Assembly: GCA_045637825.1 (NCBI GenBank)
Contig: JAZUAD010000024.1
Span: forward strand, 62,202 to 126,201
Direction: 5' to 3'
Length of the DNA: 64,000 nt
Source of the DNA: Candidatus Onthoplasma sp.
GTDB lineage: Bacteria; Bacillota; Clostridia; Christensenellales; UBA1242
In this document: positions 1 to 64,000 of the stretch, one piece after another
Layout: each line of letters begins with the position of its first letter
Numbering within the stretch: position 1 is the stretch's first letter
Notes under the pieces: generated by a model
What the model saw: only the letters and a program-made list of their open reading frames with translations
The model's database searches: none
Told to the model about the DNA's origin: nothing
Program-made: the position numbers and the translations under genes

Positions 1-2
1 GT

Positions 3-584
3 GGCGTTTATCCTAATTTGATGGACGTTTATAATATTTTAAAATGGATAATAAATGGCAAAATAGAAGCTTGTATTACACCAACCACACTAATTGAATT
101 AGAAGATTTAAATGATATTGAAAGTGAGTTTTTAGAAAAACATATTACAATTTTACCAGTTAATGCTGAACAAGAAGAGTATATATATGGTCAAATTGAC
201 AAACTTGCAAAAGAATATGTGGCTGCCGGAGCAGTAAAAGATGAATATGTGCCTGAATTTAGAAAAAGAACCCCTACACGAGATGCGTATATTATGGCAG
301 AGGCCAGCTTTTGTGGCCTGTCATTAATTACTAGTGATGGGAAGGATTTAATTCATTCATCATCAGTGGCTAAAGATTATGCTAGAACAGAGATTATAAA
401 AAAAGTAAACAGAGAATATAAAGATGTTAATTTATGCTTTACATCTATTACTGGTAAAAAGTTGACTACTTGTGCGGTTTTATTTAATACTTTTGTTAAA
501 AATATAAAGCAAGAAAAATTTTATTTGTATACTGATGAAAGCTCTTTAAACCTAAATGAAAACAATGAAATTACTTTAAGATAA
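3..584 (+). CDS. PIN-domain (VapC-like) nuclease family protein; the frame is open to the left window edge, so the 5' end may be missing
   Basis: ORF 18..584 stays open upstream to nt 3. PIN-type motif RDAYIMAEASFCGLSLITSDGKDL. Confidence 0.45.
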   Translation, partial: GVYPNLMDVYNILKWIINGKIEACITPTTLIELEDLNDIESEFLEKHITILPVNAEQEEYIYGQIDKLAKEYVAAGAVKDEYVPEFRKRTPTRDAYIMAEASFCGLSLITSDGKDLIHSSSVAKDYARTEIIKKVNREYKDVNLCFTSITGKKLTTCAVLFNTFVKNIKQEKFYLYTDESSLNLNENNEITLR

Positions 585-670
585 AAGGCACTATAATAAG
601 TGTCTTTTTTCTTGACAAAATGACTTAAATAATATAAAATTATTAAAATGAAAATTAAAAGGAATATATT

Positions 671-1546
671 ATGATTAACTGGTTTCCTGGACATATGAAT
701 AAAACGCTTAAGCAAATGCACGAATTAAATAAGTTGTGCAATTGTTTTGTGTATGTATTAGATGCACGTAGCCCAAAGGCGTGTTTAAACCCTGAATTTG
801 TAAAGGTGATTGGCGATAAGCCGATTGTATATGTGCTTAATAAAAGCGATAAGGCAAACGAGCAAGCAACCACTAAATGGAAGCAATACTTTAATTCACT
901 TCCTAATAGTAAGTGTGTGGTTACAAATGCAACCATTAGTAAGAGTTGTGGTGTGATAGTTAATGCTATTATGGATTTATTAAAAGATAAGGTTGAAATG
1001 AATAAGCAAAATAAAGTAAACTTTGTGTTTAGAGCAATGGTTATGGGTGTGCCAAATTCCGGTAAATCAACTATTGTAAATAATCTTTGCGGAAAAACTC
1101 GTGCAGTTACAGGCGATAAAGCAGGCGTTACTAAAAATGTGCAATGGGTAACAGTTAATCCAACCTTACAAATTATGGATACACCGGGAACGCTATGGCC
1201 TAGTTTTGAAGATGAAGATTTGGCATATCAACTTGCCTATATCGGTAGCATTAAAGACGATGTATTAAATATCAATGAGGTGGCGGGGAAACTGGCTGTT
1301 AAATTAATTAATATTAAATCCAAGTTTACTGAATACTACAAACTTAGTTTAACACGTGAGTATGATTTGACTATTGATGAAGATTGGATTGAAGTGTTAG
1401 GGATTGTAGCCCGTAAACGTGGTTGCATATTAAAGGGTAACGAAGTGGACTATGAACGTGTATCAACTTTAATACTTAACGATTTTAGAAAAGGAGCATT
1501 GGGCAAAATTACATTTAGTTTGCCGTGCTGTGAGCACTCCAAATAA
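671..1546 (+). CDS. rbgA: ribosome biogenesis GTPase A (YlqF/RbgA)
   Basis: 291 aa. N-terminal WFPGHM signature. Circularly permuted GTPase order: NKSD (G4) before GVPNSGKST (G1) and DTPG (G3). Confidence 0.9.
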   Translation: MINWFPGHMNKTLKQMHELNKLCNCFVYVLDARSPKACLNPEFVKVIGDKPIVYVLNKSDKANEQATTKWKQYFNSLPNSKCVVTNATISKSCGVIVNAIMDLLKDKVEMNKQNKVNFVFRAMVMGVPNSGKSTIVNNLCGKTRAVTGDKAGVTKNVQWVTVNPTLQIMDTPGTLWPSFEDEDLAYQLAYIGSIKDDVLNINEVAGKLAVKLINIKSKFTEYYKLSLTREYDLTIDEDWIEVLGIVARKRGCILKGNEVDYERVSTLILNDFRKGALGKITFSLPCCEHSK

Positions 1547-1627
1547 GTAAATTTACCAAATTGAAATATAAGGAGTAATTATCTATTGGCTATATTTAAT
1601 ATGGTATAAAATTTAAAAGGAATACAA

Positions 1628-2251
1628 ATGATAGATACTAAACCATTATTTGAACACGATTTAAAACTAAAGGGAAAATATGAACTAATTGCAGGGCTTG
1701 ATGAAGTAGGGCGTGGACCGCTTGCTGGACCAGTGGTTACCGCTTGTGTAATTATGCCTTATGATGAAATGATTGATGGTGTATTTGATAGTAAGCGCGT
1801 GAGTGCAAAAAAGCGTGAAAAATTATATGATGAGATTTTAAATAAGGCAATCGCTTACTCAATAACGCTTGAAAGCGAAAAAACTATTGATGAAATTAAT
1901 ATTTTAAATGCAACTAAAAAAAGTATGCTTAATTCGTACAAATCTTTAACTGTTAAACCTGATGTTTTGCTTGTAGATGCTGTTAAGCTAGATGTTGATT
2001 GCGAAACTTTACCTATAATTAAAGGAGATAGCACTAGTTATGCCATTGCGTGTGCATCTATTGTTGCAAAAGTATATAGGGATAGAATGATGGATGAATA
2101 TGCGTTAAAGTATCCAATGTACGATTTTGCCAACAATAAGGGCTATGGTACTAAAAAACATATTGAGGCACTAAAAACTTATGGGAAAAGTCCTATACAT
2201 AGGGATAGTTTTATATCAAACTTTGTAAATTTAGTAGTAATTAATAAATAA
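1628..2251 (+). CDS. rnhB: ribonuclease HII
   Basis: 207 aa. GLDEVGRGPLAGPVV active-site motif. Follows rbgA as in Bacillus. Confidence 0.9.
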   Translation: MIDTKPLFEHDLKLKGKYELIAGLDEVGRGPLAGPVVTACVIMPYDEMIDGVFDSKRVSAKKREKLYDEILNKAIAYSITLESEKTIDEINILNATKKSMLNSYKSLTVKPDVLLVDAVKLDVDCETLPIIKGDSTSYAIACASIVAKVYRDRMMDEYALKYPMYDFANNKGYGTKKHIEALKTYGKSPIHRDSFISNFVNLVVINK

Positions 2252-2375
2252 TAAAGATTGAATAACTAAGAACAATTTTTTGGTTTTAACAAAAAACAAT
2301 TTTGCGAATAGATGCAAAGTTTTAAAATATAAATGTCATTAATAAATAAAATTTTATAATTAATAAGGATAAAAA

Positions 2376-2723
2376 ATGTTACCTACAAGCACACTTGGTA
2401 AAAAGTACGAAAATATGTCAATTAATTATTTAAAGACGCAAAAATATAAAATATTAGAGCGTAATTTTTCGTGTACAGCGGGGGAGTTGGATATAATTGC
2501 CTTTGACCCAGAAACTAAGTATATTGTATTTGTTGAAGTAAAGTATAGGGCAACTAATGCTTTTGGGCGACCTATTGAAGCAATTACACCGCAAAAGGTG
2601 CGTAAAATTTATACAACCTCTCAAGTGTATCTTAAATTAAAGGGCTGGCTTGATAAAAATATTAGATATGACGTTATTGAAATAATTGACGATAATTTAA
2701 GACATATTGTTAATGCGTTTTAG
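2376..2723 (+). CDS. yraN: YraN family (UPF0102) endonuclease-like protein
   Basis: 115 aa. GELDIIA...FVEVKYR pattern typical of the family. Conserved position after rnhB. Confidence 0.75.
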   Translation: MLPTSTLGKKYENMSINYLKTQKYKILERNFSCTAGELDIIAFDPETKYIVFVEVKYRATNAFGRPIEAITPQKVRKIYTTSQVYLKLKGWLDKNIRYDVIEIIDDNLRHIVNAF

Positions 2724-2847
2724 CATTATAGGAAATCTAAAACTAAAAAAAGTTACAAATTAATAGGTTGAAATGGAATAAATTTGACAAATTAAAACGA
2801 CATAAAAAAATCTTAAAAATTTTGTCGAATTTTTTTATTAAAAACCG

Positions 2848-2876
2848 TTGACAAGGTTATATTTTTAAGTTATAAT
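2848..2876 (+). promoter_or_regulatory. sigma-A type promoter (TTGACA-17-TATAAT)
   Basis: TTGACA at 2848-2853, 17-nt spacer, TATAAT at 2871-2876, about 30 nt upstream of the 2908 ATG (RBS AGGAGAA). Confidence 0.6.
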
Positions 2877-2907
2877 GCGAGTACCAATTTATTTTTAGGA
2901 GAATTAT

Positions 2908-3570
2908 ATGGAAGAACAAATCGGACTTAGCGTTAATGAATTAGCGCAAATTTTTGCCCAAATTAAAAAAACTGATGACAGAAATTTAGGCGACAAAATT
3001 TATGCTGCTTATCTACCTTTAGTTAGTAAGTTTGCAAAACAATATCACTTAAAGGAGGAAGCTGTTACTGATACTTATACAGAAGTATTTGTTTATGTAT
3101 TTGAAAATACTATAAGCGGACTTATTAATGCTGATAGTTTTGATAGATGTGTAAAAAATATTATGACCAACAAGTGTATTAAACTTAAGAAGAATCAAAC
3201 AATGTTTAAAAGTGAAATGTTGGGAATGACTTATGAAAAGAATATGGAATATAAGGAAAGTGAGGAAACACGTAAAGCTAAAAACGATGAATTTGTTAGT
3301 CAATCATTCTTGTTTGTAACTCAAGTTTTAACTCAATTAAAAGAAAATCCTGAATTGGCTCAAGAAAAAGGTCTAGATGCTGAAAAAATTTCAATGCTTG
3401 AAGACTATTATGGCATTAATTCTGAGCATAAAAGATATAAAGTTCAAGATATTGCAGTAAAGTATAATGTAACTGAATCTAGAGCAACTGCATTACTAAC
3501 AAGGGCTTTAAAGGCATTTAGAGATATGAAGGAATTTCAACCAATTAAAGCACGTTTGCATAGAGGTTAA
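2908..3570 (+). CDS. divergent sigma-70-family-like protein (region 2-like N-terminus, region 4-like HTH C-terminus)
   Basis: 220 aa. YLPLVSKFAKQY...TDTYTEVFVYVFEN resembles sigma regions 2.1/2.2. C-terminal YKVQDIAVKYNVTESRATALLTRALKAFRDM resembles the region 4.2 HTH. No confident subfamily. Confidence 0.35.
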   Translation: MEEQIGLSVNELAQIFAQIKKTDDRNLGDKIYAAYLPLVSKFAKQYHLKEEAVTDTYTEVFVYVFENTISGLINADSFDRCVKNIMTNKCIKLKKNQTMFKSEMLGMTYEKNMEYKESEETRKAKNDEFVSQSFLFVTQVLTQLKENPELAQEKGLDAEKISMLEDYYGINSEHKRYKVQDIAVKYNVTESRATALLTRALKAFRDMKEFQPIKARLHRG

Positions 3571-3625
3571 TATTAAATAAAATTAAAAATATTAGATTTT
3601 AATGTAATAAAATTATAAAAAACTC

Positions 3626-3712
3626 TTGATTAAATCAAAAGTATGTGTTATAATAATTATGATTGAATGGTCCGCTGTATCCAATGACATGAACATTCAT
3701 AAGGAGGTATAT
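3626..3712 (+). promoter_or_regulatory. rplS promoter (TTGATT-17-TATAAT) plus about 50-nt structured 5' UTR (possible L19-type leader)
   Basis: TTGATT 3626-3631, TATAAT 3649-3654. The UTR contains imperfect hairpin ATTGAAT-N10-ATCCAAT and ATGAA..TTCAT just before the AAGGAGG RBS. The leader assignment is only a resemblance in position. Confidence 0.35.
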
Positions 3713-4057
3713 ATGAATCCAATTATCGAACAAATTGAAAAGGAATCAATGAAATCAGCTGTTACCCCATTTAATATTGGCGACACCGTTAAGGTTTATG
3801 TAAAGGTTGTCGAGGGTGACAAGGAAAGAATCCAAGCATACGAAGGTACTTGTATTGCTAAAAAGGGTTCTGGTATCCGTGAAACATTTACGGTTAGACG
3901 TGTTTCTTTCGGTATTGGCGTTGAACGTACTTTCCCATTACACTCACCACGTATTGATAAAATCGAAGTGGTTCGTAAGGGTAGCGTAAGACGTGCTAAA
4001 CTTTACTATCTTCGTGATAGACAAGGTAAGGCAGCCAAAGTTAAAGAAGTTAAATAA
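3713..4057 (+). CDS. rplS: 50S ribosomal protein L19
   Basis: ATG 3713 preceded by AAGGAGG (3701-3707). 114 aa with typical L19 sequence ([36 protein letters not shown]). The track start 3626 is an upstream in-frame TTG inside the promoter. Confidence 0.95.
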
Positions 4058-4073
4058 TAATTGATTTCAAAAA

Positions 4074-4101
4074 ATGATGAGAAATTCTCATCATTTTTTT
4101 A
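4074..4101 (+). terminator. rho-independent terminator after rplS
   Basis: ATGATGAGA-AAT-TCTCATCAT followed by a T-run. Confidence 0.8.
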
Positions 4102-4202
4102 TTTTATTTTAAGTTATTGCTTTTAAAATAGTTGCTATTTTTTTGGTTTTAGGTTATAATTCAAGCAGTATATTATTTAGGTATTATTTGGAGGATATTT
4201 TT

Positions 4203-4769
4203 ATGAACGAAATGGTTAATGAATATATGGATAGTTATAAGCAAGACTTAAACAAAATCTTTAGTAAACTTGAAGATGAATTTAGTATGATTCGTGTTGG
4301 TCGTGCTAATCCTAAAATTGTTGAAAAAATAATGATTGAGTATTATGGCTCTCGTGTGCCACTATCTCAAGCGGCTAATATCAGCGTGCCAGAAGCAAGA
4401 ATGTTATTAGTATCACCTTGGGACGCGAGTTTGATTAAAGGTATTAAGTCATCTATTGATGAGGCAAACCTAGGCGTTAGTTGTAGTGATGATGGTCAAA
4501 AAATTCGTATCATTTTCCCACAACTTACTGAGGAACGTCGTGTGCAATATAGTAAAGAAGCTCGCAAAACTTTGGAAAACTACAAAATAACAATGCGTAA
4601 TGCTCGTCGTGATATTTTGGATATATTTAAGGAAATGAAAAAGGACTCTGAAATTAGTGAAGATGAGTACAACACCTTAGATAAATCAGTACAAAAATGT
4701 TTAGATGATATTACAGCAAAAGCAGATACTGCTTGCGATAAAAAAGTGGCAGAAATAATGGAAGTTTAG
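4203..4769 (+). CDS. frr: ribosome recycling factor
   Basis: ATG 4203 (GGAGGA RBS upstream). 188 aa. RRF pattern (IRVGRANP..LLVSPWD..EERR). Confidence 0.95.
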   Translation: MNEMVNEYMDSYKQDLNKIFSKLEDEFSMIRVGRANPKIVEKIMIEYYGSRVPLSQAANISVPEARMLLVSPWDASLIKGIKSSIDEANLGVSCSDDGQKIRIIFPQLTEERRVQYSKEARKTLENYKITMRNARRDILDIFKEMKKDSEISEDEYNTLDKSVQKCLDDITAKADTACDKKVAEIMEV

Positions 4770-4829
4770 TTTGTTATAATTATTTATAACACAACCAAGT
4801 TTTAACGGATAAAGTTTAAGGAGTAGATT

Positions 4830-5729
4830 ATGAAAAAAAGAGCAATTTCTAGCATTTTTATTATGCTTGCAATAGTTTTGGCGATTGCGTCTAAATTTTT
4901 AGTTGGTGAAGTTTTTGATATTTTTGTGGCTGTTATAGGTATTGTGGGCGCACTAGAAATGTGTAATATGCTAGAAAAGAAAGGTATTAAAGTTAGCAGA
5001 TTTTTAAGTAGTATGTTTATAGTAGTGCTGTATTTTGCAGTAGTTATAGGTCTTAACACTATGGCAGATTTGAAATTAGCATTTTTGTATATTTTAGATG
5101 CCTTTTTGTTGTATGTGTTTGTAATATTTATATACGAACTAATTGTTAATAAGCAAGATAGAATAGGTAGCGCTTTAACTATAACTTTAAATTCATTAAG
5201 AGTTATGGTTTATCCAGGATTGTTACTTTCAATCTTCTTTGTAATTAACCATATTGAGGCGTTTACAACAGTTAATATTAAGGTGCCATATTTATCATTG
5301 ATATTGATAGTATTTATTTGGGGTATAGCGCTACTTAGTGATACGTTTGCATACCTTGTGGGTAGTACTTTACGTGGACCAAAACTTTGTCCTAAAATTA
5401 GCCCTAACAAAAGTTGGAGCGGGGCAATAGGTGGAGTTATTGGTGGAGTATTGATGGGCGTTATCACTTATCTATTGATTAAAAATATTGATTGCTTAAA
5501 TGTTATTTTAACGTCAACTCATATTAATCTTGCATGGCTTATGGTATTGGGTGGACTTGGTTCAGCAGTTAGTCAAGTTGGAGACATATTTGAAAGTTGG
5601 TTAAAACGTCGTGCTGGCGTTAAAGATTCAGGAAACTTTATGCCTGGCCATGGCGGAATGCTAGACAGAGTTGATGCATTAATGTTCTGTTTGGTGTTTG
5701 TTGGCGGAATATTAATGTTCTTAATTTAA
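4830..5729 (+). CDS. cdsA: phosphatidate cytidylyltransferase
   Basis: 299 aa polytopic membrane protein. C-terminal signature SWLKRRAGVKDSGNFMPGHGGMLDRVD. Confidence 0.9.
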   Translation: MKKRAISSIFIMLAIVLAIASKFLVGEVFDIFVAVIGIVGALEMCNMLEKKGIKVSRFLSSMFIVVLYFAVVIGLNTMADLKLAFLYILDAFLLYVFVIFIYELIVNKQDRIGSALTITLNSLRVMVYPGLLLSIFFVINHIEAFTTVNIKVPYLSLILIVFIWGIALLSDTFAYLVGSTLRGPKLCPKISPNKSWSGAIGGVIGGVLMGVITYLLIKNIDCLNVILTSTHINLAWLMVLGGLGSAVSQVGDIFESWLKRRAGVKDSGNFMPGHGGMLDRVDALMFCLVFVGGILMFLI

Positions 5730-5740
5730 AGAATAAAGCA

Positions 5741-5819
5741 GTGGGGACAAAGCGTGTGATAAATCACACGAAATGCGGAAAGCATTTAAAGGGCGTTAAA
5801 GCCCTTGCTTTGTCCCTAT
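5741..5819. other. compact four-way-junction (cloverleaf-like) element: 10-13 bp closing stem enclosing three 6-bp hairpins with 0-1 nt linkers
   Basis: GGGACAAAGC (5744-5753) pairs with GCTTTGTCCC (5807-5816). Inner hairpins are GTGTGA-TAAA-TCACAC (5754-5769), AAATGC-GGAAA-GCATTT (5771-5787) and AAGGGC-GTTAAA-GCCCTT (5789-5806). It has no tRNA loops and no T-run. Function unknown. Confidence 0.4.
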
Positions 5820-5887
5820 TATAATGCATATAAAAAAGTTTGTATATTTGGACAACTTTATAATATAAATAATATGGGAGAGTAAAA

Positions 5888-7015
5888 GTGAATTATTTAT
5901 TATCTATTGGCTCAAGTTTATCATTTGTGTGGTATATATTAGTTGCAATCTTAGCTCTGCTACTAATGGTAATGATACACGAGTTTGGGCATTATGTTGC
6001 AGGAAAAATGTTGGGCTTTAAAATTAACGAATTTTCGGTAGGTTTTGGTCCTAAAATTTTGCAAAAAAAGAAGAAAAATGGCGAAGTGTTTAGCTTGCGT
6101 ACTATTCCACTAGGTGGTTATTGTGCTTTTGATGGCGAGGACGAAAATTCTAATAGTCCTACAGCGTTTAATAACCAAAAGGCGTGGAAGCGATTAATTG
6201 TGTTATTTATGGGTGCGTTTTTTAACTTCCTATCAGCAATTATATTTTCATATATCTTATTGGTTAGTTGTGGTTACGAACACGTGCAAGTAAAATCAAT
6301 TAATAATACTTCGTTCCAACACCAAGTGGAAAATCACTTAGAAGTAGGCGACCGAATTTATGGTATTAATGGTACAGATTTTGACTTTGTAAGTGATGAT
6401 TATTTTAACAGTTTACTTGGCGATTATGTACGAAATAATCTTGACTTTGAAGAAGATATGTGGACTAGCAATGGGGTAGATTATAGCACTATACCACTAA
6501 ATATTGAGCGTAATGGCAAAAAAATGGTGGTTGAAGGAGTATTACAAAAGCAAATAGTTGATGATGAGGAGGTTTGGAGTTTTGTATCGACCGACACTAA
6601 AGATTTTCAACTAAAAACTTATCGTCACGGATTTGTAGAGGCGATAGGCGAAAGTGTTACATTTACATTCCGTTGGGCACATAAAATTTTGATTATATTA
6701 GGTGATTTGTTTACAGGACAATTATCAGTAACTTCACTAGGTGGTCCTGTAACTACAATTAAAGTTATGGCAGAAACCACACAACAAAGTTATAGTTACT
6801 TGCTAGTATTATTACCTGTAATTGCAGTTAACTTGGCAGTATTTAACTTGCTTCCAATACCTAGTTTGGACGGAGCACGTATGGTATTTGTATTTATTGA
6901 AATGATTAGGCGTAAACCAATAAATCGTGAGGTAGAGGCCTATATTCACGGCTTTGGATTATTGCTATTACTTGGCTTTGTACTAGTGGTAGATGTACTG
7001 CAGTTTGTGCTATAG
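5888..7015 (+). CDS. rseP: RIP (site-2) zinc metalloprotease RseP/RasP
   Basis: 375 aa. HEFGHY zinc motif, PDZ-like middle region, NLLPIPSLDG motif. GTG start with GGGAGAG RBS. Confidence 0.9.
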   Translation: MNYLLSIGSSLSFVWYILVAILALLLMVMIHEFGHYVAGKMLGFKINEFSVGFGPKILQKKKKNGEVFSLRTIPLGGYCAFDGEDENSNSPTAFNNQKAWKRLIVLFMGAFFNFLSAIIFSYILLVSCGYEHVQVKSINNTSFQHQVENHLEVGDRIYGINGTDFDFVSDDYFNSLLGDYVRNNLDFEEDMWTSNGVDYSTIPLNIERNGKKMVVEGVLQKQIVDDEEVWSFVSTDTKDFQLKTYRHGFVEAIGESVTFTFRWAHKILIILGDLFTGQLSVTSLGGPVTTIKVMAETTQQSYSYLLVLLPVIAVNLAVFNLLPIPSLDGARMVFVFIEMIRRKPINREVEAYIHGFGLLLLLGFVLVVDVLQFVL

Positions 7016-7037
7016 GGTATTGTTAATTATAGGTCAA

Positions 7038-7068
7038 AAGCAAAGTGTAAAAATGCACTTTGTTTTTT
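7038..7068 (+). terminator. rho-independent terminator after rseP
   Basis: CAAAGTG-N8-CACTTTG followed by TTTTTT. Confidence 0.75.
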
Positions 7069-7129
7069 ATTTGGTATTGACAAAGGGTAAAAGGTATGAT
7101 ATATTAAAATTAGTTAAGAGGAGTTAATT

Positions 7130-7465
7130 ATGGATAGCTTAATTGATAAATTAATAAATAGGGTATCAATAAATAGAGAGTTGTTAAAGATTAAAACTGA
7201 TTTATATAGATGGGTTATTGCAAAGAAACAATTGTATAAAAAAAATAATGGCGTGATAGAATTTTCGGATATGCGTAAAATTGAAAATAGTCTTTTACAA
7301 ATAGAATGTGATTTATTTGAATTTGCAGATAAATATGAAAATGAAATAAACAATAATACTATATTAGAAAAATCAGTTTCAAACTTATTTTATAAATTAA
7401 ATGAAGAAAGGGTGCTTTGTCAGCCAGTAACTGATGCTAGATGTCAATGGTCTGATGGCGATTAA
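7130..7465 (+). CDS. hypothetical protein (111 aa, predicted helical)
   Basis: GAGGAG RBS. Own promoter (TTGACA 7079-7084) and own terminator. No recognisable motif. Confidence 0.4.
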   Translation: MDSLIDKLINRVSINRELLKIKTDLYRWVIAKKQLYKKNNGVIEFSDMRKIENSLLQIECDLFEFADKYENEINNNTILEKSVSNLFYKLNEERVLCQPVTDARCQWSDGD

Positions 7466-7505
7466 TTTAATATATATTTCCTAGAAAAATTAGTTTTAAA
7501 TTTTA

Positions 7506-7537
7506 AATTAAGAGTGTGTTTTACTCTTAATTTTTTT
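7506..7537 (+). terminator. rho-independent terminator
   Basis: AATTAAGAGT-N7-ACTCTTAATT followed by a T-run. Confidence 0.8.
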
Positions 7538-7547
7538 ATATTCTTAG

Positions 7548-7575
7548 TTGACTTATTATAAAAGTTTGGTATAAT
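7548..7575 (+). promoter_or_regulatory. promoter with extended -10 placed 6 nt from the ATG (apparently leaderless mRNA)
   Basis: TTGACT 7548-7553, 16-nt spacer, TGgTATAAT ending at 7575. ATG at 7582 with no SD sequence between. Confidence 0.45.
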
Positions 7576-7581
7576 AGAGTT

Positions 7582-9114
7582 ATGGATATTTTAAAGCATT
7601 TAGCAAGTTATGAAGGATTAAAACTTAAAGAAGTATTGTTTAATAAGGGAGTTAGGAAGTTGACTGCCACATTTTTATATAATCCTACGCTGTTTGTGGT
7701 GGCTGATAAAGTAGAGGAAATCGAAACTTTGTTAAAAGGACTTGTGCCTGAAGATGTGGTAGTGGAAACTAAATTTATTCGCAGTAATTTGGACAAAGCC
7801 AATATTGCACTATTTTTACTTAATGCAGTTACAAACAATTTCCCGAGTCTTGCTAAAAACTTTTCACTAGATGATATCAAACTTGATATTGATAGCAGTA
7901 ATGTGAAAGTAGATTTATATATAGACCCTACAGTGTATGATTTTGTTGTTAATAATAGTAGAGAACGTGATATTGAAGATAAGTTAAAAGATAATTTCTT
8001 TGCCGAATTTAAAGTTATATTAAACAAAAAAGCAGACTTTGTAGGTGGCGGTCACGTTGATGCGATTGCTGATAGTAAAGAGTTTAATGAAAGCATTAAG
8101 TTTTTTGAAAATAAGGTGTTATACAAAATTACAAATGTTAACCACATTGTAAACAAGGTTGAATATAATATGGCGCTTGATTTTAGTAAGGTTAACGATG
8201 CTATGAGTAACTGCGCAGTGTGTGGTACGCTTACTAAGTTTGAAAAGCGAACTTATATGCGCAAATCTACACGTAATGGTCGTACTACTGAACAAGAACG
8301 TATATTTTATACCTTTACGCTTATGAACGATGGAAAATATTTAAGTGGTTCAATTTTCCCTCGTATTGCTGAGGAAAAAAAGTGCGAAGTGGTAGAGGCA
8401 GGTCGTAAGGTTGCGATGTTTGGTAAGTTTGATAATTATAAAGGTAGACTTAACTTTACCGCAGACAGTTTATGTATATGTGACTTTGAAAAATATGTGC
8501 CACGTGTTGAATTTAAGCACGTAAACCAAAATTATCATACGATTATTCCAGAACCTTATGAAGATTTTGAGCAAGGGAATATGTTTGGTGAAGAAGGTAC
8601 TAATATTCCAAAAGAAGTAATGGAAAAAGATTATGTGGTATTTGACTTTGAAACCACAGGGCTGGAAAGCGCTAAGGACGAAATTATTGAAATAGGTGCG
8701 GTAAAGATAAGCAAAGGTAAAATTGTATCTACCTTTTCAACATTTATAAAACCAAGTGTTCCTATTCCTGCCGAGATTACTGAACTAACTCATATAACTG
8801 ATGATATGGTGGCGGACGCCCCAGCAATTAACTATGTATTGCCAGATTTTTACAAATATTGCTATGGTTGTACTTTGGTTGCTCAAAATATTTCTTTTGA
8901 CTATGGATTTTTGAATGCTATAGGTAAGAAAATGCTGTATAATTTTGATAATCCTCAATATGACACAATGGTTATGGCTCGTAATAAATTAAGAGGGCTA
9001 AAGAACTACAAACTAGGCACTATTTGTGATTATTTGGGTGTATCATTAGTGGGTGCACATCGTGCGGTAAACGATTGCCTTGCTACTGCAAAAGTATTTT
9101 TGAAATTAATTTAA
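7582..9114 (+). CDS. PolC-derived protein: PolC-type N-terminal and OB-like regions fused to a DnaQ-like 3'-5' exonuclease; no PHP or polymerase core
   Basis: 510 aa. Exo I YVVFDFETTGL, Exo II VAQNISFDYGFL, Exo III HRAVNDC, all collinear with the B. subtilis PolC exonuclease segment. The ORF ends right after Exo III. It sits at the syntenic polC position between rseP and rimP. Confidence 0.7.
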   Translation: MDILKHLASYEGLKLKEVLFNKGVRKLTATFLYNPTLFVVADKVEEIETLLKGLVPEDVVVETKFIRSNLDKANIALFLLNAVTNNFPSLAKNFSLDDIKLDIDSSNVKVDLYIDPTVYDFVVNNSRERDIEDKLKDNFFAEFKVILNKKADFVGGGHVDAIADSKEFNESIKFFENKVLYKITNVNHIVNKVEYNMALDFSKVNDAMSNCAVCGTLTKFEKRTYMRKSTRNGRTTEQERIFYTFTLMNDGKYLSGSIFPRIAEEKKCEVVEAGRKVAMFGKFDNYKGRLNFTADSLCICDFEKYVPRVEFKHVNQNYHTIIPEPYEDFEQGNMFGEEGTNIPKEVMEKDYVVFDFETTGLESAKDEIIEIGAVKISKGKIVSTFSTFIKPSVPIPAEITELTHITDDMVADAPAINYVLPDFYKYCYGCTLVAQNISFDYGFLNAIGKKMLYNFDNPQYDTMVMARNKLRGLKNYKLGTICDYLGVSLVGAHRAVNDCLATAKVFLKLI

Positions 9115-9142
9115 AAATATTTTATAAAAATGTAAATAATAC

Positions 9143-9198
9143 TTGACATATTATTAAGGGTGTGGTAGTATACTAATGTAAATAAAATTTTACATTAG
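9143..9198 (+). promoter_or_regulatory. promoter (TTGACA-17-TAGTAT) followed by a 10-bp-arm palindrome (candidate operator or 5' hairpin)
   Basis: CTAATGTAAA (9173-9182) and TTTACATTAG (9189-9198). It starts 2 nt after the -10 box and abuts the AGGAGG RBS. Confidence 0.4.
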
Positions 9199-9207
9199 GA
9201 GGTGTTT

Positions 9208-9537
9208 ATGGAAAAGGAAAAGATTTTACAAAAGGCACACAAAAAGCACCCATTAGGTGAAATGGAGGCACAAAAGATTAACAAAAGTAATTGGATTGCG
9301 GTTATTGTGGCTGGCGTGGTTGCTGTAGCACTTATGATTACGGAAGGTGTATTGGGGCATTTTACAGGACTATATGCAATAGGCTTTGTGTGTTTTAGTT
9401 GGGCTAGCGTGTTTTATGCTTGTCAATATTTTATTGCAAAGCGTCCATATGGTGTGCTAATAGGAGCAATACTAGAATGCATAGGTGCAATTATAATGAT
9501 GATATTATTTATTTTAACAAATGTAGGAGTGATGTAA
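9208..9537 (+). CDS. small integral membrane protein (3 predicted TM segments), co-transcribed with an XRE regulator
   Basis: ATG 9208 lies 5 nt after AGGAGG (the track start 9202 is an upstream GTG). Hydrophobic segments WIAVIVAGVVAVALMI, LYAIGFVCFSWASVFY, GAILECIGAIIMMILFIL. Confidence 0.5.
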   Translation: MEKEKILQKAHKKHPLGEMEAQKINKSNWIAVIVAGVVAVALMITEGVLGHFTGLYAIGFVCFSWASVFYACQYFIAKRPYGVLIGAILECIGAIIMMILFILTNVGVM

Positions 9538-9544
9538 TACTTAA

Positions 9545-9751
9545 ATGGATAAGGAATTAGTTTTACTTAATAACCTTAAAGAGATTAGAAAAAATAAGGG
9601 TATTTTACAAGAGCAACTGGCTGAAATGGTAGGCACAACACGTCAAACAATTATATCAATCGAAAAAGGTGTATTTAATCCATCAGCAAAACTTGCGCTT
9701 TTGCTGTGTGTAGCGCTTGATTGTAAGTTTGAACAATTGTTTTATTTTTAA
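9545..9751 (+). CDS. XRE-family helix-turn-helix transcriptional regulator
   Basis: 68 aa. Typical Cro/C1 HTH (LQEQLAEMVGTTRQTIISIEKG). Confidence 0.8.
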   Translation: MDKELVLLNNLKEIRKNKGILQEQLAEMVGTTRQTIISIEKGVFNPSAKLALLLCVALDCKFEQLFYF

Positions 9752-9871
9752 AATTTATTAAAATTGAAATAAAATAATACTAAAACAAAGATAAAATATA
9801 TAAAAATATATATTTATATTAAAAAAATAGCAAAATTTTAGCAAAAATTTAAAAAAATTTATTAAAAACTA

Positions 9872-9937
9872 TTGTAAAATAATTAAAAGTATGTTATTAT
9901 AATAATGCAGAGAAGGAGTGGGCGGAAGTCCACTCCT
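9872..9937 (+). promoter_or_regulatory. rimP-nusA-infB operon promoter (TTGTAA-17-TATTAT) and leader hairpin
   Basis: Hairpin AGGAGTGG-N8-CCACTCCT at 9914-9937, about 15 nt into the predicted transcript. No T-run follows. Confidence 0.35.
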
Positions 9938-9999
9938 AATTGTTTAAATAAAGGAAATCTGACTTTTGTTTAAAAATTTTAATAAAAAGGGGAGTTTTT

Positions 10000-10449
10000 A
10001 TGAAAACTGCTGATTTGGTTTTTGAAACCATTAAGCCATTATTTAATGGCGAAATTCAACTAGTGGAAGTTGAATATGTTAAAAAGTATGATAATATGCA
10101 TCTAATTGTTTATATCGATAAACCTACTGGTATTACATTAGAGGATTGCGAAAGCGTTAGTCGTATGATTGACCCGGTGATTGAGGAACTTAATCCTACC
10201 AAGGACGCTAGTTTCTGTCTTGATGTATCATCTTATGGTATTGATAAGCCATTAAAATATGATTGGCAATATGATAATTATCTAGATAAGATGGTTACAG
10301 TTAAGTTATACAAAAAGGTAGACGCTTTAAAGGAATTTGATGCAATACTGAAAGGGTATAAAGACATTTACAAATTTGAAATTAAAGGTGAAATAATAGA
10401 AATTAGTAAAGATTTAGTGGCATACGTATTGCCATACATTGAGTTTTAA
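10000..10449 (+). CDS. rimP: ribosome maturation factor RimP
   Basis: 149 aa. Conserved position upstream of nusA. RimP-like N-terminal pattern. Confidence 0.85.
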   Translation: MKTADLVFETIKPLFNGEIQLVEVEYVKKYDNMHLIVYIDKPTGITLEDCESVSRMIDPVIEELNPTKDASFCLDVSSYGIDKPLKYDWQYDNYLDKMVTVKLYKKVDALKEFDAILKGYKDIYKFEIKGEIIEISKDLVAYVLPYIEF

Positions 10450-10460
10450 GGAGAAATATT

Positions 10461-11588
10461 ATGGTTAATAAGGAATTTTTTGAAGCACTAAGAGTAGTAG
10501 AGGAAGAACGTGGTATTCCACAAGAAAAAATGATTGCTATGATTGAAGCAGGTTTAACTGCTGCATTTAAAAAGCATTTAGGCGAAGCTAAGTTATCACA
10601 AGTTAAACTTAACCCTGAAAAACATACACTTAAATTTTATTCAGGCAAGTTGATTGTTGAAACAGTTGAAGACCCAGACAAGGAAATTTCATTAGCTGAT
10701 GCTAAGGAAATTAAAAAGTCTTATAAAGTTGGTGAAATTGTATGGAAGGAAGAAAATCCTAAAAACTTTAATCGTATAGCAGTTCAAACAGTTAAACAAG
10801 TAGTAGTTCAAAACATTAAAGAAATTGAAAAGCAAGCAATAAGTAGCGATATTGCTGAAAAAGAAGGCAAATTAATAGTTGCTAACGTTCGCCGTACTGA
10901 TGGCGAAAATATTTATCTTGAAATTGGCGGAACAACCCTAGAAGGTTTGTTAACTAAACGTGATTGCTTGCCAGAAGATAACTTCCGTATTGGCGATAAG
11001 ATTAAAGTATTTGTTCGTCATATTCGTGATGACTACAAGGGAGCAGTGGTTCAAGTTACACGTTCTAATCCTGCGTTTGTTAAAAAGTTATTAGAAATGG
11101 AAGTGCCTGAAATTGCTAATGGCGATGTTGAAATTGTAAACATTGTGCGTGAGGCAGGTTTGCGTACAAAAGTTGCCGTTAAAACAGATATCAATGGTCT
11201 AGATGCTGTTGGTGCTTGTATCGGTAATAAAGGTATGCGTATTAATACAATCATTAACGAATTACACGGAGAAAAGATTGATATTATTAACTATTCTGAA
11301 GATGCTAGAGAATTTATTATATCTGCACTTAGCCCAGCAACAGTAAATGAAGTTTATGTAGACATTAATAATCAATCAGCACAAGTATTAGTTCCTGAAA
11401 ATAAATTGTCACTTGCTATTGGCAAGGGTGGACATAATGTTAGACTTGCTGCTAAACTTACAGGTTACAAACTAGATGTTAAGGGCGAAAAGGAATATGT
11501 TCGTACAAATGATGTTTTAGTAGCAAATGATGTAAATATCATTGTTGATGATATGGACGATGATTTGTTTGAAGATATTGACGACTAG
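10461..11588 (+). CDS. nusA: transcription termination/antitermination factor NusA
   Basis: 375 aa. S1 and tandem KH regions (GACIGNKGMRINTI, LAIGKGGHNVRLAAKLTG). Confidence 0.95.
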   Translation: MVNKEFFEALRVVEEERGIPQEKMIAMIEAGLTAAFKKHLGEAKLSQVKLNPEKHTLKFYSGKLIVETVEDPDKEISLADAKEIKKSYKVGEIVWKEENPKNFNRIAVQTVKQVVVQNIKEIEKQAISSDIAEKEGKLIVANVRRTDGENIYLEIGGTTLEGLLTKRDCLPEDNFRIGDKIKVFVRHIRDDYKGAVVQVTRSNPAFVKKLLEMEVPEIANGDVEIVNIVREAGLRTKVAVKTDINGLDAVGACIGNKGMRINTIINELHGEKIDIINYSEDAREFIISALSPATVNEVYVDINNQSAQVLVPENKLSLAIGKGGHNVRLAAKLTGYKLDVKGEKEYVRTNDVLVANDVNIIVDDMDDDLFEDIDD

Positions 11589-11840
11589 GTGATTATGCAT
11601 ACAACCTATGAAAGAAGATGTGTTGCCTGTAGGCAAACAAATTTAAAACAAAACTTAATTCGTGTGTGTAGGGTTAATAATGAATATGTTATTGACCTAA
11701 ATAAATTAAATGGCAGAAGTGCTTATATTTGTAATAATGCCGATTGTTTAAAAAAAGTGGTTGACAAAAAATTATTAAATCGTGCATTTAAAACTAATTT
11801 AGAAGATATTTATAGCAAGTTGAGAGGATATATTGAATAA
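11589..11840 (+). CDS. ylxR: YlxR/RnpM family (DUF448) RNA-binding protein
   Basis: 83 aa. RRCVACRQ motif. Conserved position after nusA. Confidence 0.85.
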   Translation: MIMHTTYERRCVACRQTNLKQNLIRVCRVNNEYVIDLNKLNGRSAYICNNADCLKKVVDKKLLNRAFKTNLEDIYSKLRGYIE

Positions 11841-12129
11841 ACTAATAAAAACATATATAGGGTTTAGCATAAAGTCTAAATCTGTTGTAATAGGTCAGGA
11901 TAGACTAAAGGAAACTAAGGATAAGATTAGTTTGATTGTATATTGCAATACCGCTAGTCAAAATTTAAAGGATTTAATTTTGCGATTGTCGGAAAAGTTT
12001 AATTGCAAAGCAATAATGTTAGATGATGACTTGGAATTGTATACAAGTATACTTGGTTGTAAAGTGTTGGGAATAACCAACAAATCGCTAGCAGATGCGA
12101 TTATTAAAGTTGTGGAAGGACAAAAATAG
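11833..12129 (+). CDS. ylxQ: L7Ae-family ribosome-associated protein YlxQ
   Basis: 98 aa. Conserved position between ylxR and infB. TTG start overlapping the ylxR stop. Confidence 0.75.
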   Translation: MNKLIKTYIGFSIKSKSVVIGQDRLKETKDKISLIVYCNTASQNLKDLILRLSEKFNCKAIMLDDDLELYTSILGCKVLGITNKSLADAIIKVVEGQK

Positions 12130-12138
12130 GAGAGATTG

Positions 12139-14703
12139 ATGGAAAATAAAAGCAAAACAAAATTTGAAAATGTAAACTTGTTAAATGATTATTTAAAAGA
12201 GGGTAAACTTTCTGCATTGATGGGAAATATTCGTAACTTAAAAGTTCAAATGGATAACCTATGCAAAGAGGCCCGTATTAAGGAAAAGGATTTGCTTGCC
12301 GAACAACAAAAGGTAGAACAAAAAGCAAAACTTGCAGCAGTAGTAGAGGAAAATAAGGAAGTTAAGGTTGAAAAGATTCAACCAGTTGTTTCTGCTCCTC
12401 AAAGTGCTCAAAAACCAGTAAATCGCCCTAATATAAATAACAATCCACAAAACAATCGTAATCAAAATTTTAATAATCGTAATTTTAATCAAAACAACCG
12501 CAACCAAAATCAAAATGGACAAGGACCAAATAATAGAAATAATAACAATCAATTTAATCAAAATCGTAACTTTAACCAAAATAACCGCAATCAAAACAAT
12601 CAACAAGGATTTAATAAAAATCGTCCTGGACAATCTGGTCAAAATACTTTCCAAAAGGGTGCGGGACAATTTAACAAGCCATTTAATAAGCCAAATGGGT
12701 TAAGTAAGCCAGGATTTGGAGCTAAACCAGCTGTGTTTGCTTCACCTATTATTGAAACTCAACCTCAACGTGACCATGGAAACAAGAAAAAGGGTGGAAC
12801 ACACTACGAGGAAAAGAAAACTTATAGCAAATACGATTTGTTGCGTAAGGGTATGATAGAGGCGGATAATACTGAAGATAGAATGTTATCTCGTAAAGTT
12901 CGTACCAAGAAAAAGGAAGAAAAACAAATAGTTGTTAAACCTGCAGGTCCTGCAGTAATTACTACTGATAATATTACAGTTAAATTGCTTAGCGAAGTTA
13001 CAGGTAAAACTGTTAGTGAAATAATTAAAAAGTTTATGTTGCTAGGAATGATGGTTACTATTAACTCTGTAGTAGATTTCCAAACTGCAGAATTAATTGC
13101 TAGCGAAATGGGTGTTGAAATTATTCAAAAACTAGATAAAACTAGTGAACAAAAATTACAAGAAGTTCAAGATACAATTACAAACTATAGTGATGCCGAA
13201 GCTGTGGTTCGTCCTCCTATTGTTACAGTAATGGGTCACGTAGACCATGGTAAAACTTCACTACTTGACTATATTCGTAAAGCAAAAGTTACACTTGGTG
13301 AAGCAGGTGGTATTACTCAACATATCGGTGCTTATCGTGTAGATGTTGATGGTAAATCTATAACCTTTATTGATACACCAGGTCACGAAGCGTTTACTGA
13401 TATGCGTGCACGTGGTACATCTGTTACTGATATTGCAATCTTAGTAGTGGCGGCAGATGATGGTATAATGCCTCAAACTATTGAAGCAATTAACCATATT
13501 AAGTCAGCAGGCGTGCCTATGATTGTTGCAATTAACAAAATGGATAAGCAACAAGCAGACCCAGACCGCATTAAGCAACAACTGGCTGAAAATAATGTAT
13601 TGCCTGAAGAATGGGGCGGAGATGCAATTCTTGTGCCAATTTCAGCTAAAACTGGTATGGGTATTGATAAATTGCTTGAAACAATATTATTAGTGTCTGA
13701 AATGGGTGAATTTAAAGCAAATCCAGAAGCGCAAGCAATGGGAACTATTCTAGAAGCACGTCTTGATAAAGGTCGTGGTGCTGTGGCATCATTAATTGTA
13801 CGTAATGGTAGCTTGAAAGTTGGCGATACACTTGTAAGCGGTACTTGTATTTGTAAAGTAAAAGCTATGATAGATGAAAACAACAAGAGTGTTAAAGTTG
13901 CAACTCCTTCAACTCCAGTTTCAGTACTTGGATTTAGTGAAGTTCCAACTGCGGGCGAAAGTTTCACAGTTGTAGATGAAAAACTTTCTAAGGAAATTGT
14001 AGAAGAACGTAAAGCACGTATTAAGGCAGAACTTGCAAATAGTTCTAGTGCTAATACTCTTGAAGATTTAATGGCTAAAACTAGCGAAGGAAATAAGAAA
14101 ATACTTAATGTATTGCTTAAAACAGACGTTGGTGGTTCATTGGAAGCAATTAAACAATCTATTGCTAAAATTGAAAATGATGAAGTTAAAGTTAATATCT
14201 TGCACAGTGGCGTAGGCGGAATATCTGAATCAGATGTAATACTTGCAAATGCTTCAAGCGCAGTTATCTTGGGCTTTAATACTCATACAGATAGCAAGGT
14301 TAAGACAGTGGCTGAACGCCTAAAGGTTAATATCAAGAACTATAAGATTATTTATGAATTACTAGAAGAACTTGAAGCTGTTATGAAGGGTATGAAGGAA
14401 CCTAAATACGAAAAGGTTGAAATGGGTAAGGCAGAAGTACTTGTGGTATTTAAACTTACAGGTATTGGTATTGTTGCTGGTTCAATCGTTCGTGATGGTG
14501 TGATTGCTCGTAATACTCATGCAAGAGTTATTCGAGATGGTGAAGTGATTGTAGAAGATTGTGAACTATCTAGCGTTAAAATCGTTAAAGATGACGTTAA
14601 GGAAGCAGGTAAAGGTCGTGAATGTGGTATCAAGCTTGCATTTAATGAAATTAAAGTTGGCGATATAATCGAGTGTTTTGCACTTAAAAGGATTGAAGAT
14701 TAA
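12139..14703 (+). CDS. infB: translation initiation factor IF-2
   Basis: GTPase motifs GHVDHGKTSLLD, DTPGHEAF, NKMD. ATG 12139 after AGGAGAG (the track start 12136 is TTG). Confidence 0.95.
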   Translation: MENKSKTKFENVNLLNDYLKEGKLSALMGNIRNLKVQMDNLCKEARIKEKDLLAEQQKVEQKAKLAAVVEENKEVKVEKIQPVVSAPQSAQKPVNRPNINNNPQNNRNQNFNNRNFNQNNRNQNQNGQGPNNRNNNNQFNQNRNFNQNNRNQNNQQGFNKNRPGQSGQNTFQKGAGQFNKPFNKPNGLSKPGFGAKPAVFASPIIETQPQRDHGNKKKGGTHYEEKKTYSKYDLLRKGMIEADNTEDRMLSRKVRTKKKEEKQIVVKPAGPAVITTDNITVKLLSEVTGKTVSEIIKKFMLLGMMVTINSVVDFQTAELIASEMGVEIIQKLDKTSEQKLQEVQDTITNYSDAEAVVRPPIVTVMGHVDHGKTSLLDYIRKAKVTLGEAGGITQHIGAYRVDVDGKSITFIDTPGHEAFTDMRARGTSVTDIAILVVAADDGIMPQTIEAINHIKSAGVPMIVAINKMDKQQADPDRIKQQLAENNVLPEEWGGDAILVPISAKTGMGIDKLLETILLVSEMGEFKANPEAQAMGTILEARLDKGRGAVASLIVRNGSLKVGDTLVSGTCICKVKAMIDENNKSVKVATPSTPVSVLGFSEVPTAGESFTVVDEKLSKEIVEERKARIKAELANSSSANTLEDLMAKTSEGNKKILNVLLKTDVGGSLEAIKQSIAKIENDEVKVNILHSGVGGISESDVILANASSAVILGFNTHTDSKVKTVAERLKVNIKNYKIIYELLEELEAVMKGMKEPKYEKVEMGKAEVLVVFKLTGIGIVAGSIVRDGVIARNTHARVIRDGEVIVEDCELSSVKIVKDDVKEAGKGRECGIKLAFNEIKVGDIIECFALKRIED
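12418..12650 (+). repeat. N/Q/R-rich low-complexity coding repeat in the IF-2 N-terminal region
   Basis: Protein segment NRNQNFNNRNFNQNNRNQNQNGQGPNNRNNNNQFNQNRNFNQNNRNQNNQQ. The DNA is iterated AAY/CAA/CGY triplets. Confidence 0.8.
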
Positions 14704-15080
14704 TGAAAAATAATAGATTAGAACGTGTTAATTCCGAACTTCAAAAGGAAATAGCACTTATAATAAATAATGAACTTCGTGACCCGCAAATTACCTCAAT
14801 GATTGGTGTTAGCACGGTTGATGTTTCGCCAGACCTTGCTAACGCTAAAGTATATTTGTCAGTGTATGGCGGAGATGCAGATGATACGCTTAATCGTATC
14901 AAAGGTGCAGGTTCGTTTATACGTGGCAGACTTGCTAAAAAAATACGTTTGCGTATTATTCCAAGATTAGATTTTTATCTTGATAATTCGCAAGTTTATG
15001 GTCAAAAGATTGATGAGTTATTAAGTAACATTACTTATACAACCAATCCAGATGACCAATTTGATTATGAGGAAGATTAA
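14703..15080 (+). CDS. rbfA: ribosome-binding factor A
   Basis: 125 aa. Conserved position after infB. RbfA-like sequence. Confidence 0.9.
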   Translation: MKNNRLERVNSELQKEIALIINNELRDPQITSMIGVSTVDVSPDLANAKVYLSVYGGDADDTLNRIKGAGSFIRGRLAKKIRLRIIPRLDFYLDNSQVYGQKIDELLSNITYTTNPDDQFDYEED

Positions 15081-15928
15081 TGAGGGGAATATTATTAGTA
15101 AACAAGCGTCAGGGCTGGACAAGCTTTGACGCTGTTAATTTTTGTAAGAGAGTATTTAATACTCGAGAGGTAGGGCACTTAGGCACACTTGACCCTATGG
15201 CAACTGGTGTACTGGCTGTAACTGTTGGCAGTGCTAATAAACTATTTGATATGTTTTTAAACAAAAGTAAGACGTATGTTGCTGAATTTACTTTTGGTTA
15301 TTGCACCGATACACTAGATGCAGAAGGAAAAATAGAGGATAAGTGTGATATAATACCAACGCTAGAACAAATAGAGGGTATTTTGCCGGAGTTTATTGGA
15401 GAAATTGAGCAAATTCCACCAAAGTATAGCGCAAAAAAAATTAATGGAAAAAAGGCATACGACCTTGCTCGTAATGGACAAGAATTTGAATTAAGACCAA
15501 GCAAGGTTACAATAAATAATCTTAAAGTTTTGGATTATAATAATGGAATTTTAAAACTTGAAATTGAGTGCGGAGCAGGCACTTATATCCGTTCATTTGG
15601 TCGTGATATTGCATTAAAACTTAACACGCTTGCTACTATGACAAGTCTTGTTAGAACTCGCCTTGGAAGGTGGGATATTGAAGATTGTATTGATATTAAG
15701 GACAACACAAACGAGAGTATTCAATCTAAATTATTGCCTATAGATAGCGTATTTAATAATTTAACTACACTAGATGATGTGCAGATTGTTGGTCGTTTAC
15801 TTAATGGTCAAACAGTAATTACAGATGTTAAAGATGGCGATTATAGACTATATAAAGATAGCGAATTTGTAGCAATAGCCACCGCCAAAGATAAACATAT
15901 TAAGATGACTAAATACTTTAAAGTGTAG
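15080..15928 (+). CDS. truB: tRNA pseudouridine(55) synthase TruB
   Basis: 282 aa. Catalytic motif GHLGTLDPMATGVL. Confidence 0.9.
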   Translation: MRGILLVNKRQGWTSFDAVNFCKRVFNTREVGHLGTLDPMATGVLAVTVGSANKLFDMFLNKSKTYVAEFTFGYCTDTLDAEGKIEDKCDIIPTLEQIEGILPEFIGEIEQIPPKYSAKKINGKKAYDLARNGQEFELRPSKVTINNLKVLDYNNGILKLEIECGAGTYIRSFGRDIALKLNTLATMTSLVRTRLGRWDIEDCIDIKDNTNESIQSKLLPIDSVFNNLTTLDDVQIVGRLLNGQTVITDVKDGDYRLYKDSEFVAIATAKDKHIKMTKYFKV

Positions 15929-15941
15929 GAAGGATTTAATT

Positions 15942-16133
15942 ATGAATAATGAAATTAAAAAGAAACAAGACAAGAAAGAATTTGATAGAATAATAGATAG
16001 AATGATAAGACATTATCAATATCAAATTAAGATAAATGAAAATATTCCTGCTTTAAGCGAGATTGTAGCAGGGCATAGAGAAAATGTTAAATTTTTAGAA
16101 GATTTGCGTGATGGAAAACTCGAACTGAAATAA
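15942..16133 (+). CDS. hypothetical small protein (63 aa)
   Basis: AGGAAGGA RBS 6 nt upstream. No recognisable motif. Confidence 0.3.
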   Translation: MNNEIKKKQDKKEFDRIIDRMIRHYQYQIKINENIPALSEIVAGHRENVKFLEDLRDGKLELK

Positions 16134-16140
16134 TTTATAA

Positions 16141-16167
16141 AAACTCTCAGTTAAATACTGAGAGTTT
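16141..16167. terminator. bidirectional rho-independent terminator
   Basis: AAACTCTCAG-N7-CTGAGAGTTT flanked by an A-run and a T-rich tract. It serves the convergent ORFs 15942..16133 (+) and 16151..17566 (-). Confidence 0.75.
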
Positions 16168-17566
16168 CTTCTTTTTTATTTTCGATTTTTTTAATAATTT
16201 TTATTTCTTTGTCAGCGTTTATTTTATTAATTCTGTTTAGATGGGAGGATAATAATATTTTTGTTTCATTTTTTATAGAGTTACTTGACAAAGCATAGTT
16301 TAAAATTTCTTTAGTTTGTAAAAATTTATCATAATCAGTTATGGTTTTAGTTTGTTCAATTTTGTTTAAGTAATTTTTTAAAGAAACTTCTATTATTTCA
16401 GGTGTTATATATTTTGAATAAAATGTAACCCCAAAACCTATGTCAGCATTTGCAAGCAATATATCGGCAGATGCTCGGTCGGCCAAGTTTTCTATTAAAT
16501 AAGTGATGGCTTTATCGTTTATACTTTGATTAAAAGATGAGAATAGACGGCATACTTGAGCAAAATTTTCTGAGGTAAGCAAATCCTTGGATAAAACGTC
16601 GTTTATAAAATTGCTTAAATCTCGTTTTTCACTACTTAAACTATTTCGTAAGTTAATTTGATTTAATAGATATTTATAGTCGTGTCTTAATGCCCAACCG
16701 GCAATTTCAAGATTTTCCTGCAATGTCATATTTTTAGTTGTGTGATCTAAAATTCCATTTAACAATGCATTATATGTATCATTATCGAGATTTTTGTCAG
16801 ATTTTACAGCATTCATTAAAAGCGATTTTACTTTGGTTTCAAGCTTTTCAAAAGATTTCATATCTTTTTTATTACTAGCATTATTTGCATTCTGAAGTTC
16901 TATGTATTGTTTAAAGTTATTTGTTAAATATTTTTTTACTTGAGGACTGCACATAGGGTCGTTCATTATCATCTTAAATGTTTCACTAGTATCAACAAAT
17001 GCATTATTTCTAGCATCTATTTCACTTTTTTTAGATAGATATGCACCGAATTGTAGTTTTTTTAGTTTTCGTTTTGATATTTTTGTGCCAAATAAATTGT
17101 GTTGATTTGCGAAATTATTTAATTCTTCAACTTCTTTATTTGTCATTTCACCGTCTAGCAAGCCATCGGTTACTTGCTTAAAATCAATAGTTTTAATTAA
17201 ATCTGGATTTACTCTATAGAAATCTTGATAATTATGCCTTTGTTCATGGTAAATAGTATCCAAAAGCATCATAAAATTATATTTGTTTTGTGAAACTGAT
17301 TGGACAAATGATAAACTATAGTATATGGTGTTTTGACCTGTACAATGTAATCCAAGTGTGTTTGGATTTCCATTAAGAATATCAGCATATTTTATAGTTA
17401 CAGGAGTCATTTTTTTATAAGGGTTATTGTTAGTAAGAATTTCAATAAGTTCTATCATTTCGTTATCAGGCGAAAAGGTTTCTGCAGATAAGTTAAAGTC
17501 ATACTTATTACTTAATTTTTCTAAAATATGATAAATGCGTTTTTTAGTTTCTAAATTATTATTCAT
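16151..17566 (-). CDS. hypothetical protein with HExxH zincin-like motif (putative metallopeptidase-like N-domain plus long helical C-terminal region)
   Basis: 471 aa. TIYHEQRHNYQD (H-E-x-x-H) with a downstream SEIDARN Glu candidate. No signal peptide. Opposite strand to all neighbours. Confidence 0.45.
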   Translation of the reverse strand: MNNNLETKKRIYHILEKLSNKYDFNLSAETFSPDNEMIELIEILTNNNPYKKMTPVTIKYADILNGNPNTLGLHCTGQNTIYYSLSFVQSVSQNKYNFMMLLDTIYHEQRHNYQDFYRVNPDLIKTIDFKQVTDGLLDGEMTNKEVEELNNFANQHNLFGTKISKRKLKKLQFGAYLSKKSEIDARNNAFVDTSETFKMIMNDPMCSPQVKKYLTNNFKQYIELQNANNASNKKDMKSFEKLETKVKSLLMNAVKSDKNLDNDTYNALLNGILDHTTKNMTLQENLEIAGWALRHDYKYLLNQINLRNSLSSEKRDLSNFINDVLSKDLLTSENFAQVCRLFSSFNQSINDKAITYLIENLADRASADILLANADIGFGVTFYSKYITPEIIEVSLKNYLNKIEQTKTITDYDKFLQTKEILNYALSSNSIKNETKILLSSHLNRINKINADKEIKIIKKIENKKEETLSI

Positions 17567-17719
17567 ATAAATAAGTATAAGTTAAAATATATTATTAGTC
17601 AATCGATATCGGTGATTTTATTTATAATAAATTTTAATTACCAAATTATTTAAAATTACTTGTCAAATGGTATGCGTTGTGATATAATATAAAAGTAGAA
17701 TTTATAAAAGGAGAAAATT

Positions 17720-18298
17720 ATGATTACAGCAGGTGATATTAGAAAAGGTGTTATTTTTGATGATGGTACTAGTAAGGACCCTAAAAACCCTAACTTATTC
17801 CTAGTTGTTGATTTCCAACACGTAAAGCCAGGTAAGGGTGCAGCATTCGTTCGTACAAAGTTGAAGAACGTAATTACAGGTCAAGTTATTGAACGTACTT
17901 ACAACCCATCTGAAAAGATTGATGATATCCAAATCGAACGTCGTGAAATGCAATATTTGTACAACGAAGGTGGTTTGTACTACTTTATGGACAACGAAAC
18001 TTACGAGCAAATTCCTTTCAACTACGATACAGTTGAAGACGCTATGAAGTTTATGATTGAAAATATGAGCGCTCAAGTTCAATTTTATAAAGGTACTCCA
18101 ATTAACGTAGAAGCACCTATGTTTGTTGAACTTACTATTGCGCAATGCGAACCAGGTGTTCGTGGCGATACAGCAAAATCTGGTGGTAAACCAGCAAAAC
18201 TTGAAACAGGTTTCACTATCCAAGTTCCTTTGTTTGTAAACGAAGGCGAAAAAGTTCGTGTTGATACTCGTACCGGCGAATATATGGAACGTGTATAA
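17720..18298 (+). CDS. efp: elongation factor P
   Basis: 192 aa. [15 protein letters not shown] motif. Confidence 0.95.
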
Positions 18299-18408
18299 TA
18301 TCTAAATAAGATATTAAATAAAAGTTTAAAGTAAGGGTGAAAATTTTTATTTCGCTCTTATTTTATCCAAAAATTTAAAAACTGAATACTAGATTATAGG
18401 AGAACATT

Positions 18409-18591
18409 ATGAAATTAGACTCAATTATATTTGGCAAAGTTCACGAAATAAAGGAACAAACTAAAAACCCAAGATTGATTGAAAAACGTGTTGGTGAAAT
18501 AGAAGTTGCTAATAAAAATAAAGCAAAATCTACTAAAAAGATTTCAAAAAATCAAAAGAGTATTAATCACAACCACACTAAACATTTATAA
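18409..18591 (+). CDS. hypothetical small basic protein (60 aa)
   Basis: GGAGAA RBS. Lys-rich C-terminus. No motif. Confidence 0.25.
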   Translation: MKLDSIIFGKVHEIKEQTKNPRLIEKRVGEIEVANKNKAKSTKKISKNQKSINHNHTKHL

Positions 18592-18625
18592 AAAAATAAA
18601 GCGTAAATTACTTACGCTTTTTTAA

Positions 18626-18850
18626 TTATTTTATAAGCAATTTAGATAAAGAACTTTCAATAGTGCTATCAATAACTGCCCAATAAATTAATGCTATAAA
18701 AATACTGAGCGCAAATCCAATAATAGCACCTTTGCCTGCTAGATAGGCATCTTCAGGTTGAGTTTTTCCCCAAACTATCCACAAAATGAAACCTACCAGA
18801 GGGAAAAAGAAACCAAGTACTGCCCAACCAGCATTTCCTTTATTTTGCAT
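18626..18850 (-). CDS. small integral membrane protein (2 TM, 74 aa)
   Basis: ATG 18850 preceded by AGGAGG. Sequence MQNKGNAGWAVLGFFFPLVGFILWIVW... The longer track ORF (to 18937) lacks an RBS. Confidence 0.5.
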   Translation of the reverse strand: MQNKGNAGWAVLGFFFPLVGFILWIVWGKTQPEDAYLAGKGAIIGFALSIFIALIYWAVIDSTIESSLSKLLIK

Positions 18851-18914
18851 ATAATTCCTCCTTAGTATATAAAATTTTATAAATCCTAAAAATTCGACAC
18901 ATATTAATATTATA

Positions 18915-18960
18915 TAGCGGAAAATCCGCCAAGTCAAGTTTTTTGGTGAACTTTCCGCTA
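18915..18960. promoter_or_regulatory. candidate operator: inverted 9-mers TAGCGGAAA / TTTCCGCTA plus inner GCGGA-AAA-TCCGC
   Basis: Arms at 18915-18923 and 18952-18960; inner palindrome at 18917-18929. It lies in the divergent intergenic region between the small membrane protein and the XRE gene. Confidence 0.35.
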
Positions 18961-18976
18961 AAATTATTATTAATAA

Positions 18977-19174
18977 ATGAGAACTTTTGGTGAAATTATA
19001 AAGAGATATAGGTTATTAAAGAAACTCTCACAACAAAAATTAGGAGAAGAGTTGGGTTTTTCTGCACGTACAATATCTGATTGGGAATGCAATAATACAG
19101 AACCTAATATAGAAACAATAAAAAAGTTAGTAATAGTTTTAGATATTACATTTGATGAGTTGTTTGATTTTTAA
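18977..19174 (+). CDS. XRE-family helix-turn-helix transcriptional regulator
   Basis: 65 aa. HTH LSQQKLGEELGFSARTISDWE. Confidence 0.75.
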   Translation: MRTFGEIIKRYRLLKKLSQQKLGEELGFSARTISDWECNNTEPNIETIKKLVIVLDITFDELFDF

Positions 19175-19286
19175 ACAGGATTAATTTAAAAACTTTAACG
19201 AAATAGCACGAATTTTGGTGCTATTTTTTTTATGCGTTCTAAACCTTAGGGCTATATTATATCAATAGGTAAAAAGGTGGTGAACT

Positions 19287-20201
19287 ATGTTAAAACGATA
19301 TTTGCCAGAGGTTATATATAATTCAATAGCCAAGTATGTAAATTATGCTGATGTTAATGAAATTAGACTTAGGGTTAATAGTCCGCTAGTGGTTTGTATT
19401 AAAAACAAAAAGTACTTTGTAGGTGAACATGGTTTTAGCGATTATGATAATGCTATAATTTGCAGTTATGAGATGATGCAGGATTTTGTATATAAACTTT
19501 GTGACAATGCGGTATATGCTGTCAATGACCAATTAAAACAAGGGTTTATAACACTTCCTAAAGGAGTGCGTGTGGGCATTTGTGGCGAGGTAGTAACTAC
19601 CGATGGAAAAATTGTAACTATTAAAAATTTCCAGTCGGCAAATATACGTATTCCGCATCATATAAAGGGCTGTAGTTTGTTGGCGCTAGATTATATGTTG
19701 GACAAGGACTTTAAAAACACATTGATAGTTTCACCAGCAGGTGCGGGTAAAACAACCTTTATAAGAGATGTGGTTTATCAGTTATCCAAACAAAATTATT
19801 GCTATAATGTGTTGATTGCAGACGAACGTAATGAGATTGCAAGTGTTGTTAATGGGGTGGCGGAAATACCGCTTGGCAATTTTGCGGACATTTATTCTAA
19901 CTGCACTAAGGAATTTGCTTTTAAGCAAGGTATACGTAGTATGAAACCAGACATATTTGTTACAGATGAAATAGATATAGATAAAGACCTTCAAAGCATT
20001 GTAGATGCAAATAATTCGGGGGTTAAAGTATTGGCTACCATACATAGCGATAATATTACTAAACTAAAGCAAAAGCGTGGGTTTGATAAAATTATAAACG
20101 ACAAGGTGTTTGAGCGCTATGTGGTGCTTAGCGATAACGAAGGTCCTGGAACCTTAACACATATTTATGATAGCAATTTAAAGTGTTTATTTTGTAGGTA
20201 A
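19287..20201 (+). CDS. spoIIIAA: stage III sporulation protein AA (ATPase)
   Basis: 304 aa. Walker A SPAGAGKTT. First gene of an 8-gene spoIIIA-type cluster. Confidence 0.85.
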   Translation: MLKRYLPEVIYNSIAKYVNYADVNEIRLRVNSPLVVCIKNKKYFVGEHGFSDYDNAIICSYEMMQDFVYKLCDNAVYAVNDQLKQGFITLPKGVRVGICGEVVTTDGKIVTIKNFQSANIRIPHHIKGCSLLALDYMLDKDFKNTLIVSPAGAGKTTFIRDVVYQLSKQNYCYNVLIADERNEIASVVNGVAEIPLGNFADIYSNCTKEFAFKQGIRSMKPDIFVTDEIDIDKDLQSIVDANNSGVKVLATIHSDNITKLKQKRGFDKIINDKVFERYVVLSDNEGPGTLTHIYDSNLKCLFCR

Positions 20202-20223
20202 CTCGCAAATTAAAAGGATAAAG

Positions 20224-20700
20224 ATGAAATATATATTAATGTTAGGTTTAATTGCTGTAATTATGCTAATTGCGCAAGGTGTGTGTAAGCAATATCGTGA
20301 AAGATATGCTTTGTTTGAAGGGCTAAATGATTTTTTTAGACAAATGCAACTTAACCTTAATTTTCAAAAGCAAAAAATTAATGAGATAATTAATCAAACC
20401 TCGTTACGTAAAAATAATAAGGAAATATATATAGCATATTTAGATTATTTGAAAGAAGGGACAAGTTTGGATATAACCAGTATTCGTATTTTAGATGATA
20501 ACGAACAAGTGCAAATAACTAATATGCTATTATCGCTTGGTAAAAACGATGTGTCGGGCGAATTAACGCAATTGGAAAGTTATAAAATATACTTAAGTGA
20601 TAAGATTACTCAATCAAGACAAGAAAAGGATAAGTATTGCCCTTTAATTACCAAACTATCGTTTTTGTTTGCAGTTGGACTAGCAATATTGTTTATTTAA
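20224..20700 (+). CDS. spoIIIAB: stage III sporulation protein AB
   Basis: 158 aa with N- and C-terminal TM segments. Assigned from position in the cluster. Confidence 0.7.
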   Translation: MKYILMLGLIAVIMLIAQGVCKQYRERYALFEGLNDFFRQMQLNLNFQKQKINEIINQTSLRKNNKEIYIAYLDYLKEGTSLDITSIRILDDNEQVQITNMLLSLGKNDVSGELTQLESYKIYLSDKITQSRQEKDKYCPLITKLSFLFAVGLAILFI

Positions 20701-20781
20701 TATATAAGATAATAAATAGTTGGATTTGTGTGTTTTGCTATTTACAAGTTGGATTTGAGATTAAAATATAAAAGAGGTATT

Positions 20782-20976
20782 ATGTCGGTAGAGATTATAT
20801 TTAAAATTGCAGGAATTGGATTGATAACTGCCATTGTTAATCAAATATTAAAACATTTAGGCAAGGAAGAGATTGCATCAGTTACAACTTTGGCTGGGCT
20901 GATAATATGCTTACTAATGGTATTAGACCTAGTACAAGACTTATTAAATACTATTAAAAATCTATTTTCGTTTTGA
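20782..20976 (+). CDS. spoIIIAC: stage III sporulation protein AC
   Basis: ATG 20782 after AGAGG. 64 aa, 2 TM (IFKIAGIGLITAIVNQILK). Confidence 0.8.
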   Translation: MSVEIIFKIAGIGLITAIVNQILKHLGKEEIASVTTLAGLIICLLMVLDLVQDLLNTIKNLFSF

Positions 20977-20984
20977 GGTAGAGT

Positions 20985-21368
20985 ATGGATATAGTTAAGG
21001 TGGTGGCGGTAGGGCTTATTACAGTGATAGCCACTATAATAGTTAAACAAGTAAAGCCAGAAATAGCAGTGTTAATTACTTTGGCAGGCAGTATTGTTAT
21101 TATAATACTATCTGTGCAAATGCTACAAAATGTATTTGGCTCGTTTTTAGGTATATTTGACAAGACTGGTGTAAGTGGCTCGTTATTTGTACCTGTGCTT
21201 AAAATTATAGGTATAGGTTATTTATGCGAATTTGGTGCAAATCTTTGTGTAGATGGCGGGTGTAACAGTATTGCGGACAAGATATTATTTTGTGGCAAAA
21301 TAACAATACTTATAATAGCACTTCCTATTATCAATAACGTTATTGATGTAGTGTTGGAGTTTTTATGA
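20985..21368 (+). CDS. spoIIIAD: stage III sporulation protein AD
   Basis: 127 aa, 4 TM. Paralogous to AC (KVVAVGLITVIATIIVKQ). Confidence 0.8.
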   Translation: MDIVKVVAVGLITVIATIIVKQVKPEIAVLITLAGSIVIIILSVQMLQNVFGSFLGIFDKTGVSGSLFVPVLKIIGIGYLCEFGANLCVDGGCNSIADKILFCGKITILIIALPIINNVIDVVLEFL

Positions 21369-22591
21369 TAAAAATATTAAGACCAAAACAGCCAGAATAC
21401 ATCAAACGTACGTGTATATTACTAATAATTTTAATTTCATTTTTTGCCATTATTATTCAACCTAGCTATACCTATTGCGCTAATGCTAGTTTGCTGGAAA
21501 TGAGCGAAGACTTAGGCAATAATGTTAATGCTTTATTAAAAGACATTGACTTTTCGCCTATTGATGAAGTAATTGCTGAGTTTGATGACAATCAAATAAA
21601 AATGTTTTCCTTAGATAATATAAAAGCAAAGGTAAAAGATATTATCAATGGTAAACAGGCGGTAGATTATAATACTATTGCAGAAGTTGTAGTTAATGTA
21701 TTACTGCAAGTGATAATTCAATACGTGCCTATGTTTGCGTTAATAGTAGGTATTGGTATAATTGCTAGTTTGTTAGATCAAATAAAAAGTAAGTTTAACG
21801 AAAAGTCAACAGGAGATATAGTTCATTTTGTATGTTTTTGCCTGATTGTTATAATTATGGCTACAAGTGTTAAACGGCTTATTACTAGTACCACCTCTAC
21901 AATAGGGAATATGCAGAATATAATTAATGTAATATTTCCGATAATACTAACGCTGATGACGGGGATAGGCGCAGTGACTAGTGTGGGTGTATTTCAACCA
22001 GTTTTGGCTGTGATGAGCAATATTGTTAGCACTATTATATTTAAAGCAGTGATCCCTATATTTATATTTAGTTTTGTATTACATATTATAGGGCATTTGT
22101 CTGGTACTATTAAGTTGGATAAATTCAATTCGTTTTTATCTAGTTTGTTTAAATGGCTAATAGGCATAACCTTTACAATTTTCTTTGCGGTTATATCTAT
22201 TCAAGGTATTTCTGCTGGGGCATTTGATTCGGTGTCGCTTAGGACTGCAAAGTTTACTATTAGTAGTTACGTTCCAATAATGGGTGGATACTTATCTCAA
22301 GGAATGGATTTAATACTTGCTAGCGGAGTGCTAATTAAAAATTCGGTAGGACTTGTAGGAATTTTAATTATAATAACCTCTATTTTATCTCCAATACTGG
22401 AAATAGTAGTATTTAGTTTGATGCTGAAAGCGGTAAGTGCAATATTGCAACCATTAAATAATAATCGTATTACAAACTTTTTGCACGCAACCTCTAAGAC
22501 AATTACAATGCTATCTACTTGTATAATAGTAGTTGGGTTTATGTACTTTTTAAGTATAGGTATGTGTATGGCATCGGCAAATGTAATATAG
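21365..22591 (+). CDS. spoIIIAE: stage III sporulation protein AE
   Basis: 408 aa polytopic membrane protein with an N-terminal signal-like segment. Assigned from cluster position. Confidence 0.8.
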   Translation: MIKILRPKQPEYIKRTCILLIILISFFAIIIQPSYTYCANASLLEMSEDLGNNVNALLKDIDFSPIDEVIAEFDDNQIKMFSLDNIKAKVKDIINGKQAVDYNTIAEVVVNVLLQVIIQYVPMFALIVGIGIIASLLDQIKSKFNEKSTGDIVHFVCFCLIVIIMATSVKRLITSTTSTIGNMQNIINVIFPIILTLMTGIGAVTSVGVFQPVLAVMSNIVSTIIFKAVIPIFIFSFVLHIIGHLSGTIKLDKFNSFLSSLFKWLIGITFTIFFAVISIQGISAGAFDSVSLRTAKFTISSYVPIMGGYLSQGMDLILASGVLIKNSVGLVGILIIITSILSPILEIVVFSLMLKAVSAILQPLNNNRITNFLHATSKTITMLSTCIIVVGFMYFLSIGMCMASANVI

Positions 22592-22640
22592 TCACATATT
22601 AAAACAATATAGTAAATTAATATATAGGAGAAAGCATACA

Positions 22641-23120
22641 ATGAACGGATATTTATTATCTTTGCTAGGCGTAATATTGCTAGGTGTACTTATAGATGTA
22701 ATATTACCTAGTGGTAGTACTTCTAAGTATATATCAGGCATATTTGCAATAGTAGTAATGTTTGTTATGGTTTCGCCATTACTTAAGTTTATTAATAGCG
22801 ATAATAGACTAAATAATTATTTTACTGCAATGGATATACAACTAAATGAAAAACTATTATATAACATTAGTAATTCTAAGTTTAATGCGGTGGAAGATGC
22901 TATCAAGCAAGAGTTAGTAAGTAACGGATATAATAATGTAAACATAGAGGTAGAGTTTAAAGTGGTGGCGGATAGTGTCGAGATAAGGCAAGTTTTAGTA
23001 GATTTGACTAATTTAGTCATTAATACAAATTCCGCGAATATAAATAAATATGTATATATTAGACAAGTAGTTATGCAACATCTGGCAGTAACGGAGGAGG
23101 TGATAGTATTTTGTGAGTGA
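22641..23120 (+). CDS. spoIIIAF: stage III sporulation protein AF
   Basis: 159 aa, two N-terminal TM segments. Assigned from cluster position. Confidence 0.7.
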   Translation: MNGYLLSLLGVILLGVLIDVILPSGSTSKYISGIFAIVVMFVMVSPLLKFINSDNRLNNYFTAMDIQLNEKLLYNISNSKFNAVEDAIKQELVSNGYNNVNIEVEFKVVADSVEIRQVLVDLTNLVINTNSANINKYVYIRQVVMQHLAVTEEVIVFCE

Positions 23121-23571
23121 CAAGCCACAACGTAGTAAAATTAAGTGGGTTGAAAAATTAAAAAATATAAAACACATAGAAATATACATAACCATTATAT
23201 TTGCAATAATACTAATCCTCATATTATTTTCATCTACAGGCAATAAAAAATCATATACCAACAACAAAAGTAATACTACCTATCAGGAAACCTCGGTCAC
23301 TAGTTATATAAACAATATGGAGCATAAGTTGGAGCAAATATTATCACAAGTGCAAGGCGCTAGTAATGTGAGTGTTATGCTTACGCTGGATATGAGCAGT
23401 AGTACTATTAAAAACGATGAAATAGAAATTAATAATTTTCCTGACATTAAAGGCGTGGTTATTGTAGCAAAAGGAGTGGAAGACACCAAAGTAAAAATGA
23501 ATATATTAAAAGCAGTACAGGCGGTAATAGATATTTCTAGCGGACGAATAGAAATATTAAATAGCAATTAA
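23113..23571 (+). CDS. spoIIIAG: stage III sporulation protein AG
   Basis: 152 aa. One TM, then a C-terminal IKGVVIVAKGVED motif typical of AG. Confidence 0.75.
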   Translation: MSDKPQRSKIKWVEKLKNIKHIEIYITIIFAIILILILFSSTGNKKSYTNNKSNTTYQETSVTSYINNMEHKLEQILSQVQGASNVSVMLTLDMSSSTIKNDEIEINNFPDIKGVVIVAKGVEDTKVKMNILKAVQAVIDISSGRIEILNSN

Positions 23572-23636
23572 ATACAAAGGATAGATATATGGTGGCGGAA
23601 TTGCCAGTAAAAATAAAAAAATTAAAGGAGTTAGTT

Positions 23637-24122
23637 ATGACAAAGAAAAAGAAAATTATAGTTTTATCAGTTATGATAGGATTACTTATCCTTACAGGGT
23701 ATATTAATGTGGCCTTAAACAATTCATTATCAGGTGCAAATCCTAGTACTAGCACTCAAACTTCAGCAGTGACCGAAAGTTTTTACACAACCTATAAAAC
23801 CGAGCGTGAAAGCACACGTAAACAAGAACTTCAATTTTATGAAGCAATAATTGCAAGTTCTACTTCATCTCAAGAAGCAAAAAATGAAGCAGAAAAGAAC
23901 AAACTAGATTTAATCAACCAAATGGAAAAGGAATTAGTAGTAGAAGGAATTATTGTAGGAAAGGGTTTTGATGATGCTATTGTTACACAAAGTAGCGCTA
24001 ATGTAAACGTTTTTATCAAATCTGCCGAATTAAATTCTAGCGAAGTGGCAATAATTACAGATGTGGTAAGAGAACAACTTGGTGTGGAAATTGATAAAAT
24101 TATAATAATTCCGTCAGAATAA
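23637..24122 (+). CDS. spoIIIAH: stage III sporulation protein AH
   Basis: ATG 23637 after AAAGGAG. N-terminal TM and a soluble C-terminal domain. Last gene of the cluster. Confidence 0.7.
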   Translation: MTKKKKIIVLSVMIGLLILTGYINVALNNSLSGANPSTSTQTSAVTESFYTTYKTERESTRKQELQFYEAIIASSTSSQEAKNEAEKNKLDLINQMEKELVVEGIIVGKGFDDAIVTQSSANVNVFIKSAELNSSEVAIITDVVREQLGVEIDKIIIIPSE

Positions 24123-24171
24123 TTGCAATCTTATTAGTTTTGTGCTACAATACATATAGAGGTATATATTT

Positions 24172-24522
24172 ATGGCACAAAAAATTAATAATAGTTTAAA
24201 TAATACTCATATTAACAAAAATATGATGCTATCTATTGTAACGCTTGCAACTAAGGAAATAGCCGGAGTTGTAGATGTTGCTCAACCAGCAATTCAAAAT
24301 ATTAAAAAGATATTTTCACAAAATGTTGGTGATGGTGTTAGCATTAAGTTTACTCAACTAGGTTTGATTATAGATGTTTTTATTATAGTTGAAATAGGGT
24401 ATAGTGCTAATGATGTGGTATATCGTGTACAACAAAATATTAAAAACAGTGTAGCAACTATGATTGAAATGCCAATTAAGGCAATTAATGTTCATATTGT
24501 AGATGCTGAAAAACATCGTTAA
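24172..24522 (+). CDS. Asp23/Gls24 family alkaline shock protein
   Basis: 116 aa. Conserved position between spoIIIAH and nusB (YqhY-like). Confidence 0.75.
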   Translation: MAQKINNSLNNTHINKNMMLSIVTLATKEIAGVVDVAQPAIQNIKKIFSQNVGDGVSIKFTQLGLIIDVFIIVEIGYSANDVVYRVQQNIKNSVATMIEMPIKAINVHIVDAEKHR

Positions 24523-24543
24523 TATCTAGCACTTGGAGAAAAT

Positions 24544-24906
24544 ATGAGTAGAATACAATCAAGAGAGAATGCATTTAAGATTATTTATTCTAAATTATAT
24601 GTAAATGATGCGGAAATTTCGCCTATCGAAGAGATAGACGATTTTTGCGTATCTTTGGTAACTGCGTTTACTAATAATATTGAAGATATTAAAAACAAGG
24701 TTGCAAGCAATTTAAAAGGAACTACTGTTGATAGGGTATATAAGATTAATCTAGCACTTATTTATCTTGCAGTGGCTGAAATATTTTATGTGGAAGGCAG
24801 TGAATATAAGGTGGTTATTAATGAGGTGGTTAACCTTGCTAAAAAATATTCAACCGAAAAGAGCCACAAATTTATTAATGGGTTCCTAGCAGGGCTTGTT
24901 AAATAA
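24544..24906 (+). CDS. nusB: transcription antitermination factor NusB
   Basis: 120 aa. SRENAFKIIY N-terminus typical of NusB. Confidence 0.85.
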   Translation: MSRIQSRENAFKIIYSKLYVNDAEISPIEEIDDFCVSLVTAFTNNIEDIKNKVASNLKGTTVDRVYKINLALIYLAVAEIFYVEGSEYKVVINEVVNLAKKYSTEKSHKFINGFLAGLVK

Positions 24907-26084
24907 TGTTTGCCTTAACAGTTACGCAATTAAATAAAAGAATTAAAGATATTTTAGAAAATGAGGTAATACTTGAACATATTACCGTAATGGGTGAAAT
25001 ATCTTCTTTTTCTGTAACACGAGGAATAGCTTATTTTAATATTAAAGATGACGACAGTTTGCTTAGTTGTGTAATGTTTGGTTGCCCACAAAACTATAAT
25101 ATTGGCGATAAGGTTCAAGTAACTGGTAACATAAATTATTATACCAAGGGTGGTAAATTATCGCTTAGCGTAACAAAAATAGAACTAATGGGGCAAGGAG
25201 AGTTGTATCAACAATATCTAATGCTTAAACAACGTTTAGAATTAGAAGGTTTATTTGATAGTAATATAAAAAAGCCAATACCAAGATTTATTAAACGTAT
25301 AGGAGTAATTACATCTAAAACTGGTGCTGTATTGCAAGATATAATCAATGTAACCAGCAGGCGTAATCCTACAGTCGACCTAGTATTATATGATACGCAG
25401 GTGCAAGGAATAGTTGCGGTTGACCAAATAGTTGAGGCAATTAATTTCTTTTCAAATTATGATAATATAGATGTTATAGTTGTTGCTCGAGGTGGTGGAA
25501 GTATTGAAGATTTACAACCCTTTAATGATGAGGCAGTAGCACGTGCGTGCTTTGAGTGTAAAAAACCGATTGTGTCAGCAGTAGGGCACGAAACCGACTT
25601 TACAATTATTGACTTTGTGGCAGATTTGCGTGCACCGACACCATCTGCAGCGGCCGAACTGCTTGCATTTGATTATTATGATACGTGTGACACCTTTAAT
25701 GGCTATATCGAGCATTTTAATCGTCAAATAGAGCGCACTTATAACGAATATGCTATAATGATAGCAAACTACGTTGCGACCTTTCAAGATGAGGTAAAGG
25801 AACTGGTATTTAAACTAGAACTTAAGGTTAATCAACTATTAAACAATTGTGAAAATATAGTGCAAGACAAAGTTGATAAATCAATATATAGTGTAAATAT
25901 ACTTTTAAACACACTAGACAAACTAAATCCAATTAATCTTTTAAGGTCAGGATATGCAATAATAAATAAAGAACAAATTCGCCTAAAGGACTATACAAAA
26001 CTAAAAAAAGATGATATAATAACAATAGATACAAATACCAATCAAATAATAGCAAAGGTTATTGATAATAAGGAGAGATTATGA
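24906..26084 (+). CDS. xseA: exodeoxyribonuclease VII large subunit
   Basis: 392 aa. N-terminal OB fold, RGGGSIEDL and GHETD motifs. Confidence 0.9.
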   Translation: MFALTVTQLNKRIKDILENEVILEHITVMGEISSFSVTRGIAYFNIKDDDSLLSCVMFGCPQNYNIGDKVQVTGNINYYTKGGKLSLSVTKIELMGQGELYQQYLMLKQRLELEGLFDSNIKKPIPRFIKRIGVITSKTGAVLQDIINVTSRRNPTVDLVLYDTQVQGIVAVDQIVEAINFFSNYDNIDVIVVARGGGSIEDLQPFNDEAVARACFECKKPIVSAVGHETDFTIIDFVADLRAPTPSAAAELLAFDYYDTCDTFNGYIEHFNRQIERTYNEYAIMIANYVATFQDEVKELVFKLELKVNQLLNNCENIVQDKVDKSIYSVNILLNTLDKLNPINLLRSGYAIINKEQIRLKDYTKLKKDDIITIDTNTNQIIAKVIDNKERL

Positions 26085-26284
26085 AATTAGAAGAAAGTAT
26101 GAAGCGCCTTGAAGTAATTGCAAGCGAGCTTGATAGTGGCGAAAAAAGTTTGGAGGAATGTCTTAAACTTTATGAAGAGGGTGTAAAACTAGCCAAAACT
26201 TGCCTAGATAGTTTAGAACAAACCAAGGGCAAAATAACAGAAATTAAAAAGACAACAAATACGGAGGAAGAAATAGATGGATAA
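26081..26284 (+). CDS. xseB: exodeoxyribonuclease VII small subunit
   Basis: 67 aa helical protein (LEECLKLYEEG). Overlaps the xseA stop. Confidence 0.85.
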   Translation: MKLEESMKRLEVIASELDSGEKSLEECLKLYEEGVKLAKTCLDSLEQTKGKITEIKKTTNTEEEIDG

Positions 26285-27704
26285 TCAAGATTTTGTAAAA
26301 GAAGTTGCAGACATCAATACCGATTTTGCTGGTTGGTATACTGACGTTGTATTAAAGACCGATTTGGTTGACTATGGTCCAGTTAAAGGTACTATGGTTA
26401 TTAAACCTTATGGTTATGCTATATGGGAACAATTACAAAGTTATGCGGACAAGCGTTTTAAGGAAGTAGGCGTGCAAAATGCATATTTCCCTATGTTTAT
26501 ACCAGAAAGTTACTTAAAGCGTGAGGCAGAGCACGTTGAGGGCTTTGCTCCAGAAGTGGCAGTGGTAACATATGCTGGAGGACAAGAACTAAGCGAAAAA
26601 TTAATTGTTCGTCCTACCAGCGAAACAATTATTTGTGAAATGTATGCTAAATGGATTAAAAGTTATCGTGATTTACCTGTACGTATGAATCAATGGTGTA
26701 ATGTTGTACGTTGGGAAAAAACAACTCGTCCTTTCCTTCGTACTAGCGAATTTTTGTGGCAAGAAGGTCATACTGTGTATAGTACACCAGAAGATGCTCA
26801 AGCAGACGTTGAACGTATGCTTAATATATACATAGATGTTGCTCAAAAGTTGCTTGCAATACCAGTACTTAATGGTCGCAAAACTGAGCGTGAAAAGTTT
26901 GCAGGTGCAGTAGCAACCTATGGCATTGAGGCAATTATGCGCGATGGTAAATGTTTACAAGCAGGCACTAGCCATAACTTAGGTCAAAACTTTGCAAAGG
27001 CAAGTAATATCCGCTTCCTAAATAAAGATGGAGTGCTTGAATATGGCTATTCAACATCTTGGGGTATTAGCACGCGTCTTATTGGTGCATTAGTTATGGT
27101 GCATGGTGATGAACGTGGACTAAAACTTCCTCCAAATGTTGCTCCTATTCAAGTGGTTATAATCCCAGTAGCATCTCACAAAGAGGGCGTTATTGAAAAG
27201 TGTCAAGAAGTAGCTGAGAAGTTACAACAAGCAGGCATACGAGTTAAACTTGATGATAGCAAAAACACTCCAGGTTGGAAGTTTAATGAATATGAAATGA
27301 AAGGTGTGCCAGTTCGACTTGAAATAGGTCCTAGAGATATTGAAAATGGAGTTGCTACCTTTGTTCGCCGTGATACTCGTGAAAAGGCTCAATTAAGTTT
27401 AGATAATTTATCAGTTGAAATTCCTCAAATACTAGAAATGGTTCAACAAAATATGTTTGATATGGCAAAGGATAATCTTGATAATGCTATTATTGAAACT
27501 GATGATTATAACACAATGGTAAAAGAAATCAATAACAAAAAAGTAGCACTAGCATATCATTGTGGCGATAAGGATTGTGAAGAAGAAATTAAAAATAAAA
27601 CCACAATCAAAACTCGTGTAATTCACTCTTATGACGATAACCATAAATGTATACATTGTGGCAAGCAATCTAAATATCGTGTATATTTTGGAAAACAATA
27701 TTAA
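26277..27704 (+). CDS. proS: proline--tRNA ligase (archaeal/eukaryote-like type without INS editing domain)
   Basis: 475 aa. Class II motifs, and a C-terminal Cys cluster CGDKDCEEE...CIHCG. Confidence 0.9.
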   Translation: MDNQDFVKEVADINTDFAGWYTDVVLKTDLVDYGPVKGTMVIKPYGYAIWEQLQSYADKRFKEVGVQNAYFPMFIPESYLKREAEHVEGFAPEVAVVTYAGGQELSEKLIVRPTSETIICEMYAKWIKSYRDLPVRMNQWCNVVRWEKTTRPFLRTSEFLWQEGHTVYSTPEDAQADVERMLNIYIDVAQKLLAIPVLNGRKTEREKFAGAVATYGIEAIMRDGKCLQAGTSHNLGQNFAKASNIRFLNKDGVLEYGYSTSWGISTRLIGALVMVHGDERGLKLPPNVAPIQVVIIPVASHKEGVIEKCQEVAEKLQQAGIRVKLDDSKNTPGWKFNEYEMKGVPVRLEIGPRDIENGVATFVRRDTREKAQLSLDNLSVEIPQILEMVQQNMFDMAKDNLDNAIIETDDYNTMVKEINNKKVALAYHCGDKDCEEEIKNKTTIKTRVIHSYDDNHKCIHCGKQSKYRVYFGKQY

Positions 27705-27732
27705 GATAAAATCATAAAATAGGGAGATATCA

Positions 27733-28794
27733 ATGAAGCATCAATTTACAATTGGTAGAAGGGCTAGAGTTGAGGAAAATATACCTAATAATTATCAAAT
27801 TATAGACCTTAATTCATATCACACTACAAAATCGCTAGTATTGGTTTTGGGTGGTAATGGTACTACTGATGATAGATCTGCTAATGGCAATGCTAAAATA
27901 GTGTCAAGTATGCTTGGCGTGTTTAATGATGATGTTGAAATATTATCGGTAAACTATAATCAAGGTTTGGGCGAACCAAATATAACTGAAAATTGTAAAG
28001 TTTTGGTTGATAAATTATTTTTACCATATGTTTCTATTAATGGAGAAAGATTAGATATAGATACCGCCTGTAAAAATATGCGAAATATAACAGTGTTTGC
28101 GCATTGCAGAGGTGTTGATGGACCTATGAGAAGGATTGTTCCGATATTACAAAATAGGTTAATGGAATTAAATTATAATACTGCAGAGCGTGAGCAAATA
28201 ATATCTCAAATAGTGATGGTTGCCTATGGTGCTAATTTAAACGACACTATTAAGGAAATTAAAGGCGTATATTGCCTATCATTTAGTGACGAAATGTATC
28301 CTAGTGGAGCAGCTCTTCTATCAAAGCAATTTTTAAACAAACTAGATATTATCAATATGGTTAAAAGTGATAGGGAGTTATTAAGTGAAATAGATATATC
28401 TAAAAAGCGAGATTTAATAGCTGCACAATTAAGTACATTCTTACAAACACATAGGCGTGTATATAATATAAATGAAGGTAACAATATTCGCTTACTTGCT
28501 TATGGCTTGCTTCAAACCGATAATCATATATGGGAAGCTGACCATACAATAATAGGACTTACAAGAGAAGATGATTGGTCTTCGCATAAAAACGCATCAT
28601 CAACCGGTGATTGTGTTTCAAGATGTTTGGCGTGTGCTTTATGTAATAGCGTTGCTAATAGTATAATCAATCAAAAATCAGACTTATTTGTAGATTTTGA
28701 TATGGTTAAATTGCAAAACCAAATTGATACTATATGTAAGCAACATAATTACGAACAAACTAAACTAGATAACGTAGATTTGGAATTATTATAG
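27733..28794 (+). CDS. hypothetical protein, possibly alpha/beta-hydrolase-like with a Cys at the nucleophile elbow
   Basis: 353 aa. VFAHCRG fits the small-x-Nu-x-small pattern with Cys. C-terminal Cys cluster CVSRCLACALC. No signal peptide. Weak inference only. Confidence 0.35.
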   Translation: MKHQFTIGRRARVEENIPNNYQIIDLNSYHTTKSLVLVLGGNGTTDDRSANGNAKIVSSMLGVFNDDVEILSVNYNQGLGEPNITENCKVLVDKLFLPYVSINGERLDIDTACKNMRNITVFAHCRGVDGPMRRIVPILQNRLMELNYNTAEREQIISQIVMVAYGANLNDTIKEIKGVYCLSFSDEMYPSGAALLSKQFLNKLDIINMVKSDRELLSEIDISKKRDLIAAQLSTFLQTHRRVYNINEGNNIRLLAYGLLQTDNHIWEADHTIIGLTREDDWSSHKNASSTGDCVSRCLACALCNSVANSIINQKSDLFVDFDMVKLQNQIDTICKQHNYEQTKLDNVDLELL

Positions 28795-28900
28795 GGTAGG
28801 AAACTACTCTATTTTTTATGTTAGTACATAATTATTTTATTAAAAACACAACTTATAAATTTTAAATAAATGGCACTGGTTATTTATTTTTGGCAAAACC

Positions 28901-28950
28901 TATGATAAACTATGATTAATTATGGTAATATTAGGATAATTATAGTTATT
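28901..28950. repeat. five tandem 10-bp phased units (TATGATAAAC TATGATTAAT TATGGTAATA TTAGGATAAT TATAGTTATT)
   Basis: Read directly. The period of exactly 10 bp ends at the ATTTTGCGAATAGATGC motif. Confidence 0.5.
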
Positions 28951-28988
28951 TTGCGAATAGATGCGAGCAGAATGTAATATATATTCGC
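28948..28988 (+). promoter_or_regulatory. copy of the recurrent motif ATTTTGCGAATAGATGC overlapping a candidate promoter (TTGCGA-18-TAATAT)
   Basis: 17/17 identical to 2299-2315. GCGAATA (28953-28959) is also inverted as TATTCGC (28982-28988). Confidence 0.4.
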
Positions 28989-29071
28989 CAAGTAGGTCAG
29001 CCAAAGAAATATTTTATTAGTGTAATAGTAAAAGAGTTGATAGATTTTATAAATTTATTTTGTAAAAATAG

Positions 29072-29100
29072 TTGAAATTTATTAAGAACTATGTTATTAT
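29072..29100 (+). promoter_or_regulatory. tRNA-Glu promoter (TTGAAA-17-TATTAT)
   Basis: TTGAAA 29072-29077, TATTAT 29095-29100, 21 nt upstream of the tRNA 5' end. Confidence 0.5.
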
Positions 29101-29121
29101 ATAAGGGTATTTAAAATATAT

Positions 29122-29196
29122 GCCCGTATAGTCTAGAGGTTAGGACATGGCCCTCTCACGGCTAGGACAGGGGTTCGATTCCCCTTACGGGTACCA
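29122..29196 (+). tRNA. tRNA-Glu (anticodon CUC), CCA encoded
   Basis: Hand-folded cloverleaf: acceptor GCCCGTA/TACGGGT (G1.U72 wobble), D arm GTCT/GGAC, anticodon arm TGGCC-CTCTCAC-GGCTA, T arm AGGGG-TTCGATT-CCCCT. Collinear with E. coli tRNA-Glu except for C34. Confidence 0.85.
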
Positions 29197-29200
29197 AATT

Positions 29201-29239
29201 AAAAACTCTGGTAAAGGTCACTAACTTTTGAAACTAGTG
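29201..29239 (+). repeat. left copy of the 39/40-nt inverted repeat (tRNA trailer motif)
   Basis: AAAAACTCTGGTAAAGGTCACTAACTTTTGAAACTAGTG. 33 of 40 aligned positions are identical to the reverse complement of 30824-30863. Confidence 0.8.
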
Positions 29240-29251
29240 AAATAAAAGATT

Positions 29252-29281
29252 AAAACCAAAACAATGTTGTTTTGGTTTTTT
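29252..29281 (+). terminator. rho-independent terminator after tRNA-Glu and the left repeat
   Basis: AACCAAAACA-ATGT-TGTTTTGGTT followed by TTTT. Confidence 0.8.
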
Positions 29282-29348
29282 ATTAAACTTTAATAAAAAT
29301 AATACACTTTTAATAATAGTGTGATATAATAGTTTTAGGAGAAAAATT

Positions 29349-30446
29349 ATGGATGCAGGATATATATATGATAATAATGCTAATCTAATTGAAGAAGGAA
29401 TTGACATATCTAAATTAAAATATATCACAAGAGAAGTGATTAATGATGTTAATAAAGTAAACTATTGTCATGGCTTTGAAGGCATTGATTTGTCTAAATT
29501 TGATTTATCTAATTTATCGTTAGACGATATTAGCAATATAACATTTGACCAAAAAACAAAGTGGCCAGACAGCAGTAAACTTCCAAAGGGATTTTCTCCT
29601 TCAATTTTATTACAAGATAGAAAAGGATGTTTCCCTGGAATTCGTGATTTACATAAATTAGGGATTAACGGACAAGGTATTAATGTTGTTTACATTGACC
29701 AACAAAACAAATTTGTTTTTAATCATGAAGAATTTAAACACTTGAATTATCAATATTTTGATTTTAATGATTACGATTTAGATGAATTTCATCCATACGG
29801 AGTTCTGTCTAATCTGTGTGGTAAAAATACAGGAGTTGCACCAAATATTAACTTATATTATTATTCTGCGTATAGATGGAAAGAAAATGATAAGTCAATG
29901 CTAGAATGTTTGCTCGATGTATTGCAAAAATTAAAAGATGGCAAGCATATTGATGTTGTGGGTATTTCTGGTCCTTTATATTTTATGAACAATAAACAAC
30001 AAACTCCGGAGCAAAAAAAGATAGATGAAATAGTTGAGCAAATTCAAGCATTCGGTTGTGTTGTGATAGATGGTTATCGTTTTTTAGATGACTTTACTTG
30101 TTGTGGATTGGAAATTAGTGAGCAAATGTCTTTTGAAAATTTAGATTATGTTTCATGGGCAAATGAAGATGATAAATTAAAGCCTGCATTTATTTGTAAA
30201 GGTCAAGTAATTGCAGAGTGGCAAACTAAAAACGAATATGTTTATCAAGGCACTAATTGCGATAGTTGGCCTATTGCTCAATGTGTTGGATTATTTGCAC
30301 TGTGTAGACAAATAGATAATCATATAACTTATGATAGTTTTGTTGCAAATATTAACAAAAGTTTAATAAACAATAAAGTGATAGATTTTCATAGATGTAT
30401 TTTACACATTAAAAATAATACAAACGAAAATTATATTGATAAATAA
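29349..30446 (+). CDS. divergent subtilisin-like (S8 family-like) serine peptidase, cytoplasmic (no signal peptide)
   Basis: 365 aa. Candidate triad D117 (VVYID), H148 (FHPYG), S306 (CDSWPIAQCVGLFAL versus GTSMAAPHVAGVAAL). D-H and H-S spacings are 31 and 158, close to subtilisin BPN' (32 and 157). GVAPNINL and NHEEF subtilase-type motifs. Confidence 0.55.
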   Translation: MDAGYIYDNNANLIEEGIDISKLKYITREVINDVNKVNYCHGFEGIDLSKFDLSNLSLDDISNITFDQKTKWPDSSKLPKGFSPSILLQDRKGCFPGIRDLHKLGINGQGINVVYIDQQNKFVFNHEEFKHLNYQYFDFNDYDLDEFHPYGVLSNLCGKNTGVAPNINLYYYSAYRWKENDKSMLECLLDVLQKLKDGKHIDVVGISGPLYFMNNKQQTPEQKKIDEIVEQIQAFGCVVIDGYRFLDDFTCCGLEISEQMSFENLDYVSWANEDDKLKPAFICKGQVIAEWQTKNEYVYQGTNCDSWPIAQCVGLFALCRQIDNHITYDSFVANINKSLINNKVIDFHRCILHIKNNTNENYIDK

Positions 30447-30469
30447 ACATTTATAAAAATGGCACTTAG

Positions 30470-30525
30470 ACGTGTGCTTGTCATATACAAGTGTCGTCGC
30501 TTCGCTCCGACAGACAAGCACACGT
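30470..30525. repeat. GC-rich 13-bp perfect inverted repeat (long hairpin) just after the S8-like gene
   Basis: ACGTGTGCTTGTC (30470-30482) and GACAAGCACACGT (30513-30525), with inner TGTCG/CGACA pairing. No T-run. Confidence 0.6.
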
Positions 30526-30548
30526 TAACAACTAAATAAATTAAAATC

Positions 30549-30593
30549 AAAAAGCGAAAATGTTGGCAGAGCATAACACATTTTCGCTTTTTG
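30549..30593 (+). terminator. rho-independent terminator
   Basis: AAAGCGAAAATGT-N14-ACATTTTCGCTTT followed by TT. Confidence 0.75.
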
Positions 30594-30606
30594 TATGTTT
30601 ACATGT

Positions 30607-30781
30607 GGCTATTTATTCCATGGTGTACTTGACAATAGGCGCTGAAATGATGTTTCTCTTTCTGGTTAAGACAGAGAAACGATAATTGTGCTTATGGCTT
30701 TAAAGTTTTCGTTTCTCTGCCTTTTGATATTGTGTTTTCATTTCTTCTCTTGTCAAGTACCTTTCACGGCATAAAGTAGCC
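30607..30781. repeat. 175-bp long imperfect palindrome (MITE-like or structured-RNA element)
   Basis: Outer arms GGCTA.TTTAT...GTACTTGACAA (30607-30635) versus 30750-30781. A concentric 11-bp perfect inner pair CAGAGAAACGA (30672-30682) / TCGTTTCTCTG (30709-30719). An alternative 8-bp pairing uses GTTTCTCT at 30652-30659. Confidence 0.6.
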
Positions 30782-30782
30782 A

Positions 30783-30814
30783 ATAAAAAAGAGAACTAGA
30801 ATTTTCTAATTCTC
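30783..30814 (-). terminator. minus-strand rho-independent terminator following the right repeat copy
   Basis: On the minus strand: GAGAATTAGAAAATTCTAGTTCTC followed by TTTTTTATT. Confidence 0.6.
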
Positions 30815-30823
30815 TAATTATTA

Positions 30824-30863
30824 CACTAGTTTCAAAATTCAGTGACTAAAACCTAGAGTTTTT
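30824..30863 (-). repeat. right copy of the 39/40-nt inverted repeat
   Basis: The minus strand reads AAAAACTCTAGGTTTTAGTCACTGAATTTTGAAACTAGTG. Confidence 0.8.
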
Positions 30864-30866
30864 TTC

Positions 30867-30894
30867 TTGACAAAATTCGACATTTGATTATAAT
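30867..30894 (+). promoter_or_regulatory. promoter (TTGACA-16-TATAAT) for the 30922 ORF
   Basis: TTGACA 30867-30872, TATAAT 30889-30894. RBS AAGGAGAG before the ATG at 30922. Confidence 0.6.
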
Positions 30895-30921
30895 GACAAT
30901 TATCAAGCAAGGAGAGATTTT

Positions 30922-31275
30922 ATGAGCAAAACATTTGGCTATTATTTAACAATTAGTATTAAGGACTTAGTGGCTTCAATTATGATTAATGAAGACAAAA
31001 CACAGATAGGTAAAGATGAATTGTATGATTTATTTTTAAGAACTACCTATAAAATGAAACAAAAAGGAGTAAATGGTAGAGTGGCATATAGTCGTGACGA
31101 CTTGGCGGAATTTAAGCGAGAATATATAGATGAGTTTGAAGTTGGTATTAAATCTATTAAACTACGTGATGGTTATTCTTTAGAGTGGTTGCAAGACCAC
31201 ATTGTATCCTATATGTCTGTTGACACATTACAACTATTAGGTGTAATTCCTTGTGAAAATGAACTTTCATTATAA
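30922..31275 (+). CDS. hypothetical protein (117 aa)
   Basis: Good promoter and RBS. No recognisable motif. Confidence 0.45.
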   Translation: MSKTFGYYLTISIKDLVASIMINEDKTQIGKDELYDLFLRTTYKMKQKGVNGRVAYSRDDLAEFKREYIDEFEVGIKSIKLRDGYSLEWLQDHIVSYMSVDTLQLLGVIPCENELSL

Positions 31276-31416
31276 TTTAGCAATAAGTTGTTAGGGTATA
31301 TTAAATATAATTTATTAATTCTTATCGTTTGATAAGAATTTTTTATAAATTTATATAAATGTTAACAAAAATTTAGTGATATGTGCTATAATAATTTTTA
31401 AATTAAGGAGAAAACT

Positions 31417-32946
31417 TTGGAAAACTTAAGACAAAAACTAAAGATTTTTAATTATAGACCGCTTGTCTTAGTTTTTTTGGGTGTTTGTGCTGGAATATTA
31501 GTTAATCACTTTCTTTTAAGGCAAACTTTAATAACTATTATAGGTATTGCAATAGTAGTTGGTGTATTAATTTTATATAGTATACTGCACAAAAAGTTTA
31601 GGTATTTTATAACATTTGGAATATGCTTTATTCTGGGCTTTAGTTGTTTTGGTATTTATATGAATGCACGAAAACACGAACCTAAAGTAATGGTAGATAA
31701 TTATGCACAAGGTATGGTTACTAATATTACTGATAGAGGTTTGTATTTAGAACTTTTGTTGGAAGATGTAAAAGTTGACTATAAGGATTTAGATTATAAT
31801 GTAATATTAAATTACTATAATACTAATCAAAATGGTTATATAAATATTGATAAGGGTTTAGTTATTGGTTTTGAGATACAAAAACAATATTTGGTAAACT
31901 ATTATTATGAGGGTGTACCAAATACATATAATTTAGCAAATAATATAGGCGCAGAATTTGTTACGTATGAAGTGGAATTAATTGATACAGACTTAAATAC
32001 TAGATATTCGATACTTAAACGAATTAGAAAAAATTTAAGATTTGGACTTAACAATCTAAATGGCGAAATGATATATTCTGCTATGTTTGGCGATAAAATC
32101 GACTTAAATCATAATTTATACAAGGCATATAAAAGTTCGGGTGTGGCACATTTATTGGCAGTTTCGGGTTTGCACGTGGGTTTGGTAGTTGCTATTATTT
32201 ACTGGCTTTTGAAAAAACTAAAAATTAAAGGTTGGTGGAGAGTAGTAATCATTAGTCCGTTACTATTTATATATGCTTATTTATGTGGTTTTTCATATTC
32301 AATTATTAGAGCTAGCATTATGGCGCTGGTATTAATGATAGCTCCATTATTATTTAGAGAATATGATTTGCTTAGCAGTATTTGTTTTGCTGGAAGTTTA
32401 ATACTACTAATAGAACCAATTGCCTTATTTCATTTATCGGCACAACTTAGTTTTGGTTGCGTGTTTGGAATATGTATGCTTTATCCAATATTTAAGCGAT
32501 GGCTAAATAAAATACACATAAATAATGCTATTGGAGACAGTTTTTGCATTAGTGCGGCAACAATTATTAGTACCGCTGTATTTATGGCATATTATTTTAA
32601 TGGTGTTCAACCAATAGGTCTTATTAGCAATATTGTAATAATACCAATATTTTCAATTTTATTTACTATAACTTTTGTTTTGGCAATGGTAAGTTTAATA
32701 TTGCCCTTTATTTGTTATGCACTAATTTTGCTAAACCCCTTGTTTGAATGGTTAAATTGGGTTATAATGTTTATAGCAAATAATGCAAAGGCATTACCAA
32801 TACATAGCGTTAACTATTTAACCTTTATATTATTCTTTGTTCTTATTGCCTTTGCTAGCAAGTTTAATTTAAAAACAGGGTTAACTAAACTGAGTTTAAT
32901 AGGAATTTGTTGCACTATACTAACATTACAAGTTGCGTTTGTATAA
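31417..32946 (+). CDS. comEC: ComEC/Rec2-family DNA internalisation channel protein (short form, no C-terminal metallo-beta-lactamase domain)
   Basis: 509 aa polytopic. YKSSGVAHLLAVSGLHVG competence-domain motif. TTG start after AAGGAGAA. Followed by holA as in Bacillus. Confidence 0.8.
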   Translation: MENLRQKLKIFNYRPLVLVFLGVCAGILVNHFLLRQTLITIIGIAIVVGVLILYSILHKKFRYFITFGICFILGFSCFGIYMNARKHEPKVMVDNYAQGMVTNITDRGLYLELLLEDVKVDYKDLDYNVILNYYNTNQNGYINIDKGLVIGFEIQKQYLVNYYYEGVPNTYNLANNIGAEFVTYEVELIDTDLNTRYSILKRIRKNLRFGLNNLNGEMIYSAMFGDKIDLNHNLYKAYKSSGVAHLLAVSGLHVGLVVAIIYWLLKKLKIKGWWRVVIISPLLFIYAYLCGFSYSIIRASIMALVLMIAPLLFREYDLLSSICFAGSLILLIEPIALFHLSAQLSFGCVFGICMLYPIFKRWLNKIHINNAIGDSFCISAATIISTAVFMAYYFNGVQPIGLISNIVIIPIFSILFTITFVLAMVSLILPFICYALILLNPLFEWLNWVIMFIANNAKALPIHSVNYLTFILFFVLIAFASKFNLKTGLTKLSLIGICCTILTLQVAFV

Positions 32947-32969
32947 AAATTAAATTAAAAGGAAGAGGT

Positions 32970-33902
32970 ATGAAATTTTTACAATTAAAAAAGAGTTTAA
33001 ATGAACCAAAACTAATTTATTCAATAACTGGTGATGATGAGTTTTTGATAAATCAAGCACAACGAATATTAAAAGAGGGCTTGGTTACTTGTTTTGAGGA
33101 GTTTAATTATTTAAAAGTGGATATGGATAATACAAACACCAAAGATTATGCAAATTTGCTTAATACAATGGCATTTGGCGACAGTTACCGTATGGTTGTA
33201 TTTACTAATCCTAATGCAGAGCAAGTAAAGGTAATTAATGGTTTAACTAAAGATTTGGATAGGGTGGTAGTAGTATGTATTCAACCTGATAGCAAGCTAG
33301 ATAATGCAGAAATGGTAGATTGTAATCATCTAGATAGGGCAGACTTAATTAAATGGGTTAACAATTATTTAGCTAAAAGCAATACAAAAATTGAAAAGAA
33401 TGCTTTTGAATATATTATTGATTTATCAAGTGGCGATTTGGCATATCTTAATACCGAATTACCTAAACTGGTTGCTTTTGCTGGTGAGAAAACTATTACA
33501 CACGAAGATGTGGATTTGACCTTTACTAAAAACAAAAACTATTTTGTATATCATTTGTCAAACGCTATTGATTTAAAGGATAAAAAGCAACAATTTGATA
33601 TATTAAATACCCTTACTTTAAGTCAAAGTATCGGCGAGATATACACTTTCCTAGGACCATATTTTAGACGTATGTTCTATTGTGCTATAAGTAAGGATAG
33701 CGACGAAAACCTTGCAAGTATATTAAAGGTTAAACCTTATGCAATAAGTAAAGCACGCCAAATGGTTACAAAAAACAAGCCAACCTACTATATTGACTTG
33801 TACAACAAATATATTAACCTAGATTTCAGTATCAAATCAGGCGATATAACCCCACAAAATGCAATATATGAACTACTATTAGGCATTGAAGAAGTAAAAT
33901 AA
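32970..33902 (+). CDS. holA: DNA polymerase III delta subunit
   Basis: ATG 32970 after GGAAGAGG. 310 aa. Conserved comEC-holA-rpsT arrangement. Confidence 0.75.
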   Translation: MKFLQLKKSLNEPKLIYSITGDDEFLINQAQRILKEGLVTCFEEFNYLKVDMDNTNTKDYANLLNTMAFGDSYRMVVFTNPNAEQVKVINGLTKDLDRVVVVCIQPDSKLDNAEMVDCNHLDRADLIKWVNNYLAKSNTKIEKNAFEYIIDLSSGDLAYLNTELPKLVAFAGEKTITHEDVDLTFTKNKNYFVYHLSNAIDLKDKKQQFDILNTLTLSQSIGEIYTFLGPYFRRMFYCAISKDSDENLASILKVKPYAISKARQMVTKNKPTYYIDLYNKYINLDFSIKSGDITPQNAIYELLLGIEEVK

Positions 33903-33971
33903 AAACAGGGCAGGATAAACTGTCCTTTTTTAGAATAAAAAATAGTGCTTAAATTATAGCACTATTTTTAA

Positions 33972-34238
33972 CTAACCTAATTTTTTAGCCATATATGAGC
34001 TTAATCTGCTCTTCTTTCTATCTGCGTTTGACTTATGAATAACATTTTTAGATGCTGCTGAGTCAACTAGTGAAGTAACTTCGCTTAGCAACTTTGTAGC
34101 CAATTCCTTATCGCCAGCTTCAACACTTGCCTTGAATTTTTTGATATATGTATTGATTTCAGATTTAATTCTTTTATTTTCAAGTGTTTGTCTTTCGATA
34201 GTATTAATACGCTTTTTTGCTGATTTAATATTAGCCAT
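33972..34238 (-). CDS. rpsT: 30S ribosomal protein S20
   Basis: ATG 34238 after GGAGGT. MANIKSAKKRINT N-terminus. 88 aa. Confidence 0.95.
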   Translation of the reverse strand: MANIKSAKKRINTIERQTLENKRIKSEINTYIKKFKASVEAGDKELATKLLSEVTSLVDSAASKNVIHKSNADRKKSRLSSYMAKKLG

Positions 34239-34292
34239 TTCAACCTCCATCGCACCAATTATAGCAAATAAATTTGCAATATGCAAGGTTTT

Positions 34293-34321
34293 TTAACAAA
34301 ATTTTTTAATATTTCATAAAT
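34293..34321 (+). promoter_or_regulatory. candidate murI promoter placed 6 nt from the ATG (apparently leaderless)
   Basis: TTAACA 34293-34298, 17-nt spacer, ATAAAT 34316-34321, ATG at 34328. No SD upstream. Confidence 0.3.
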
Positions 34322-34327
34322 TTTACT

Positions 34328-35032
34328 ATGAAAACCTTTAGAAATTCACCAATAGGGCTAATAGATAGTGGTATTGGGGGCTTAAGTTTACTTAAAAACT
34401 TGGTCAAAAAGTATAATAACGAAAACTATATATATCTTGCCGACAATCTAAATATGCCTTACGGAAATAAAAGTGCAAAGTTTTTAAGAAACAGGATATT
34501 GGAACTGGTAGATTACTTATATTCAACCTTTAACGTAAAGTTGGTAATTATTGCGTGCAATACTGCTAGTATAACAACGCTGGACTATGTTTGCAAACAG
34601 TCGCCAATTCCAGTTTTTGGACTTGATTTAAACAACTTGATTAAAAATGCTGATACTACAATAATTTGCACCAAACTATCTGCAAAACACTATACTAATT
34701 TTAATACCTATCCTAGTGTTACTCTGGCACGTGATATTGAGGATAATATATTTGATAGTTTTACACTTAAACGAAAAGTTAATCGACTTATAACCAAGGC
34801 AAATATTGATACTAAAAATGTAGTGCTTGGTTGTACTCATTACGAACTGGTGCAAAAGGAATTTAATAAAGCGTTGCCCGATAGGAAAATTATATTACCA
34901 AGCGAGCGTTTTGTGGAAGATTTTATTATATCAAAACCTAATATAAGTGATACACAAGGTGATATACTAATGCTAGCCACATTGCCAACAAAATCTTATA
35001 TAGATAAACTTTGGAAGATATTTAAAACTTAG
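34328..35032 (+). CDS. murI: glutamate racemase
   Basis: 234 aa. IGLIDSGIGGLS, ACNTAS and GCTHY motifs. Confidence 0.9.
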   Translation: MKTFRNSPIGLIDSGIGGLSLLKNLVKKYNNENYIYLADNLNMPYGNKSAKFLRNRILELVDYLYSTFNVKLVIIACNTASITTLDYVCKQSPIPVFGLDLNNLIKNADTTIICTKLSAKHYTNFNTYPSVTLARDIEDNIFDSFTLKRKVNRLITKANIDTKNVVLGCTHYELVQKEFNKALPDRKIILPSERFVEDFIISKPNISDTQGDILMLATLPTKSYIDKLWKIFKT

Positions 35033-35112
35033 CAAATAAGCAATATAAAATTAAATGTTCGAAATTATTTATTTTTCATTATTCCTTAATTATTACATCA
35101 AAATTTCTTGTT

Positions 35113-37374
35113 TTATACATACCATTTCTTTTTGGTTTGGCGGTTTTGATTTATGTAGTTTTGATTTAGTATTTCTACCAAATATTCCTGAGGGTTTATA
35201 CTAACTTTTTCACCCACAAAGCGCTCACCAGTATATTTATTAGTTGCAACTGCGTAGTATGTAATATTACTAAAATTAAATACTTTATCATCATATAAGG
35301 CATTACTATATTCGCCTATAAATCTAATATCATTATTGGATAAGGCAAATATTTCATAACTATAATTAGGGTTACATTCAACACTGATTTTGGCTCCTTT
35401 GCTGGTAAAATTAATACCTAAATTTAAGTTCGGTGACGAGTGATTAGTTGAAATATTATCGGGAGTATTATCCTTTTTAAACAAATCATATATTTTATAA
35501 CGATCAACGGTATTATTTGGGGCAATAGTTACTATATGAGAAGTATTATAATCAATACTATCTATAGCCAATTTAACAATATTATCATTTAATTTAAAGT
35601 TAGTAGGGTAATGCTCATTATACAAAGACGATAGAATATTTTTATTAATCATTGTAGGGTAAAAACTACTACTAAAGTTATCATCTAAGCCCTTAGAGGT
35701 TGCATCGCCACACCACGTTAACGTTAAATGCTCGGTAGTGTAGGCAATATTCCAGAGGTCGGTATTTTTGCCGTTGTTTTGAGCAGTACCAGTTTTACTC
35801 GCCACTTCAAAGGGAAGGTCGCCTAATCGCTTGGCTGTGCCTTTTTTTACGCAGGTTTTAAGCATATCATTAACCAGCATGCAATTTTCCTCATTAAACA
35901 ATTGGTTAGTATATCCCTTGTTTTGATATATTATATTACCATTTTTATCTTCAATTTTATCAATGAAGGTTAGTCCTTTATCAATACCATTGTTTTGCAA
36001 TACGCTGTAGGCACGAGCAAGGGTTAAAATATTTACTCCGCCACCAATATCGCCTAAAGCGAGAGAGGGATTGCTTTGATAAGTATTAAATAGGTTTAAT
36101 TTATGCCCATATTGATTAACAATATCTAACCCTAGTTTATTAAATAGTTTTACTGCACATACATTAGAAGATAGTGCTAAAGCATCACGTACGCTTATCC
36201 AACCCTCATATTTATCACCAGCATTTTTAGGCGAATAGTCAAGTGTAAGTTTTTCATCTAGTATAGGAGTAATAGGTGATACATAATTTTCGGCAATAGC
36301 AGGAAGATATACAATTAAAGGTTTAATAGTGGAGGCAGGATTTCTGCGCATTAAACTTAAATTATAATAACTATCGCCACAATATGCTAACACTCGTCCA
36401 GCATTGTCCGCCACCAAACTAACTTTATCGGCACTAAAGGTACTGTTATGTAGCGCTTGTTTGACTGATTGTTGTATATTATCGTTTAGATATGTATATA
36501 CCTTTAATTCTTGCCTAAGCAATTCTTTTTCGCTTATATTAAGTAAGTCGCAGGCCTCTAAAATTACTTGTTGATTGTAGGAGTTATCGTAATTGTTTTT
36601 AATTATATTAACATTAACAGGTTTTATAATATTTTCATTATACTCTTGGTCGGTAATATAATTATTTTCATACATTTGCTTAAGTACTAAGTTTTTACGT
36701 TTAAAACAATTATCAGGGTGATTGATAGGTGAATAATAGGCGGGGGATTTTATTATTCCAGCCAGGATTGCAGATTCGTTAATATCTAATTCGCTAGCAG
36801 ATTTATTAAAATATAGATTGCTAGCATTTTCTATGCCATAAGCATTACTACCGAAATATATAGAGTTTAGGTACATATTGAGTATTTCTTGCTTGGAAAA
36901 ATTCTTTTCAGTTTTAATAGCTAGCATTATTTCCTTAAACTTACGGGAATAAGTTTTTTCGCTATTTAATAATATGTTTTTTACTAATTGCTGAGTAATG
37001 GTTGATGCTCCTTGCGACTTACTACCATTTTTTAAGTTTACTAAACTAGCTTTAATAATTCTTTTTAAATCATAACCATTATGCTCGTAAAAGCGCTTGT
37101 CTTCAATGGCTATAAAAGCATTTAGAGTATGTGGCTTAAGACTTTCAGTTTCAATAATTTTTTTGTCGCTAGAATAATAAATAGGGTTAATATTAGTTGT
37201 AGCAGTATTATATATTTCAATTCCGAGATTGGTTGAGGTTAATTTTGATTTGTTTAAAGGAATAGTTAAATAGGAAAAGGTTACAAAAAGTAAAACCGAA
37301 AAAAACAATAATGCAATAGTAATCAACATTGCTAAACTTATTTTTTTTAATTTATGCGTTTTAGTGGTAATCAT
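35113..37374 (-). CDS. bifunctional class A penicillin-binding protein (glycosyltransferase/transpeptidase)
   Basis: 753 aa. GT51 motifs EDKRFYEHNG and GASTITQQ. Transpeptidase motifs STIKP, SSN, KTGT. Confidence 0.9.
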   Translation of the reverse strand: MITTKTHKLKKISLAMLITIALLFFSVLLFVTFSYLTIPLNKSKLTSTNLGIEIYNTATTNINPIYYSSDKKIIETESLKPHTLNAFIAIEDKRFYEHNGYDLKRIIKASLVNLKNGSKSQGASTITQQLVKNILLNSEKTYSRKFKEIMLAIKTEKNFSKQEILNMYLNSIYFGSNAYGIENASNLYFNKSASELDINESAILAGIIKSPAYYSPINHPDNCFKRKNLVLKQMYENNYITDQEYNENIIKPVNVNIIKNNYDNSYNQQVILEACDLLNISEKELLRQELKVYTYLNDNIQQSVKQALHNSTFSADKVSLVADNAGRVLAYCGDSYYNLSLMRRNPASTIKPLIVYLPAIAENYVSPITPILDEKLTLDYSPKNAGDKYEGWISVRDALALSSNVCAVKLFNKLGLDIVNQYGHKLNLFNTYQSNPSLALGDIGGGVNILTLARAYSVLQNNGIDKGLTFIDKIEDKNGNIIYQNKGYTNQLFNEENCMLVNDMLKTCVKKGTAKRLGDLPFEVASKTGTAQNNGKNTDLWNIAYTTEHLTLTWCGDATSKGLDDNFSSSFYPTMINKNILSSLYNEHYPTNFKLNDNIVKLAIDSIDYNTSHIVTIAPNNTVDRYKIYDLFKKDNTPDNISTNHSSPNLNLGINFTSKGAKISVECNPNYSYEIFALSNNDIRFIGEYSNALYDDKVFNFSNITYYAVATNKYTGERFVGEKVSINPQEYLVEILNQNYINQNRQTKKKWYV

Positions 37375-37427
37375 TAGCGGTAGTATTTGCTTTAGTTAAT
37401 GATTTTATAAGTTTTTTAACTAAATAG

Positions 37428-37456
37428 TTGAAAAATGTATATTTTTATATTATAAT
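37428..37456 (+). promoter_or_regulatory. miaB-mutSL-miaA operon promoter (TTGAAA-17-TATAAT), ATG 9 nt after the -10 box, no SD
   Basis: TTGAAA 37428-37433, TATAAT 37451-37456, ATG 37466. Confidence 0.45.
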
Positions 37457-37465
37457 ATATTTATT

Positions 37466-38797
37466 ATGATAGAATTTAAGAATAAAAAATATAACGTGGT
37501 AACTTATGGTTGCCAAATGAATGTACACGAAAGTGAAAAGATTTCAGGAATACTTCAGGATTTGGGTATGACCTTAACCGATAAGCCAGAAAAAGCAGAT
37601 GTAGTAGTATTTAATACTTGCTGTATACGTGAGGGGGCTGAGGATAGGGCTTTTTCTAACATTTCAGCACTAAAAAAATGCAAGGCAAATAATCCTGATA
37701 TGATTATAGTGGTGTGTGGTTGTATGCCTCAACAAAAGGAAGGTAAATACGACCTTAAAAAGAAACTGCCTTTTGTAGATATTGTAATAGGCACACATAA
37801 CGTTAATATGCTAGGAAATTATTTGCAACAAGTGGCTAAATCTAAAAAGCGAGTATTCGAAATTGTAGATGCTCCTATTGATTTAACTGAAAGCAAAACC
37901 ATAGTGCGTGATGATAAGATTAACGCCTATGTAAATATTATTTATGGTTGCAATAAGTTTTGTACTTATTGTATTGTTCCGCACGTTCGTGGTAGGGAAC
38001 GTAGTCGTCCATATAAGGATATTGAGGCAGAAGTTAAAGACTTGGTATCCAAAGGATATAGATATATTACCTTGCTTGGTCAAAATGTAAATTCGTATGG
38101 TAAGGACTTAGATGAGAGAATAGATTTTGCTACACTTTTAAGAAAACTATGTAAAATTAAAGGTGAGTTTAAAATTAAATTTATGACTTCACACCCTATA
38201 GATTTTAATAAAGATGTAATTAAGGTGATGAAGGAGGAAGAAAAGGTTGCTAAATGCTTGCACCTGCCAGTACAATCTGGTAATGATGAAGTGTTATTTA
38301 AAATGAATCGTCATTATAACATCAAGCATTATAACAAGTTGATTAAGGCAACTAAGCGTGCTGTAAAAAATATTGCGCTTAGCACCGATATTATTGTAGG
38401 TTTCCCAGGTGAAACCGAAAAGGCATTTGAGGATACTGTAAAACTATTAAAAAAGGTTAAATACGACCAAGTATTTGCTTTTATGTACTCTAAGCGTACA
38501 GGTACACCTGCAGTGTTGTTGCCTAATCAAGTAGATGAGGAGATTAAAAACAAACGAGTAAATAAACTATTGCGTGAACAAAAGTTTATTTCCAAAAAGA
38601 TGTTAAATAATTGTGTGGGTAAAACTTACAATGCTTTAATTGTAATACAAAATGGTGTTACAATGGGGTTAACCGATGGGGGTAGAGAAATATATTTACC
38701 TAATGATAGCAGTGAACTGGTAAATCATTTTGTAGATATTAAAGTAGAAGATATACGTAATCATAAATTATCAGGAGTTATTAAATGGCAGAAATAA
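37466..38797 (+). CDS. miaB: tRNA (i6A37) methylthiotransferase MiaB
   Basis: 443 aa. Radical-SAM CNKFCTYC, N-terminal MTTase Cys residues, C-terminal TRAM-like region. Confidence 0.9.
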   Translation: MIEFKNKKYNVVTYGCQMNVHESEKISGILQDLGMTLTDKPEKADVVVFNTCCIREGAEDRAFSNISALKKCKANNPDMIIVVCGCMPQQKEGKYDLKKKLPFVDIVIGTHNVNMLGNYLQQVAKSKKRVFEIVDAPIDLTESKTIVRDDKINAYVNIIYGCNKFCTYCIVPHVRGRERSRPYKDIEAEVKDLVSKGYRYITLLGQNVNSYGKDLDERIDFATLLRKLCKIKGEFKIKFMTSHPIDFNKDVIKVMKEEEKVAKCLHLPVQSGNDEVLFKMNRHYNIKHYNKLIKATKRAVKNIALSTDIIVGFPGETEKAFEDTVKLLKKVKYDQVFAFMYSKRTGTPAVLLPNQVDEEIKNKRVNKLLREQKFISKKMLNNCVGKTYNALIVIQNGVTMGLTDGGREIYLPNDSSELVNHFVDIKVEDIRNHKLSGVIKWQK

Positions 38798-41352
38798 AAA
38801 GCAAAACAAAACTATCCCCAATGATGGAACGATATATTTTAATGAAGGAAAATTATAAAGACTGCATTTTATTTTATCGTTTGGGCGATTTTTATGAGAT
38901 GTTTTTTGAAGATGCTGAAATTACCAGTAGGGAACTAGGCATTACTTTAACAGGTAAAGATTGTGGTATGGAAACACGTGCACCTATGTGCGGTGTTCCT
39001 TTTCACGCATACGAAAACTATGTAGCCAAATTAATTAACAAAGGTTACAAGGTTGCTATATGCGAGCAAATGTCTGAACCAACCGCTGGGAAATTGGTTG
39101 AGCGTGAGGTGGTGCGTATTATAACCCCTGGTACAGTAATTGATTCATCTATGGTAGAAGAGCGTAGCAACACCTACATAATGAGTATATATAAGTCTAA
39201 CGACACAATATCTTTTGCGTACGCTGATATTTCAACAGGCGAACTCAGCGTTGGCAAAACCTCACAAAATGCTAATAGTTATATAAACGACCAAATTGTT
39301 TGCGTTAATCCTGCTGAAATTATTTGTAATGCGCAAATGAAGGATAGTTCTAGTAATTTACCAATTGTACAAAAAGGGAATTGTGCTAAATTTAGTCAAT
39401 ACTATGAATGGGAATATGGTTTAGATAATGCTAAAAAGCAAATATTAAATCATTATGGATTAAATAGTTTGGAAGGGTATGATTTTAACGATGCTGATTT
39501 GGTTAAGGCAATAGGTAGTTTGCTAGCATACTTACTAGAAACTCAAAAAAGGGACTTAAAACATTTAAGTTTACCTAAACTAATCAAAGATGAACAATAT
39601 ATGTATCTGGACGATAACACTAGGCGCAATTTGGAACTAGAAAAACGTATGAAAGACGGCAACAAGTCTGGCACATTACTTTGGGTGTTGGACAAGACTA
39701 CCACTAGCGCAGGTGCTAGAATGTTAAGAAACTGGGTAAATAAACCTTTACAACGTAAAGATGAAATTAATACAAGATTAAATATTGTACAGCATTTATT
39801 TAATAACGCCATGTTACGTGCAAGTTTATTAAAGGAATTAAGTCACGTTAACGATATTGAGCGCCTTGTGGCACGTTTAGCGTATGGTACAATTACTCCT
39901 AGGGAGTTTAACAGTTTGGCAGCATCTATTACACCAACCATACATATTAAGGAAATGTTAAATAACTGCCCTTGTGTTGACCTAGATAATATAGGTAAGC
40001 AAATTAAGGACCTAACATATATTGCAACTACTATTACTAATTTTGTGGCAGAAAATCCACCTGCATTATATAAAGATGGGGGATATATTAAAGTAGGTTT
40101 TAATTCTGAGTTGGATAGATTACGTAATATTAGTTCTAACAACAAGGACTATATTATTCAATATCAAGAAAAGGAACGTGAGCGTACTGGTATTAAAAAC
40201 TTAAAGGTTGGTTACAATCGTGTATTTGGTTATTATATCGAGGTTAATAAGCAATATTCTGAAATGGTACCAATGGACTATGTGCGTAAGCAAACAATAT
40301 CTAATAATGAGCGTTATATTACAGAGGAATTAAAGCAATATGAAAACGAGGTTTTAACTAGCAGTGAGCGTGCGTTAAAACTAGAAGCACAACTATATGA
40401 TGACTTTAAAGAACAAATGATGCAATATTGCACCGAATTGCAAATACTTGCTAACTTAATATCTCAAATTGATTGCTTTAATAGTTTAGCAATAGTTGCA
40501 GTAGATAACAATTACTGCAAACCTTTAATTAGCAATGACAACAAGTTGGTTATTAAAAATGGTAGACACCCTGTAATTGAAGTATTACAAAAGAAGTATG
40601 GTTTTATTGAAAATGATACTAATTTAGATTCTGCCGACAATCGTACAATGATATTAACAGGACCTAATATGGCTGGTAAAAGTACTTATATGCGTCAAGT
40701 GGCTTTAATTACTTTGATGGCACATATAGGAAGTTTTGTACCAGCAAGTGAAGCAAATGTATGTATAGTAGACCGTATATTTACTCGTATAGGGGCAAGT
40801 GATGATTTGGCTGTTGGTCAAAGTACTTTTATGGTGGAAATGATAGAGGTTAGCAATATTTTAACTTTTGCAACCAACAAAAGTTTAATTATTTTAGATG
40901 AAGTAGGTCGAGGTACATCAACACACGATGGTATGAGTATTGCTTCAGCAGTGGTGGAATATTTATCTAAAAATCTAAATTGCAAAACTTTGTTTGCTAC
41001 GCACTACCACGAACTAATGCACTTAGAAGATGAGTTAGATGGCGTTAAAAACTATTGTATATCTATTAAGGAAATTAATGGAGAATTAGTTTTCTTACGT
41101 AAAATTATGCGAGGTTCCGCAACCCGTAGTTATGGTATAGAAGTTGCATCTTTGGCAGGTATTCCTAAAAAAGTAATTAACAGAGCAAAGGAAATATTAA
41201 TCAGTTTGGAACAAAACAAGGTTAAACAAGTTTCATCTAACTCTAAACAAAATGCTGTAATAGATACGTTAAAGGGTATAGATATTAATACCTTAAGTCC
41301 AATGCTAGCGTTTGACACTTTGTTACATTTAATTGATATAGTAAAGGAGTAG
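38785..41352 (+). CDS. mutS: DNA mismatch repair protein MutS
   Basis: 855 aa. Walker A GPNMAGKST. TPMMERY / GDFYE N-terminal motifs. Confidence 0.95.
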   Translation: MAEIKSKTKLSPMMERYILMKENYKDCILFYRLGDFYEMFFEDAEITSRELGITLTGKDCGMETRAPMCGVPFHAYENYVAKLINKGYKVAICEQMSEPTAGKLVEREVVRIITPGTVIDSSMVEERSNTYIMSIYKSNDTISFAYADISTGELSVGKTSQNANSYINDQIVCVNPAEIICNAQMKDSSSNLPIVQKGNCAKFSQYYEWEYGLDNAKKQILNHYGLNSLEGYDFNDADLVKAIGSLLAYLLETQKRDLKHLSLPKLIKDEQYMYLDDNTRRNLELEKRMKDGNKSGTLLWVLDKTTTSAGARMLRNWVNKPLQRKDEINTRLNIVQHLFNNAMLRASLLKELSHVNDIERLVARLAYGTITPREFNSLAASITPTIHIKEMLNNCPCVDLDNIGKQIKDLTYIATTITNFVAENPPALYKDGGYIKVGFNSELDRLRNISSNNKDYIIQYQEKERERTGIKNLKVGYNRVFGYYIEVNKQYSEMVPMDYVRKQTISNNERYITEELKQYENEVLTSSERALKLEAQLYDDFKEQMMQYCTELQILANLISQIDCFNSLAIVAVDNNYCKPLISNDNKLVIKNGRHPVIEVLQKKYGFIENDTNLDSADNRTMILTGPNMAGKSTYMRQVALITLMAHIGSFVPASEANVCIVDRIFTRIGASDDLAVGQSTFMVEMIEVSNILTFATNKSLIILDEVGRGTSTHDGMSIASAVVEYLSKNLNCKTLFATHYHELMHLEDELDGVKNYCISIKEINGELVFLRKIMRGSATRSYGIEVASLAGIPKKVINRAKEILISLEQNKVKQVSSNSKQNAVIDTLKGIDINTLSPMLAFDTLLHLIDIVKE

Positions 41353-41358
41353 GATAAT

Positions 41359-43254
41359 ATGGCAATCAATATTTTAGATAGCGTAATAGCTAATCGAATT
41401 TCGGCAGGCGAAGTGGTAGAAAAGCCAGCTTCTATTGTAAAGGAATTAATGGATAATGCTTTAGATGCTGGAGCAACTGAAATAAGCATTGATATTATTA
41501 ATGGCGGGATTGACTTAATTGCTATTCGTGATAATGGGTCAGGCATTGAACCGGAGGATATTAAAAAGGCGTTTTTACCGCACGCTACCAGTAAAATAAG
41601 CAGTATTGATGATTTGGATAATATTGCAACACTAGGTTTTCGTGGAGAGGCGCTTGCTAGTATTTCCAGCGTGGCTCAAGTTAGTATGATTACCAAAACC
41701 TCTAAAGTAGATTATGCTAGTACACTAAGTGTTAATGGCGGAGAATTTGGAAACGTTGGGGCTACAGCAGGGCATAATGGTACTTTTATAGAAGTAAGAA
41801 ATTTGTTTTTCAATACACCTGCAAGGCGTAAATTTTTGCGACGTCCTAAAACTGAGGAAAGCGAAATAACTAACTTTATTAGTAGATATATTTTGGCACA
41901 TCCAGATATAAAAATTAAATATACCGCTAATGAAAAAGTAATTTTTGACAACAAGGGCGGAGATTTATTAAACGCAATTGCTTGTGTATATGGCTTGGAT
42001 ATAATACCAAATCTTGAGCCAATAAATTATGAAAGCGGATATGTTAAAATAAATGGTTATATAAGTAAAATCGCATTTACTAAACCTAACACAACCTATC
42101 AAACCTTGCTTGTAAACGGTAGATATGTTATTGATGAGGGAATTTCAAAGGCGGTATATTCTGCCTATGAAGAGTTTTTAATGTCTCGTCAATTTCCTTT
42201 TTATGTAATTAATTTAACTATGCCTTATAGTGAAGTTGATGTAAACGTTCACCCTAACAAATTAAATATTAAATTTAGTCACCCTAGTGAGATGTTTGAG
42301 GTGTTTTATAGGGCAGTACGACAAACTATATATAAAAGTTTGAACCCTACTAAGGATAACGAACAATCTAAAACTGTTTTTAATAATTATACTCAAACTG
42401 ATAATACGGCGCCAGCAACACACATAGTGTTTAAAGACCAAGCGGTTAATCAAGCAGAAAGTGATATATTAAAGGAAATTGAGCAATTTAACCAAAAAGT
42501 TACTGAAATTGAAACTGAAGTGGAAATAATGCCTGTTATTCAATCTGCTCAGCCAAAAACTGAGGTTGACAGCATTAAACCTGAAAAGTTTGTGGTTGAA
42601 CGTAATGCTTCAATTTTTGATGATAATACTAAACTGGAAGCATGTGAGGAACACTCAAGTTATCAGTCAATTCACAATTTTAGCGATTATCAAATTATAG
42701 GTGAAATCTTTAATGAATTTTTAATTTTACAAAAAGATGATGTAATGTTGCTAGTGGATTTTCACGCAGGGCATGAAAGATTGTTATACGACAAATTAGT
42801 TGAAAAAATAAATTCACAAAATATGGAAATACAAAATCTATTAATTCCGTATTATCATCAATTAAATGTTCAAGAAATGGACTATATTTCTTCATTGATT
42901 GATAATTTAAAATCTTTAGGTTTTGAAATTGAGCAAATAGGACCCAATCAAATTAGTGTACTAACTGTACCTGTAATATTAAGCGATATAAACTTAAAGA
43001 ATTTTATACAAGATTTGTTACACGATATGGCTAATAAAAAACCTAAATTAGTAGGCGAATTAGACCGTATTTTAATGCAAAAGGCCTGTAAATCGGCTGT
43101 TAAATCAGGAATGAGTTTAAATGAAACTCAAATAAAGCAACTATTAAAAAATCTAGACTTAAACAAACCTGTATTATTATGTCCTCATGGCAGACCTATT
43201 GTAAGCGTTATTAAGCGCTCACAAATTGAAAAATGGTTTAAAAGGATAGTGTAA
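41359..43254 (+). CDS. mutL: DNA mismatch repair protein MutL
   Basis: 631 aa. GHKL ATPase motifs (VVEKPASIVKELMDNALDA, DNGSGI, GFRGEAL). Confidence 0.95.
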   Translation: MAINILDSVIANRISAGEVVEKPASIVKELMDNALDAGATEISIDIINGGIDLIAIRDNGSGIEPEDIKKAFLPHATSKISSIDDLDNIATLGFRGEALASISSVAQVSMITKTSKVDYASTLSVNGGEFGNVGATAGHNGTFIEVRNLFFNTPARRKFLRRPKTEESEITNFISRYILAHPDIKIKYTANEKVIFDNKGGDLLNAIACVYGLDIIPNLEPINYESGYVKINGYISKIAFTKPNTTYQTLLVNGRYVIDEGISKAVYSAYEEFLMSRQFPFYVINLTMPYSEVDVNVHPNKLNIKFSHPSEMFEVFYRAVRQTIYKSLNPTKDNEQSKTVFNNYTQTDNTAPATHIVFKDQAVNQAESDILKEIEQFNQKVTEIETEVEIMPVIQSAQPKTEVDSIKPEKFVVERNASIFDDNTKLEACEEHSSYQSIHNFSDYQIIGEIFNEFLILQKDDVMLLVDFHAGHERLLYDKLVEKINSQNMEIQNLLIPYYHQLNVQEMDYISSLIDNLKSLGFEIEQIGPNQISVLTVPVILSDINLKNFIQDLLHDMANKKPKLVGELDRILMQKACKSAVKSGMSLNETQIKQLLKNLDLNKPVLLCPHGRPIVSVIKRSQIEKWFKRIV

Positions 43255-43256
43255 CT

Positions 43257-44159
43257 ATGCAAAAGATAGTAATAATTACAGGTTTTACTGGTTCTGGTAA
43301 AAGCGGGTTAGCAGTAGAAATTGCAAAAAAATATAATGGTGAAATAATTTCGTGTGATTCGGTGCAAATATATAAAGGACTTAATATAGGTTCTGCAAAA
43401 GTTACCGAGGAGGAGATGCAAGGCATACCACACTACCTTATAGATATAGTAGAACCAACTAAAGATTATAGCGTGGGTCAATTTGTTAAAGATTGTGAAA
43501 AGGCAATCCATACAATTATCGCCAAAGGTAAACTACCTATACTGGTAGGTGGTACTGGCTTATATATTAAGGCCTTACTTCAGGGCTATAGTTTTAATAA
43601 TGCCGATAAAAATGAGGAATTTAGACAACGTCAATTTGCTTTGGCTGAACAATATGGTAATCAATATGTTTGGGAACAATTACATAAAATTAATCCAAAT
43701 AAGGCAAAAACGGTACATTATAATAACCTAAAACGAGTGGTTAGATATTTGGAAATTGAAACTTTTGGCGACAACACAACCACAACAGATAGCGTGCTTA
43801 AAGATTATAATACTCTAGCAATAGGTGTTATAGGTGAACGAGAAATGATTTATAACCGAATTAATAAGCGTGTGGACATAATGTTTGATATGGGCTTGGA
43901 AGAAGAAGTTAAGGGATTAATAAATCAAGGTTTAACGCTAGAACATAATTGTATGAACACAATAGGTTATAGGGAAATGTTACAATACTTGCAAGGCGAA
44001 ATTGATTATAACAAATGCGTTGAATTAATTAAGCAACATACACGTAATTATTGCAAACGTCAACTTACATTTATGAAATCGATGCCAGAATTAAAATTGC
44101 TTAATGTGATGGAAGCACAAAAGGAAATAGAGGAGTTTTTAAATGATAAAACTAAATAA
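43257..44159 (+). CDS. miaA: tRNA dimethylallyltransferase MiaA
   Basis: 300 aa. P-loop GFTGSGKS, DSVQIYKGLNIGSAK. Confidence 0.9.
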   Translation: MQKIVIITGFTGSGKSGLAVEIAKKYNGEIISCDSVQIYKGLNIGSAKVTEEEMQGIPHYLIDIVEPTKDYSVGQFVKDCEKAIHTIIAKGKLPILVGGTGLYIKALLQGYSFNNADKNEEFRQRQFALAEQYGNQYVWEQLHKINPNKAKTVHYNNLKRVVRYLEIETFGDNTTTTDSVLKDYNTLAIGVIGEREMIYNRINKRVDIMFDMGLEEEVKGLINQGLTLEHNCMNTIGYREMLQYLQGEIDYNKCVELIKQHTRNYCKRQLTFMKSMPELKLLNVMEAQKEIEEFLNDKTK

Positions 44160-45387
44160 TAGAGTTAAGGAATTTGTACAAAATAACGAGCAATTATGTA
44201 CTGCTCGTTTTGAACAAATTGAAGATATTGAGTTTAGCAATCAATTAAAGGTACTTAATGCTTTTAATGAGGCAGGACTAGCAGAACGTCATTTTATAGG
44301 CAGTTACGGCTATGGTCATGGCGATATTGGTAAAGATATTACCAATCAAATTTTTGCCACGATTTTTAACACTCAGTCGGCAATTGCTTCGCCAATGCTT
44401 ACTTGTGGTACTGCTACAATTTCACATACTTTACTTGGAATATTGCGTCCAAATGATTTGATGTTGTGTGTTAGCGGAACTCCTTATGACACATTAAAAG
44501 ATGTACTGTTTGGAACAAGCGAAGATGTTGGCAGTTTAAAAGATTTTGGTATTAAATATGACCAAATTGACCTTGTAAATAACGATTTTGACTATGATAA
44601 TATTGTAAAATATTTAACCAATAATCAAGTTAAAATGCTGTATGTTCAACGTTCTCGTGGATATGAGTGGCGAAACGCCATTAATATTAATCAAATGTCT
44701 AAATTGTTTAAATTGGTGCGTAGTGCAAGTCCTAAAACTATAATAGTGGTAGATAATTGCTATGGTGAATTTGTTGAAAAATTAGAGCCAACTGATGTGG
44801 GCGCTGATATTGTAATGGGTTCTATGATTAAAAATATTGGTGGTGGCATAGCGCCAACTGGTGGTTATGTTGCAGGTAAGGAAAAATTGATTAATATGAT
44901 TGCTTGTCATTTATTTTCACCTGCGTTAGGTATTGATTCAGGCTCTTATAGTGAGGGCTATAAGTTGATTTTACAAGGATTGTTTGTAGCACCGCATATA
45001 GTTGCACAAGCAAAAAAAGTGGCAGTATTAACTTCGCAATGTGTTAATGCTTTGGGTTATGAAACAATACCTAGTAAAAACCAAGTAATGAGTGATATTG
45101 TATGCTCAATCAAGTTTGGCAATCCAGATATTCTTATTAAATTTTGCAGAAGTATACAACATAGTTCTCCAGTAGATAGCAATACCTTGCTAGAACCTAG
45201 TGAGATGTCTGGCTATGAGGACAAAATTATTATGGCATCTGGTAGTTTTAATCAAGGTTCAAGCATTGAACTTTCGTGTGATGCACCAATTCGTGAGCCA
45301 TATATTGCATATTTACAAGGTAGTTTAAGTTATTCTCATGGAAAAATTGCATTAATTAATGCTTTACAAAATACATTTGAATTTTAA
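44143..45387 (+). CDS. ynbB: YnbB/aluminium-resistance family PLP-dependent protein (Cys/Met metabolism fold)
   Basis: 414 aa. Family-typical GYGHGDIGKD and SMIKNIGGGIAPTGGY segments. Confidence 0.7.
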   Translation: MIKLNNRVKEFVQNNEQLCTARFEQIEDIEFSNQLKVLNAFNEAGLAERHFIGSYGYGHGDIGKDITNQIFATIFNTQSAIASPMLTCGTATISHTLLGILRPNDLMLCVSGTPYDTLKDVLFGTSEDVGSLKDFGIKYDQIDLVNNDFDYDNIVKYLTNNQVKMLYVQRSRGYEWRNAININQMSKLFKLVRSASPKTIIVVDNCYGEFVEKLEPTDVGADIVMGSMIKNIGGGIAPTGGYVAGKEKLINMIACHLFSPALGIDSGSYSEGYKLILQGLFVAPHIVAQAKKVAVLTSQCVNALGYETIPSKNQVMSDIVCSIKFGNPDILIKFCRSIQHSSPVDSNTLLEPSEMSGYEDKIIMASGSFNQGSSIELSCDAPIREPYIAYLQGSLSYSHGKIALINALQNTFEF

Positions 45388-45389
45388 AT

Positions 45390-45421
45390 AAAAAAATATC
45401 TCATTACGAGATATTTTTTTC
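45390..45421. terminator. bidirectional terminator at the convergence of the plus- and minus-strand gene blocks
   Basis: AAAAAATATCTC-ATTAC-GAGATATTTTTTT. Confidence 0.8.
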
Positions 45422-45427
45422 ATTTTA

Positions 45428-47140
45428 TTATAATTCACGCTTTTTAAATACTAGTTTTCCTATCAATAATAGTAGGGTAACAAAGCCAACAACATAAACT
45501 AAACTAATCCATATATTCATACCTTGATATACTATTGTATTAAATAATTTTCCAATAACTGTATTTGAAGTTAATCTAGTGCTTCCAAAATATGCAAATA
45601 GGTTAAGGTTGGTTAAAGGATTAAATCTTAGCCATGAACCAGCGCCAAAGAATATAGGTAAAATTAAATTAACGGCATATATAACCACTCCTACAACCAT
45701 ACTTAGTAGGTCTGATTTTAATACAGCGCTTAGCATCATAGTTAATGCGCTATATACTGCAAATATTAGCAATATGCTTAATATAAACAGTCCTATAAGT
45801 GCAAGTGGGTGAGCAACCAGTACTGAATTTCCGTTGAAAATCATTAATATATTAGCACTATCAAAACCAAACAAAATTCCACCAACTGATAGGGAAGTAA
45901 TGGTTCCAAATATCAACAATATAAACGACATTATTATAATAGCAAGATATTTACCAAAATATAATGAACTTCGCTTAATAGGGCGAATGGCAGTAAAACG
46001 CATTGTGTTATTACTAATTTCGCCTGAAATAGTATGAGCAGAAGCATATATTACAAATATCATTACGGCAATAGTAAATATTGACATAACAAAGAATGTA
46101 AAGTCGTAAGCATTTGCTTTGCCATTAGAGGTATGGGTAAACGATAAACTATTAGCAAAATCGTTAGCAGTACAATGCTTTTGAATATAATAATCATATT
46201 GTACTGACAATTCTTCTTGTTCATACAATGAAACTTTGTTATAACCAACTAAATTAACTCGTGCAGATTTGCTGTTAACATCATTTAAGGCACTAGCACA
46301 CATAGAAACTTGGTAAGAGTTTGTAAATATTTCCACACAATTAACATAGCGGTTAAATAATTCGTTAAGTTCATTTTTAGTTTTAATATCTTGTTCTAAA
46401 GTAGAATCTTGACTTACTTTTTGTTTTAAAGCATCTATTTTAATAACAATTTCTTCCATACGAGAAGTAATTAAGGTGTAGTAGGTCCCTGTTTTAGTAT
46501 ACTTTTTGGCAGTATCATTAAGGTTTGGATAAATTAATTCCTTAATACTTTTATACAAAGGTGTGCGTAGCTCATTAAAATATCTTTCACTTGCAAAAGT
46601 ATGGCTAAGTGGGGAAGTGTAGTTAATGATTATCTTATTAATAGCCGAATAAAGCTTTGTATAATTATTATTAGTAGTTAAAACATAATATCCAGTTTTG
46701 TTTTTAGTATATTCTAGTGCTTCATCTAAAGAAGTTTTTAATTTAGTTAAACTTTCATTTATACCTACTAGCAAAACGCTATATTCATCATCTGCAAGAT
46801 TTGGCTCATTATAAAGTATACAATATTCATCAAACTTAGTAAGCAAATTATTAATTTCTTCTTTATTATACTTAGTGTAGGTAGGTGAAGATGTAACATA
46901 AGTACTAGCATCATCAGCAATATTTTCAATAGATAATAAATAGTCTTGTTTTAAGTTGTTAAATGAGGTGTGCATATCACTTATAGTTTCGCCAACCAGT
47001 GAATGGGTGGTGACAGAGCGTTCAATAGGGTCATACATAAAAATGCCAGCTACTAACACACCGGCTAAAAGAATGGCTAGAATATATATCCCTATACGAG
47101 ATACAAGTTTTTTTAGTTCAAAACCAATAACTTTTCCCAT
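45428..47140 (-). CDS. ABC-2 type transporter permease with a large (about 300 aa) extracytoplasmic domain after TM1
   Basis: 570 aa. N-terminal TM, long soluble region, then 5 C-terminal TM segments. Directly downstream of the ATPase gene. Confidence 0.65.
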   Translation of the reverse strand: MGKVIGFELKKLVSRIGIYILAILLAGVLVAGIFMYDPIERSVTTHSLVGETISDMHTSFNNLKQDYLLSIENIADDASTYVTSSPTYTKYNKEEINNLLTKFDEYCILYNEPNLADDEYSVLLVGINESLTKLKTSLDEALEYTKNKTGYYVLTTNNNYTKLYSAINKIIINYTSPLSHTFASERYFNELRTPLYKSIKELIYPNLNDTAKKYTKTGTYYTLITSRMEEIVIKIDALKQKVSQDSTLEQDIKTKNELNELFNRYVNCVEIFTNSYQVSMCASALNDVNSKSARVNLVGYNKVSLYEQEELSVQYDYYIQKHCTANDFANSLSFTHTSNGKANAYDFTFFVMSIFTIAVMIFVIYASAHTISGEISNNTMRFTAIRPIKRSSLYFGKYLAIIIMSFILLIFGTITSLSVGGILFGFDSANILMIFNGNSVLVAHPLALIGLFILSILLIFAVYSALTMMLSAVLKSDLLSMVVGVVIYAVNLILPIFFGAGSWLRFNPLTNLNLFAYFGSTRLTSNTVIGKLFNTIVYQGMNIWISLVYVVGFVTLLLLIGKLVFKKREL

Positions 47141-47148
47141 ATTTCCTC

Positions 47149-48078
47149 CTAAAACAAGTCACTAGACGAATTATTATTAATTAAATCAAAGTAAATTTGT
47201 TCTAACGACTTATAAATTTTTGTAGTTTTGTATATTTTAATGTGTTTATATGTAAGGAAAGTGATTATACTAGCCAAATATTGTTCTTTAATAGGCACAA
47301 TAATGGTATTGCCAGCCACTTTTACATTAATCTTATATTTACGATTTAATAATTGTCCAGCATAGTTAGGATAATTTACATACATACACACACGTTGATT
47401 ATTTTCTAATTGCTTAGAAATATCGCTCATATTTCTAAAACTTAGCAATTTGCCTGAACGTAACACCGCTATTTGATTGCATATTTGTTCCAGTTCTGCA
47501 AGATTATGACTAGAAATTATAATAGCCATTTTTTCACGCTTTGCCAATAAGGTTAATAGGTTACGAATATCCTTAATTCCCTCTGGGTCCAAGCCATTTG
47601 TTGGCTCATCTAATATTAATAGTTTTGGTTTGTTTAACATTGCTTGAGCAATACCTAAACGTTGCTTCATACCTAGGGAGTAGGTGGATACCTTTTTATT
47701 AATAAACTCTTCCATTTTTAAAATTTTAATAATATTAGGTATACGAGCCAAAGCGGATTTGCCATAAAACTTGGCAAATAATTTTAAATTTGCCTTTCCT
47801 GAAAGGTAAGGATATAGTTGGGGTGATTCTACCACAGCACCTACTTGAGAAATTGCTTTTGTAAAGTTTTTTTCTACACTATAACCATTAATAAAAATAC
47901 TACCAGAAGAAATACTGGTAAGACCACAAATCATTTTAATAGTAGTAGATTTACCAGCACCATTTGGACCAATAAATCCAAAAATTTCACCCTCAAATAA
48001 CATTAAGGAAAGGTTATCTACAACCTTTTTGTTATTATATACTTTTGAAACATTATTTAATTTTAATACTGGAATCAA
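47149..48078 (-). CDS. ABC transporter ATP-binding protein
   Basis: Walker A GPNGAGKST, signature YSLGMKQRL, Walker B LLILDEPT. Confidence 0.9.
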   Translation of the reverse strand: MIPVLKLNNVSKVYNNKKVVDNLSLMLFEGEIFGFIGPNGAGKSTTIKMICGLTSISSGSIFINGYSVEKNFTKAISQVGAVVESPQLYPYLSGKANLKLFAKFYGKSALARIPNIIKILKMEEFINKKVSTYSLGMKQRLGIAQAMLNKPKLLILDEPTNGLDPEGIKDIRNLLTLLAKREKMAIIISSHNLAELEQICNQIAVLRSGKLLSFRNMSDISKQLENNQRVCMYVNYPNYAGQLLNRKYKINVKVAGNTIIVPIKEQYLASIITFLTYKHIKIYKTTKIYKSLEQIYFDLINNNSSSDLF

Positions 48079-48231
48079 AATTTAATACCCCTTTTTTGTT
48101 CTCTATTAATAATATTAGCATATTTTTTTATAAATGTAAATAAAATAAAAATAATTTAAAAAGTTTATTATAATATTTAAACTATGTTTAAAAACAGATA
48201 TATAAGCAAATTATAAATATATTAAGGAAGT

Positions 48232-49101
48232 ATGAAAAGCAGGGAATTTCACGATAGTATTTTAATGATTGTAGCAATGCTTGTGCTATTTAGCATAATG
48301 TTTTTTAATGTGTTTATTTTTCTTAATAACGTATTGTGGCTTAATATAACGCTTTATGCCATAATTTGCGCATTAATAATACTGACAATTTTTGGTTATT
48401 TGTTGCATAAAGAAACCTATTTAAAGTTAAGTGTTGTGGCAAGTATTGTGCTTATATTAGTTTATATAATGTATTTTGTATTAGTCAAAACTCACTTACT
48501 GGAACAAATTACATCATTTGATGATTTAAGACAATTAATACTGGGCTTTAAAGGGTGGGGGTTATTTACTTATGTTATAATCAACTTGTTACAATGTGTA
48601 ATTATTCCTGTCCCTACAACGTTAACAGTATTAGTAGGTTCTGCCATTTATGGACCAGCTCAAGCATTTTTGTATGCTACTATAGGTGTTATTTTAGGGT
48701 CAAGCATAGCGTTTTGTATAGGCAGATATTGCTCTCGTCCTGTAATTAATTGGATATTTGGCAAAGAAAAGATAGATAAATATCAAAATGTATTAAACAA
48801 ACGTGCCGAATTAATACTTTTTTTAACTTTAACACTGCCATTTTTTCCAGATGATTTAATATGTATGATGGCTGGAATAACGGATATTAAATACTTTAAA
48901 TTTTTACTAATTTCAATCTTTGCCAGAGGGGTGGGGTTGGCTACTATTAGTTTTTTTGGTAGTGGTAAAATTATACCCTTTTCGGGGTGGGGAATTGCTG
49001 TGTGGCTGGTAATAGGTATTGCTGTTATTGCTATAGGTATACTTTCCTTTAAAAAGAGAGATCGAATTAAAAAATTTTTAAGATTAGATGGTTCTAGATA
49101 A
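48232..49101 (+). CDS. TVP38/TMEM64 (DedA-related) family membrane protein
   Basis: 289 aa polytopic. PFFPDDLICMMAG family-type motif. Confidence 0.7.
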   Translation: MKSREFHDSILMIVAMLVLFSIMFFNVFIFLNNVLWLNITLYAIICALIILTIFGYLLHKETYLKLSVVASIVLILVYIMYFVLVKTHLLEQITSFDDLRQLILGFKGWGLFTYVIINLLQCVIIPVPTTLTVLVGSAIYGPAQAFLYATIGVILGSSIAFCIGRYCSRPVINWIFGKEKIDKYQNVLNKRAELILFLTLTLPFFPDDLICMMAGITDIKYFKFLLISIFARGVGLATISFFGSGKIIPFSGWGIAVWLVIGIAVIAIGILSFKKRDRIKKFLRLDGSR

Positions 49102-49131
49102 TAAAAAAAGCGTATTTAAGTGATACGCTTT

Positions 49132-50514
49132 TTATTTAGTTCTAAAGTTTTTAAATAATAAAATACTATACATAAAATCTAAAATTATTACGCAACTAAA
49201 TAGCATAGGAGCATAAAAACTAGCAAAATTTACTATTTTAAAGATATTAGATACTTGGCTTACATTGGATAGATTATATGCAATAATTATAATAACAAAA
49301 GTCAAAAATAGTGAGATTTTTATCCATAAATTACGTGAAACCGAGTATTTAAAGGGCTTAGAACAATATTTTAACCTAATTTTATTAATATTTGATATAA
49401 GCAAAGCAGGGTATAAGATAATTATCAAACACACTAATATTGCCGATATATAATATAGGGCACTATAGGAATATTTGTTACATAATACGATAGTTGCAAT
49501 AAACATTAAAAGCAATGTAACGCAAGTAATACTCATTTTTTGTATACGTTTAGTAATAGCTTGTTTACGTTTAATAGATGCCTTGTCTTTATCAAAATCA
49601 ATGTAATCTACATATTTAATTTCATCATCTTGTTCTTTAGAAACTTCCTCTAAAGGTTCTTTATTAAACTCTTCGATTTGTTTAACCATTTCTGGGTTAG
49701 GGGATAATTGCTCATAAAGTTTGTTTTCTGTCACATCAGGTATAATTGGTTCAATTTTTTCAAACAATTTAATATCTTCTTTCTCGTCAGCGTCAGTATT
49801 TGTAATATCCTCTTTTTTCTTAGAACTTTCTAAGGGTTCGCTATCGTCATATTCAATAGCGTCAAATATACTTATTGGTTTATTTGCAGGATCTTCCTCA
49901 ACAATTACTTCAGTAACAACCACGCTTTCTTGCTCTTCTTTTTGTTCTTTGGTAATTGTTTCAATAGGAGAGGTTGAATTACTAATACTTTGTGTCAAAT
50001 CAATATGTATTGGCTTTATTTCATTGTTGTCTTTAATGGTATTAAGGTTTTCATCCAAATTAACCTGTGTATCGTTAGATATTATAGTTTCTATTTTAAT
50101 TTCCTCAGTTATGATAGGGGATACGCTGGTTTCAATATTATTAGGTTGAATATCCGCAATTTTTTCAGGTTCTGGTTGAAAAGAGGCCTTTGCTTTAATC
50201 TCATCTAAAGTTAATCCTTCCTTGGTTAAAGTATCAGTTAATAATTGCTCAAAAGAAGGGTAGGTGCTAAGTTGCGCCTTACCATTATCAGTTAATTTAT
50301 AATAATGACGTTTACCCCCAATTTCACTATCTTGCCAATAGGAAGAAATAAACCTGCCTTGTTCAAGTTTTTTCAAAATACTATACAATGTGGGTTGTTT
50401 TATGGTGATTTTGCCATTAGAACTATCTTCTATTTGCTTAATAATCTCATAACCATATCTATCACCATTTACAAGTTGATACAAAATAATAGGAATTAAC
50501 TCAGCAGTTTTCAT
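49132..50514 (-). CDS. PadR-family winged-helix regulator fused to an acidic linker and a C-terminal multi-TM domain
   Basis: 460 aa. N-terminal YGYEIIKQI..LYSILKKLEQGRFISSYW..GGKRHYYKLT. E/D-rich middle region. Four C-terminal hydrophobic segments. Confidence 0.7.
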   Translation of the reverse strand: MKTAELIPIILYQLVNGDRYGYEIIKQIEDSSNGKITIKQPTLYSILKKLEQGRFISSYWQDSEIGGKRHYYKLTDNGKAQLSTYPSFEQLLTDTLTKEGLTLDEIKAKASFQPEPEKIADIQPNNIETSVSPIITEEIKIETIISNDTQVNLDENLNTIKDNNEIKPIHIDLTQSISNSTSPIETITKEQKEEQESVVVTEVIVEEDPANKPISIFDAIEYDDSEPLESSKKKEDITNTDADEKEDIKLFEKIEPIIPDVTENKLYEQLSPNPEMVKQIEEFNKEPLEEVSKEQDDEIKYVDYIDFDKDKASIKRKQAITKRIQKMSITCVTLLLMFIATIVLCNKYSYSALYYISAILVCLIIILYPALLISNINKIRLKYCSKPFKYSVSRNLWIKISLFLTFVIIIIAYNLSNVSQVSNIFKIVNFASFYAPMLFSCVIILDFMYSILLFKNFRTK

Positions 50515-50695
50515 AATAACTCCTTTTAATAATTATAAAATATAATACAACTTATTGTCAAATAATTTTAATAACTTGTATCCAAAACTAATGGCTAGAA
50601 TACTGATTGGCAGGGGAAGATACGTCGATTTACATTATAAACAATAAAAGAGTTAATACAAAACTTCAAATAGGGGAATAAAATGGACAATATTA

Positions 50696-50740
50696 ATCTA
50701 TTCGTAAAATACAGATTTTACGAATAGATATGTCTTTTTT
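50696..50740 (+). terminator. perfect 15-bp-arm palindrome plus T-run (terminator-like), carrying two inverted copies of the variant motif ATTTTACGAATAGAT
   Basis: ATCTATTCGTAAAAT-ACAG-ATTTTACGAATAGAT (50696-50729), then ATGTCTTTTTT. Confidence 0.4.
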
Positions 50741-51098
50741 CATAATATATTTTTAAAATTTGATTAATTGTTTAATTTTTGTATCTTTCAGCAATGTTTA
50801 AGTTTTTATAGATTTTATTATTATGTTATATTAGATTTTTATTTTCGACCTACATTTTATTACATTGCATTACAATCAATATCAATTAACACTATAAAAG
50901 GTTTTAAGTATTATAATTTCACGTGTTGTGTTTGTAGTTTTATTAAAAAAGGATATTTTATATATTTGTTGTTATAAACCTTAAATTTTAACAAACTTTC
51001 GGTCGACCAAATCCTTATCTTTTTATAACATCTCGGCTCTCAGAGCATTTTAGAAATTTGACTAATGTGACTAATATATACGAGTTGTAATGTTTTTA

Positions 51099-51134
51099 TA
51101 AAAAAGACCCAAACCATAAGTTTAAGTCTTTTTT
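51099..51134 (-). terminator. serS terminator (minus strand)
   Basis: On the minus strand: AGACTTAAAC-TTATG-GTTTGGGTCT (two G.U pairs) followed by TTTTTT. Confidence 0.7.
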
Positions 51135-51184
51135 AAAATTTTATTAAATTCAATACATTGTGTGCATCTAAATTATTATACGCT

Positions 51185-52477
51185 TTATTTTGTGGTTTTA
51201 GGTAAAATTACAGATTTTCCACCCATATAAGGTCTAAGCACTTCAGGTACAGTAATTGAACCATCTTGATTGTAGTTGTTTTCAACCAAAGCAATTAAAC
51301 CACGAGGACTTGCTATAACTGTATTATTTAAAGTATGAACCAAATAGGTTCCGTTTTCGCCTTTGGTACGAATATTAAGTCTACGAGCTTGAGCATCGCC
51401 AAGAGTTGAACAAGAACATACTTCAAAGTATTTTTGTTGACGAGGACTCCACGCTTCAATATCGCAAGACTTAACCTTTAAGTCAGCCAAGTCGCCAGAA
51501 CAACAATCTAGTTGTCTTACAGGGATATTCATATTATTAAATATTTCAACCGAATAAGACCACATTTTGTTATACCAATCCATACTTTCTTCAGGTTTAC
51601 ACAAAACAATCATTTCTTGCTTTTCAAATTGGTGAACTCTGTATACACCACGTTCCTCAATGCCGTGAGAGCCGATTTCCTTTCTAAAACAAGGTGAATA
51701 TGAGGTCATTGTAATAGGCAATTCGCTTTCCTTTACAATTTGGTCCTTAAAGCGACCTATCATACTATGCTCACTAGTGCCGATTAAATATAGGTCTTCA
51801 TTTTCGATTTTGTACATCATAGCGTCCATTTCTTCAAAGCTCATAACTCCTGTTACAACATCACTACGAATCATAAATGGCGGAATACAATAGGTAAATC
51901 CTTTATCTATCATATAATCTCTGCCATAAGCAATCATAGCTTCATGAAGTCTAGCAATATCTCCCATCAAGTAATAAAAACCAGCACCACTAGTACGTCC
52001 AGCACTTTCCTTATCCAAACCGCCAACGCTTTCAAAAATATCAGCGTTATAAGGGATTTCATAACTAGGAACCTTGGCTTCACCATAACGCTTAACTTCC
52101 ACATTTTCACTATCATCTTTACCAACAGGAACAGTAGCATCAATAATATTAGGTATTGCCATCATATTTTTCTTTAGAGTTAAGCTTAGTTCATTGACCT
52201 TATTTTCTAGTTCGGTTATTTTATTATTAATTTCAACCACTTCTTGCTTTTTAGCATTTGCTTCATCTACTTGTTTATTACGCATAAGAGCGCCAATTTC
52301 ACTACTTTTAGCATTACGACTAGCACGCAAATTATCACATTCTGTGCGCATTTCACGTACTTGTGTATCAAGGGTTAATATTTCATCTACCAAAGGTAAT
52401 TTGTGGTCTTGAAATTTCTTTTTTATATTTTCCTTAACTAACTCGGGATTTTTTCTAATCAAATTTATATCAATCAT
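51185..52477 (-). CDS. serS: serine--tRNA ligase
   Basis: ATG 52477 after AGGAGA. MIDINLIRKNPE N-terminus with coiled-coil arm. Class II core motifs. Confidence 0.95.
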   Translation of the reverse strand: MIDINLIRKNPELVKENIKKKFQDHKLPLVDEILTLDTQVREMRTECDNLRASRNAKSSEIGALMRNKQVDEANAKKQEVVEINNKITELENKVNELSLTLKKNMMAIPNIIDATVPVGKDDSENVEVKRYGEAKVPSYEIPYNADIFESVGGLDKESAGRTSGAGFYYLMGDIARLHEAMIAYGRDYMIDKGFTYCIPPFMIRSDVVTGVMSFEEMDAMMYKIENEDLYLIGTSEHSMIGRFKDQIVKESELPITMTSYSPCFRKEIGSHGIEERGVYRVHQFEKQEMIVLCKPEESMDWYNKMWSYSVEIFNNMNIPVRQLDCCSGDLADLKVKSCDIEAWSPRQQKYFEVCSCSTLGDAQARRLNIRTKGENGTYLVHTLNNTVIASPRGLIALVENNYNQDGSITVPEVLRPYMGGKSVILPKTTK

Positions 52478-52573
52478 ACGTATTCTCCTATCCTTAATAA
52501 TTGTATTATACCACCTTATATATTTTTTTGCAACTAACAATATGATATTTTACAAAAATTTTACTAATTTGTT

Positions 52574-52601
52574 TTGATTTTGCGAATAGTTATGGTATAA
52601 T
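52574..52601 (+). promoter_or_regulatory. promoter with extended -10 placed 6 nt from the ATG (apparently leaderless); the spacer carries the ATTTTGCGAATAG motif
   Basis: TTGATT 52574-52579, 16-nt spacer, TGgTATAAT ending at 52601, ATG at 52608. No SD. Confidence 0.45.
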
Positions 52602-52607
52602 GTTGTT

Positions 52608-53672
52608 ATGAGTGAAAATTATTTTTTAGATAGAAATCGTAAAAACTTACGACAATTAAACACCTTGTTAGACGAACTGCCTTCTTTTTGCAGTATTTAT
52701 TTTGTGGGAATTGCTTCACGTACTACTCCCCTAACCAGACTAAATTATGCTAGAGACCTTAAGATATTTTTTATGTATCTTACCAATTTTGAAAGGGCAT
52801 TTTTTAATAAAACTAATCAAGATATTAAAATTGATGACTTGAATAGTATAGATAGTCTTATGATTGAACGATTTGTGGCTTATTTAATTAGTTATGATAA
52901 CGAGCAAGGTATAATTAGGGCTAATGCTGATAGAGGGCTTGCACGTAAACTATCTAGTGTTAGGTCGTTTTTCCAATTTATGTTTGATAAGGACCTAGTA
53001 TCTTCCAACGTTGTAACTAAGGTTAAGATGCCTAAGATTATAAAAAAAGATATTATAAAACTTGAAAGTGACGAAGTTGAAGAACTATTAAAAACTAGCG
53101 AAACTTTAAATGGTTTTAGCAACCATCAACAAAAATATAACGAGCGTTTTATCCCCCGTGATAATGCAATGTTGGCGGTATTATTAGGCACTGGTATTCG
53201 TGTAAGCGAATTAGTAGGACTTAACGTTAATGATATAGATTTTAAGTATAATAGTTTTAAAGTTACTCGTAAAGGTGGCGCTCAAACAATTTTATATTTT
53301 TCTGACGAAATTAAAGATGTTTTGGTAAAATATTTAGAACTAAGAGATACGTTTAAACTTCCTGAAACCGAAAAAGCGTTATGGATTAGTATTCAAGGTA
53401 AGCGTATGGGCGTTAGATCGGTTGAAAATCTGGTAAAAAAATATGCAAAAGTATCTACCCCATTAAAAAAAATAAGCCCTCATAAATTACGAAGTACTTA
53501 TGGAACTAATCTTTACCATGAAACCAAAGATATTTCTGTGGTGGCGGAAGTTTTAGGTCATAAAGACGTAAATACAACCAAGAAATACTATGCAGCAATT
53601 AGCGAAACTATTAGAAAAGAAGTTGCCGACAAGGTTAAATTATATAAATCTCCTGAAGAAAATCAGAACTAA
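52608..53672 (+). CDS. tyrosine-type site-specific recombinase (XerC/XerD-like)
   Basis: 354 aa. Catalytic residues present: GIRVSEL (R), HKLRSTYGT (H-x-x-R), GHKDVNTTKKYY (H...Y). Confidence 0.85.
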   Translation: MSENYFLDRNRKNLRQLNTLLDELPSFCSIYFVGIASRTTPLTRLNYARDLKIFFMYLTNFERAFFNKTNQDIKIDDLNSIDSLMIERFVAYLISYDNEQGIIRANADRGLARKLSSVRSFFQFMFDKDLVSSNVVTKVKMPKIIKKDIIKLESDEVEELLKTSETLNGFSNHQQKYNERFIPRDNAMLAVLLGTGIRVSELVGLNVNDIDFKYNSFKVTRKGGAQTILYFSDEIKDVLVKYLELRDTFKLPETEKALWISIQGKRMGVRSVENLVKKYAKVSTPLKKISPHKLRSTYGTNLYHETKDISVVAEVLGHKDVNTTKKYYAAISETIRKEVADKVKLYKSPEENQN

Positions 53673-53735
53673 TGTTTGACAATTTTCGATAAATATGTTA
53701 TAAATTAATAAAATATAGTGTTTTTGGAGAAAATT

Positions 53736-54341
53736 ATGCGAAAAATTGACCAAGCATATGAGTTTATTAAGGATTATATCAAAACTAAGGGTTACCCGCC
53801 TACAATTAGAGAAATTTGTGAAGCAATAGATGTTCATTCAACCTCTACCGTTTCATACTATTTACGCAAATTGGAAGAAAGCAACAAAATTATTAAAGGT
53901 AGTTATAAAAACCGTTCTATTCAACTAATGGAAAACTTATCTCCGAATAATGATAATAATGAATTAATAGTTCTACCACATATTAAAACTATTGCAGAAA
54001 ACAAGCCTCTTATGTCAGAGCAAAATATTAGCACTAGATACACTATTTCTTCCTCTATTTTTAAAGGGTTAGATATGTTTGTTATGCCAGTTAAAGATGA
54101 TTTATTAAAAAATATTGGCATTTTTAAAAACGATATGGTGGTTGTAAGTCGTCAAAACGTTGGTCAAAGTGGCGAACTGGTGGTTGCTTATGTTAATAAT
54201 AATTATGTTATAGCACGAATATTTAAAGAATATGGCTTTTTCAAATTAGAAGTTTATGCGCCTAATACCGAACCTATATTTGTAGAAAAACTTACAATAT
54301 TAGGTAAAGTTGTTGGCGTTATTCGTAATCAAATAAATTAA
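53736..54341 (+). CDS. LexA-like repressor (wHTH plus S24-like fold) lacking the cleavage site and catalytic dyad
   Basis: ATG 53736 after GGAGA. N-terminal GYPPTIREI wHTH. C-terminal ILGKVVGVIR. See the finding for the substitutions. Confidence 0.75.
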   Translation: MRKIDQAYEFIKDYIKTKGYPPTIREICEAIDVHSTSTVSYYLRKLEESNKIIKGSYKNRSIQLMENLSPNNDNNELIVLPHIKTIAENKPLMSEQNISTRYTISSSIFKGLDMFVMPVKDDLLKNIGIFKNDMVVVSRQNVGQSGELVVAYVNNNYVIARIFKEYGFFKLEVYAPNTEPIFVEKLTILGKVVGVIRNQIN

Positions 54342-54377
54342 AAAGGACTTAATATAAGCCCTTTTTTTATTTTTAAA

Positions 54378-54821
54378 CTATAGGTTTGTATTCTTTTCAA
54401 TTTCTGTGCGTGCTAGTTCATCACAACGATTATTATATGGATTATCTGCATGACCTTTAACCTTAATCCACTCAATTTGATGATAGTCATTAAGATTTAT
54501 AAGGCGTTGCCATAATTCTATATTTTCAATAGGTTTTCGTTTAGCATTTTTAAAGCCATTACGTTGCCAATTACCCACCCAGTCTTGATTAAATGCATTA
54601 ATTACATATGCACTATCGCTATATAATTGTACTTTACAAGGTTCTTTTAACATTAATAATGCCTCAATAACGGCGGTTAATTCCATTTGATTATTAGTGG
54701 TTTCGGCATTATAGCCACTAATCTCTTTTTTAATATCCTTATACATCAAAATAGCCCCCCAACCACCAGGTCCAGGATTATAGCTACATGCACCATCTGT
54801 ATATATAATAATATTTTTCAC
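54378..54821 (-). CDS. rnhA: ribonuclease HI
   Basis: 147 aa. IYTDGAC..NNQMEL..SDS..HADN pattern (DEDD). Confidence 0.9.
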   Translation of the reverse strand: MKNIIIYTDGACSYNPGPGGWGAILMYKDIKKEISGYNAETTNNQMELTAVIEALLMLKEPCKVQLYSDSAYVINAFNQDWVGNWQRNGFKNAKRKPIENIELWQRLINLNDYHQIEWIKVKGHADNPYNNRCDELARTEIEKNTNL

Positions 54822-54841
54822 TACTACCTCACTATTTTAAT

Positions 54842-54869
54842 AAAAAACTTCCATCTAAATAATGGAAGT
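54842..54869 (-). terminator. terminator after tRNA-Trp (minus strand)
   Basis: On the minus strand: CTTCCAT-TATTTAG-ATGGAAG followed by TTTTTT. Confidence 0.75.
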
Positions 54870-54874
54870 ACTTT

Positions 54875-54949
54875 TGGCAGGGGAGACGCGATTCGAACAC
54901 GCAACCTACGGTTTTGGAGACCGCTACTCTACCGTTGAGCCACTCCCCT
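54875..54949 (-). tRNA. tRNA-Trp (anticodon CCA), CCA encoded
   Basis: The minus strand reads AGGGGAGTGGCTCAACGGTAGAGTAGCGGTCTCCAAAACCGTAGGTTGCGTGTTCGAATCGCGTCTCCCCTGCCA. Anticodon loop CTCCAAA. Confidence 0.9.
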
Positions 54950-54965
54950 ATATGTTACAAAATAT

Positions 54966-54994
54966 ATTATATACTAAAAGGCATATATAGTCAA
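54966..54994 (-). promoter_or_regulatory. tRNA-Trp promoter (TTGACT-17-TATAAT on the minus strand)
   Basis: Reverse complement of 54989-54994 is TTGACT; reverse complement of 54966-54971 is TATAAT. Confidence 0.6.
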
Positions 54995-55058
54995 CTATTT
55001 TTTTAAAATATTTTATAATATTACAAAAAAATGCTAACAATTTAGTTAGCATTTTTGT

Positions 55059-55379
55059 TTAATCAAAATGTTCTTTACACCAAGATTTAGTGTTGCAATG
55101 TGGACATTTAAGTAGTCTTTTAGTTAGTGTATGCACTCCCCAGGTAATAGCACTTACCGAAGGTTTAAATACTTGATTACATTTAGGACATATAAATTTT
55201 ACATATCTATAATAAATACCAATCGTAAGCACTAATAATATAATCATCACACACGCCACAACAATCATGGGAATATATGTATCCCAAAATTTAACAGCAA
55301 TAGTACTTATTGTAAATAATATTATACTTATAAAAGTTGCTATCAGCATAAAAATATATAATTTTTTAAATTTACTCAT
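55059..55379 (-). CDS. small membrane protein with a C-terminal zinc-ribbon (CPKC...CPHC)
   Basis: 106 aa. Two TM segments, then CPKCNQ..(x22)..CPHCN. Confidence 0.5.
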   Translation of the reverse strand: MSKFKKLYIFMLIATFISIILFTISTIAVKFWDTYIPMIVVACVMIILLVLTIGIYYRYVKFICPKCNQVFKPSVSAITWGVHTLTKRLLKCPHCNTKSWCKEHFD

Positions 55380-55413
55380 AGTTCTCTCCTTTTATAATAC
55401 AAAGTACTTACAC

Positions 55414-57012
55414 CTATTTAGCTATATCACTAAAACGAGATTCACGGATAACATACACTTTAATTTGACCTGGATATTCAAGTTCTTTTTCAATCTTTTG
55501 AGCAATATCACGAGCCAAAACTTCTGCCTTAGCATCATCTACTTCATCAGGTTTAACCATTACACGAACTTCACGACCTGCTTGAATAGCATAAGCGTTT
55601 TCAATACCTTCGAAACTAGTTGCAATTGCTTCAAGGTTTTGTAAACGTTTGATATAGTTTTCTAAACTTTCACGTCTAGCACCAGGACGAGCACTACTAA
55701 TAGTATCTGCAGCTTGTACAAGCACTGCCTCGATTGTTTGAGGTTCAATATCATTATGGTGAGCGTGAATACAATGTATTACTGCTTCACTTTCCTTATA
55801 TTTTTTAGCAAGTTCTACACCAATAGATACGTGTGTTCCATCAACTTCGTGGTCTATTGCCTTACCAATATCATGTAGTAAACCGGCACGTTTAGCAACC
55901 TTTGCATTAGCGCCAATTTCAGTAGCAAGCATACTAGCAATATAAGCCACTTCTAATGAATGATTTAATACATTTTGACCGTAACTTGTACGATATTTTA
56001 ATCTACCAAGAGTTTTAACAAGTTCTGGGTGCAAGTTGTGTATGTCAGCATCAAAACACGCTTCCTCACCTGCTTGCTTAATAGTTTGTTCAACATCTTT
56101 ACGAACTTTATTTACCAACTCCTCAATACGTGCTGGGTGAATACGTCCGTCCATAATAAGTTTTTCAAGTGATATACGTGCAATTTCACGTCTTACTGGG
56201 TCAAATCCAGATAGAGTAATTGCCTCTGGCGTATCATCAACTATTAGGTCAATACCTGTTGCTGCTTCTAAAGCACGAATATTACGCCCTTCACGTCCAA
56301 TAATACGACCTTTCATTTCCTCACTAGGAAGAGTTACCACAGATACTGTTGCTTCAGCAGTTTGGTCTGCTGCACAACGTTGAATTGCAAGTGTAATAAT
56401 GTTACGAGCAATTTTATCTGCATCACTTTTTGCTTGTTCTTCAATTTCTTTTACCTTTTTAGAGGCGTCAATTTTTGCTTCTTGAGTATATCTAGCAATA
56501 ATTTCTTCTTTGGCTTGTTCCTTAGAGTAACCAGCCACTTCTTCCAATTTTGCTACCACTTGCATTTTGGCATCATCAAGTTCTTGCGCCTTTACAACTA
56601 ATTGTTGTTCACGCTCAACTAGTTTTTCCTTTTGAACATCAATTGCCTCTAACTTTCTATCAAGGTTTTCCTCTTTTTTATCAAGGTTTGCTTCACGCAA
56701 GGTTATACGTTCCTCGCTACGCTTTGCCTCTTCCCTACGTTCACGATTTTCCGCCTCAAAAGTTGATTTTAGCAAGTTGATTTCATCTGTTGTTTGCTTT
56801 AATTGTTGTTGTTTAATATTTTTTGCTTGTGCGTAAGCGTCCTCTAATATCTTATTTGCTTGTGCCTTACTATTTTCTACCTTTTTATTATATAAAACTT
56901 TGTTTAACACAAAACCTACACCAGCGCCCACTCCCAGAGCAACCACTATAGATATAACGATTGTTAATATTAAAGGAGCACCACTCATAAGCATAGTGTT
57001 ACTAATACTCAT
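55414..57012 (-). CDS. rny: ribonuclease Y
   Basis: 532 aa. N-terminal TM, coiled coil, KH ([15 protein letters not shown]), HD (LLHDIGKA). Confidence 0.95.
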
Positions 57013-57169
57013 AAATTTCTCCCTTTAAATGTATCCTTAGGATACCTTTAATTATTATAAACAAAAAAATCCCTGATGTCAAGTTCTCAAGGATTTTTAT
57101 TAAAATTTTTTATCACACAAAATATTGTGTATTAATTATTTAATATACACAATATCTTATATTTTAATA

Positions 57170-57685
57170 TTATATTTCAACATCCACATCATAATCTTCA
57201 TTAATTAAGATATAGTTTACATTATACTTTTGTGCTAGATTTAATATATTAGTATTATCTTTTATTACGTTTTCCATAGTACAATATTTATCATCTAAAC
57301 GTCTTTCAATAACGTTAGAATATCGTTTTATATCATCAAAATGATTTATAATATATTCTTTACTCATCACAAGACAATAGTATCTAATATTACCAAGATA
57401 TTGTTTATTAAAATATTTTGTCCAATCAAAAGGAATATAGCAACCTTCAACTATTAAATTTTGATTATTTTCAATCGCTGTTTTAATCATTTCACAAACA
57501 ACTGGCCATAAATATTCAGTTAATTCAAAATCTGAACTTAATGGCGTAAGTTTAGTATAACCACTGCGAATTAATCCCATTTTTAGATGGTCAATTGATA
57601 AATATGGATATTTATATTTTTCTAACAGTCTTTGTGCAAGAACAGTTTTTCCTGTATGAGATGCTCCACTAATTAAAATAATCAT
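57170..57685 (-). CDS. P-loop NTPase/kinase-like protein
   Basis: 171 aa. Walker A SGASHTGKT. Small kinase-like size. Specific function unknown. Confidence 0.5.
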   Translation of the reverse strand: MIILISGASHTGKTVLAQRLLEKYKYPYLSIDHLKMGLIRSGYTKLTPLSSDFELTEYLWPVVCEMIKTAIENNQNLIVEGCYIPFDWTKYFNKQYLGNIRYYCLVMSKEYIINHFDDIKRYSNVIERRLDDKYCTMENVIKDNTNILNLAQKYNVNYILINEDYDVDVEI

Positions 57686-57709
57686 TATTTTATCCTTACA
57701 AATTATATA

Positions 57710-58861
57710 TTAAAGTTCAATAACTATAATTTCATCTATTGCTTTTTGAATTAAGTCTGCTAAAGGAATATGAGTTTCTTCTATTTCGGCAATCTTAATT
57801 TTGGGCTTAATTACAGGATTTTGAGGTAAAAATACTGTACAACAATCTTCATATGGTAAAATAGAAGTTTCATAAGTATCTATTTCTTGTGCAACCTTAA
57901 TAATTTCATCTTTATTAAAACTAATCAAAGGGCGAAGAATAGGATAATTCCCTGCCATACTATTGGTTACAGTTATACTTTCAATAGTTTGAGAGGCAAC
58001 TTGACCTAAACTCTCCCCTGTTATAATAGTTTTATAGTTATATTTTTCACACAAGATTGTTGCAATTTTAACCATAGCACGACGAAGCAAAGTTATAGCA
58101 TATTCTTCCTTACAATGTAAGTGAAACTCCTCTTGTAATTTAGACATTGACACAATATACATAAATCTACAACCGATGTATGTTTTGATTTGCTTAGCAA
58201 GACTAATAACCTTTTCACGCGCTTGAGGGCTAGTGTATGGATAACTATCAAAGTGTAAAATATCCTGACGTAATCCACGTTTTGCCATTTGAAATCCTGC
58301 TACAGGGCTATCAATTCCGCCTGATAGCAATAATAAACCATCACGATATTCCCCTAAAGGCATACCACCATAGGTATATATTATTTTATCAAATATATAC
58401 GTCTTACCATTTTCTCTAATATCTATATGAACCACTGTTTCAGGTCTTTTTACATCTACATAGGCATTTGAATTATGTGCTAATATTATTCCTCCCATAT
58501 CTGAAGCAAGGTCGTTTGATTTAATAGGGAAAGTTTTGTCTGCACGATTACAATCTACTTTAAAACTCCCACTAACTTCAAGTTTAGCACAAAAAGAGGT
58601 AATATCTTCAATAGTTGAAGGAATAACACTTGCTACACTTACCGAATATACTCCAAAAACCTTTTTAATTTCAGCAATAATAGCATCTTCATCATCTAGG
58701 TTATAATTGCTAACCACTACCCTATTTTGAATAGGTGTAACTATTTTGTTAAAGTCCTTTAAGGCAGTTTTTATATTTGTATATAATAGTTTTAAAAAGT
58801 AACCTTTGTTTTTACCTTTTAAATGAATTTCCGAAAATCTAATTAAAATTACTTGTTCCAT
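57710..58861 (-). CDS. thiI: tRNA 4-thiouridine(8) synthase ThiI
   Basis: ATG 58861 (MEQVILIRFSEIHLKGKN). THUMP region and PP-loop SGGIDSPVA. Confidence 0.9.
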   Translation of the reverse strand: MEQVILIRFSEIHLKGKNKGYFLKLLYTNIKTALKDFNKIVTPIQNRVVVSNYNLDDEDAIIAEIKKVFGVYSVSVASVIPSTIEDITSFCAKLEVSGSFKVDCNRADKTFPIKSNDLASDMGGIILAHNSNAYVDVKRPETVVHIDIRENGKTYIFDKIIYTYGGMPLGEYRDGLLLLSGGIDSPVAGFQMAKRGLRQDILHFDSYPYTSPQAREKVISLAKQIKTYIGCRFMYIVSMSKLQEEFHLHCKEEYAITLLRRAMVKIATILCEKYNYKTIITGESLGQVASQTIESITVTNSMAGNYPILRPLISFNKDEIIKVAQEIDTYETSILPYEDCCTVFLPQNPVIKPKIKIAEIEETHIPLADLIQKAIDEIIVIEL

Positions 58862-58865
58862 AGTT

Positions 58866-59990
58866 TTATCCTTTTTGAGTTTTGCTATAATATAGTTCAA
58901 CGTTTTTATTTATAGCTTTTGCTAAATCTATAATATCTTGAGAAGTACACTCCGCATCAAAACTAATACGGATAGCGCCTAAAATATAGTCTTGATTTAC
59001 GCCTATTTCAGTCAAAACACGATTAGCAGTATTCTTACTATTACAAGCAGAACCTGTGCCTATTAAAAAGCCATCGTCTTCTAGCATATGCACTAAAGTT
59101 TCACCTCTAACGTTTTTAAAACACATAGATATAATATTAGGTACACATTTATCAGTTGAAATCAATTTGTATGGCACAGTAATATTATCTAAAAGTAGTT
59201 GTTTTAAATCTTTAATTGTATCATATTCTGGTGTTGGAAGGTTTATTGCCTTGCTAAACGCCATAACTGCAGGATAGTTTTCAGTACCACCACGTAAACT
59301 CATTTCTTGTCCTCCTCCGTAGATGAATGGTGTGAATTTGTTAGGATTAGCAATATATAAACCTGCAATACCTTTAACACCATTTATCTTATGTGATGAA
59401 ATTGTATAAAAATCTACCCCTAAATTTACCATATTAACTTTAATCTTGTGTAGTGCTTGCACACCATCACTATGGATTAAAATGTTTGGATTAATTTGCT
59501 TACAACGTTTGGCAATATATTTAATATCATTAATAGCACCAGTTTCATTACTAACGTGAATTAAGGAAATAAAATCGGTTTTATTATCAATCATACTAAA
59601 TAGTACTTCTTGATTAACGCTGCCATCTTCATTTAATGGCGCAAAATCAATATTATATCCCTCATTAATCAACGCTTTGGCGGTGTTATAAGTAGAAGAA
59701 TGTTCCCCTGCTGAAATAATATATTTTTTGTCCTTACGCTTGATGCAATTACGTAATACTGCATTGTTACTTTCAGTAGCACAAGAAGTAAAAATAAAAG
59801 TTGACTTATTTGCCCCACCTAAATAACGCAATATATTTTCACGTGCCATTTCAATCTTATTTTTTACCATCAAACTAGGAGTATATAAACTAGAGGGATT
59901 AATAAACTCATTACACGCTTCATTATATGCTTGTAATACTTCACTATTTACTTTGCTTGTTGCTGCATTATCAAAATATCTATAATTCAT
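58866..59990 (-). CDS. cysteine desulfurase (NifS/IscS family)
   Basis: ATG 59990 (MNYRYFDNAAT). PLP-Lys motif SSHKINGVKG. Active-site Cys in GSACNS. Confidence 0.9.
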   Translation of the reverse strand: MNYRYFDNAATSKVNSEVLQAYNEACNEFINPSSLYTPSLMVKNKIEMARENILRYLGGANKSTFIFTSCATESNNAVLRNCIKRKDKKYIISAGEHSSTYNTAKALINEGYNIDFAPLNEDGSVNQEVLFSMIDNKTDFISLIHVSNETGAINDIKYIAKRCKQINPNILIHSDGVQALHKIKVNMVNLGVDFYTISSHKINGVKGIAGLYIANPNKFTPFIYGGGQEMSLRGGTENYPAVMAFSKAINLPTPEYDTIKDLKQLLLDNITVPYKLISTDKCVPNIISMCFKNVRGETLVHMLEDDGFLIGTGSACNSKNTANRVLTEIGVNQDYILGAIRISFDAECTSQDIIDLAKAINKNVELYYSKTQKG

Positions 59991-60061
59991 AACCATTATT
60001 ATAGCAAACAACTAAACATTTTTCAATCATTTATATGAAATTAATTAAAATTATATGCTAT

Positions 60062-60724
60062 TTAAGCATTAGGAACTAAATTTAACACCTTATCACTCAT
60101 ACCATTGTTAAAATAAACATTAGGAACTTTGCCAACTATTACACTTTCGCAAAGCAATACTTGTTGTCTTACATCAATGGTTTGTTTTTTGATAGGTAAA
60201 TTCATCTCTACCCTTGCATTTATAGTTAAATATATCTTATGCAAAGTGTTGTTAATCCCTACGCTTATAAAGTTGGAATCAAAACTACTACCTATAATAG
60301 CAACAGGGCTAGCACTTAATTTTACACGCACACCTCTACCACTAAACAATACAATTCCAGTAAGTGTTCCTAAAGGTATTTGCATATAGTCTTCATCTAT
60401 CATTTTAATACGTTCGTTAGCATCTTTTATAATCTCACGTGAAATAGAGTTTATCATATACTGATTAGCAGTTATATAATTAATTTCTCCATTTTGATTG
60501 TAGTTAATACTCATAATATTGTCATAATTAATGGTTGTATTAATCACATTGCTTACAGCAACGTTAAGGGCTTGTTCGGTTAAACTATTAATCTTGGCGG
60601 TGCAATAAGTTTTAATAATAGGCACAAGAACAAGCACATAATACCAAATTACAATACAAAAAAACACCACTAAAACAAATAATGGTTTAATTAAACGTCT
60701 GCGTGATGTTTTTCTCATATTCAA
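60062..60724 (-). CDS. yunB: sporulation protein YunB-like
   Basis: 220 aa. N-terminal TM followed by a soluble domain. Size, topology and sporulation neighbourhood fit YunB. Assigned by resemblance only. Confidence 0.5.
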   Translation of the reverse strand: MNMRKTSRRRLIKPLFVLVVFFCIVIWYYVLVLVPIIKTYCTAKINSLTEQALNVAVSNVINTTINYDNIMSINYNQNGEINYITANQYMINSISREIIKDANERIKMIDEDYMQIPLGTLTGIVLFSGRGVRVKLSASPVAIIGSSFDSNFISVGINNTLHKIYLTINARVEMNLPIKKQTIDVRQQVLLCESVIVGKVPNVYFNNGMSDKVLNLVPNA

Positions 60725-60757
60725 TTATATGATATATATATGTTAAATATGTTGCTA

Positions 60758-61135
60758 TTATTTTAAATGCTTAGTTCGGCTATTAAATATAAGAGCAATA
60801 ATAAATGCACTAAATATTGCCACAGCAATTCCTCCAGCGGTGGCGGTTAACCCGCCTTGAAAAGCACCTAAAAAGCCATATTCCTTAACTGCTTCTATAG
60901 CACCTTGTGCAAGGGTTGCTCCAAAGCCAATAATAGGTACAGTTGCTCCTGCCTTTGCAAAGTCCTTAAAGTAAGGATAAACGCCTATTGTTTGCAATAC
61001 TATGCCTAGACTTAAAAATAGGACTAGTATTCGTGAAGTGGTAATACTGGTTCGTACCACCAATATTTGCGCCAAAGCACAAATACCCCCACCTACTAAA
61101 AAAGTTATAACATAATCCATAACATTAATTTCCAT
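60758..61135 (-). CDS. spoVAE: stage V sporulation protein AE (SpoVAEb-type)
   Basis: 125 aa, 4 TM. TAATG overlap with the spoVAD stop. GGAGGT RBS. Confidence 0.8.
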   Translation of the reverse strand: MEINVMDYVITFLVGGGICALAQILVVRTSITTSRILVLFLSLGIVLQTIGVYPYFKDFAKAGATVPIIGFGATLAQGAIEAVKEYGFLGAFQGGLTATAGGIAVAIFSAFIIALIFNSRTKHLK

Positions 61136-62142
61136 TAATTACCTCCTTCGATACAAACGGCGTGTGCAATCCCAGGAATGCTATCTCCTTGTTGACTAGT
61201 TGTAGTGCTAAGTAATGCACCTGTTGAAACCAAAAGTACCTTTTTAAATTCTCCTGAGCGTAGTTTATGCATAATGTACGAATTAAGCACAGTGGCACTA
61301 CAACCACTGCCACTTCCACCCATAAAAACTTTTTCCTGCTTGTTATAAATAAGATTACCACAATCGCTATAATTTTGACCTAGTTTTATTCCTTTACGTT
61401 CAAGCAAATCTACTAATATTTCACTACCTAATTTACCTAAATCACCTGTTGCTATCATATCATAGTCTTCAACTTTGGTGTTAGTTCCTTGTAAATGAGT
61501 CATAATAGTATCCATAGCAGCGGGCGCCATACACGCTCCCATATTATTTACGTCTTTAATTCCAAAATCTACTACTTTGCCAAAGGTTGCACTAGTAATT
61601 ATTGGTCCATTGCCTTTATTAGATACAATAGTAGCACCACCACCTGTTACGGTCCATTGAGAAGTTGGTGGTCGTTGATTACCCAGTTCTAGCGGAAAAC
61701 GATATTGTCGTTCTGCACTAGAAAAATGACTAGCAGTAGCACAACATACCGTTTGAAATACCTGTCTATCTATTAAAGTAGCACCCAAAGCCAAACTTTC
61801 GGCCATTGTAGCACACGCACTGTATAAACCTATAAAAGTAATTCCAAACTTACGTGCAGCAAAGGAAGAACTAACTATTTGGTTTAATAAGTCCCCTCCA
61901 AGCAATACATCTATATCGTTAAGTTTTAATTTTGCATTATCGATAGCTCCAAAAATAATGTGCTCTAATAATTTACGTTCTGCTTTTTCAAAGGTATCCT
62001 CATTTAATTTATCATCTATTAATTTATAACTTAAATAATCACTCAAAGGACCTTTGCTTTCTAGCGGTCCACCTATGCTAAAACTACCTATTATCTTTGG
62101 TTTGTTATTAAATTTAACCGTTTGTTTATTTGTACTAATCAT
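61135..62142 (-). CDS. spoVAD: stage V sporulation protein AD
   Basis: ATG 62142 (MISTNKQTV). 335 aa thiolase-like soluble protein between spoVAC and spoVAE. Confidence 0.85.
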   Translation of the reverse strand: MISTNKQTVKFNNKPKIIGSFSIGGPLESKGPLSDYLSYKLIDDKLNEDTFEKAERKLLEHIIFGAIDNAKLKLNDIDVLLGGDLLNQIVSSSFAARKFGITFIGLYSACATMAESLALGATLIDRQVFQTVCCATASHFSSAERQYRFPLELGNQRPPTSQWTVTGGGATIVSNKGNGPIITSATFGKVVDFGIKDVNNMGACMAPAAMDTIMTHLQGTNTKVEDYDMIATGDLGKLGSEILVDLLERKGIKLGQNYSDCGNLIYNKQEKVFMGGSGSGCSATVLNSYIMHKLRSGEFKKVLLVSTGALLSTTTSQQGDSIPGIAHAVCIEGGN

Positions 62143-62159
62143 AATATTTCCTTTTAATG

Positions 62160-62606
62160 CTAAATAATTAAATATATTAATCCAGCCAGCACGCTTCCTA
62201 CTACTCCACATACAATCACCGGGCCTGCAATGCTAAACATTTTAACGCATACACCAAAAATTATTCCTTCCTTTTTAAATTCCATTGAAGGACTAACTAT
62301 AGCATTTGCAAAACCTGTAATAGGTATCACTGTTCCTGCCCCGCCAAAAGCACCTAACCAATCAAATACGCCAAAGCCAGTAAGCAATGCGGTTATAGCA
62401 ATAATAGTGCTTAGCATAGCAGTACCTAATTGCGCCTCACTTAAACTAGGAAACCAATAAGCATATAAATCTAAACATAATTGTCCAAAACAACAAATTA
62501 GCCCTCCTACTAAAAACGCCTTTGCCATTGAAGGTAACATTTTGGTTTTAGGTAACTTTGCTTGTACATACATATTATAATTTTTATTACGTTTTTCACT
62601 GTCCAT
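62160..62606 (-). CDS. spoVAC: stage V sporulation protein AC
   Basis: 148 aa, 4 TM. Paralogous to SpoVAE (PITGFANA motif). Confidence 0.85.
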   Translation of the reverse strand: MDSEKRNKNYNMYVQAKLPKTKMLPSMAKAFLVGGLICCFGQLCLDLYAYWFPSLSEAQLGTAMLSTIIAITALLTGFGVFDWLGAFGGAGTVIPITGFANAIVSPSMEFKKEGIIFGVCVKMFSIAGPVIVCGVVGSVLAGLIYLII

Positions 62607-62739
62607 AAAAGCTTCTCCTTATCTTGTAATAAAATCTTGCCCTAAATTTATAATTTAAACCTTAAATCTTCAAATTTGTATTTATAAGGATAAATATTAT
62701 AAAATTTTTTGCACATACTAGCGATAACGGAGGTCTTAA

Positions 62740-64000
62740 ATGAATAAATATCTTAAAATATTAACATTGTCTGGAGGTTTAATTGGCGCTATAGCGCCTA
62801 CTGCTATTAATCTTGATAGCAACACACCTTCGGGACTAAAAGCAATGTATGAAAGTGTTGAAAAACTACAAAATACTCTTCCTCGTTTATCTAAAATCAA
62901 CTATAAACTAGATATTAACGCTGAAAATAACACTGATAATGTATCGTTTATTTCTACCGATACCGAGGGAAATGAAACCAAACTATCTAAACAAGAAACT
63001 ATTAATTATTTAAACGAAACTTTAGAACAAACTTCTATTGAATATGAACAATTAAAAGACACTTTAACTAAAGCAATACAAGATACTATGGAATATCTAG
63101 AATCTTATAAAAACGGAAATATAACCTTAACTAATGAACAAAAAATATATATTAAAGAACATAGTAATTCAATTAAATATCTAGCTGAAACTTTGGAAGA
63201 TTTAAGTGAAGATATTATTTGCGCTATTGATGGTTGCGAAGATGAAGTTGAGGATTTTGATACTACGACACGCTCTTATATGCAAGCTATTAATAATATT
63301 GAAGCTAGAATTCAGGCACTACACGAAGCAATCAGTTCATTACAATTTATTAATAGTAGTCCTTTCTTTTTTAGACAACACATTAACCCTAATCATATAG
63401 TATATGGTTTTCATTATAATAGCGAATTAGATAATGATAATTCGGAACAATCTAATCTAGATTCTGTTGAAGAAGATAAAGAAAATTTAGATAATAAAGA
63501 TGATATTGATACTATTTTGGAAGTGGAAAATAAAGATAATGATGACACTTTAATTAGTGAAAACAGTGTAAACGAAGATTTAGAAGGAAATAATACTGAA
63601 AATAATGAAGTTGATGATAATGTTAGTGAAGTAACTGATGATACAAATAATAAAGAGAACTCTAACTTAGTTACTGACAACAATGAGGACAAACCAACAA
63701 CTTTTGGTTTAAAGTCAAATATAGATACTTACGCCCCTACTAAGCGTAATATTGATACCTTCTTTAATACAGCCCTACAAAACAATCAATATGGTTATGG
63801 CGGTTATGGCTATGGTATGCCTTACGGATATGGTGGTTACGGTTATGGAATGCCCTATGGTGGCGGATACTATAATACTCCTTATCAAAACTTAAATTCA
63901 AATCTAATTAATCGTAAAGTATTAGAAGTTCAAAATGAGCCCTACTCTAGCTCTGAAGTGGAAAAAAATGAAGTAAACGATAATAACAATAACGATATAG
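62740..64000 (+). CDS. secreted or anchored protein with an acidic D/E/N-rich region and a Gly/Tyr-rich repeat; 3' end beyond the window (absent from the supplied ORF track)
   Basis: ATG 62740 lies 6 nt after GGAGG (62729-62733). I translated 420 codons with no stop to nt 64000. N-terminal signal-like MNKYLKILTLSGGLIGAIAP. Repeat YGYGGYGYGMPYGYGGYGYGMPYGGGYY. Confidence 0.65.
   Translation, partial: MNKYLKILTLSGGLIGAIAPTAINLDSNTPSGLKAMYESVEKLQNTLPRLSKINYKLDINAENNTDNVSFISTDTEGNETKLSKQETINYLNETLEQTSIEYEQLKDTLTKAIQDTMEYLESYKNGNITLTNEQKIYIKEHSNSIKYLAETLEDLSEDIICAIDGCEDEVEDFDTTTRSYMQAINNIEARIQALHEAISSLQFINSSPFFFRQHINPNHIVYGFHYNSELDNDNSEQSNLDSVEEDKENLDNKDDIDTILEVENKDNDDTLISENSVNEDLEGNNTENNEVDDNVSEVTDDTNNKENSNLVTDNNEDKPTTFGLKSNIDTYAPTKRNIDTFFNTALQNNQYGYGGYGYGMPYGYGGYGYGMPYGGGYYNTPYQNLNSNLINRKVLEVQNEPYSSSEVEKNEVNDNNNNDI

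Follow-up and report, generated by a model that had tools for sequence, protein, structure and literature searches.

A stable four-way-junction element between cdsA and rseP in a single clade of Candidatus Onthoplasma, with a possible role at the cdsA 3′ end

Intrinsic terminators, including NusA-assisted ones with weak U-tracts, lie a few nucleotides after a stop codon and ahead of a promoter-like site, combine a GC-rich stem base with an A/U-rich tail, and are selected for their structure and not for their loops. The element described here resembles them in all these features. To our knowledge, branched terminators do not form a recognised class. REP/BIME sequences and intercistronic stem-loops stabilise the upstream mRNA, as seen for the malE-malF REP of Escherichia coli and the puf hairpins of Rhodobacter. 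Like our element, these hairpins are stable extragenic palindromic structures placed between co-oriented operon genes; they are presumed to act by structure only as barriers to 3′ exonucleases, and in both cases the genes on either side could plausibly be expressed to different levels as a result. REPs are present in hundreds of dispersed copies that share a family consensus, whereas the element is branched and occurs in single copy, at one locus and in one clade. tRNAs and tRNA-like cloverleaves share with it four helices and a length of about 75 nt. Perfect hairpins also have a documented origin at the DNA level, known as quasipalindrome correction: template switching can form or mend a perfect stem in a single step, and it flips the stretch that separates the arms (PMC8794818); a second study attributes both the making and the maintenance of perfect hairpins to replication template switching (PMC8604942). 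Template switching is, however, an evolutionary mechanism and not a function.

Onthoplasma and the wider UBA1242 inhabit the gut, are uncultured and have reduced genomes, in most cases below 1 Mb, with a coding density of about 90% (PMC12306168); one of the loci used below, L001, comes from the MAG KA0021_177 of the same study. We analyzed a stretch of 64 kb from a member of this lineage, hereafter the window. RseP homologues and the contigs that carry them assign it to Candidatus Onthoplasma (family UBA1242, order Christensenellales). Since these genomes measure about 1 Mb, the window covers roughly 6% of one genome.

A cloverleaf-shaped 75-nt element follows cdsA in the window, and it is real and very stable. 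The core occupies positions 5743-5817 of the forward strand, and two weak outer pairs extend the whole four-way junction to 5741-5819. The closing stem P1 consists of 11 bp formed by the 5′ arm GGGGACAAAGC (5743-5753) and the 3′ arm GCTTTGTCCCT (5807-5817), the outermost pair being G.U; the extension to 5741/5819 adds two further wobble/AU pairs. The cores of the two arms, GGACAAAG and CTTTGTCC, are invariant, the former in 12/12 aligned copies. P1 encloses 53 nt arranged as three 6-bp hairpins, namely hairpin 1 (GTGTGA-TAAA-TCACAC, 5754-5769), hairpin 2 (AAATGC-GGAAA-GCATTT, 5771-5787) and hairpin 3 (AAGGGC-GTTAAA-GCCCTT, 5789-5806), all on the forward strand and separated, together with the arms of P1, by linkers of 0, 1, 1 and 0 nt. 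The RNA minimum free energy fold of positions 5731-5829 (RNAfold) was exactly this four-way junction, at -46 kcal/mol. The anatomy proposed in an earlier sequence-only reading of this DNA was thus reproduced both by direct reading of the letters and by the RNA fold.

The stability of the fold is exceptional for the window. Shuffled sequences folded at -19.7 +/- 2.8, none of 200 was as good, and the resulting z was -9.3. When a 90-nt fold was slid over the 64 kb (mean -12.5, sd 4.7), the element was the top outlier at -44.4, and the next locus reached -30.4. That second-best fold, at 62761-62850, lies inside a coding region and is unrelated to the element. As single-stranded DNA, either strand adopted the same shape, at -24.8 and -23.4 kcal/mol. 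The sequence-only reading had called the element much more GC-rich than its surroundings; it is indeed richer, although only moderately so (GC 0.45 vs about 0.31 for the window).

The gene order around the element is rplS, frr, cdsA, element, rseP, a 510-aa DnaQ/PolC-N-like ORF, rimP, nusA and infB. The cdsA gene for phosphatidate cytidylyltransferase (4830-5729, forward strand; stop TAA at 5727-5729) was taken from the ORF list and matched NCBIfam NF008635 (E = 1e-21), and its orthologues matched Pfam CTP_transf_1. The rseP gene (5888-7015, forward strand) encodes a site-2 protease of the M50 family and begins with GTG behind the ribosome-binding site GGGAGAG (5876-5882). The slot between the two genes had been compared earlier with the one that dxr normally occupies. 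This is a positional analogy with Bacillus only; in this spacer, dxr occurs in 0 of about 75 related loci. A dxr remnant is likewise unsupported, the spacer being free of dxr in every relative examined; in most of the roughly 75 loci it is short and unstructured.

The flanks of the element have a regular geometry. In the window, the GGGG of P1 begins 13 nt past the cdsA stop codon, and P1 starts 5-17 nt after that stop in 12/13 copies; in the remaining copy, L001, the distance is 154 nt because extra units are present. L001 carries decayed partial duplicates just upstream of its element, one of which, with its best match on the opposite strand, has a closing stem of its own and the same central hairpin. 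The GGGG/CCCC clamp of P1, a GC clamp that is found in all copies, sits beside an A/T-rich tail (ATTATAATG, 5818-5826, forward strand in the window) that holds TTATAA at 5819-5824, a possible weak -35 box. Further downstream lies a conserved box, TATATT-T-GGACAA (5843-5855, forward strand), which could represent a -10 and start region. In the best-preserved copies, TTATAA-N17-TATAAT-(A/T)GGACAA lies 3-8 nt beyond the element and about 27-39 nt before the rseP start, and TTATAA-N16-18-TATAWT is present in 8/13 copies. Relatives without the element have this TATAWT-GGACAA box too, and in relatives it reads CATATAWT-WGGACAA. We regard it as a possible candidate promoter for rseP, a reading made by eye from the alignments; a sigma-70 scan between the element and rseP called nothing. 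The element thus occupies the classical site of a terminator, between the end of one gene and the promoter-like site of the next.

The tail itself is less typical of a terminator. The sequence-only reading had reported no U-run, and the window copy indeed lacks a canonical one; across copies, the first 8 tail nucleotides contain 3-6 T, with 4 in the window and at least 5, the number that defines a U-run, in 5/13 copies. Canonical terminators with long T-runs were found in the window after rplS (4069-4099) and 3′ of rseP (7036-7067, forward strand, AAAAGCAAAGTG...CACTTTGTTTTT followed by a T-run), and a terminator scan of the window did not call the element. A CAAAG/CTTTG stem is common to the element and the rseP terminator. 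We rejected it as a repeat family, since no third hairpin of the window has it; the pattern has 8 matches vs 4 expected, and the others form no hairpin.

The orthologous spacer between cdsA and rseP was collected from 80 genome loci and from another 17 contigs. Thirteen distinct sequences carry the element (the window, L001, L003, L004, L005, L007, L008, L110, L118, L120, L122, L124 and L133), each time in the cdsA-rseP spacer and each time folding to the same four-way junction. In an RseP tree, the carriers form a single clade of Ca. Onthoplasma (family UBA1242, order Christensenellales). The copy in L118 is eroded, and 12/13 copies are intact. Among close relatives, the element is absent from the spacers of L002/L121 (RseP 87-88% identical) and L006/L125-128 (81%), as well as L129-131 (78%), where a simple hairpin and a good promoter are found instead. 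It is also absent from L132 (69%) and from all more distant relatives collected, whose spacers, like that of L132, are mostly 10-100 nt long and unstructured, with an occasional plain terminator hairpin. The simplest history would involve one gain, one loss (in L002/L121) and one inversion.

Copies outside this locus were not found in any of the collections scanned. With filters off, the covariance model R1 scored the element at 90.3 bits on the forward strand and 63.8 bits on the reverse strand, and the next match in the 64-kb window reached 17.6 bits; in the 788 kb that the related loci comprise, R1 found no further copy. Viral contigs, searched with exact and pattern scans, yielded 0 true matches; the 18 anchored matches were unrelated single hairpins, roughly as many as chance predicts. 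No copy of the element was returned by blastn searches of phages and plasmids. A pattern scan of metagenomes gave 19 stretches, 1 of which was real, namely the orthologous L110; the metagenome collection is incomplete and missed the carrier JGI contigs L122 and L123, so absence there is weak evidence. A comparison of filled and empty sites revealed no direct repeat or target-site duplication at the element, and no transposase or RAYT gene lies beside it, its neighbors being frr, cdsA, rseP and the DnaQ-like gene. Within the sequence covered, namely the window (about 6% of one genome), the related loci and the collections above, the element is thus confined to a single locus and vertically inherited, and it is not a repeat of the REP or MITE type. 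In the sequence-only reading, a lack of conservation or covariation in related genomes would have pointed to fortuitous palindromes or a REP-like stabilizer; by the R1 scans of the window and the 788 kb, the element is neither a chance set of palindromes nor a dispersed repeat.

The element is also not a tRNA and matches no known RNA family, in agreement with the sequence-only reading. For the window copy and 12 carrier loci alike, ARAGORN called no tRNA over the element; with the Rfam tRNA model, the only matches were the two real tRNAs of the window. At gathering scores, Rfam 15 matched neither the window copy nor the 12 other copies, and a local Rfam scan of the window at E <= 10 returned only noise far below threshold. 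The differences from tRNA are also visible in the structure: the "acceptor" stem has 11 bp vs the 7 bp of tRNA, the loops of 3-7 nt are unconserved, and there are neither D/T-loop signatures nor a CCA context. A small ORF starting from an ATG inside hairpin 2 was rejected, as both its length and its reading frame change from copy to copy and it has no ribosome-binding site.

We then analyzed a structure-guided alignment of 12 copies, in which 93.9% of the cells at paired positions are paired. In hairpins 1 and 3, whose sequences are variable, all pairs covary (6/6 in each hairpin), so that 12/12 pairs have changed on both sides. Double-sided changes at 12 pairs were reached by 0/500 shuffles, and slid controls were far lower. 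Homologues with compensatory changes, proposed earlier as a check of the fold, do therefore exist: 12 copies, 12 pairs and no shuffle of 500 that equals them. In contrast to hairpins 1 and 3, the stem sequences of P1 and hairpin 2 are essentially invariant. All of the 27 invariant alignment columns are base-paired, whereas the loops vary in sequence and length (3-7 nt), that of hairpin 2 included, and the junction linkers of 0-2 nt are not conserved. At the fourfold-degenerate sites of rseP in the same genomes, only 5% of positions are invariant and the pairwise identity is 40-58%. Because these sites are saturated, we concluded that selection maintains the fold and, in P1 and hairpin 2, the sequence as well.

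The meaning of the invariant stems was calibrated with the rseP terminator, whose stem sequence is unchanged in 8/11 carriers and thus conserved to the same degree as that of the element. Since an ordinary terminator is equally conserved, invariant stems alone do not imply sequence-specific recognition. Moreover, no unpaired position is conserved, which makes a catalytic core, a pocket for a ligand or a protein that reads the loops less likely; the conserved pocket or active-site nucleotides that characterize riboswitches and small ribozymes were not found among the unpaired positions of the element.

The pairs are almost purely Watson-Crick. Among about 320 core stem pairs, we counted 301 Watson-Crick, 2 G.U and 4 A.C pairs with no strand bias; the G.U pairs occur only on the forward strand, at the two outermost pairs of P1. 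In hairpins 1 and 3, 26 cells show a double change vs 1 with a change on a single side. Furthermore, L004, L110 and L133/L134 have the entire 53-nt interior in the opposite orientation to the other ten copies, with flanks that keep their orientation and a fold that remains intact. In all of the 20 cross-comparisons, the inverted interiors were better matched as the reverse complement, the third inverted copy having been added separately. Orientation tracks phylogeny, with the 10 forward copies in one clade and the 3 inverted copies in one diverged sublineage. Because the inverted state is fixed in one sublineage, it reflects an old single event and not phase variation.

These data carry the marks of template switching, namely one-step switches between Watson-Crick pairs, scarce G.U intermediates and an inversion between the arms. 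The almost wobble-free stems and the interior inversion match published template-switch footprints: as in the hairpins of Monttinen and Löytynoja (2022; PMC8794818), the stems are perfect Watson-Crick helices and the inter-arm sequence is inverted, although the loop inversions in that study are mostly 4-8 nt and the one here spans a 53-nt interior of three hairpins. Given that template switching yields such covariation, the covariation observed here does not by itself establish an RNA gene. Additionally, P1 and hairpin 2 are palindromic and unchanged by inversion, which explains why the inversion is tolerated; its tolerance in turn implies that any function depends on the shape and on P1 and hairpin 2, and not on the loops or the order of the hairpins. 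Judged from these patterns, a cis element that acts by structure only would fit better than a tRNA-like or ligand-binding RNA.

Overall, we tentatively favor, as a possibility somewhat short of probable, a lineage-specific single-copy cis element that would act by structure only at the cdsA 3′ end, either as a branched terminator or insulator or as a 3′-end stabilizer. The element would be transcribed as the tail of a frr-(uppS)-cdsA message, and its three inner hairpins would fold first during transcription. Once the 3′ arm emerges, the GC-clamped 11-bp P1 would snap shut before the A/U-rich tail, and the rigid knot so formed, at about -45 kcal/mol, could weaken or end transcription that runs on into rseP; rseP would then rely on the promoter-like site directly downstream. 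Alternatively or in addition, the knot might block 3′-to-5′ exonucleases and thereby stabilize the cdsA message, like REP and intercistronic hairpins. The shape, P1 and the central hairpin would matter, while the sequence of the loops and the order of the hairpins would not, and an in-place inversion of the interior would be tolerated for this reason. The perfect stems, the one-step "compensatory" changes and the inversion would be products of template switching that were filtered by selection for the fold, in an element that may have arisen recently in the carrier clade.

By analogy, intrinsic terminators and mRNA stabilizers of the REP type would come closest to the element in their way of working, yet it departs from the terminators on two points: its "loop" is a 53-nt array of three hairpins and not a simple loop of 3-8 nt, and most copies have no U-run, whereas the real terminators here have long T-runs. 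In favor of the reading given above, the same spacer in other lineages either is bare and short or holds no more than a simple hairpin terminator. However, the tail of the window copy has 4 T in 8 and fails the terminator scan, the real terminators of this genome are simple hairpins with an A-tract, a stem and a T-run, and the close relatives L002 and L006 do well with no structure in the cdsA-rseP spacer. The scarcity of G.U pairs and the strand symmetry would equally suit a role at the DNA level. We also considered an attenuator-like switch in which UUGUCC of the 3′ arm pairs with the downstream GGACAA box. This was rejected as unsupported, as relatives that have no such element conserve the box to the same extent, and the alternative helix would have only 6-8 bp against the 11-bp P1 and three hairpins.

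The invariance of P1 and hairpin 2 at a locus where neutral sites are saturated could instead reflect a discrete small structured RNA, or a module recognized by a protein or an RNase that reads these two helices sequence-specifically, for example a scaffold RNA, or a site at which processing would uncouple the two genes cdsA and rseP. The compact, rigid and tRNA-sized architecture is consistent with this reading, as are the confinement of the G.U pairs to the forward strand at the two outermost P1 pairs and the tendency of non-coding DNA that persists in a dense genome of about 1 Mb to be functional (PMC12306168). We nevertheless consider it unlikely. Riboswitches, ribozymes and protein-binding RNAs have conserved unpaired nucleotides, and the element has none; an ordinary terminator shows equal conservation of its stem sequence; and the inversion, which turns every loop into its complement, is tolerated. 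Moreover, no dedicated promoter or terminator is evident, and the element occurs in a single shallow clade only, with a loss in L002/L121.

The strand symmetry of the stems, all Watson-Crick with essentially no G.U, raises the alternative that the DNA itself is the functional form, either as a cloverleaf or cruciform that extrudes when the DNA is single-stranded or supercoiled, or as symmetric protein-binding boxes (GGACAAAGC ... AAATGC-N4-GCATTT ... GCTTTGTCC) upstream of the candidate rseP promoter, where it would modulate transcription, replication or recombination. The fold is as good on one DNA strand as on the other, inversion leaves the conserved parts unaltered because they are palindromic, and the element abuts the -35-like box of the putative rseP promoter, at which a third GGACAA box is found. 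On the other hand, an operator in double-stranded DNA gives no reason for the drifting hairpins 1 and 3 to stay self-complementary, and the extrusion of a three-hairpin cloverleaf from duplex DNA would be energetically costly; we know of no precedent for it. Neither the GGACAA box nor the AATGC palindrome recurs elsewhere, and no candidate binding protein or recombinase is encoded beside the element. Hairpin 2 was also rejected as an operator or recurring motif, AATGC-N3-6-GCATT being at chance level outside the element. A role at the DNA level appears rather improbable.

To a similarly low degree, the element could represent an undescribed class of strand-symmetric four-way junctions that are recognized by their shape and serve as a dedicated regulatory or processing module for the membrane-biogenesis genes cdsA and rseP in the streamlined genomes of UBA1242. 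In this case, the invariant P1 and the central hairpin may be read by a protein or an RNase, either in the RNA or in single-stranded DNA. There may also be relatives that have diverged further and have other closing stems; the second unit of L001 combines a different closing stem with the same central hairpin.

Selection has to be set against the alternative that the element is a functionless relic, either a small palindromic insertion or an over-grown template-switch hairpin whose arms are continually re-perfected. Its presence among close relatives is patchy, the L118 copy is eroded, L001 contains decayed partial duplicates, and the terminal inverted repeats enclose an interior found in both orientations; template switching is able to create and maintain perfect stems (PMC8794818). 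However, the element is always single-copy and at the same locus, with none elsewhere in the 64 kb, in 790 kb of relatives or in the other scans, and its carriers are monophyletic. The 27 invariant columns and the 12/13 intact copies contrast with saturated synonymous sites, and streamlined genomes are under deletion pressure (PMC12306168), which leaves a relic quite doubtful. A phase-variable inverton, in which the 11-bp inverted repeats would serve as recombinase sites that flip the 53-bp interior, is highly improbable even though such repeats do flank a segment found in both orientations, as the orientation follows phylogeny, the interior contains no promoter, no recombinase gene lies nearby, and 53 bp is very short for recombinase synapsis.

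The element is confined to one locus in one genus-level clade, and its role is probably mundane. It offers a teaching case in which strong covariation could have arisen by template switching at the DNA level, so that covariation alone is not proof of an RNA gene, and the fixed 53-nt flip together with the wobble-free covariation would be of interest to specialists. The covariance model and the 13 sequences provide a resource with which metatranscriptomes can be examined for a stable small RNA or a 3′ end. If the element were recognized sequence-specifically, it would constitute a new motif of RNA or DNA structure, linked to phospholipid synthesis and to the expression of a site-2 protease. If the branched barrier at the cdsA 3′ end that we tentatively favor is the correct reading, it would be a rare documented case, and an unusually clean one, of a branched transcript end or insulator that was born recently in a genome-reduced gut lineage.

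The spacer between cdsA and rseP contains further conserved sequence besides the four-way-junction element. A box, CATATAWT-WGGACAA(G/C)TTTG, lies at window positions 5843-5855 and at orthologous positions 5′ of rseP, and it is conserved in loci that carry the element and in relatives that do not. Its GGACAA also occurs within the closing stem of the element, the 3′ arm of which is the complement of this hexamer. The box is possibly a promoter, providing the -10 hexamer and the start region, or an operator.

Downstream of rseP, the stem sequence of the terminator (AAAAGCAAAGTG...CACTTTGTTTTT, window 7036-7067 and orthologous positions) is kept in the majority of carriers, including those with an insertion of other DNA ahead of it. 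In the non-carrier relatives L129-L131, the cdsA-rseP spacer instead has, at approximately 1935-1970, a hairpin very similar to this terminator, AAAAGGCAAAGTGT...ACATTTTGCCTTT, which is followed downstream by TTGACA-17-TAATAT.

Two partial, decayed copies of the element were also observed in one carrier locus, L001 (1059-1205), between cdsA and the intact copy. The first (1059-1138), whose best match is on the minus strand, combines a GTGA/TCAC hairpin with the same AAAATGC-N4-GCATTT hairpin as the element, and has a closing stem of its own, TGCGAA/TTCGCA; the second (1150-1188) contains a degenerate AAATGC...ACATT. Family members with different closing stems may therefore exist, and these would not be picked up by the anchored scans of viral and metagenome collections. 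Two unrelated metagenome contigs, L102 (98-167) and L115 (2605-2670), hold two long perfect hairpins, with GGACAAAGCGCAnCGTGTCC...GGACACGCTnCGCTTTGTCC common to both; these look like a separate palindromic family that shares the 9-nt anchor of the scan by coincidence. Second in stability among the local folds of the window is that at 62761-62850 (-30.4 kcal/mol, z = -4.5), in which a closing stem encloses two hairpins. It is probably incidental, since it falls within the 5′ portion of an ORF that begins at 62741 and extends beyond the window.

Directly after rseP lies a 510-aa ORF (7582-9114), in the position occupied by proS and polC in Bacillus. Matches to DnaQ/PolC-type 3′-5′ exonuclease models are confined to its C-terminal ~165 residues, leaving the N-terminal ~340 outside, and relatives conserve it as an RNase_T-domain protein of ~510-540 aa. 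Between frr and cdsA, uppS (undecaprenyl-diphosphate synthase) is absent from the window (4769-4830) and from L118, another carrier locus; most relatives, among L120-L133, have a Prenyltransf gene of 236-250 aa there. RseP homologues cleave anti-sigma factors, and a 220-aa ORF upstream of rplS (2908-3570), 2.3 kb 5′ of rseP, weakly matched sigma-70/ECF-type sigma factor models, under the curated cut-offs.

On a larger scale, the GC skew turns from positive to negative within 44000-52000, with the cumulative maximum near 48-50 kb, and at this switch the gene strand bias flips from mostly plus to mostly minus. The 44000-52000 interval looks like the replication terminus region.

Follow-up and report, generated by a model that had tools for sequence, protein, structure and literature searches.

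A probable transposase-less mobile cassette in the terminator hairpin of a tRNA-Glu gene of an uncultured gut Clostridia genome

The locus downstream of tRNA-Glu(CUC)

The window, i.e., the whole 64-kb stretch of Candidatus Onthoplasma sp. DNA that was analysed, contains a tRNA-Glu(CUC) gene at 29122-29196 on the plus strand, found by ARAGORN and by the Rfam tRNA model (63.8 bits). It is followed at a distance by ORF117 (also ORF 30922), whose promoter lies at 30867-30894 (+; TTGACA-16-TATAAT, 12/12). A preliminary description reported an inverted repeat between the two genes, with 33 identities over 40 positions (29201-29239 against 30824-30863), and a computed local alignment reproduced this count. 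Aligning 29197-29290 (+) with the reverse complement of 30776-30870 extended the repeat to 38 identities over 46 positions with one gap, the aligned strings being AAAAACTCT-GGTAAAGGTCACTAACTTTTGAAACTAGTGAAATAA in the left copy and AAAAACTCTAGGTTTTAGTCACTGAATTTTGAAACTAGTGTAATAA in the right copy; the ungapped arm is 29 nt long and 90% complementary. The window holds no further copy, as was also reported, and the 14-mer TTTTGAAACTAGTG occurs in it exactly twice, at 29226-29239 (+) and 30824-30837 (-).

Each copy is indeed followed by a terminator-like hairpin and a U-run, at 29252-29279 (+) and 30815-30790 (-). The first is part of an intrinsic terminator with a 13-bp perfect hairpin (29252-29283, +) and the second of hp1, a hairpin with its U-run at 30783-30815 (-). 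The content of the interval agreed with the preliminary description: it has a single ORF, a GC-rich hairpin formed by an inverted repeat, a terminator, here bidirectional, and a long palindrome. The ORF, ORF365, spans 29349-30446 (+), and the GC-rich hairpin, termed module 4, has 13-bp arms, lies at 30460-30531 (-) and is the sole copy in the window (CM R1, 96 bits). Beyond it are the bidirectional intrinsic terminator T2 (30548-30593), whose inverted repeat of 16 bp is perfect and is accompanied by an A-run and a T-run, and an imperfect hairpin of about 185 nt with large internal loops (30605-30787, -; MFE -57.1 kcal/mol, z = -7.6), inside which a conserved promoter-like site, TTGACA-16-CACAAT, is found at 30756-30729 (-).

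The label "S8-like" given earlier to ORF365 had to be dropped, because the similarity to S8 peptidases is weak and non-significant (PDB phmmer E = 0.31 and 0.7) and neither Pfam nor NCBIfam contains a family that matches the protein. Only 9 homologues were found, and exact-sequence look-ups of ORF365, ORF117 and P0001, a 100%-identical match to ORF365, returned no record. A cassette that travels with ORF365 was considered and rejected, as five loci (L001-L005) of three homologues are other contexts that lack the repeat, and a relationship of ORF365 to the Rep protein discussed below was rejected as well.

Insertion site and element family

The repeat arms are composite. Their outer parts, AAAAACTCTGG at 29201-29211 (+) and CCTAGAGTTTTTTT at 30852-30865 (+), are the two complementary halves of the host tRNA-Glu terminator stem, with an A-tract and CTCTGG on the left and CCTAGAG and a T-tract on the right. 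The inner 26 nt of each arm form a terminal inverted repeat (TIR), composed of AAGG or TTAG, 8 variable nt and the invariant TTTTGAAACTAGTG: AAGG TCACTAAC TTTTGAAACTAGTG at the left or short end (29214-29239, +), and TTAG TCACTGAA TTTTGAAACTAGTG at the right or full end (30824-30849, -). The suggestion that the whole repeats are the TIRs of a non-autonomous cassette holds for the inner parts, which are true element ends, whereas the outer 11 nt or so of each arm, being half of the host stem, lie outside the element. No -35/-10 signal was detected upstream of the repeat motif, where there is only an A-run, and this A-run is the A-tract of the split terminator.

The preliminary description had also pointed to the proS-comEC junction as a place where related genomes might differ in carrying the cassette, and a cassette-free site was found there in L084, a locus whose species is not that of the window (proteins about 70-74% identical), so that the comparison is one between species and not between strains. 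In L084 an identical tRNA-Glu gene (5949-6023) is followed by AAACTCAGG-CTTTTAG-TTTGAGTTTTTTT and then by the promoter of ORF117, in the same neighbourhood as in the window (proS ... ORF117-comEC-holA) and with an ORF117 that is 74% identical. The flanks in the window are those of L084 with the cassette between them: AAAAACTCTGG aligns to AAACTCAGG and CCTAGAGTTTTTTT to TTTGAGTTTTTTT, after which comes the ORF117 promoter, homologous in L084, L085 and L086. We therefore consider it probable that a transposase-less, non-autonomous mobile cassette of about 1.64 kb (approximately 29214-30849) has inserted into the loop of the hairpin that forms the intrinsic terminator of tRNA-Glu(CUC). This reading is supported by the empty site, by the same bounded architecture in about 28 further loci and by elements that are nearly identical but lie at unrelated sites.

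The same arrangement of flanks recurs elsewhere. In 24 loci the left and right flanks of the element are mutually complementary when taken from one locus, and their sequence changes from locus to locus, the longest common substring having a mean of 7.2 within loci versus 4.1 +/- 0.2 across loci (2000 shuffled pairings, maximum 4.9), and the rejoined flanks rebuild hairpins with an A-tract, a stem and a U-tract, mostly of -8 to -22 kcal/mol. The flanking genes read into the element at 21 of 26 full ends and 16 of 24 short ends, and the gap between their stop codon and the element end is often zero. No unambiguous target-site duplication was recognised at these sites, the flanks being complementary hairpin arms and not direct repeats; with YAAG on one side, TAAR on the other and no covariation between them, at most a 2-bp TT/AA is duplicated. 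The target may be recognised as an A/T-flanked hairpin or cruciform, and the inward-facing intrinsic terminator just inside each end would replace the one broken by insertion. Specifically, the tRNA-Glu transcript would end at 29252-29283, in the terminator borne by the short end, and transcription entering from the ORF117 side would end at hp1.

Further copies in relatives, for which the preliminary description had proposed to search, are numerous: the exact full-end pattern GTCACTNNNTTTTGAAACTAGTG is present in 52 loci from about 48 species-level genomes, and the family is seen in about 50 species of uncultured gut Clostridia. The hosts of the family are gut Clostridia of humans, ruminants and chickens. 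A recurrent architecture is seen, in which the full end is followed by a conserved block of about 390 nt, by one or two unrelated cargo genes and by an inverted short end. The last is a diverged second copy, recognised in about 28 loci, 0.87-3.0 kb downstream of the full end, always inverted, and every short end in the other loci has its own terminator. The cargo in those loci includes ABC-2 transporters, SDR, MTaX1 with a C5 methylase, HNH, and GNAT with APH. The unit has no conserved synteny, its neighbours being unrelated housekeeping genes. A presence of the motif in phages was considered and set aside, as the one match was a chance match in a coding region.

The elements have moved from site to site and have exchanged cargo. 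Units that are 97-99.7% identical are located at unrelated sites, some of them with different cargo: L018 and L057 (99.7%) have identical cargo and unrelated flanks, L026 and L029 (98.7%) have the same cargo and different flanks, and L010 and L029 (99.2%) differ in both cargo and flanks. Among units at least 97% identical, homology breaks exactly at TTA|GTCACT on one side and directly after ...CTGCCAA on the other, and the break between L048 and L049 sets the boundary of the short end at (C)AAGG.

One or two copies were found per genome, all related loci being from metagenome-assembled genomes, in which mis-binning could affect statements on copy number. Such a low number is unusual for MITE-like elements. 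Conservative movement, by cut-and-paste or by excision and integration, would hold the copy number at this level. Mini-elements of about 115 bp (TIR, terminator, TIR) also exist, some of which abut another end across a 2-bp TT, and 13 genuine stand-alone units of this kind were found in metagenomes. Most of these resemble the short-end module of larger cassettes more than they do independent MITEs.

The structured block and the source of mobility

Starting from the full end, the block consists of hp1, the long hairpin, T2 and module 4, and this order follows the full end in about 47 of the 52 loci. The strand of the unit is rich in G.U pairs, and compensatory changes occur in hp1 (GAGAAUUAG/CUAGUUCUC versus GAGUUGAGAU/AUCUCAAUUC, together with a conserved U.G pair on the minus strand), in T2, which is conserved in 33 units, and in the inner stem of module 4. 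The long hairpin is nearly invariant in the same number of units, with its G.U pairs on the minus strand. The inner stem of module 4 covaries, and the module also has a GAGCGAAGCGA loop, which is conserved, and a CUUGUAUAU bulge; the observed covariation score was reached in none of 500 shuffles. It is the last part of the block, and the cargo begins directly after its ...GUGCCA. Pairing of the spacer inside the unit was not supported. Rfam scans with the gathering threshold, and others with E <= 10, returned nothing but tRNAs from the window, from the region and from the Rep-linked loci discussed below, and the 6S RNA model (RF00013) gave no match at either threshold in 28700-31400, where the long hairpin lies.

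Module 4 is not restricted to the cassettes. It also occurs 3' of genes for HUH Rep proteins (REP_ORF2-G2P) in L058, L060, L082 and L083, where in one locus a tyrosine integrase follows and in others defence cargo. The genuine loci of this type are L058, L059/L082 and L060, recovered by pattern or BLAST, and L083, recovered by a search with the Rep protein. A wider distribution of module 4 in phages was rejected, as the matches of a relaxed arm pattern in viral contigs were mostly chance matches in coding regions.

No cognate transposase, and no autonomous element with the same ends, was found in the cassette, in the top families of the window, among related loci (about 400 kb), in the 660 kb of loci searched or in collections of plasmids and phages, and a comparison of annotated plasmid IS elements with the cassette ends gave nothing below E = 0.3. 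Likewise, no transposase or recombinase family was detected in 20 cargo ORFs scanned singly, and none is one of the 25 families most frequent in a set of 150 ORFs from the neighbourhood that contains most of the cargo ORFs. By analogy with mobile insertion cassettes and MITEs, the 14-mer ends would be the binding sites of an enzyme supplied in trans.

A different view of the element is one that we hold only tentatively: it may represent an undescribed class, a cargo platform of one or two copies that targets terminator loops and whose block of about 390 nt is part of the machinery for mobility or cargo capture. The block, with its long hairpin and internal promoter and with the module 4 that Rep/integrase islands also have, might serve as a Rep-nicked origin, a cargo-swap recombination site or an element-encoded RNA acting with a host enzyme, and would then not be the passive baggage of a MITE-like element.

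A rather unlikely variant keeps the same cassette and replaces the DDE transposase by another engine, either a Xer-type or other tyrosine recombinase acting on the inverted ends or an HUH Rep that nicks module 4. The unclear target duplication would agree with it, as would the pdif modules of Acinetobacter plasmids, which are cargo units without a recombinase of their own, placed between short inverted sites with one conserved and one variable half. The HUH version would make the cassette a hitchhiker of Rep/integrase islands, in line with the conserved CUYGUAU bulge of module 4 found 3' of REP_ORF2-G2P in four elements, with cargo being swapped at the 3' edge of module 4 and with a deletion in L053 that has its endpoint within the module 4 bulge. 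However, neither Rep nor integrase was found near about 50 cassettes, the 26-bp ends have no dif-like dyad symmetry (dif-like or hix-like symmetry is weak by eye and is not claimed), and the elements insert at sites of differing sequence, whereas the sites of site-specific systems are fixed. The ends that abut across a 2-bp spacer and the mini-elements of about 115 bp are also closer to classical IS/MITE behaviour.

It is improbable that the repeats are primarily an RNA motif, with the 14-mer UUUUGAAACUAGUG acting in 3' trailers, for example as a binding site for a protein or an sRNA before terminators, and with the copies as paralogous RNA modules. Paralogous small-RNA modules had been raised in the preliminary description, and a part of that proposal stands: the left copy is necessarily in the tRNA-Glu trailer, co-transcribed and now ending at the element-borne terminator. 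On the strand that would be read by incoming transcription, each copy of the 14-mer is closely followed by a strong intrinsic terminator, flanking genes mostly read into the ends, and the neighbouring block covaries in the manner of an RNA and has G.U pairs that are specific to one strand. In contrast, the structured block of about 390 nt begins with the right copy, which makes up its first 26 nt, and the small CACUA/UAGUG hairpin proposed for both copies is not conserved, its fifth pair being broken in 6 of 33 units while the other four are invariant. CACU is absent from most short ends in other species, and the short ends share the linear 14-mer only. In the 660 kb searched, the motif is found only as the two ends of the element and never at other terminators, and it is exactly at these ends that loci cease to be homologous, which is the behaviour of a DNA element. 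An RNA motif does not explain the empty site either, though an RNA role could coexist with that of a transposon end.

The last proposal is an invertible segment in which the 14-mers are sites for an invertase whose gene lies elsewhere, and in which inversion of the 1.6-kb interval would alter the sequence behind the tRNA or before ORF117. It recalls hixL/hixR, the sites of the Hin system, in its identical inner 14-bp core and non-identical outer 12 bp. One relative, L050, has the inside of module 4 flipped, and tRNA-Glu is inverted relative to ORF117 in L086 and L085. The proposal is nevertheless highly improbable and was not supported, because insertion, not inversion, explains the L084 empty site, the split-terminator flanks of 24 loci and the identical elements at unrelated sites, because either orientation puts a terminator behind the tRNA and leaves the ORF117 promoter outside the segment, so that no switch is apparent, because a recombinase was not found in the cassette, in its neighbours or in the 25 families listed for the window, and because none of about 50 loci has a recombinant junction or flipped state, the full-type outer half always being with hp1.

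Known systems and biological meaning

Mobile insertion cassettes (MICs) are described in PMC3913671, citing Chen et al. 1999, as two inverted repeats that enclose passenger genes unrelated to transposition, with no transposase, and that are presumed to be mobilised in trans. MIC231 of Bacillus cereus and the mic elements carrying qnrD share with our cassette the inverted-repeat bracket, the lack of a transposase and the passenger genes. The MIC is the closest named kind, and the cassette is a new variant of it, having the TIR bracket, a passenger gene in place of a transposase and evidence of transposition, while a cognate autonomous IS was not found in the sequences searched. Further differences from MICs are that no clear target duplication is seen, that a conserved structured block of about 390 nt lies at one end, that both ends bring a terminator, that a genome has one or two copies and that the target is the loop of an intrinsic terminator.

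Insertion directed to inverted repeats that lie downstream of genes, form hairpins and vary in sequence is also a feature of IS1397/ISKpn1 and other REP-targeting IS, and of IS1630 of the IS30 family. These elements are autonomous and have transposases, whereas the cassette has none; REP targets belong to repeated families, whereas those of the cassette are unique gene terminators; and IS1630 duplicates the whole inverted repeat, whereas the cassette splits the hairpin and leaves one arm on each side. The pdif modules resemble the cassette in their recombinase-less cargo and in short inverted end sites, each with a conserved and a variable half, but the ends of the cassette have no dif-like dyad or similarity to known Xer sites, and it is chromosomal and lies inside terminator hairpins. 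Group IIC introns are mobile elements that land at the stem-loops of intrinsic terminators; unlike them, the cassette has inverted-repeat ends and neither ribozyme nor reverse transcriptase, and it is inserted in the loop and not after the stem. The irregular hairpin of about 185 nt, with its large internal loops, resembles 6S RNA and the single-strand origins of rolling-circle replicons in shape alone.

If this reading is correct, a family of small cargo-carrying elements exists in abundant uncultured gut Clostridia, whose members enter the apex of intrinsic terminators and bring replacement terminators with them. Accessory genes would therefore be added between host genes with the expression of neither neighbour disturbed. 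Testable material is provided by the sharply defined ends of 26 bp, by the empty site found in nature, by copies that are nearly identical although they lie at different sites and by a precise cargo junction directly after module 4, and a conserved structured module is common to the cassettes and to HUH-Rep islands that carry defence systems. Consequently, the recognition of terminator hairpins as landing pads and the exchange of cargo would become addressable questions.

The repeat pair and its counterparts

The cassette of about 1.64 kb (about 29214-30849), with ORF365 (29349-30446, +) as its cargo gene, is bounded by a left copy of the repeat at 29214-29239 (+) and a right copy at 30824-30849 (-). 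Computed local alignment of the left copy with the reverse complement of the right one bore out the 33/40 identity of the preliminary description and could be extended to 46 columns, 38 of them identical, with a single gap; the ungapped repeat arm found by a repeat finder is 29 nt long at 90%. Also as described, the 14-mer TTTTGAAACTAGTG occurs in two exact copies with no further close copy in the 64 kb, and each copy is followed, in its own direction, by a hairpin and U-run (29252-29279, +, and 30815-30790, -). The repeat observation was confirmed as a whole, and the layout of the region agrees with the earlier account. Its genes are xseA, proS, ORF353, tRNA-Glu(CUC) (29122-29196), ORF365, ORF117, comEC and holA, the three numbered ORFs having no family. 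Rfam gave no family in the window beyond the two tRNAs. A Pfam sweep of 56 window ORFs returned housekeeping and sporulation genes and no transposase among the 25 families listed, with 49 more beyond these. SpoIIIA, SpoVA, RNase Y, MutS, IF-2 and others are present in window 1-64000, and the gene content indicates the chromosome of a spore-forming member of the Clostridia. For ORF365 and ORF117 alike, an NCBI contig of 137,916 nt encodes a protein with 100% identity.

An exact-pattern scan with GTCACTNNNTTTTGAAACTAGTG, using one genome per species, matched 52 loci from about 48 uncultured Clostridia, labeled Christensenella sp., Candidatus Fimimonas, Onthoplasma, Limihabitans or "Clostridia bacterium", with 1-2 matches per genome. 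At about 47 of the 52, the features after the motif and their order are those seen behind the right copy of the window, read on the minus strand: TAATAATTA, a hairpin with a U-run (hp1), an imperfect hairpin of ~185 nt, a bidirectional terminator (T2), and module 4, a GC-rich hairpin with 13-bp arms that ends in ...TCTAAGTGCCA. The right copy is the start of this conserved block, or unit, of ~390 nt, which in the window begins at 30849 and reaches about 30455. Gene neighborhoods are not conserved among the units: none of the window's flanking proteins adjoined a unit at the other loci in tblastn searches, and the ORFs flanking the units belong to unrelated housekeeping families. Upstream of the motif no promoter-like signal was found, and a conserved A-run about 13-16 nt before it stands alone.

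A mismatch-tolerant search across all loci showed that the motif recurs in diverged form in about 28, nearly all those having sufficient downstream sequence. This second copy, the short end, lies 0.87-3.0 kb downstream of the unit, inverted in every case, and consists of an A-run, a spacer of 6-8 nt, AAGG, 8 variable nt, (T)TTTGAAACTAGTG, WAAWAA and a locus-specific terminator, a layout that the left copy of the window matches exactly. The inverted pair is a conserved architecture, and the left copy, too, has counterparts. The interval between the ends contains the remainder of the block plus 1-2 cargo genes, which may point either way and encode ABC-2 transporter pairs, SDR, ASCH, an EEP nuclease, MTaX1 with a C5 methylase, an MBL-fold protein, an HNH nuclease, an HTH protein, GNAT with APH, DDAH/ODC, or proteins without family. 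No transposase or recombinase was found among 20 cargo ORFs scanned singly, or among the 25 commonest families of 150 ORFs neighboring the units. At six loci (L010, L029, L046, L021, L008 and L028), cargo co-oriented with the unit is preceded by an extended -10 of the TGTTATAAT type, about 65-85 nt past the unit end, in surroundings that are not alignable.

Folding of the conserved block

Thirty-three aligned units show 86% mean column identity. By RNAalifold and pair counts, hp1, T2 and the inner stem of module 4 have undergone compensatory changes, and many G.U pairs are present on the unit strand only; the covariation is an argument that selection acts on a folded single strand, be it RNA or ssDNA. 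The long hairpin (-57.1 kcal/mol, z = -7.6) resembles 6S RNA or a single-strand origin in general shape and matched no Rfam family. On the unit strand, its 5' arm carries a promoter-like site, TTGACA-16-CA(C/T)AAT (TTGACA-16-CACAAT at 30756-30729, -, in the window), with an invariant -35 and the -10 CA(C/T)AAT in 33/33 aligned units. As a lead, RNA from this candidate promoter would span about 175 nt and end at T2. The proposal that the two copies are purely small-RNA modules is less well supported than that of a mobile cassette.

Module 4 is well supported as a real structure, with 95% of cells paired, compensatory changes at three inner-stem pairs, and a covariation score reached in 0 of 500 shuffles. 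Scanned with its covariance model, the window has a single copy (30460-30531, -, 96 bits), and the loci of ORF365 or ORF117 homologues that were scanned (L001, L002, L004 and L084-L086) have none. Module 4 also adjoins the 3' side of HUH Rep genes (Pfam REP_ORF2-G2P) in four other elements, where it has its own compensatory stem variants and keeps the conserved CUYGUAU bulge. Next comes Dnd/Ssp-like defence cargo in MT835493.1 (L058/L087, about 28-45 kb), GmrSD in L060 and a tyrosine integrase in L082; the fourth element is L083. At these Rep-linked loci, module 4 is preceded by a long hairpin whose apical loop, CCAAGCGGKTYAGCGGCG, is conserved, and the defence-type cargo of one element comprises PAPS reductase, DUF4007, cysteine desulfurase, helicase-PLD and AAA_23.

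Two units depart from the common form. At L050:6602-7022 (module 4 at 6611-6682), the ~30 nt enclosed by the 13-bp arms run in the opposite orientation to those of every other unit, and the covariance model scores 86 bits on the strand opposite to the unit versus 51. At L053:4106-4190, a deletion that removed hp1, the long hairpin, T2 and the 5' arm of module 4 fuses the TIR directly to the 3' arm (...CTAGTGTAA joined to GTATATGACAAGCACACG); the break falls within the conserved CTTGTATAT bulge, and 1.55 kb away the inverted short end persists.

Host terminators and mobility

The variable spacer beside the A-run is identical at both ends within a locus and different between loci (e.g., GTACAC, CGCCAA, GAGAAG, CCACTAG, TTGTAGA and CTTCTAAG; CTCT(A)GGT in the window). 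In true pairs, the two flanks share a longest common substring of 7.2 nt on average, versus 4.1 +/- 0.2 for shuffled pairings (maximum 4.9, 2000 trials), and joining the flanks head to head yields hairpins of the A-tract/stem/U-tract type, with folding energies mostly between -8 and -22 kcal/mol. Flanking genes point into the element at 21/26 full ends and 16/24 short ends, often with the stop codon abutting the A-tract, as expected for terminators located after genes or between convergent genes.

An uninterrupted counterpart was found through ORF117 (74% identity) in the relative L084, with the order proS ... dprA, tRNA-Glu(CUC), ORF117, comEC, holA. After the tRNA comes AAACTCAGG-CTTTTAG-TTTGAGTTTTTTT, then the TTGACA promoter of ORF117; the tRNA-Glu/ORF117 junction has no repeat, block or ORF365. 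Because the L084 terminator has one arm aligning to each of the window flanks AAAAACTCTGG (29201-29211) and CCTAGAGTTTTTTT (30852-30865), the cassette sits in the loop of the host terminator. In both arms of the repeat first described, the outermost ~11 nt are host sequence, for which the intact L084 terminator gives direct proof. In two other relatives (L086:2208-2282 and L085:1-180), tRNA-Glu(CUC) with its promoter and terminator is flipped relative to ORF117-comEC, compared with the window and L084, and no cassette is present at either place. The window (28950-29010) and L084 (about 5700-5760) have in common a short conserved stretch, TTTTGCGAATAGATGC ... CCAAGTARG, ahead of the tRNA-Glu promoter; the genes upstream of it differ (ORF353 in the window; a helicase and DprA in L084).

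Near-identical units recur in different surroundings, which is evidence for movement of the element and for exchange of its cargo. L018 and L057 share units (99.7% identical) and identical cargo in unrelated flanks, L026 and L029 have the same cargo in different flanks (98.7%), and L010 and L029 differ in both cargo and flank (99.2%). Homology in such pairs begins exactly between TTA and GTCACT on the flank side and toward the cargo it ends directly after ...CTGCCAA. The L048 and L049 sequences diverge outside the short end, and the break lies exactly at (C)AAGG. Two copies in one MAG are not mutual closest relatives. Furthermore, the motif of L057 is followed by two short ends, at distances of 1266 and 2284 nt, in series with a second cargo gene, and L026 equals L029 plus a mini-element of ~115 bp (TIR, terminator, TIR) abutting with a 2-bp TT. 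The nested and serial arrangements in L057, L026 and L048/L049, which include an extra inward-facing TIR across the short-end terminator, suggest that cassettes are built up modularly. A metagenome scan gave 13 further TIR-terminator-TIR mini-elements, some of which abut another end with a TT spacer. No convincing target-site duplication was found next to the ends; YAAG and TAAR beside them do not covary, and therefore any duplication is at most 2 bp (TT/AA).

Nature of the cassette

The best-supported interpretation is a non-autonomous, TIR-bounded, cargo-carrying mobile cassette. Of the three readings in the preliminary description, that of terminal inverted repeats essentially stands once the element ends are corrected, and that of an invertible segment bounded by the two copies is, like the pure small-RNA reading, less well supported. 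The cassette would target the apex of A/T-flanked intrinsic terminators, and its own terminators would restore termination on both sides. The mobilizing engine may be a DDE transposase acting in trans, a recombinase or a HUH Rep.

Among named kinds, the mobile insertion cassette (PMC3913671) comes closest. REP-targeting IS elements (PMC1525189) are likewise directed to extragenic palindromes, and the targeting of such palindromes by IS1630 (title cited in PMC3317919, ref 47) recalls that of the cassette. In contrast to all three, the cassette has no known cognate transposase and no clear duplication, is present at 1-2 copies per genome, possesses a large conserved structured block at one end, and contains a module 4 linked to HUH-Rep islands. 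The element has several testable properties.
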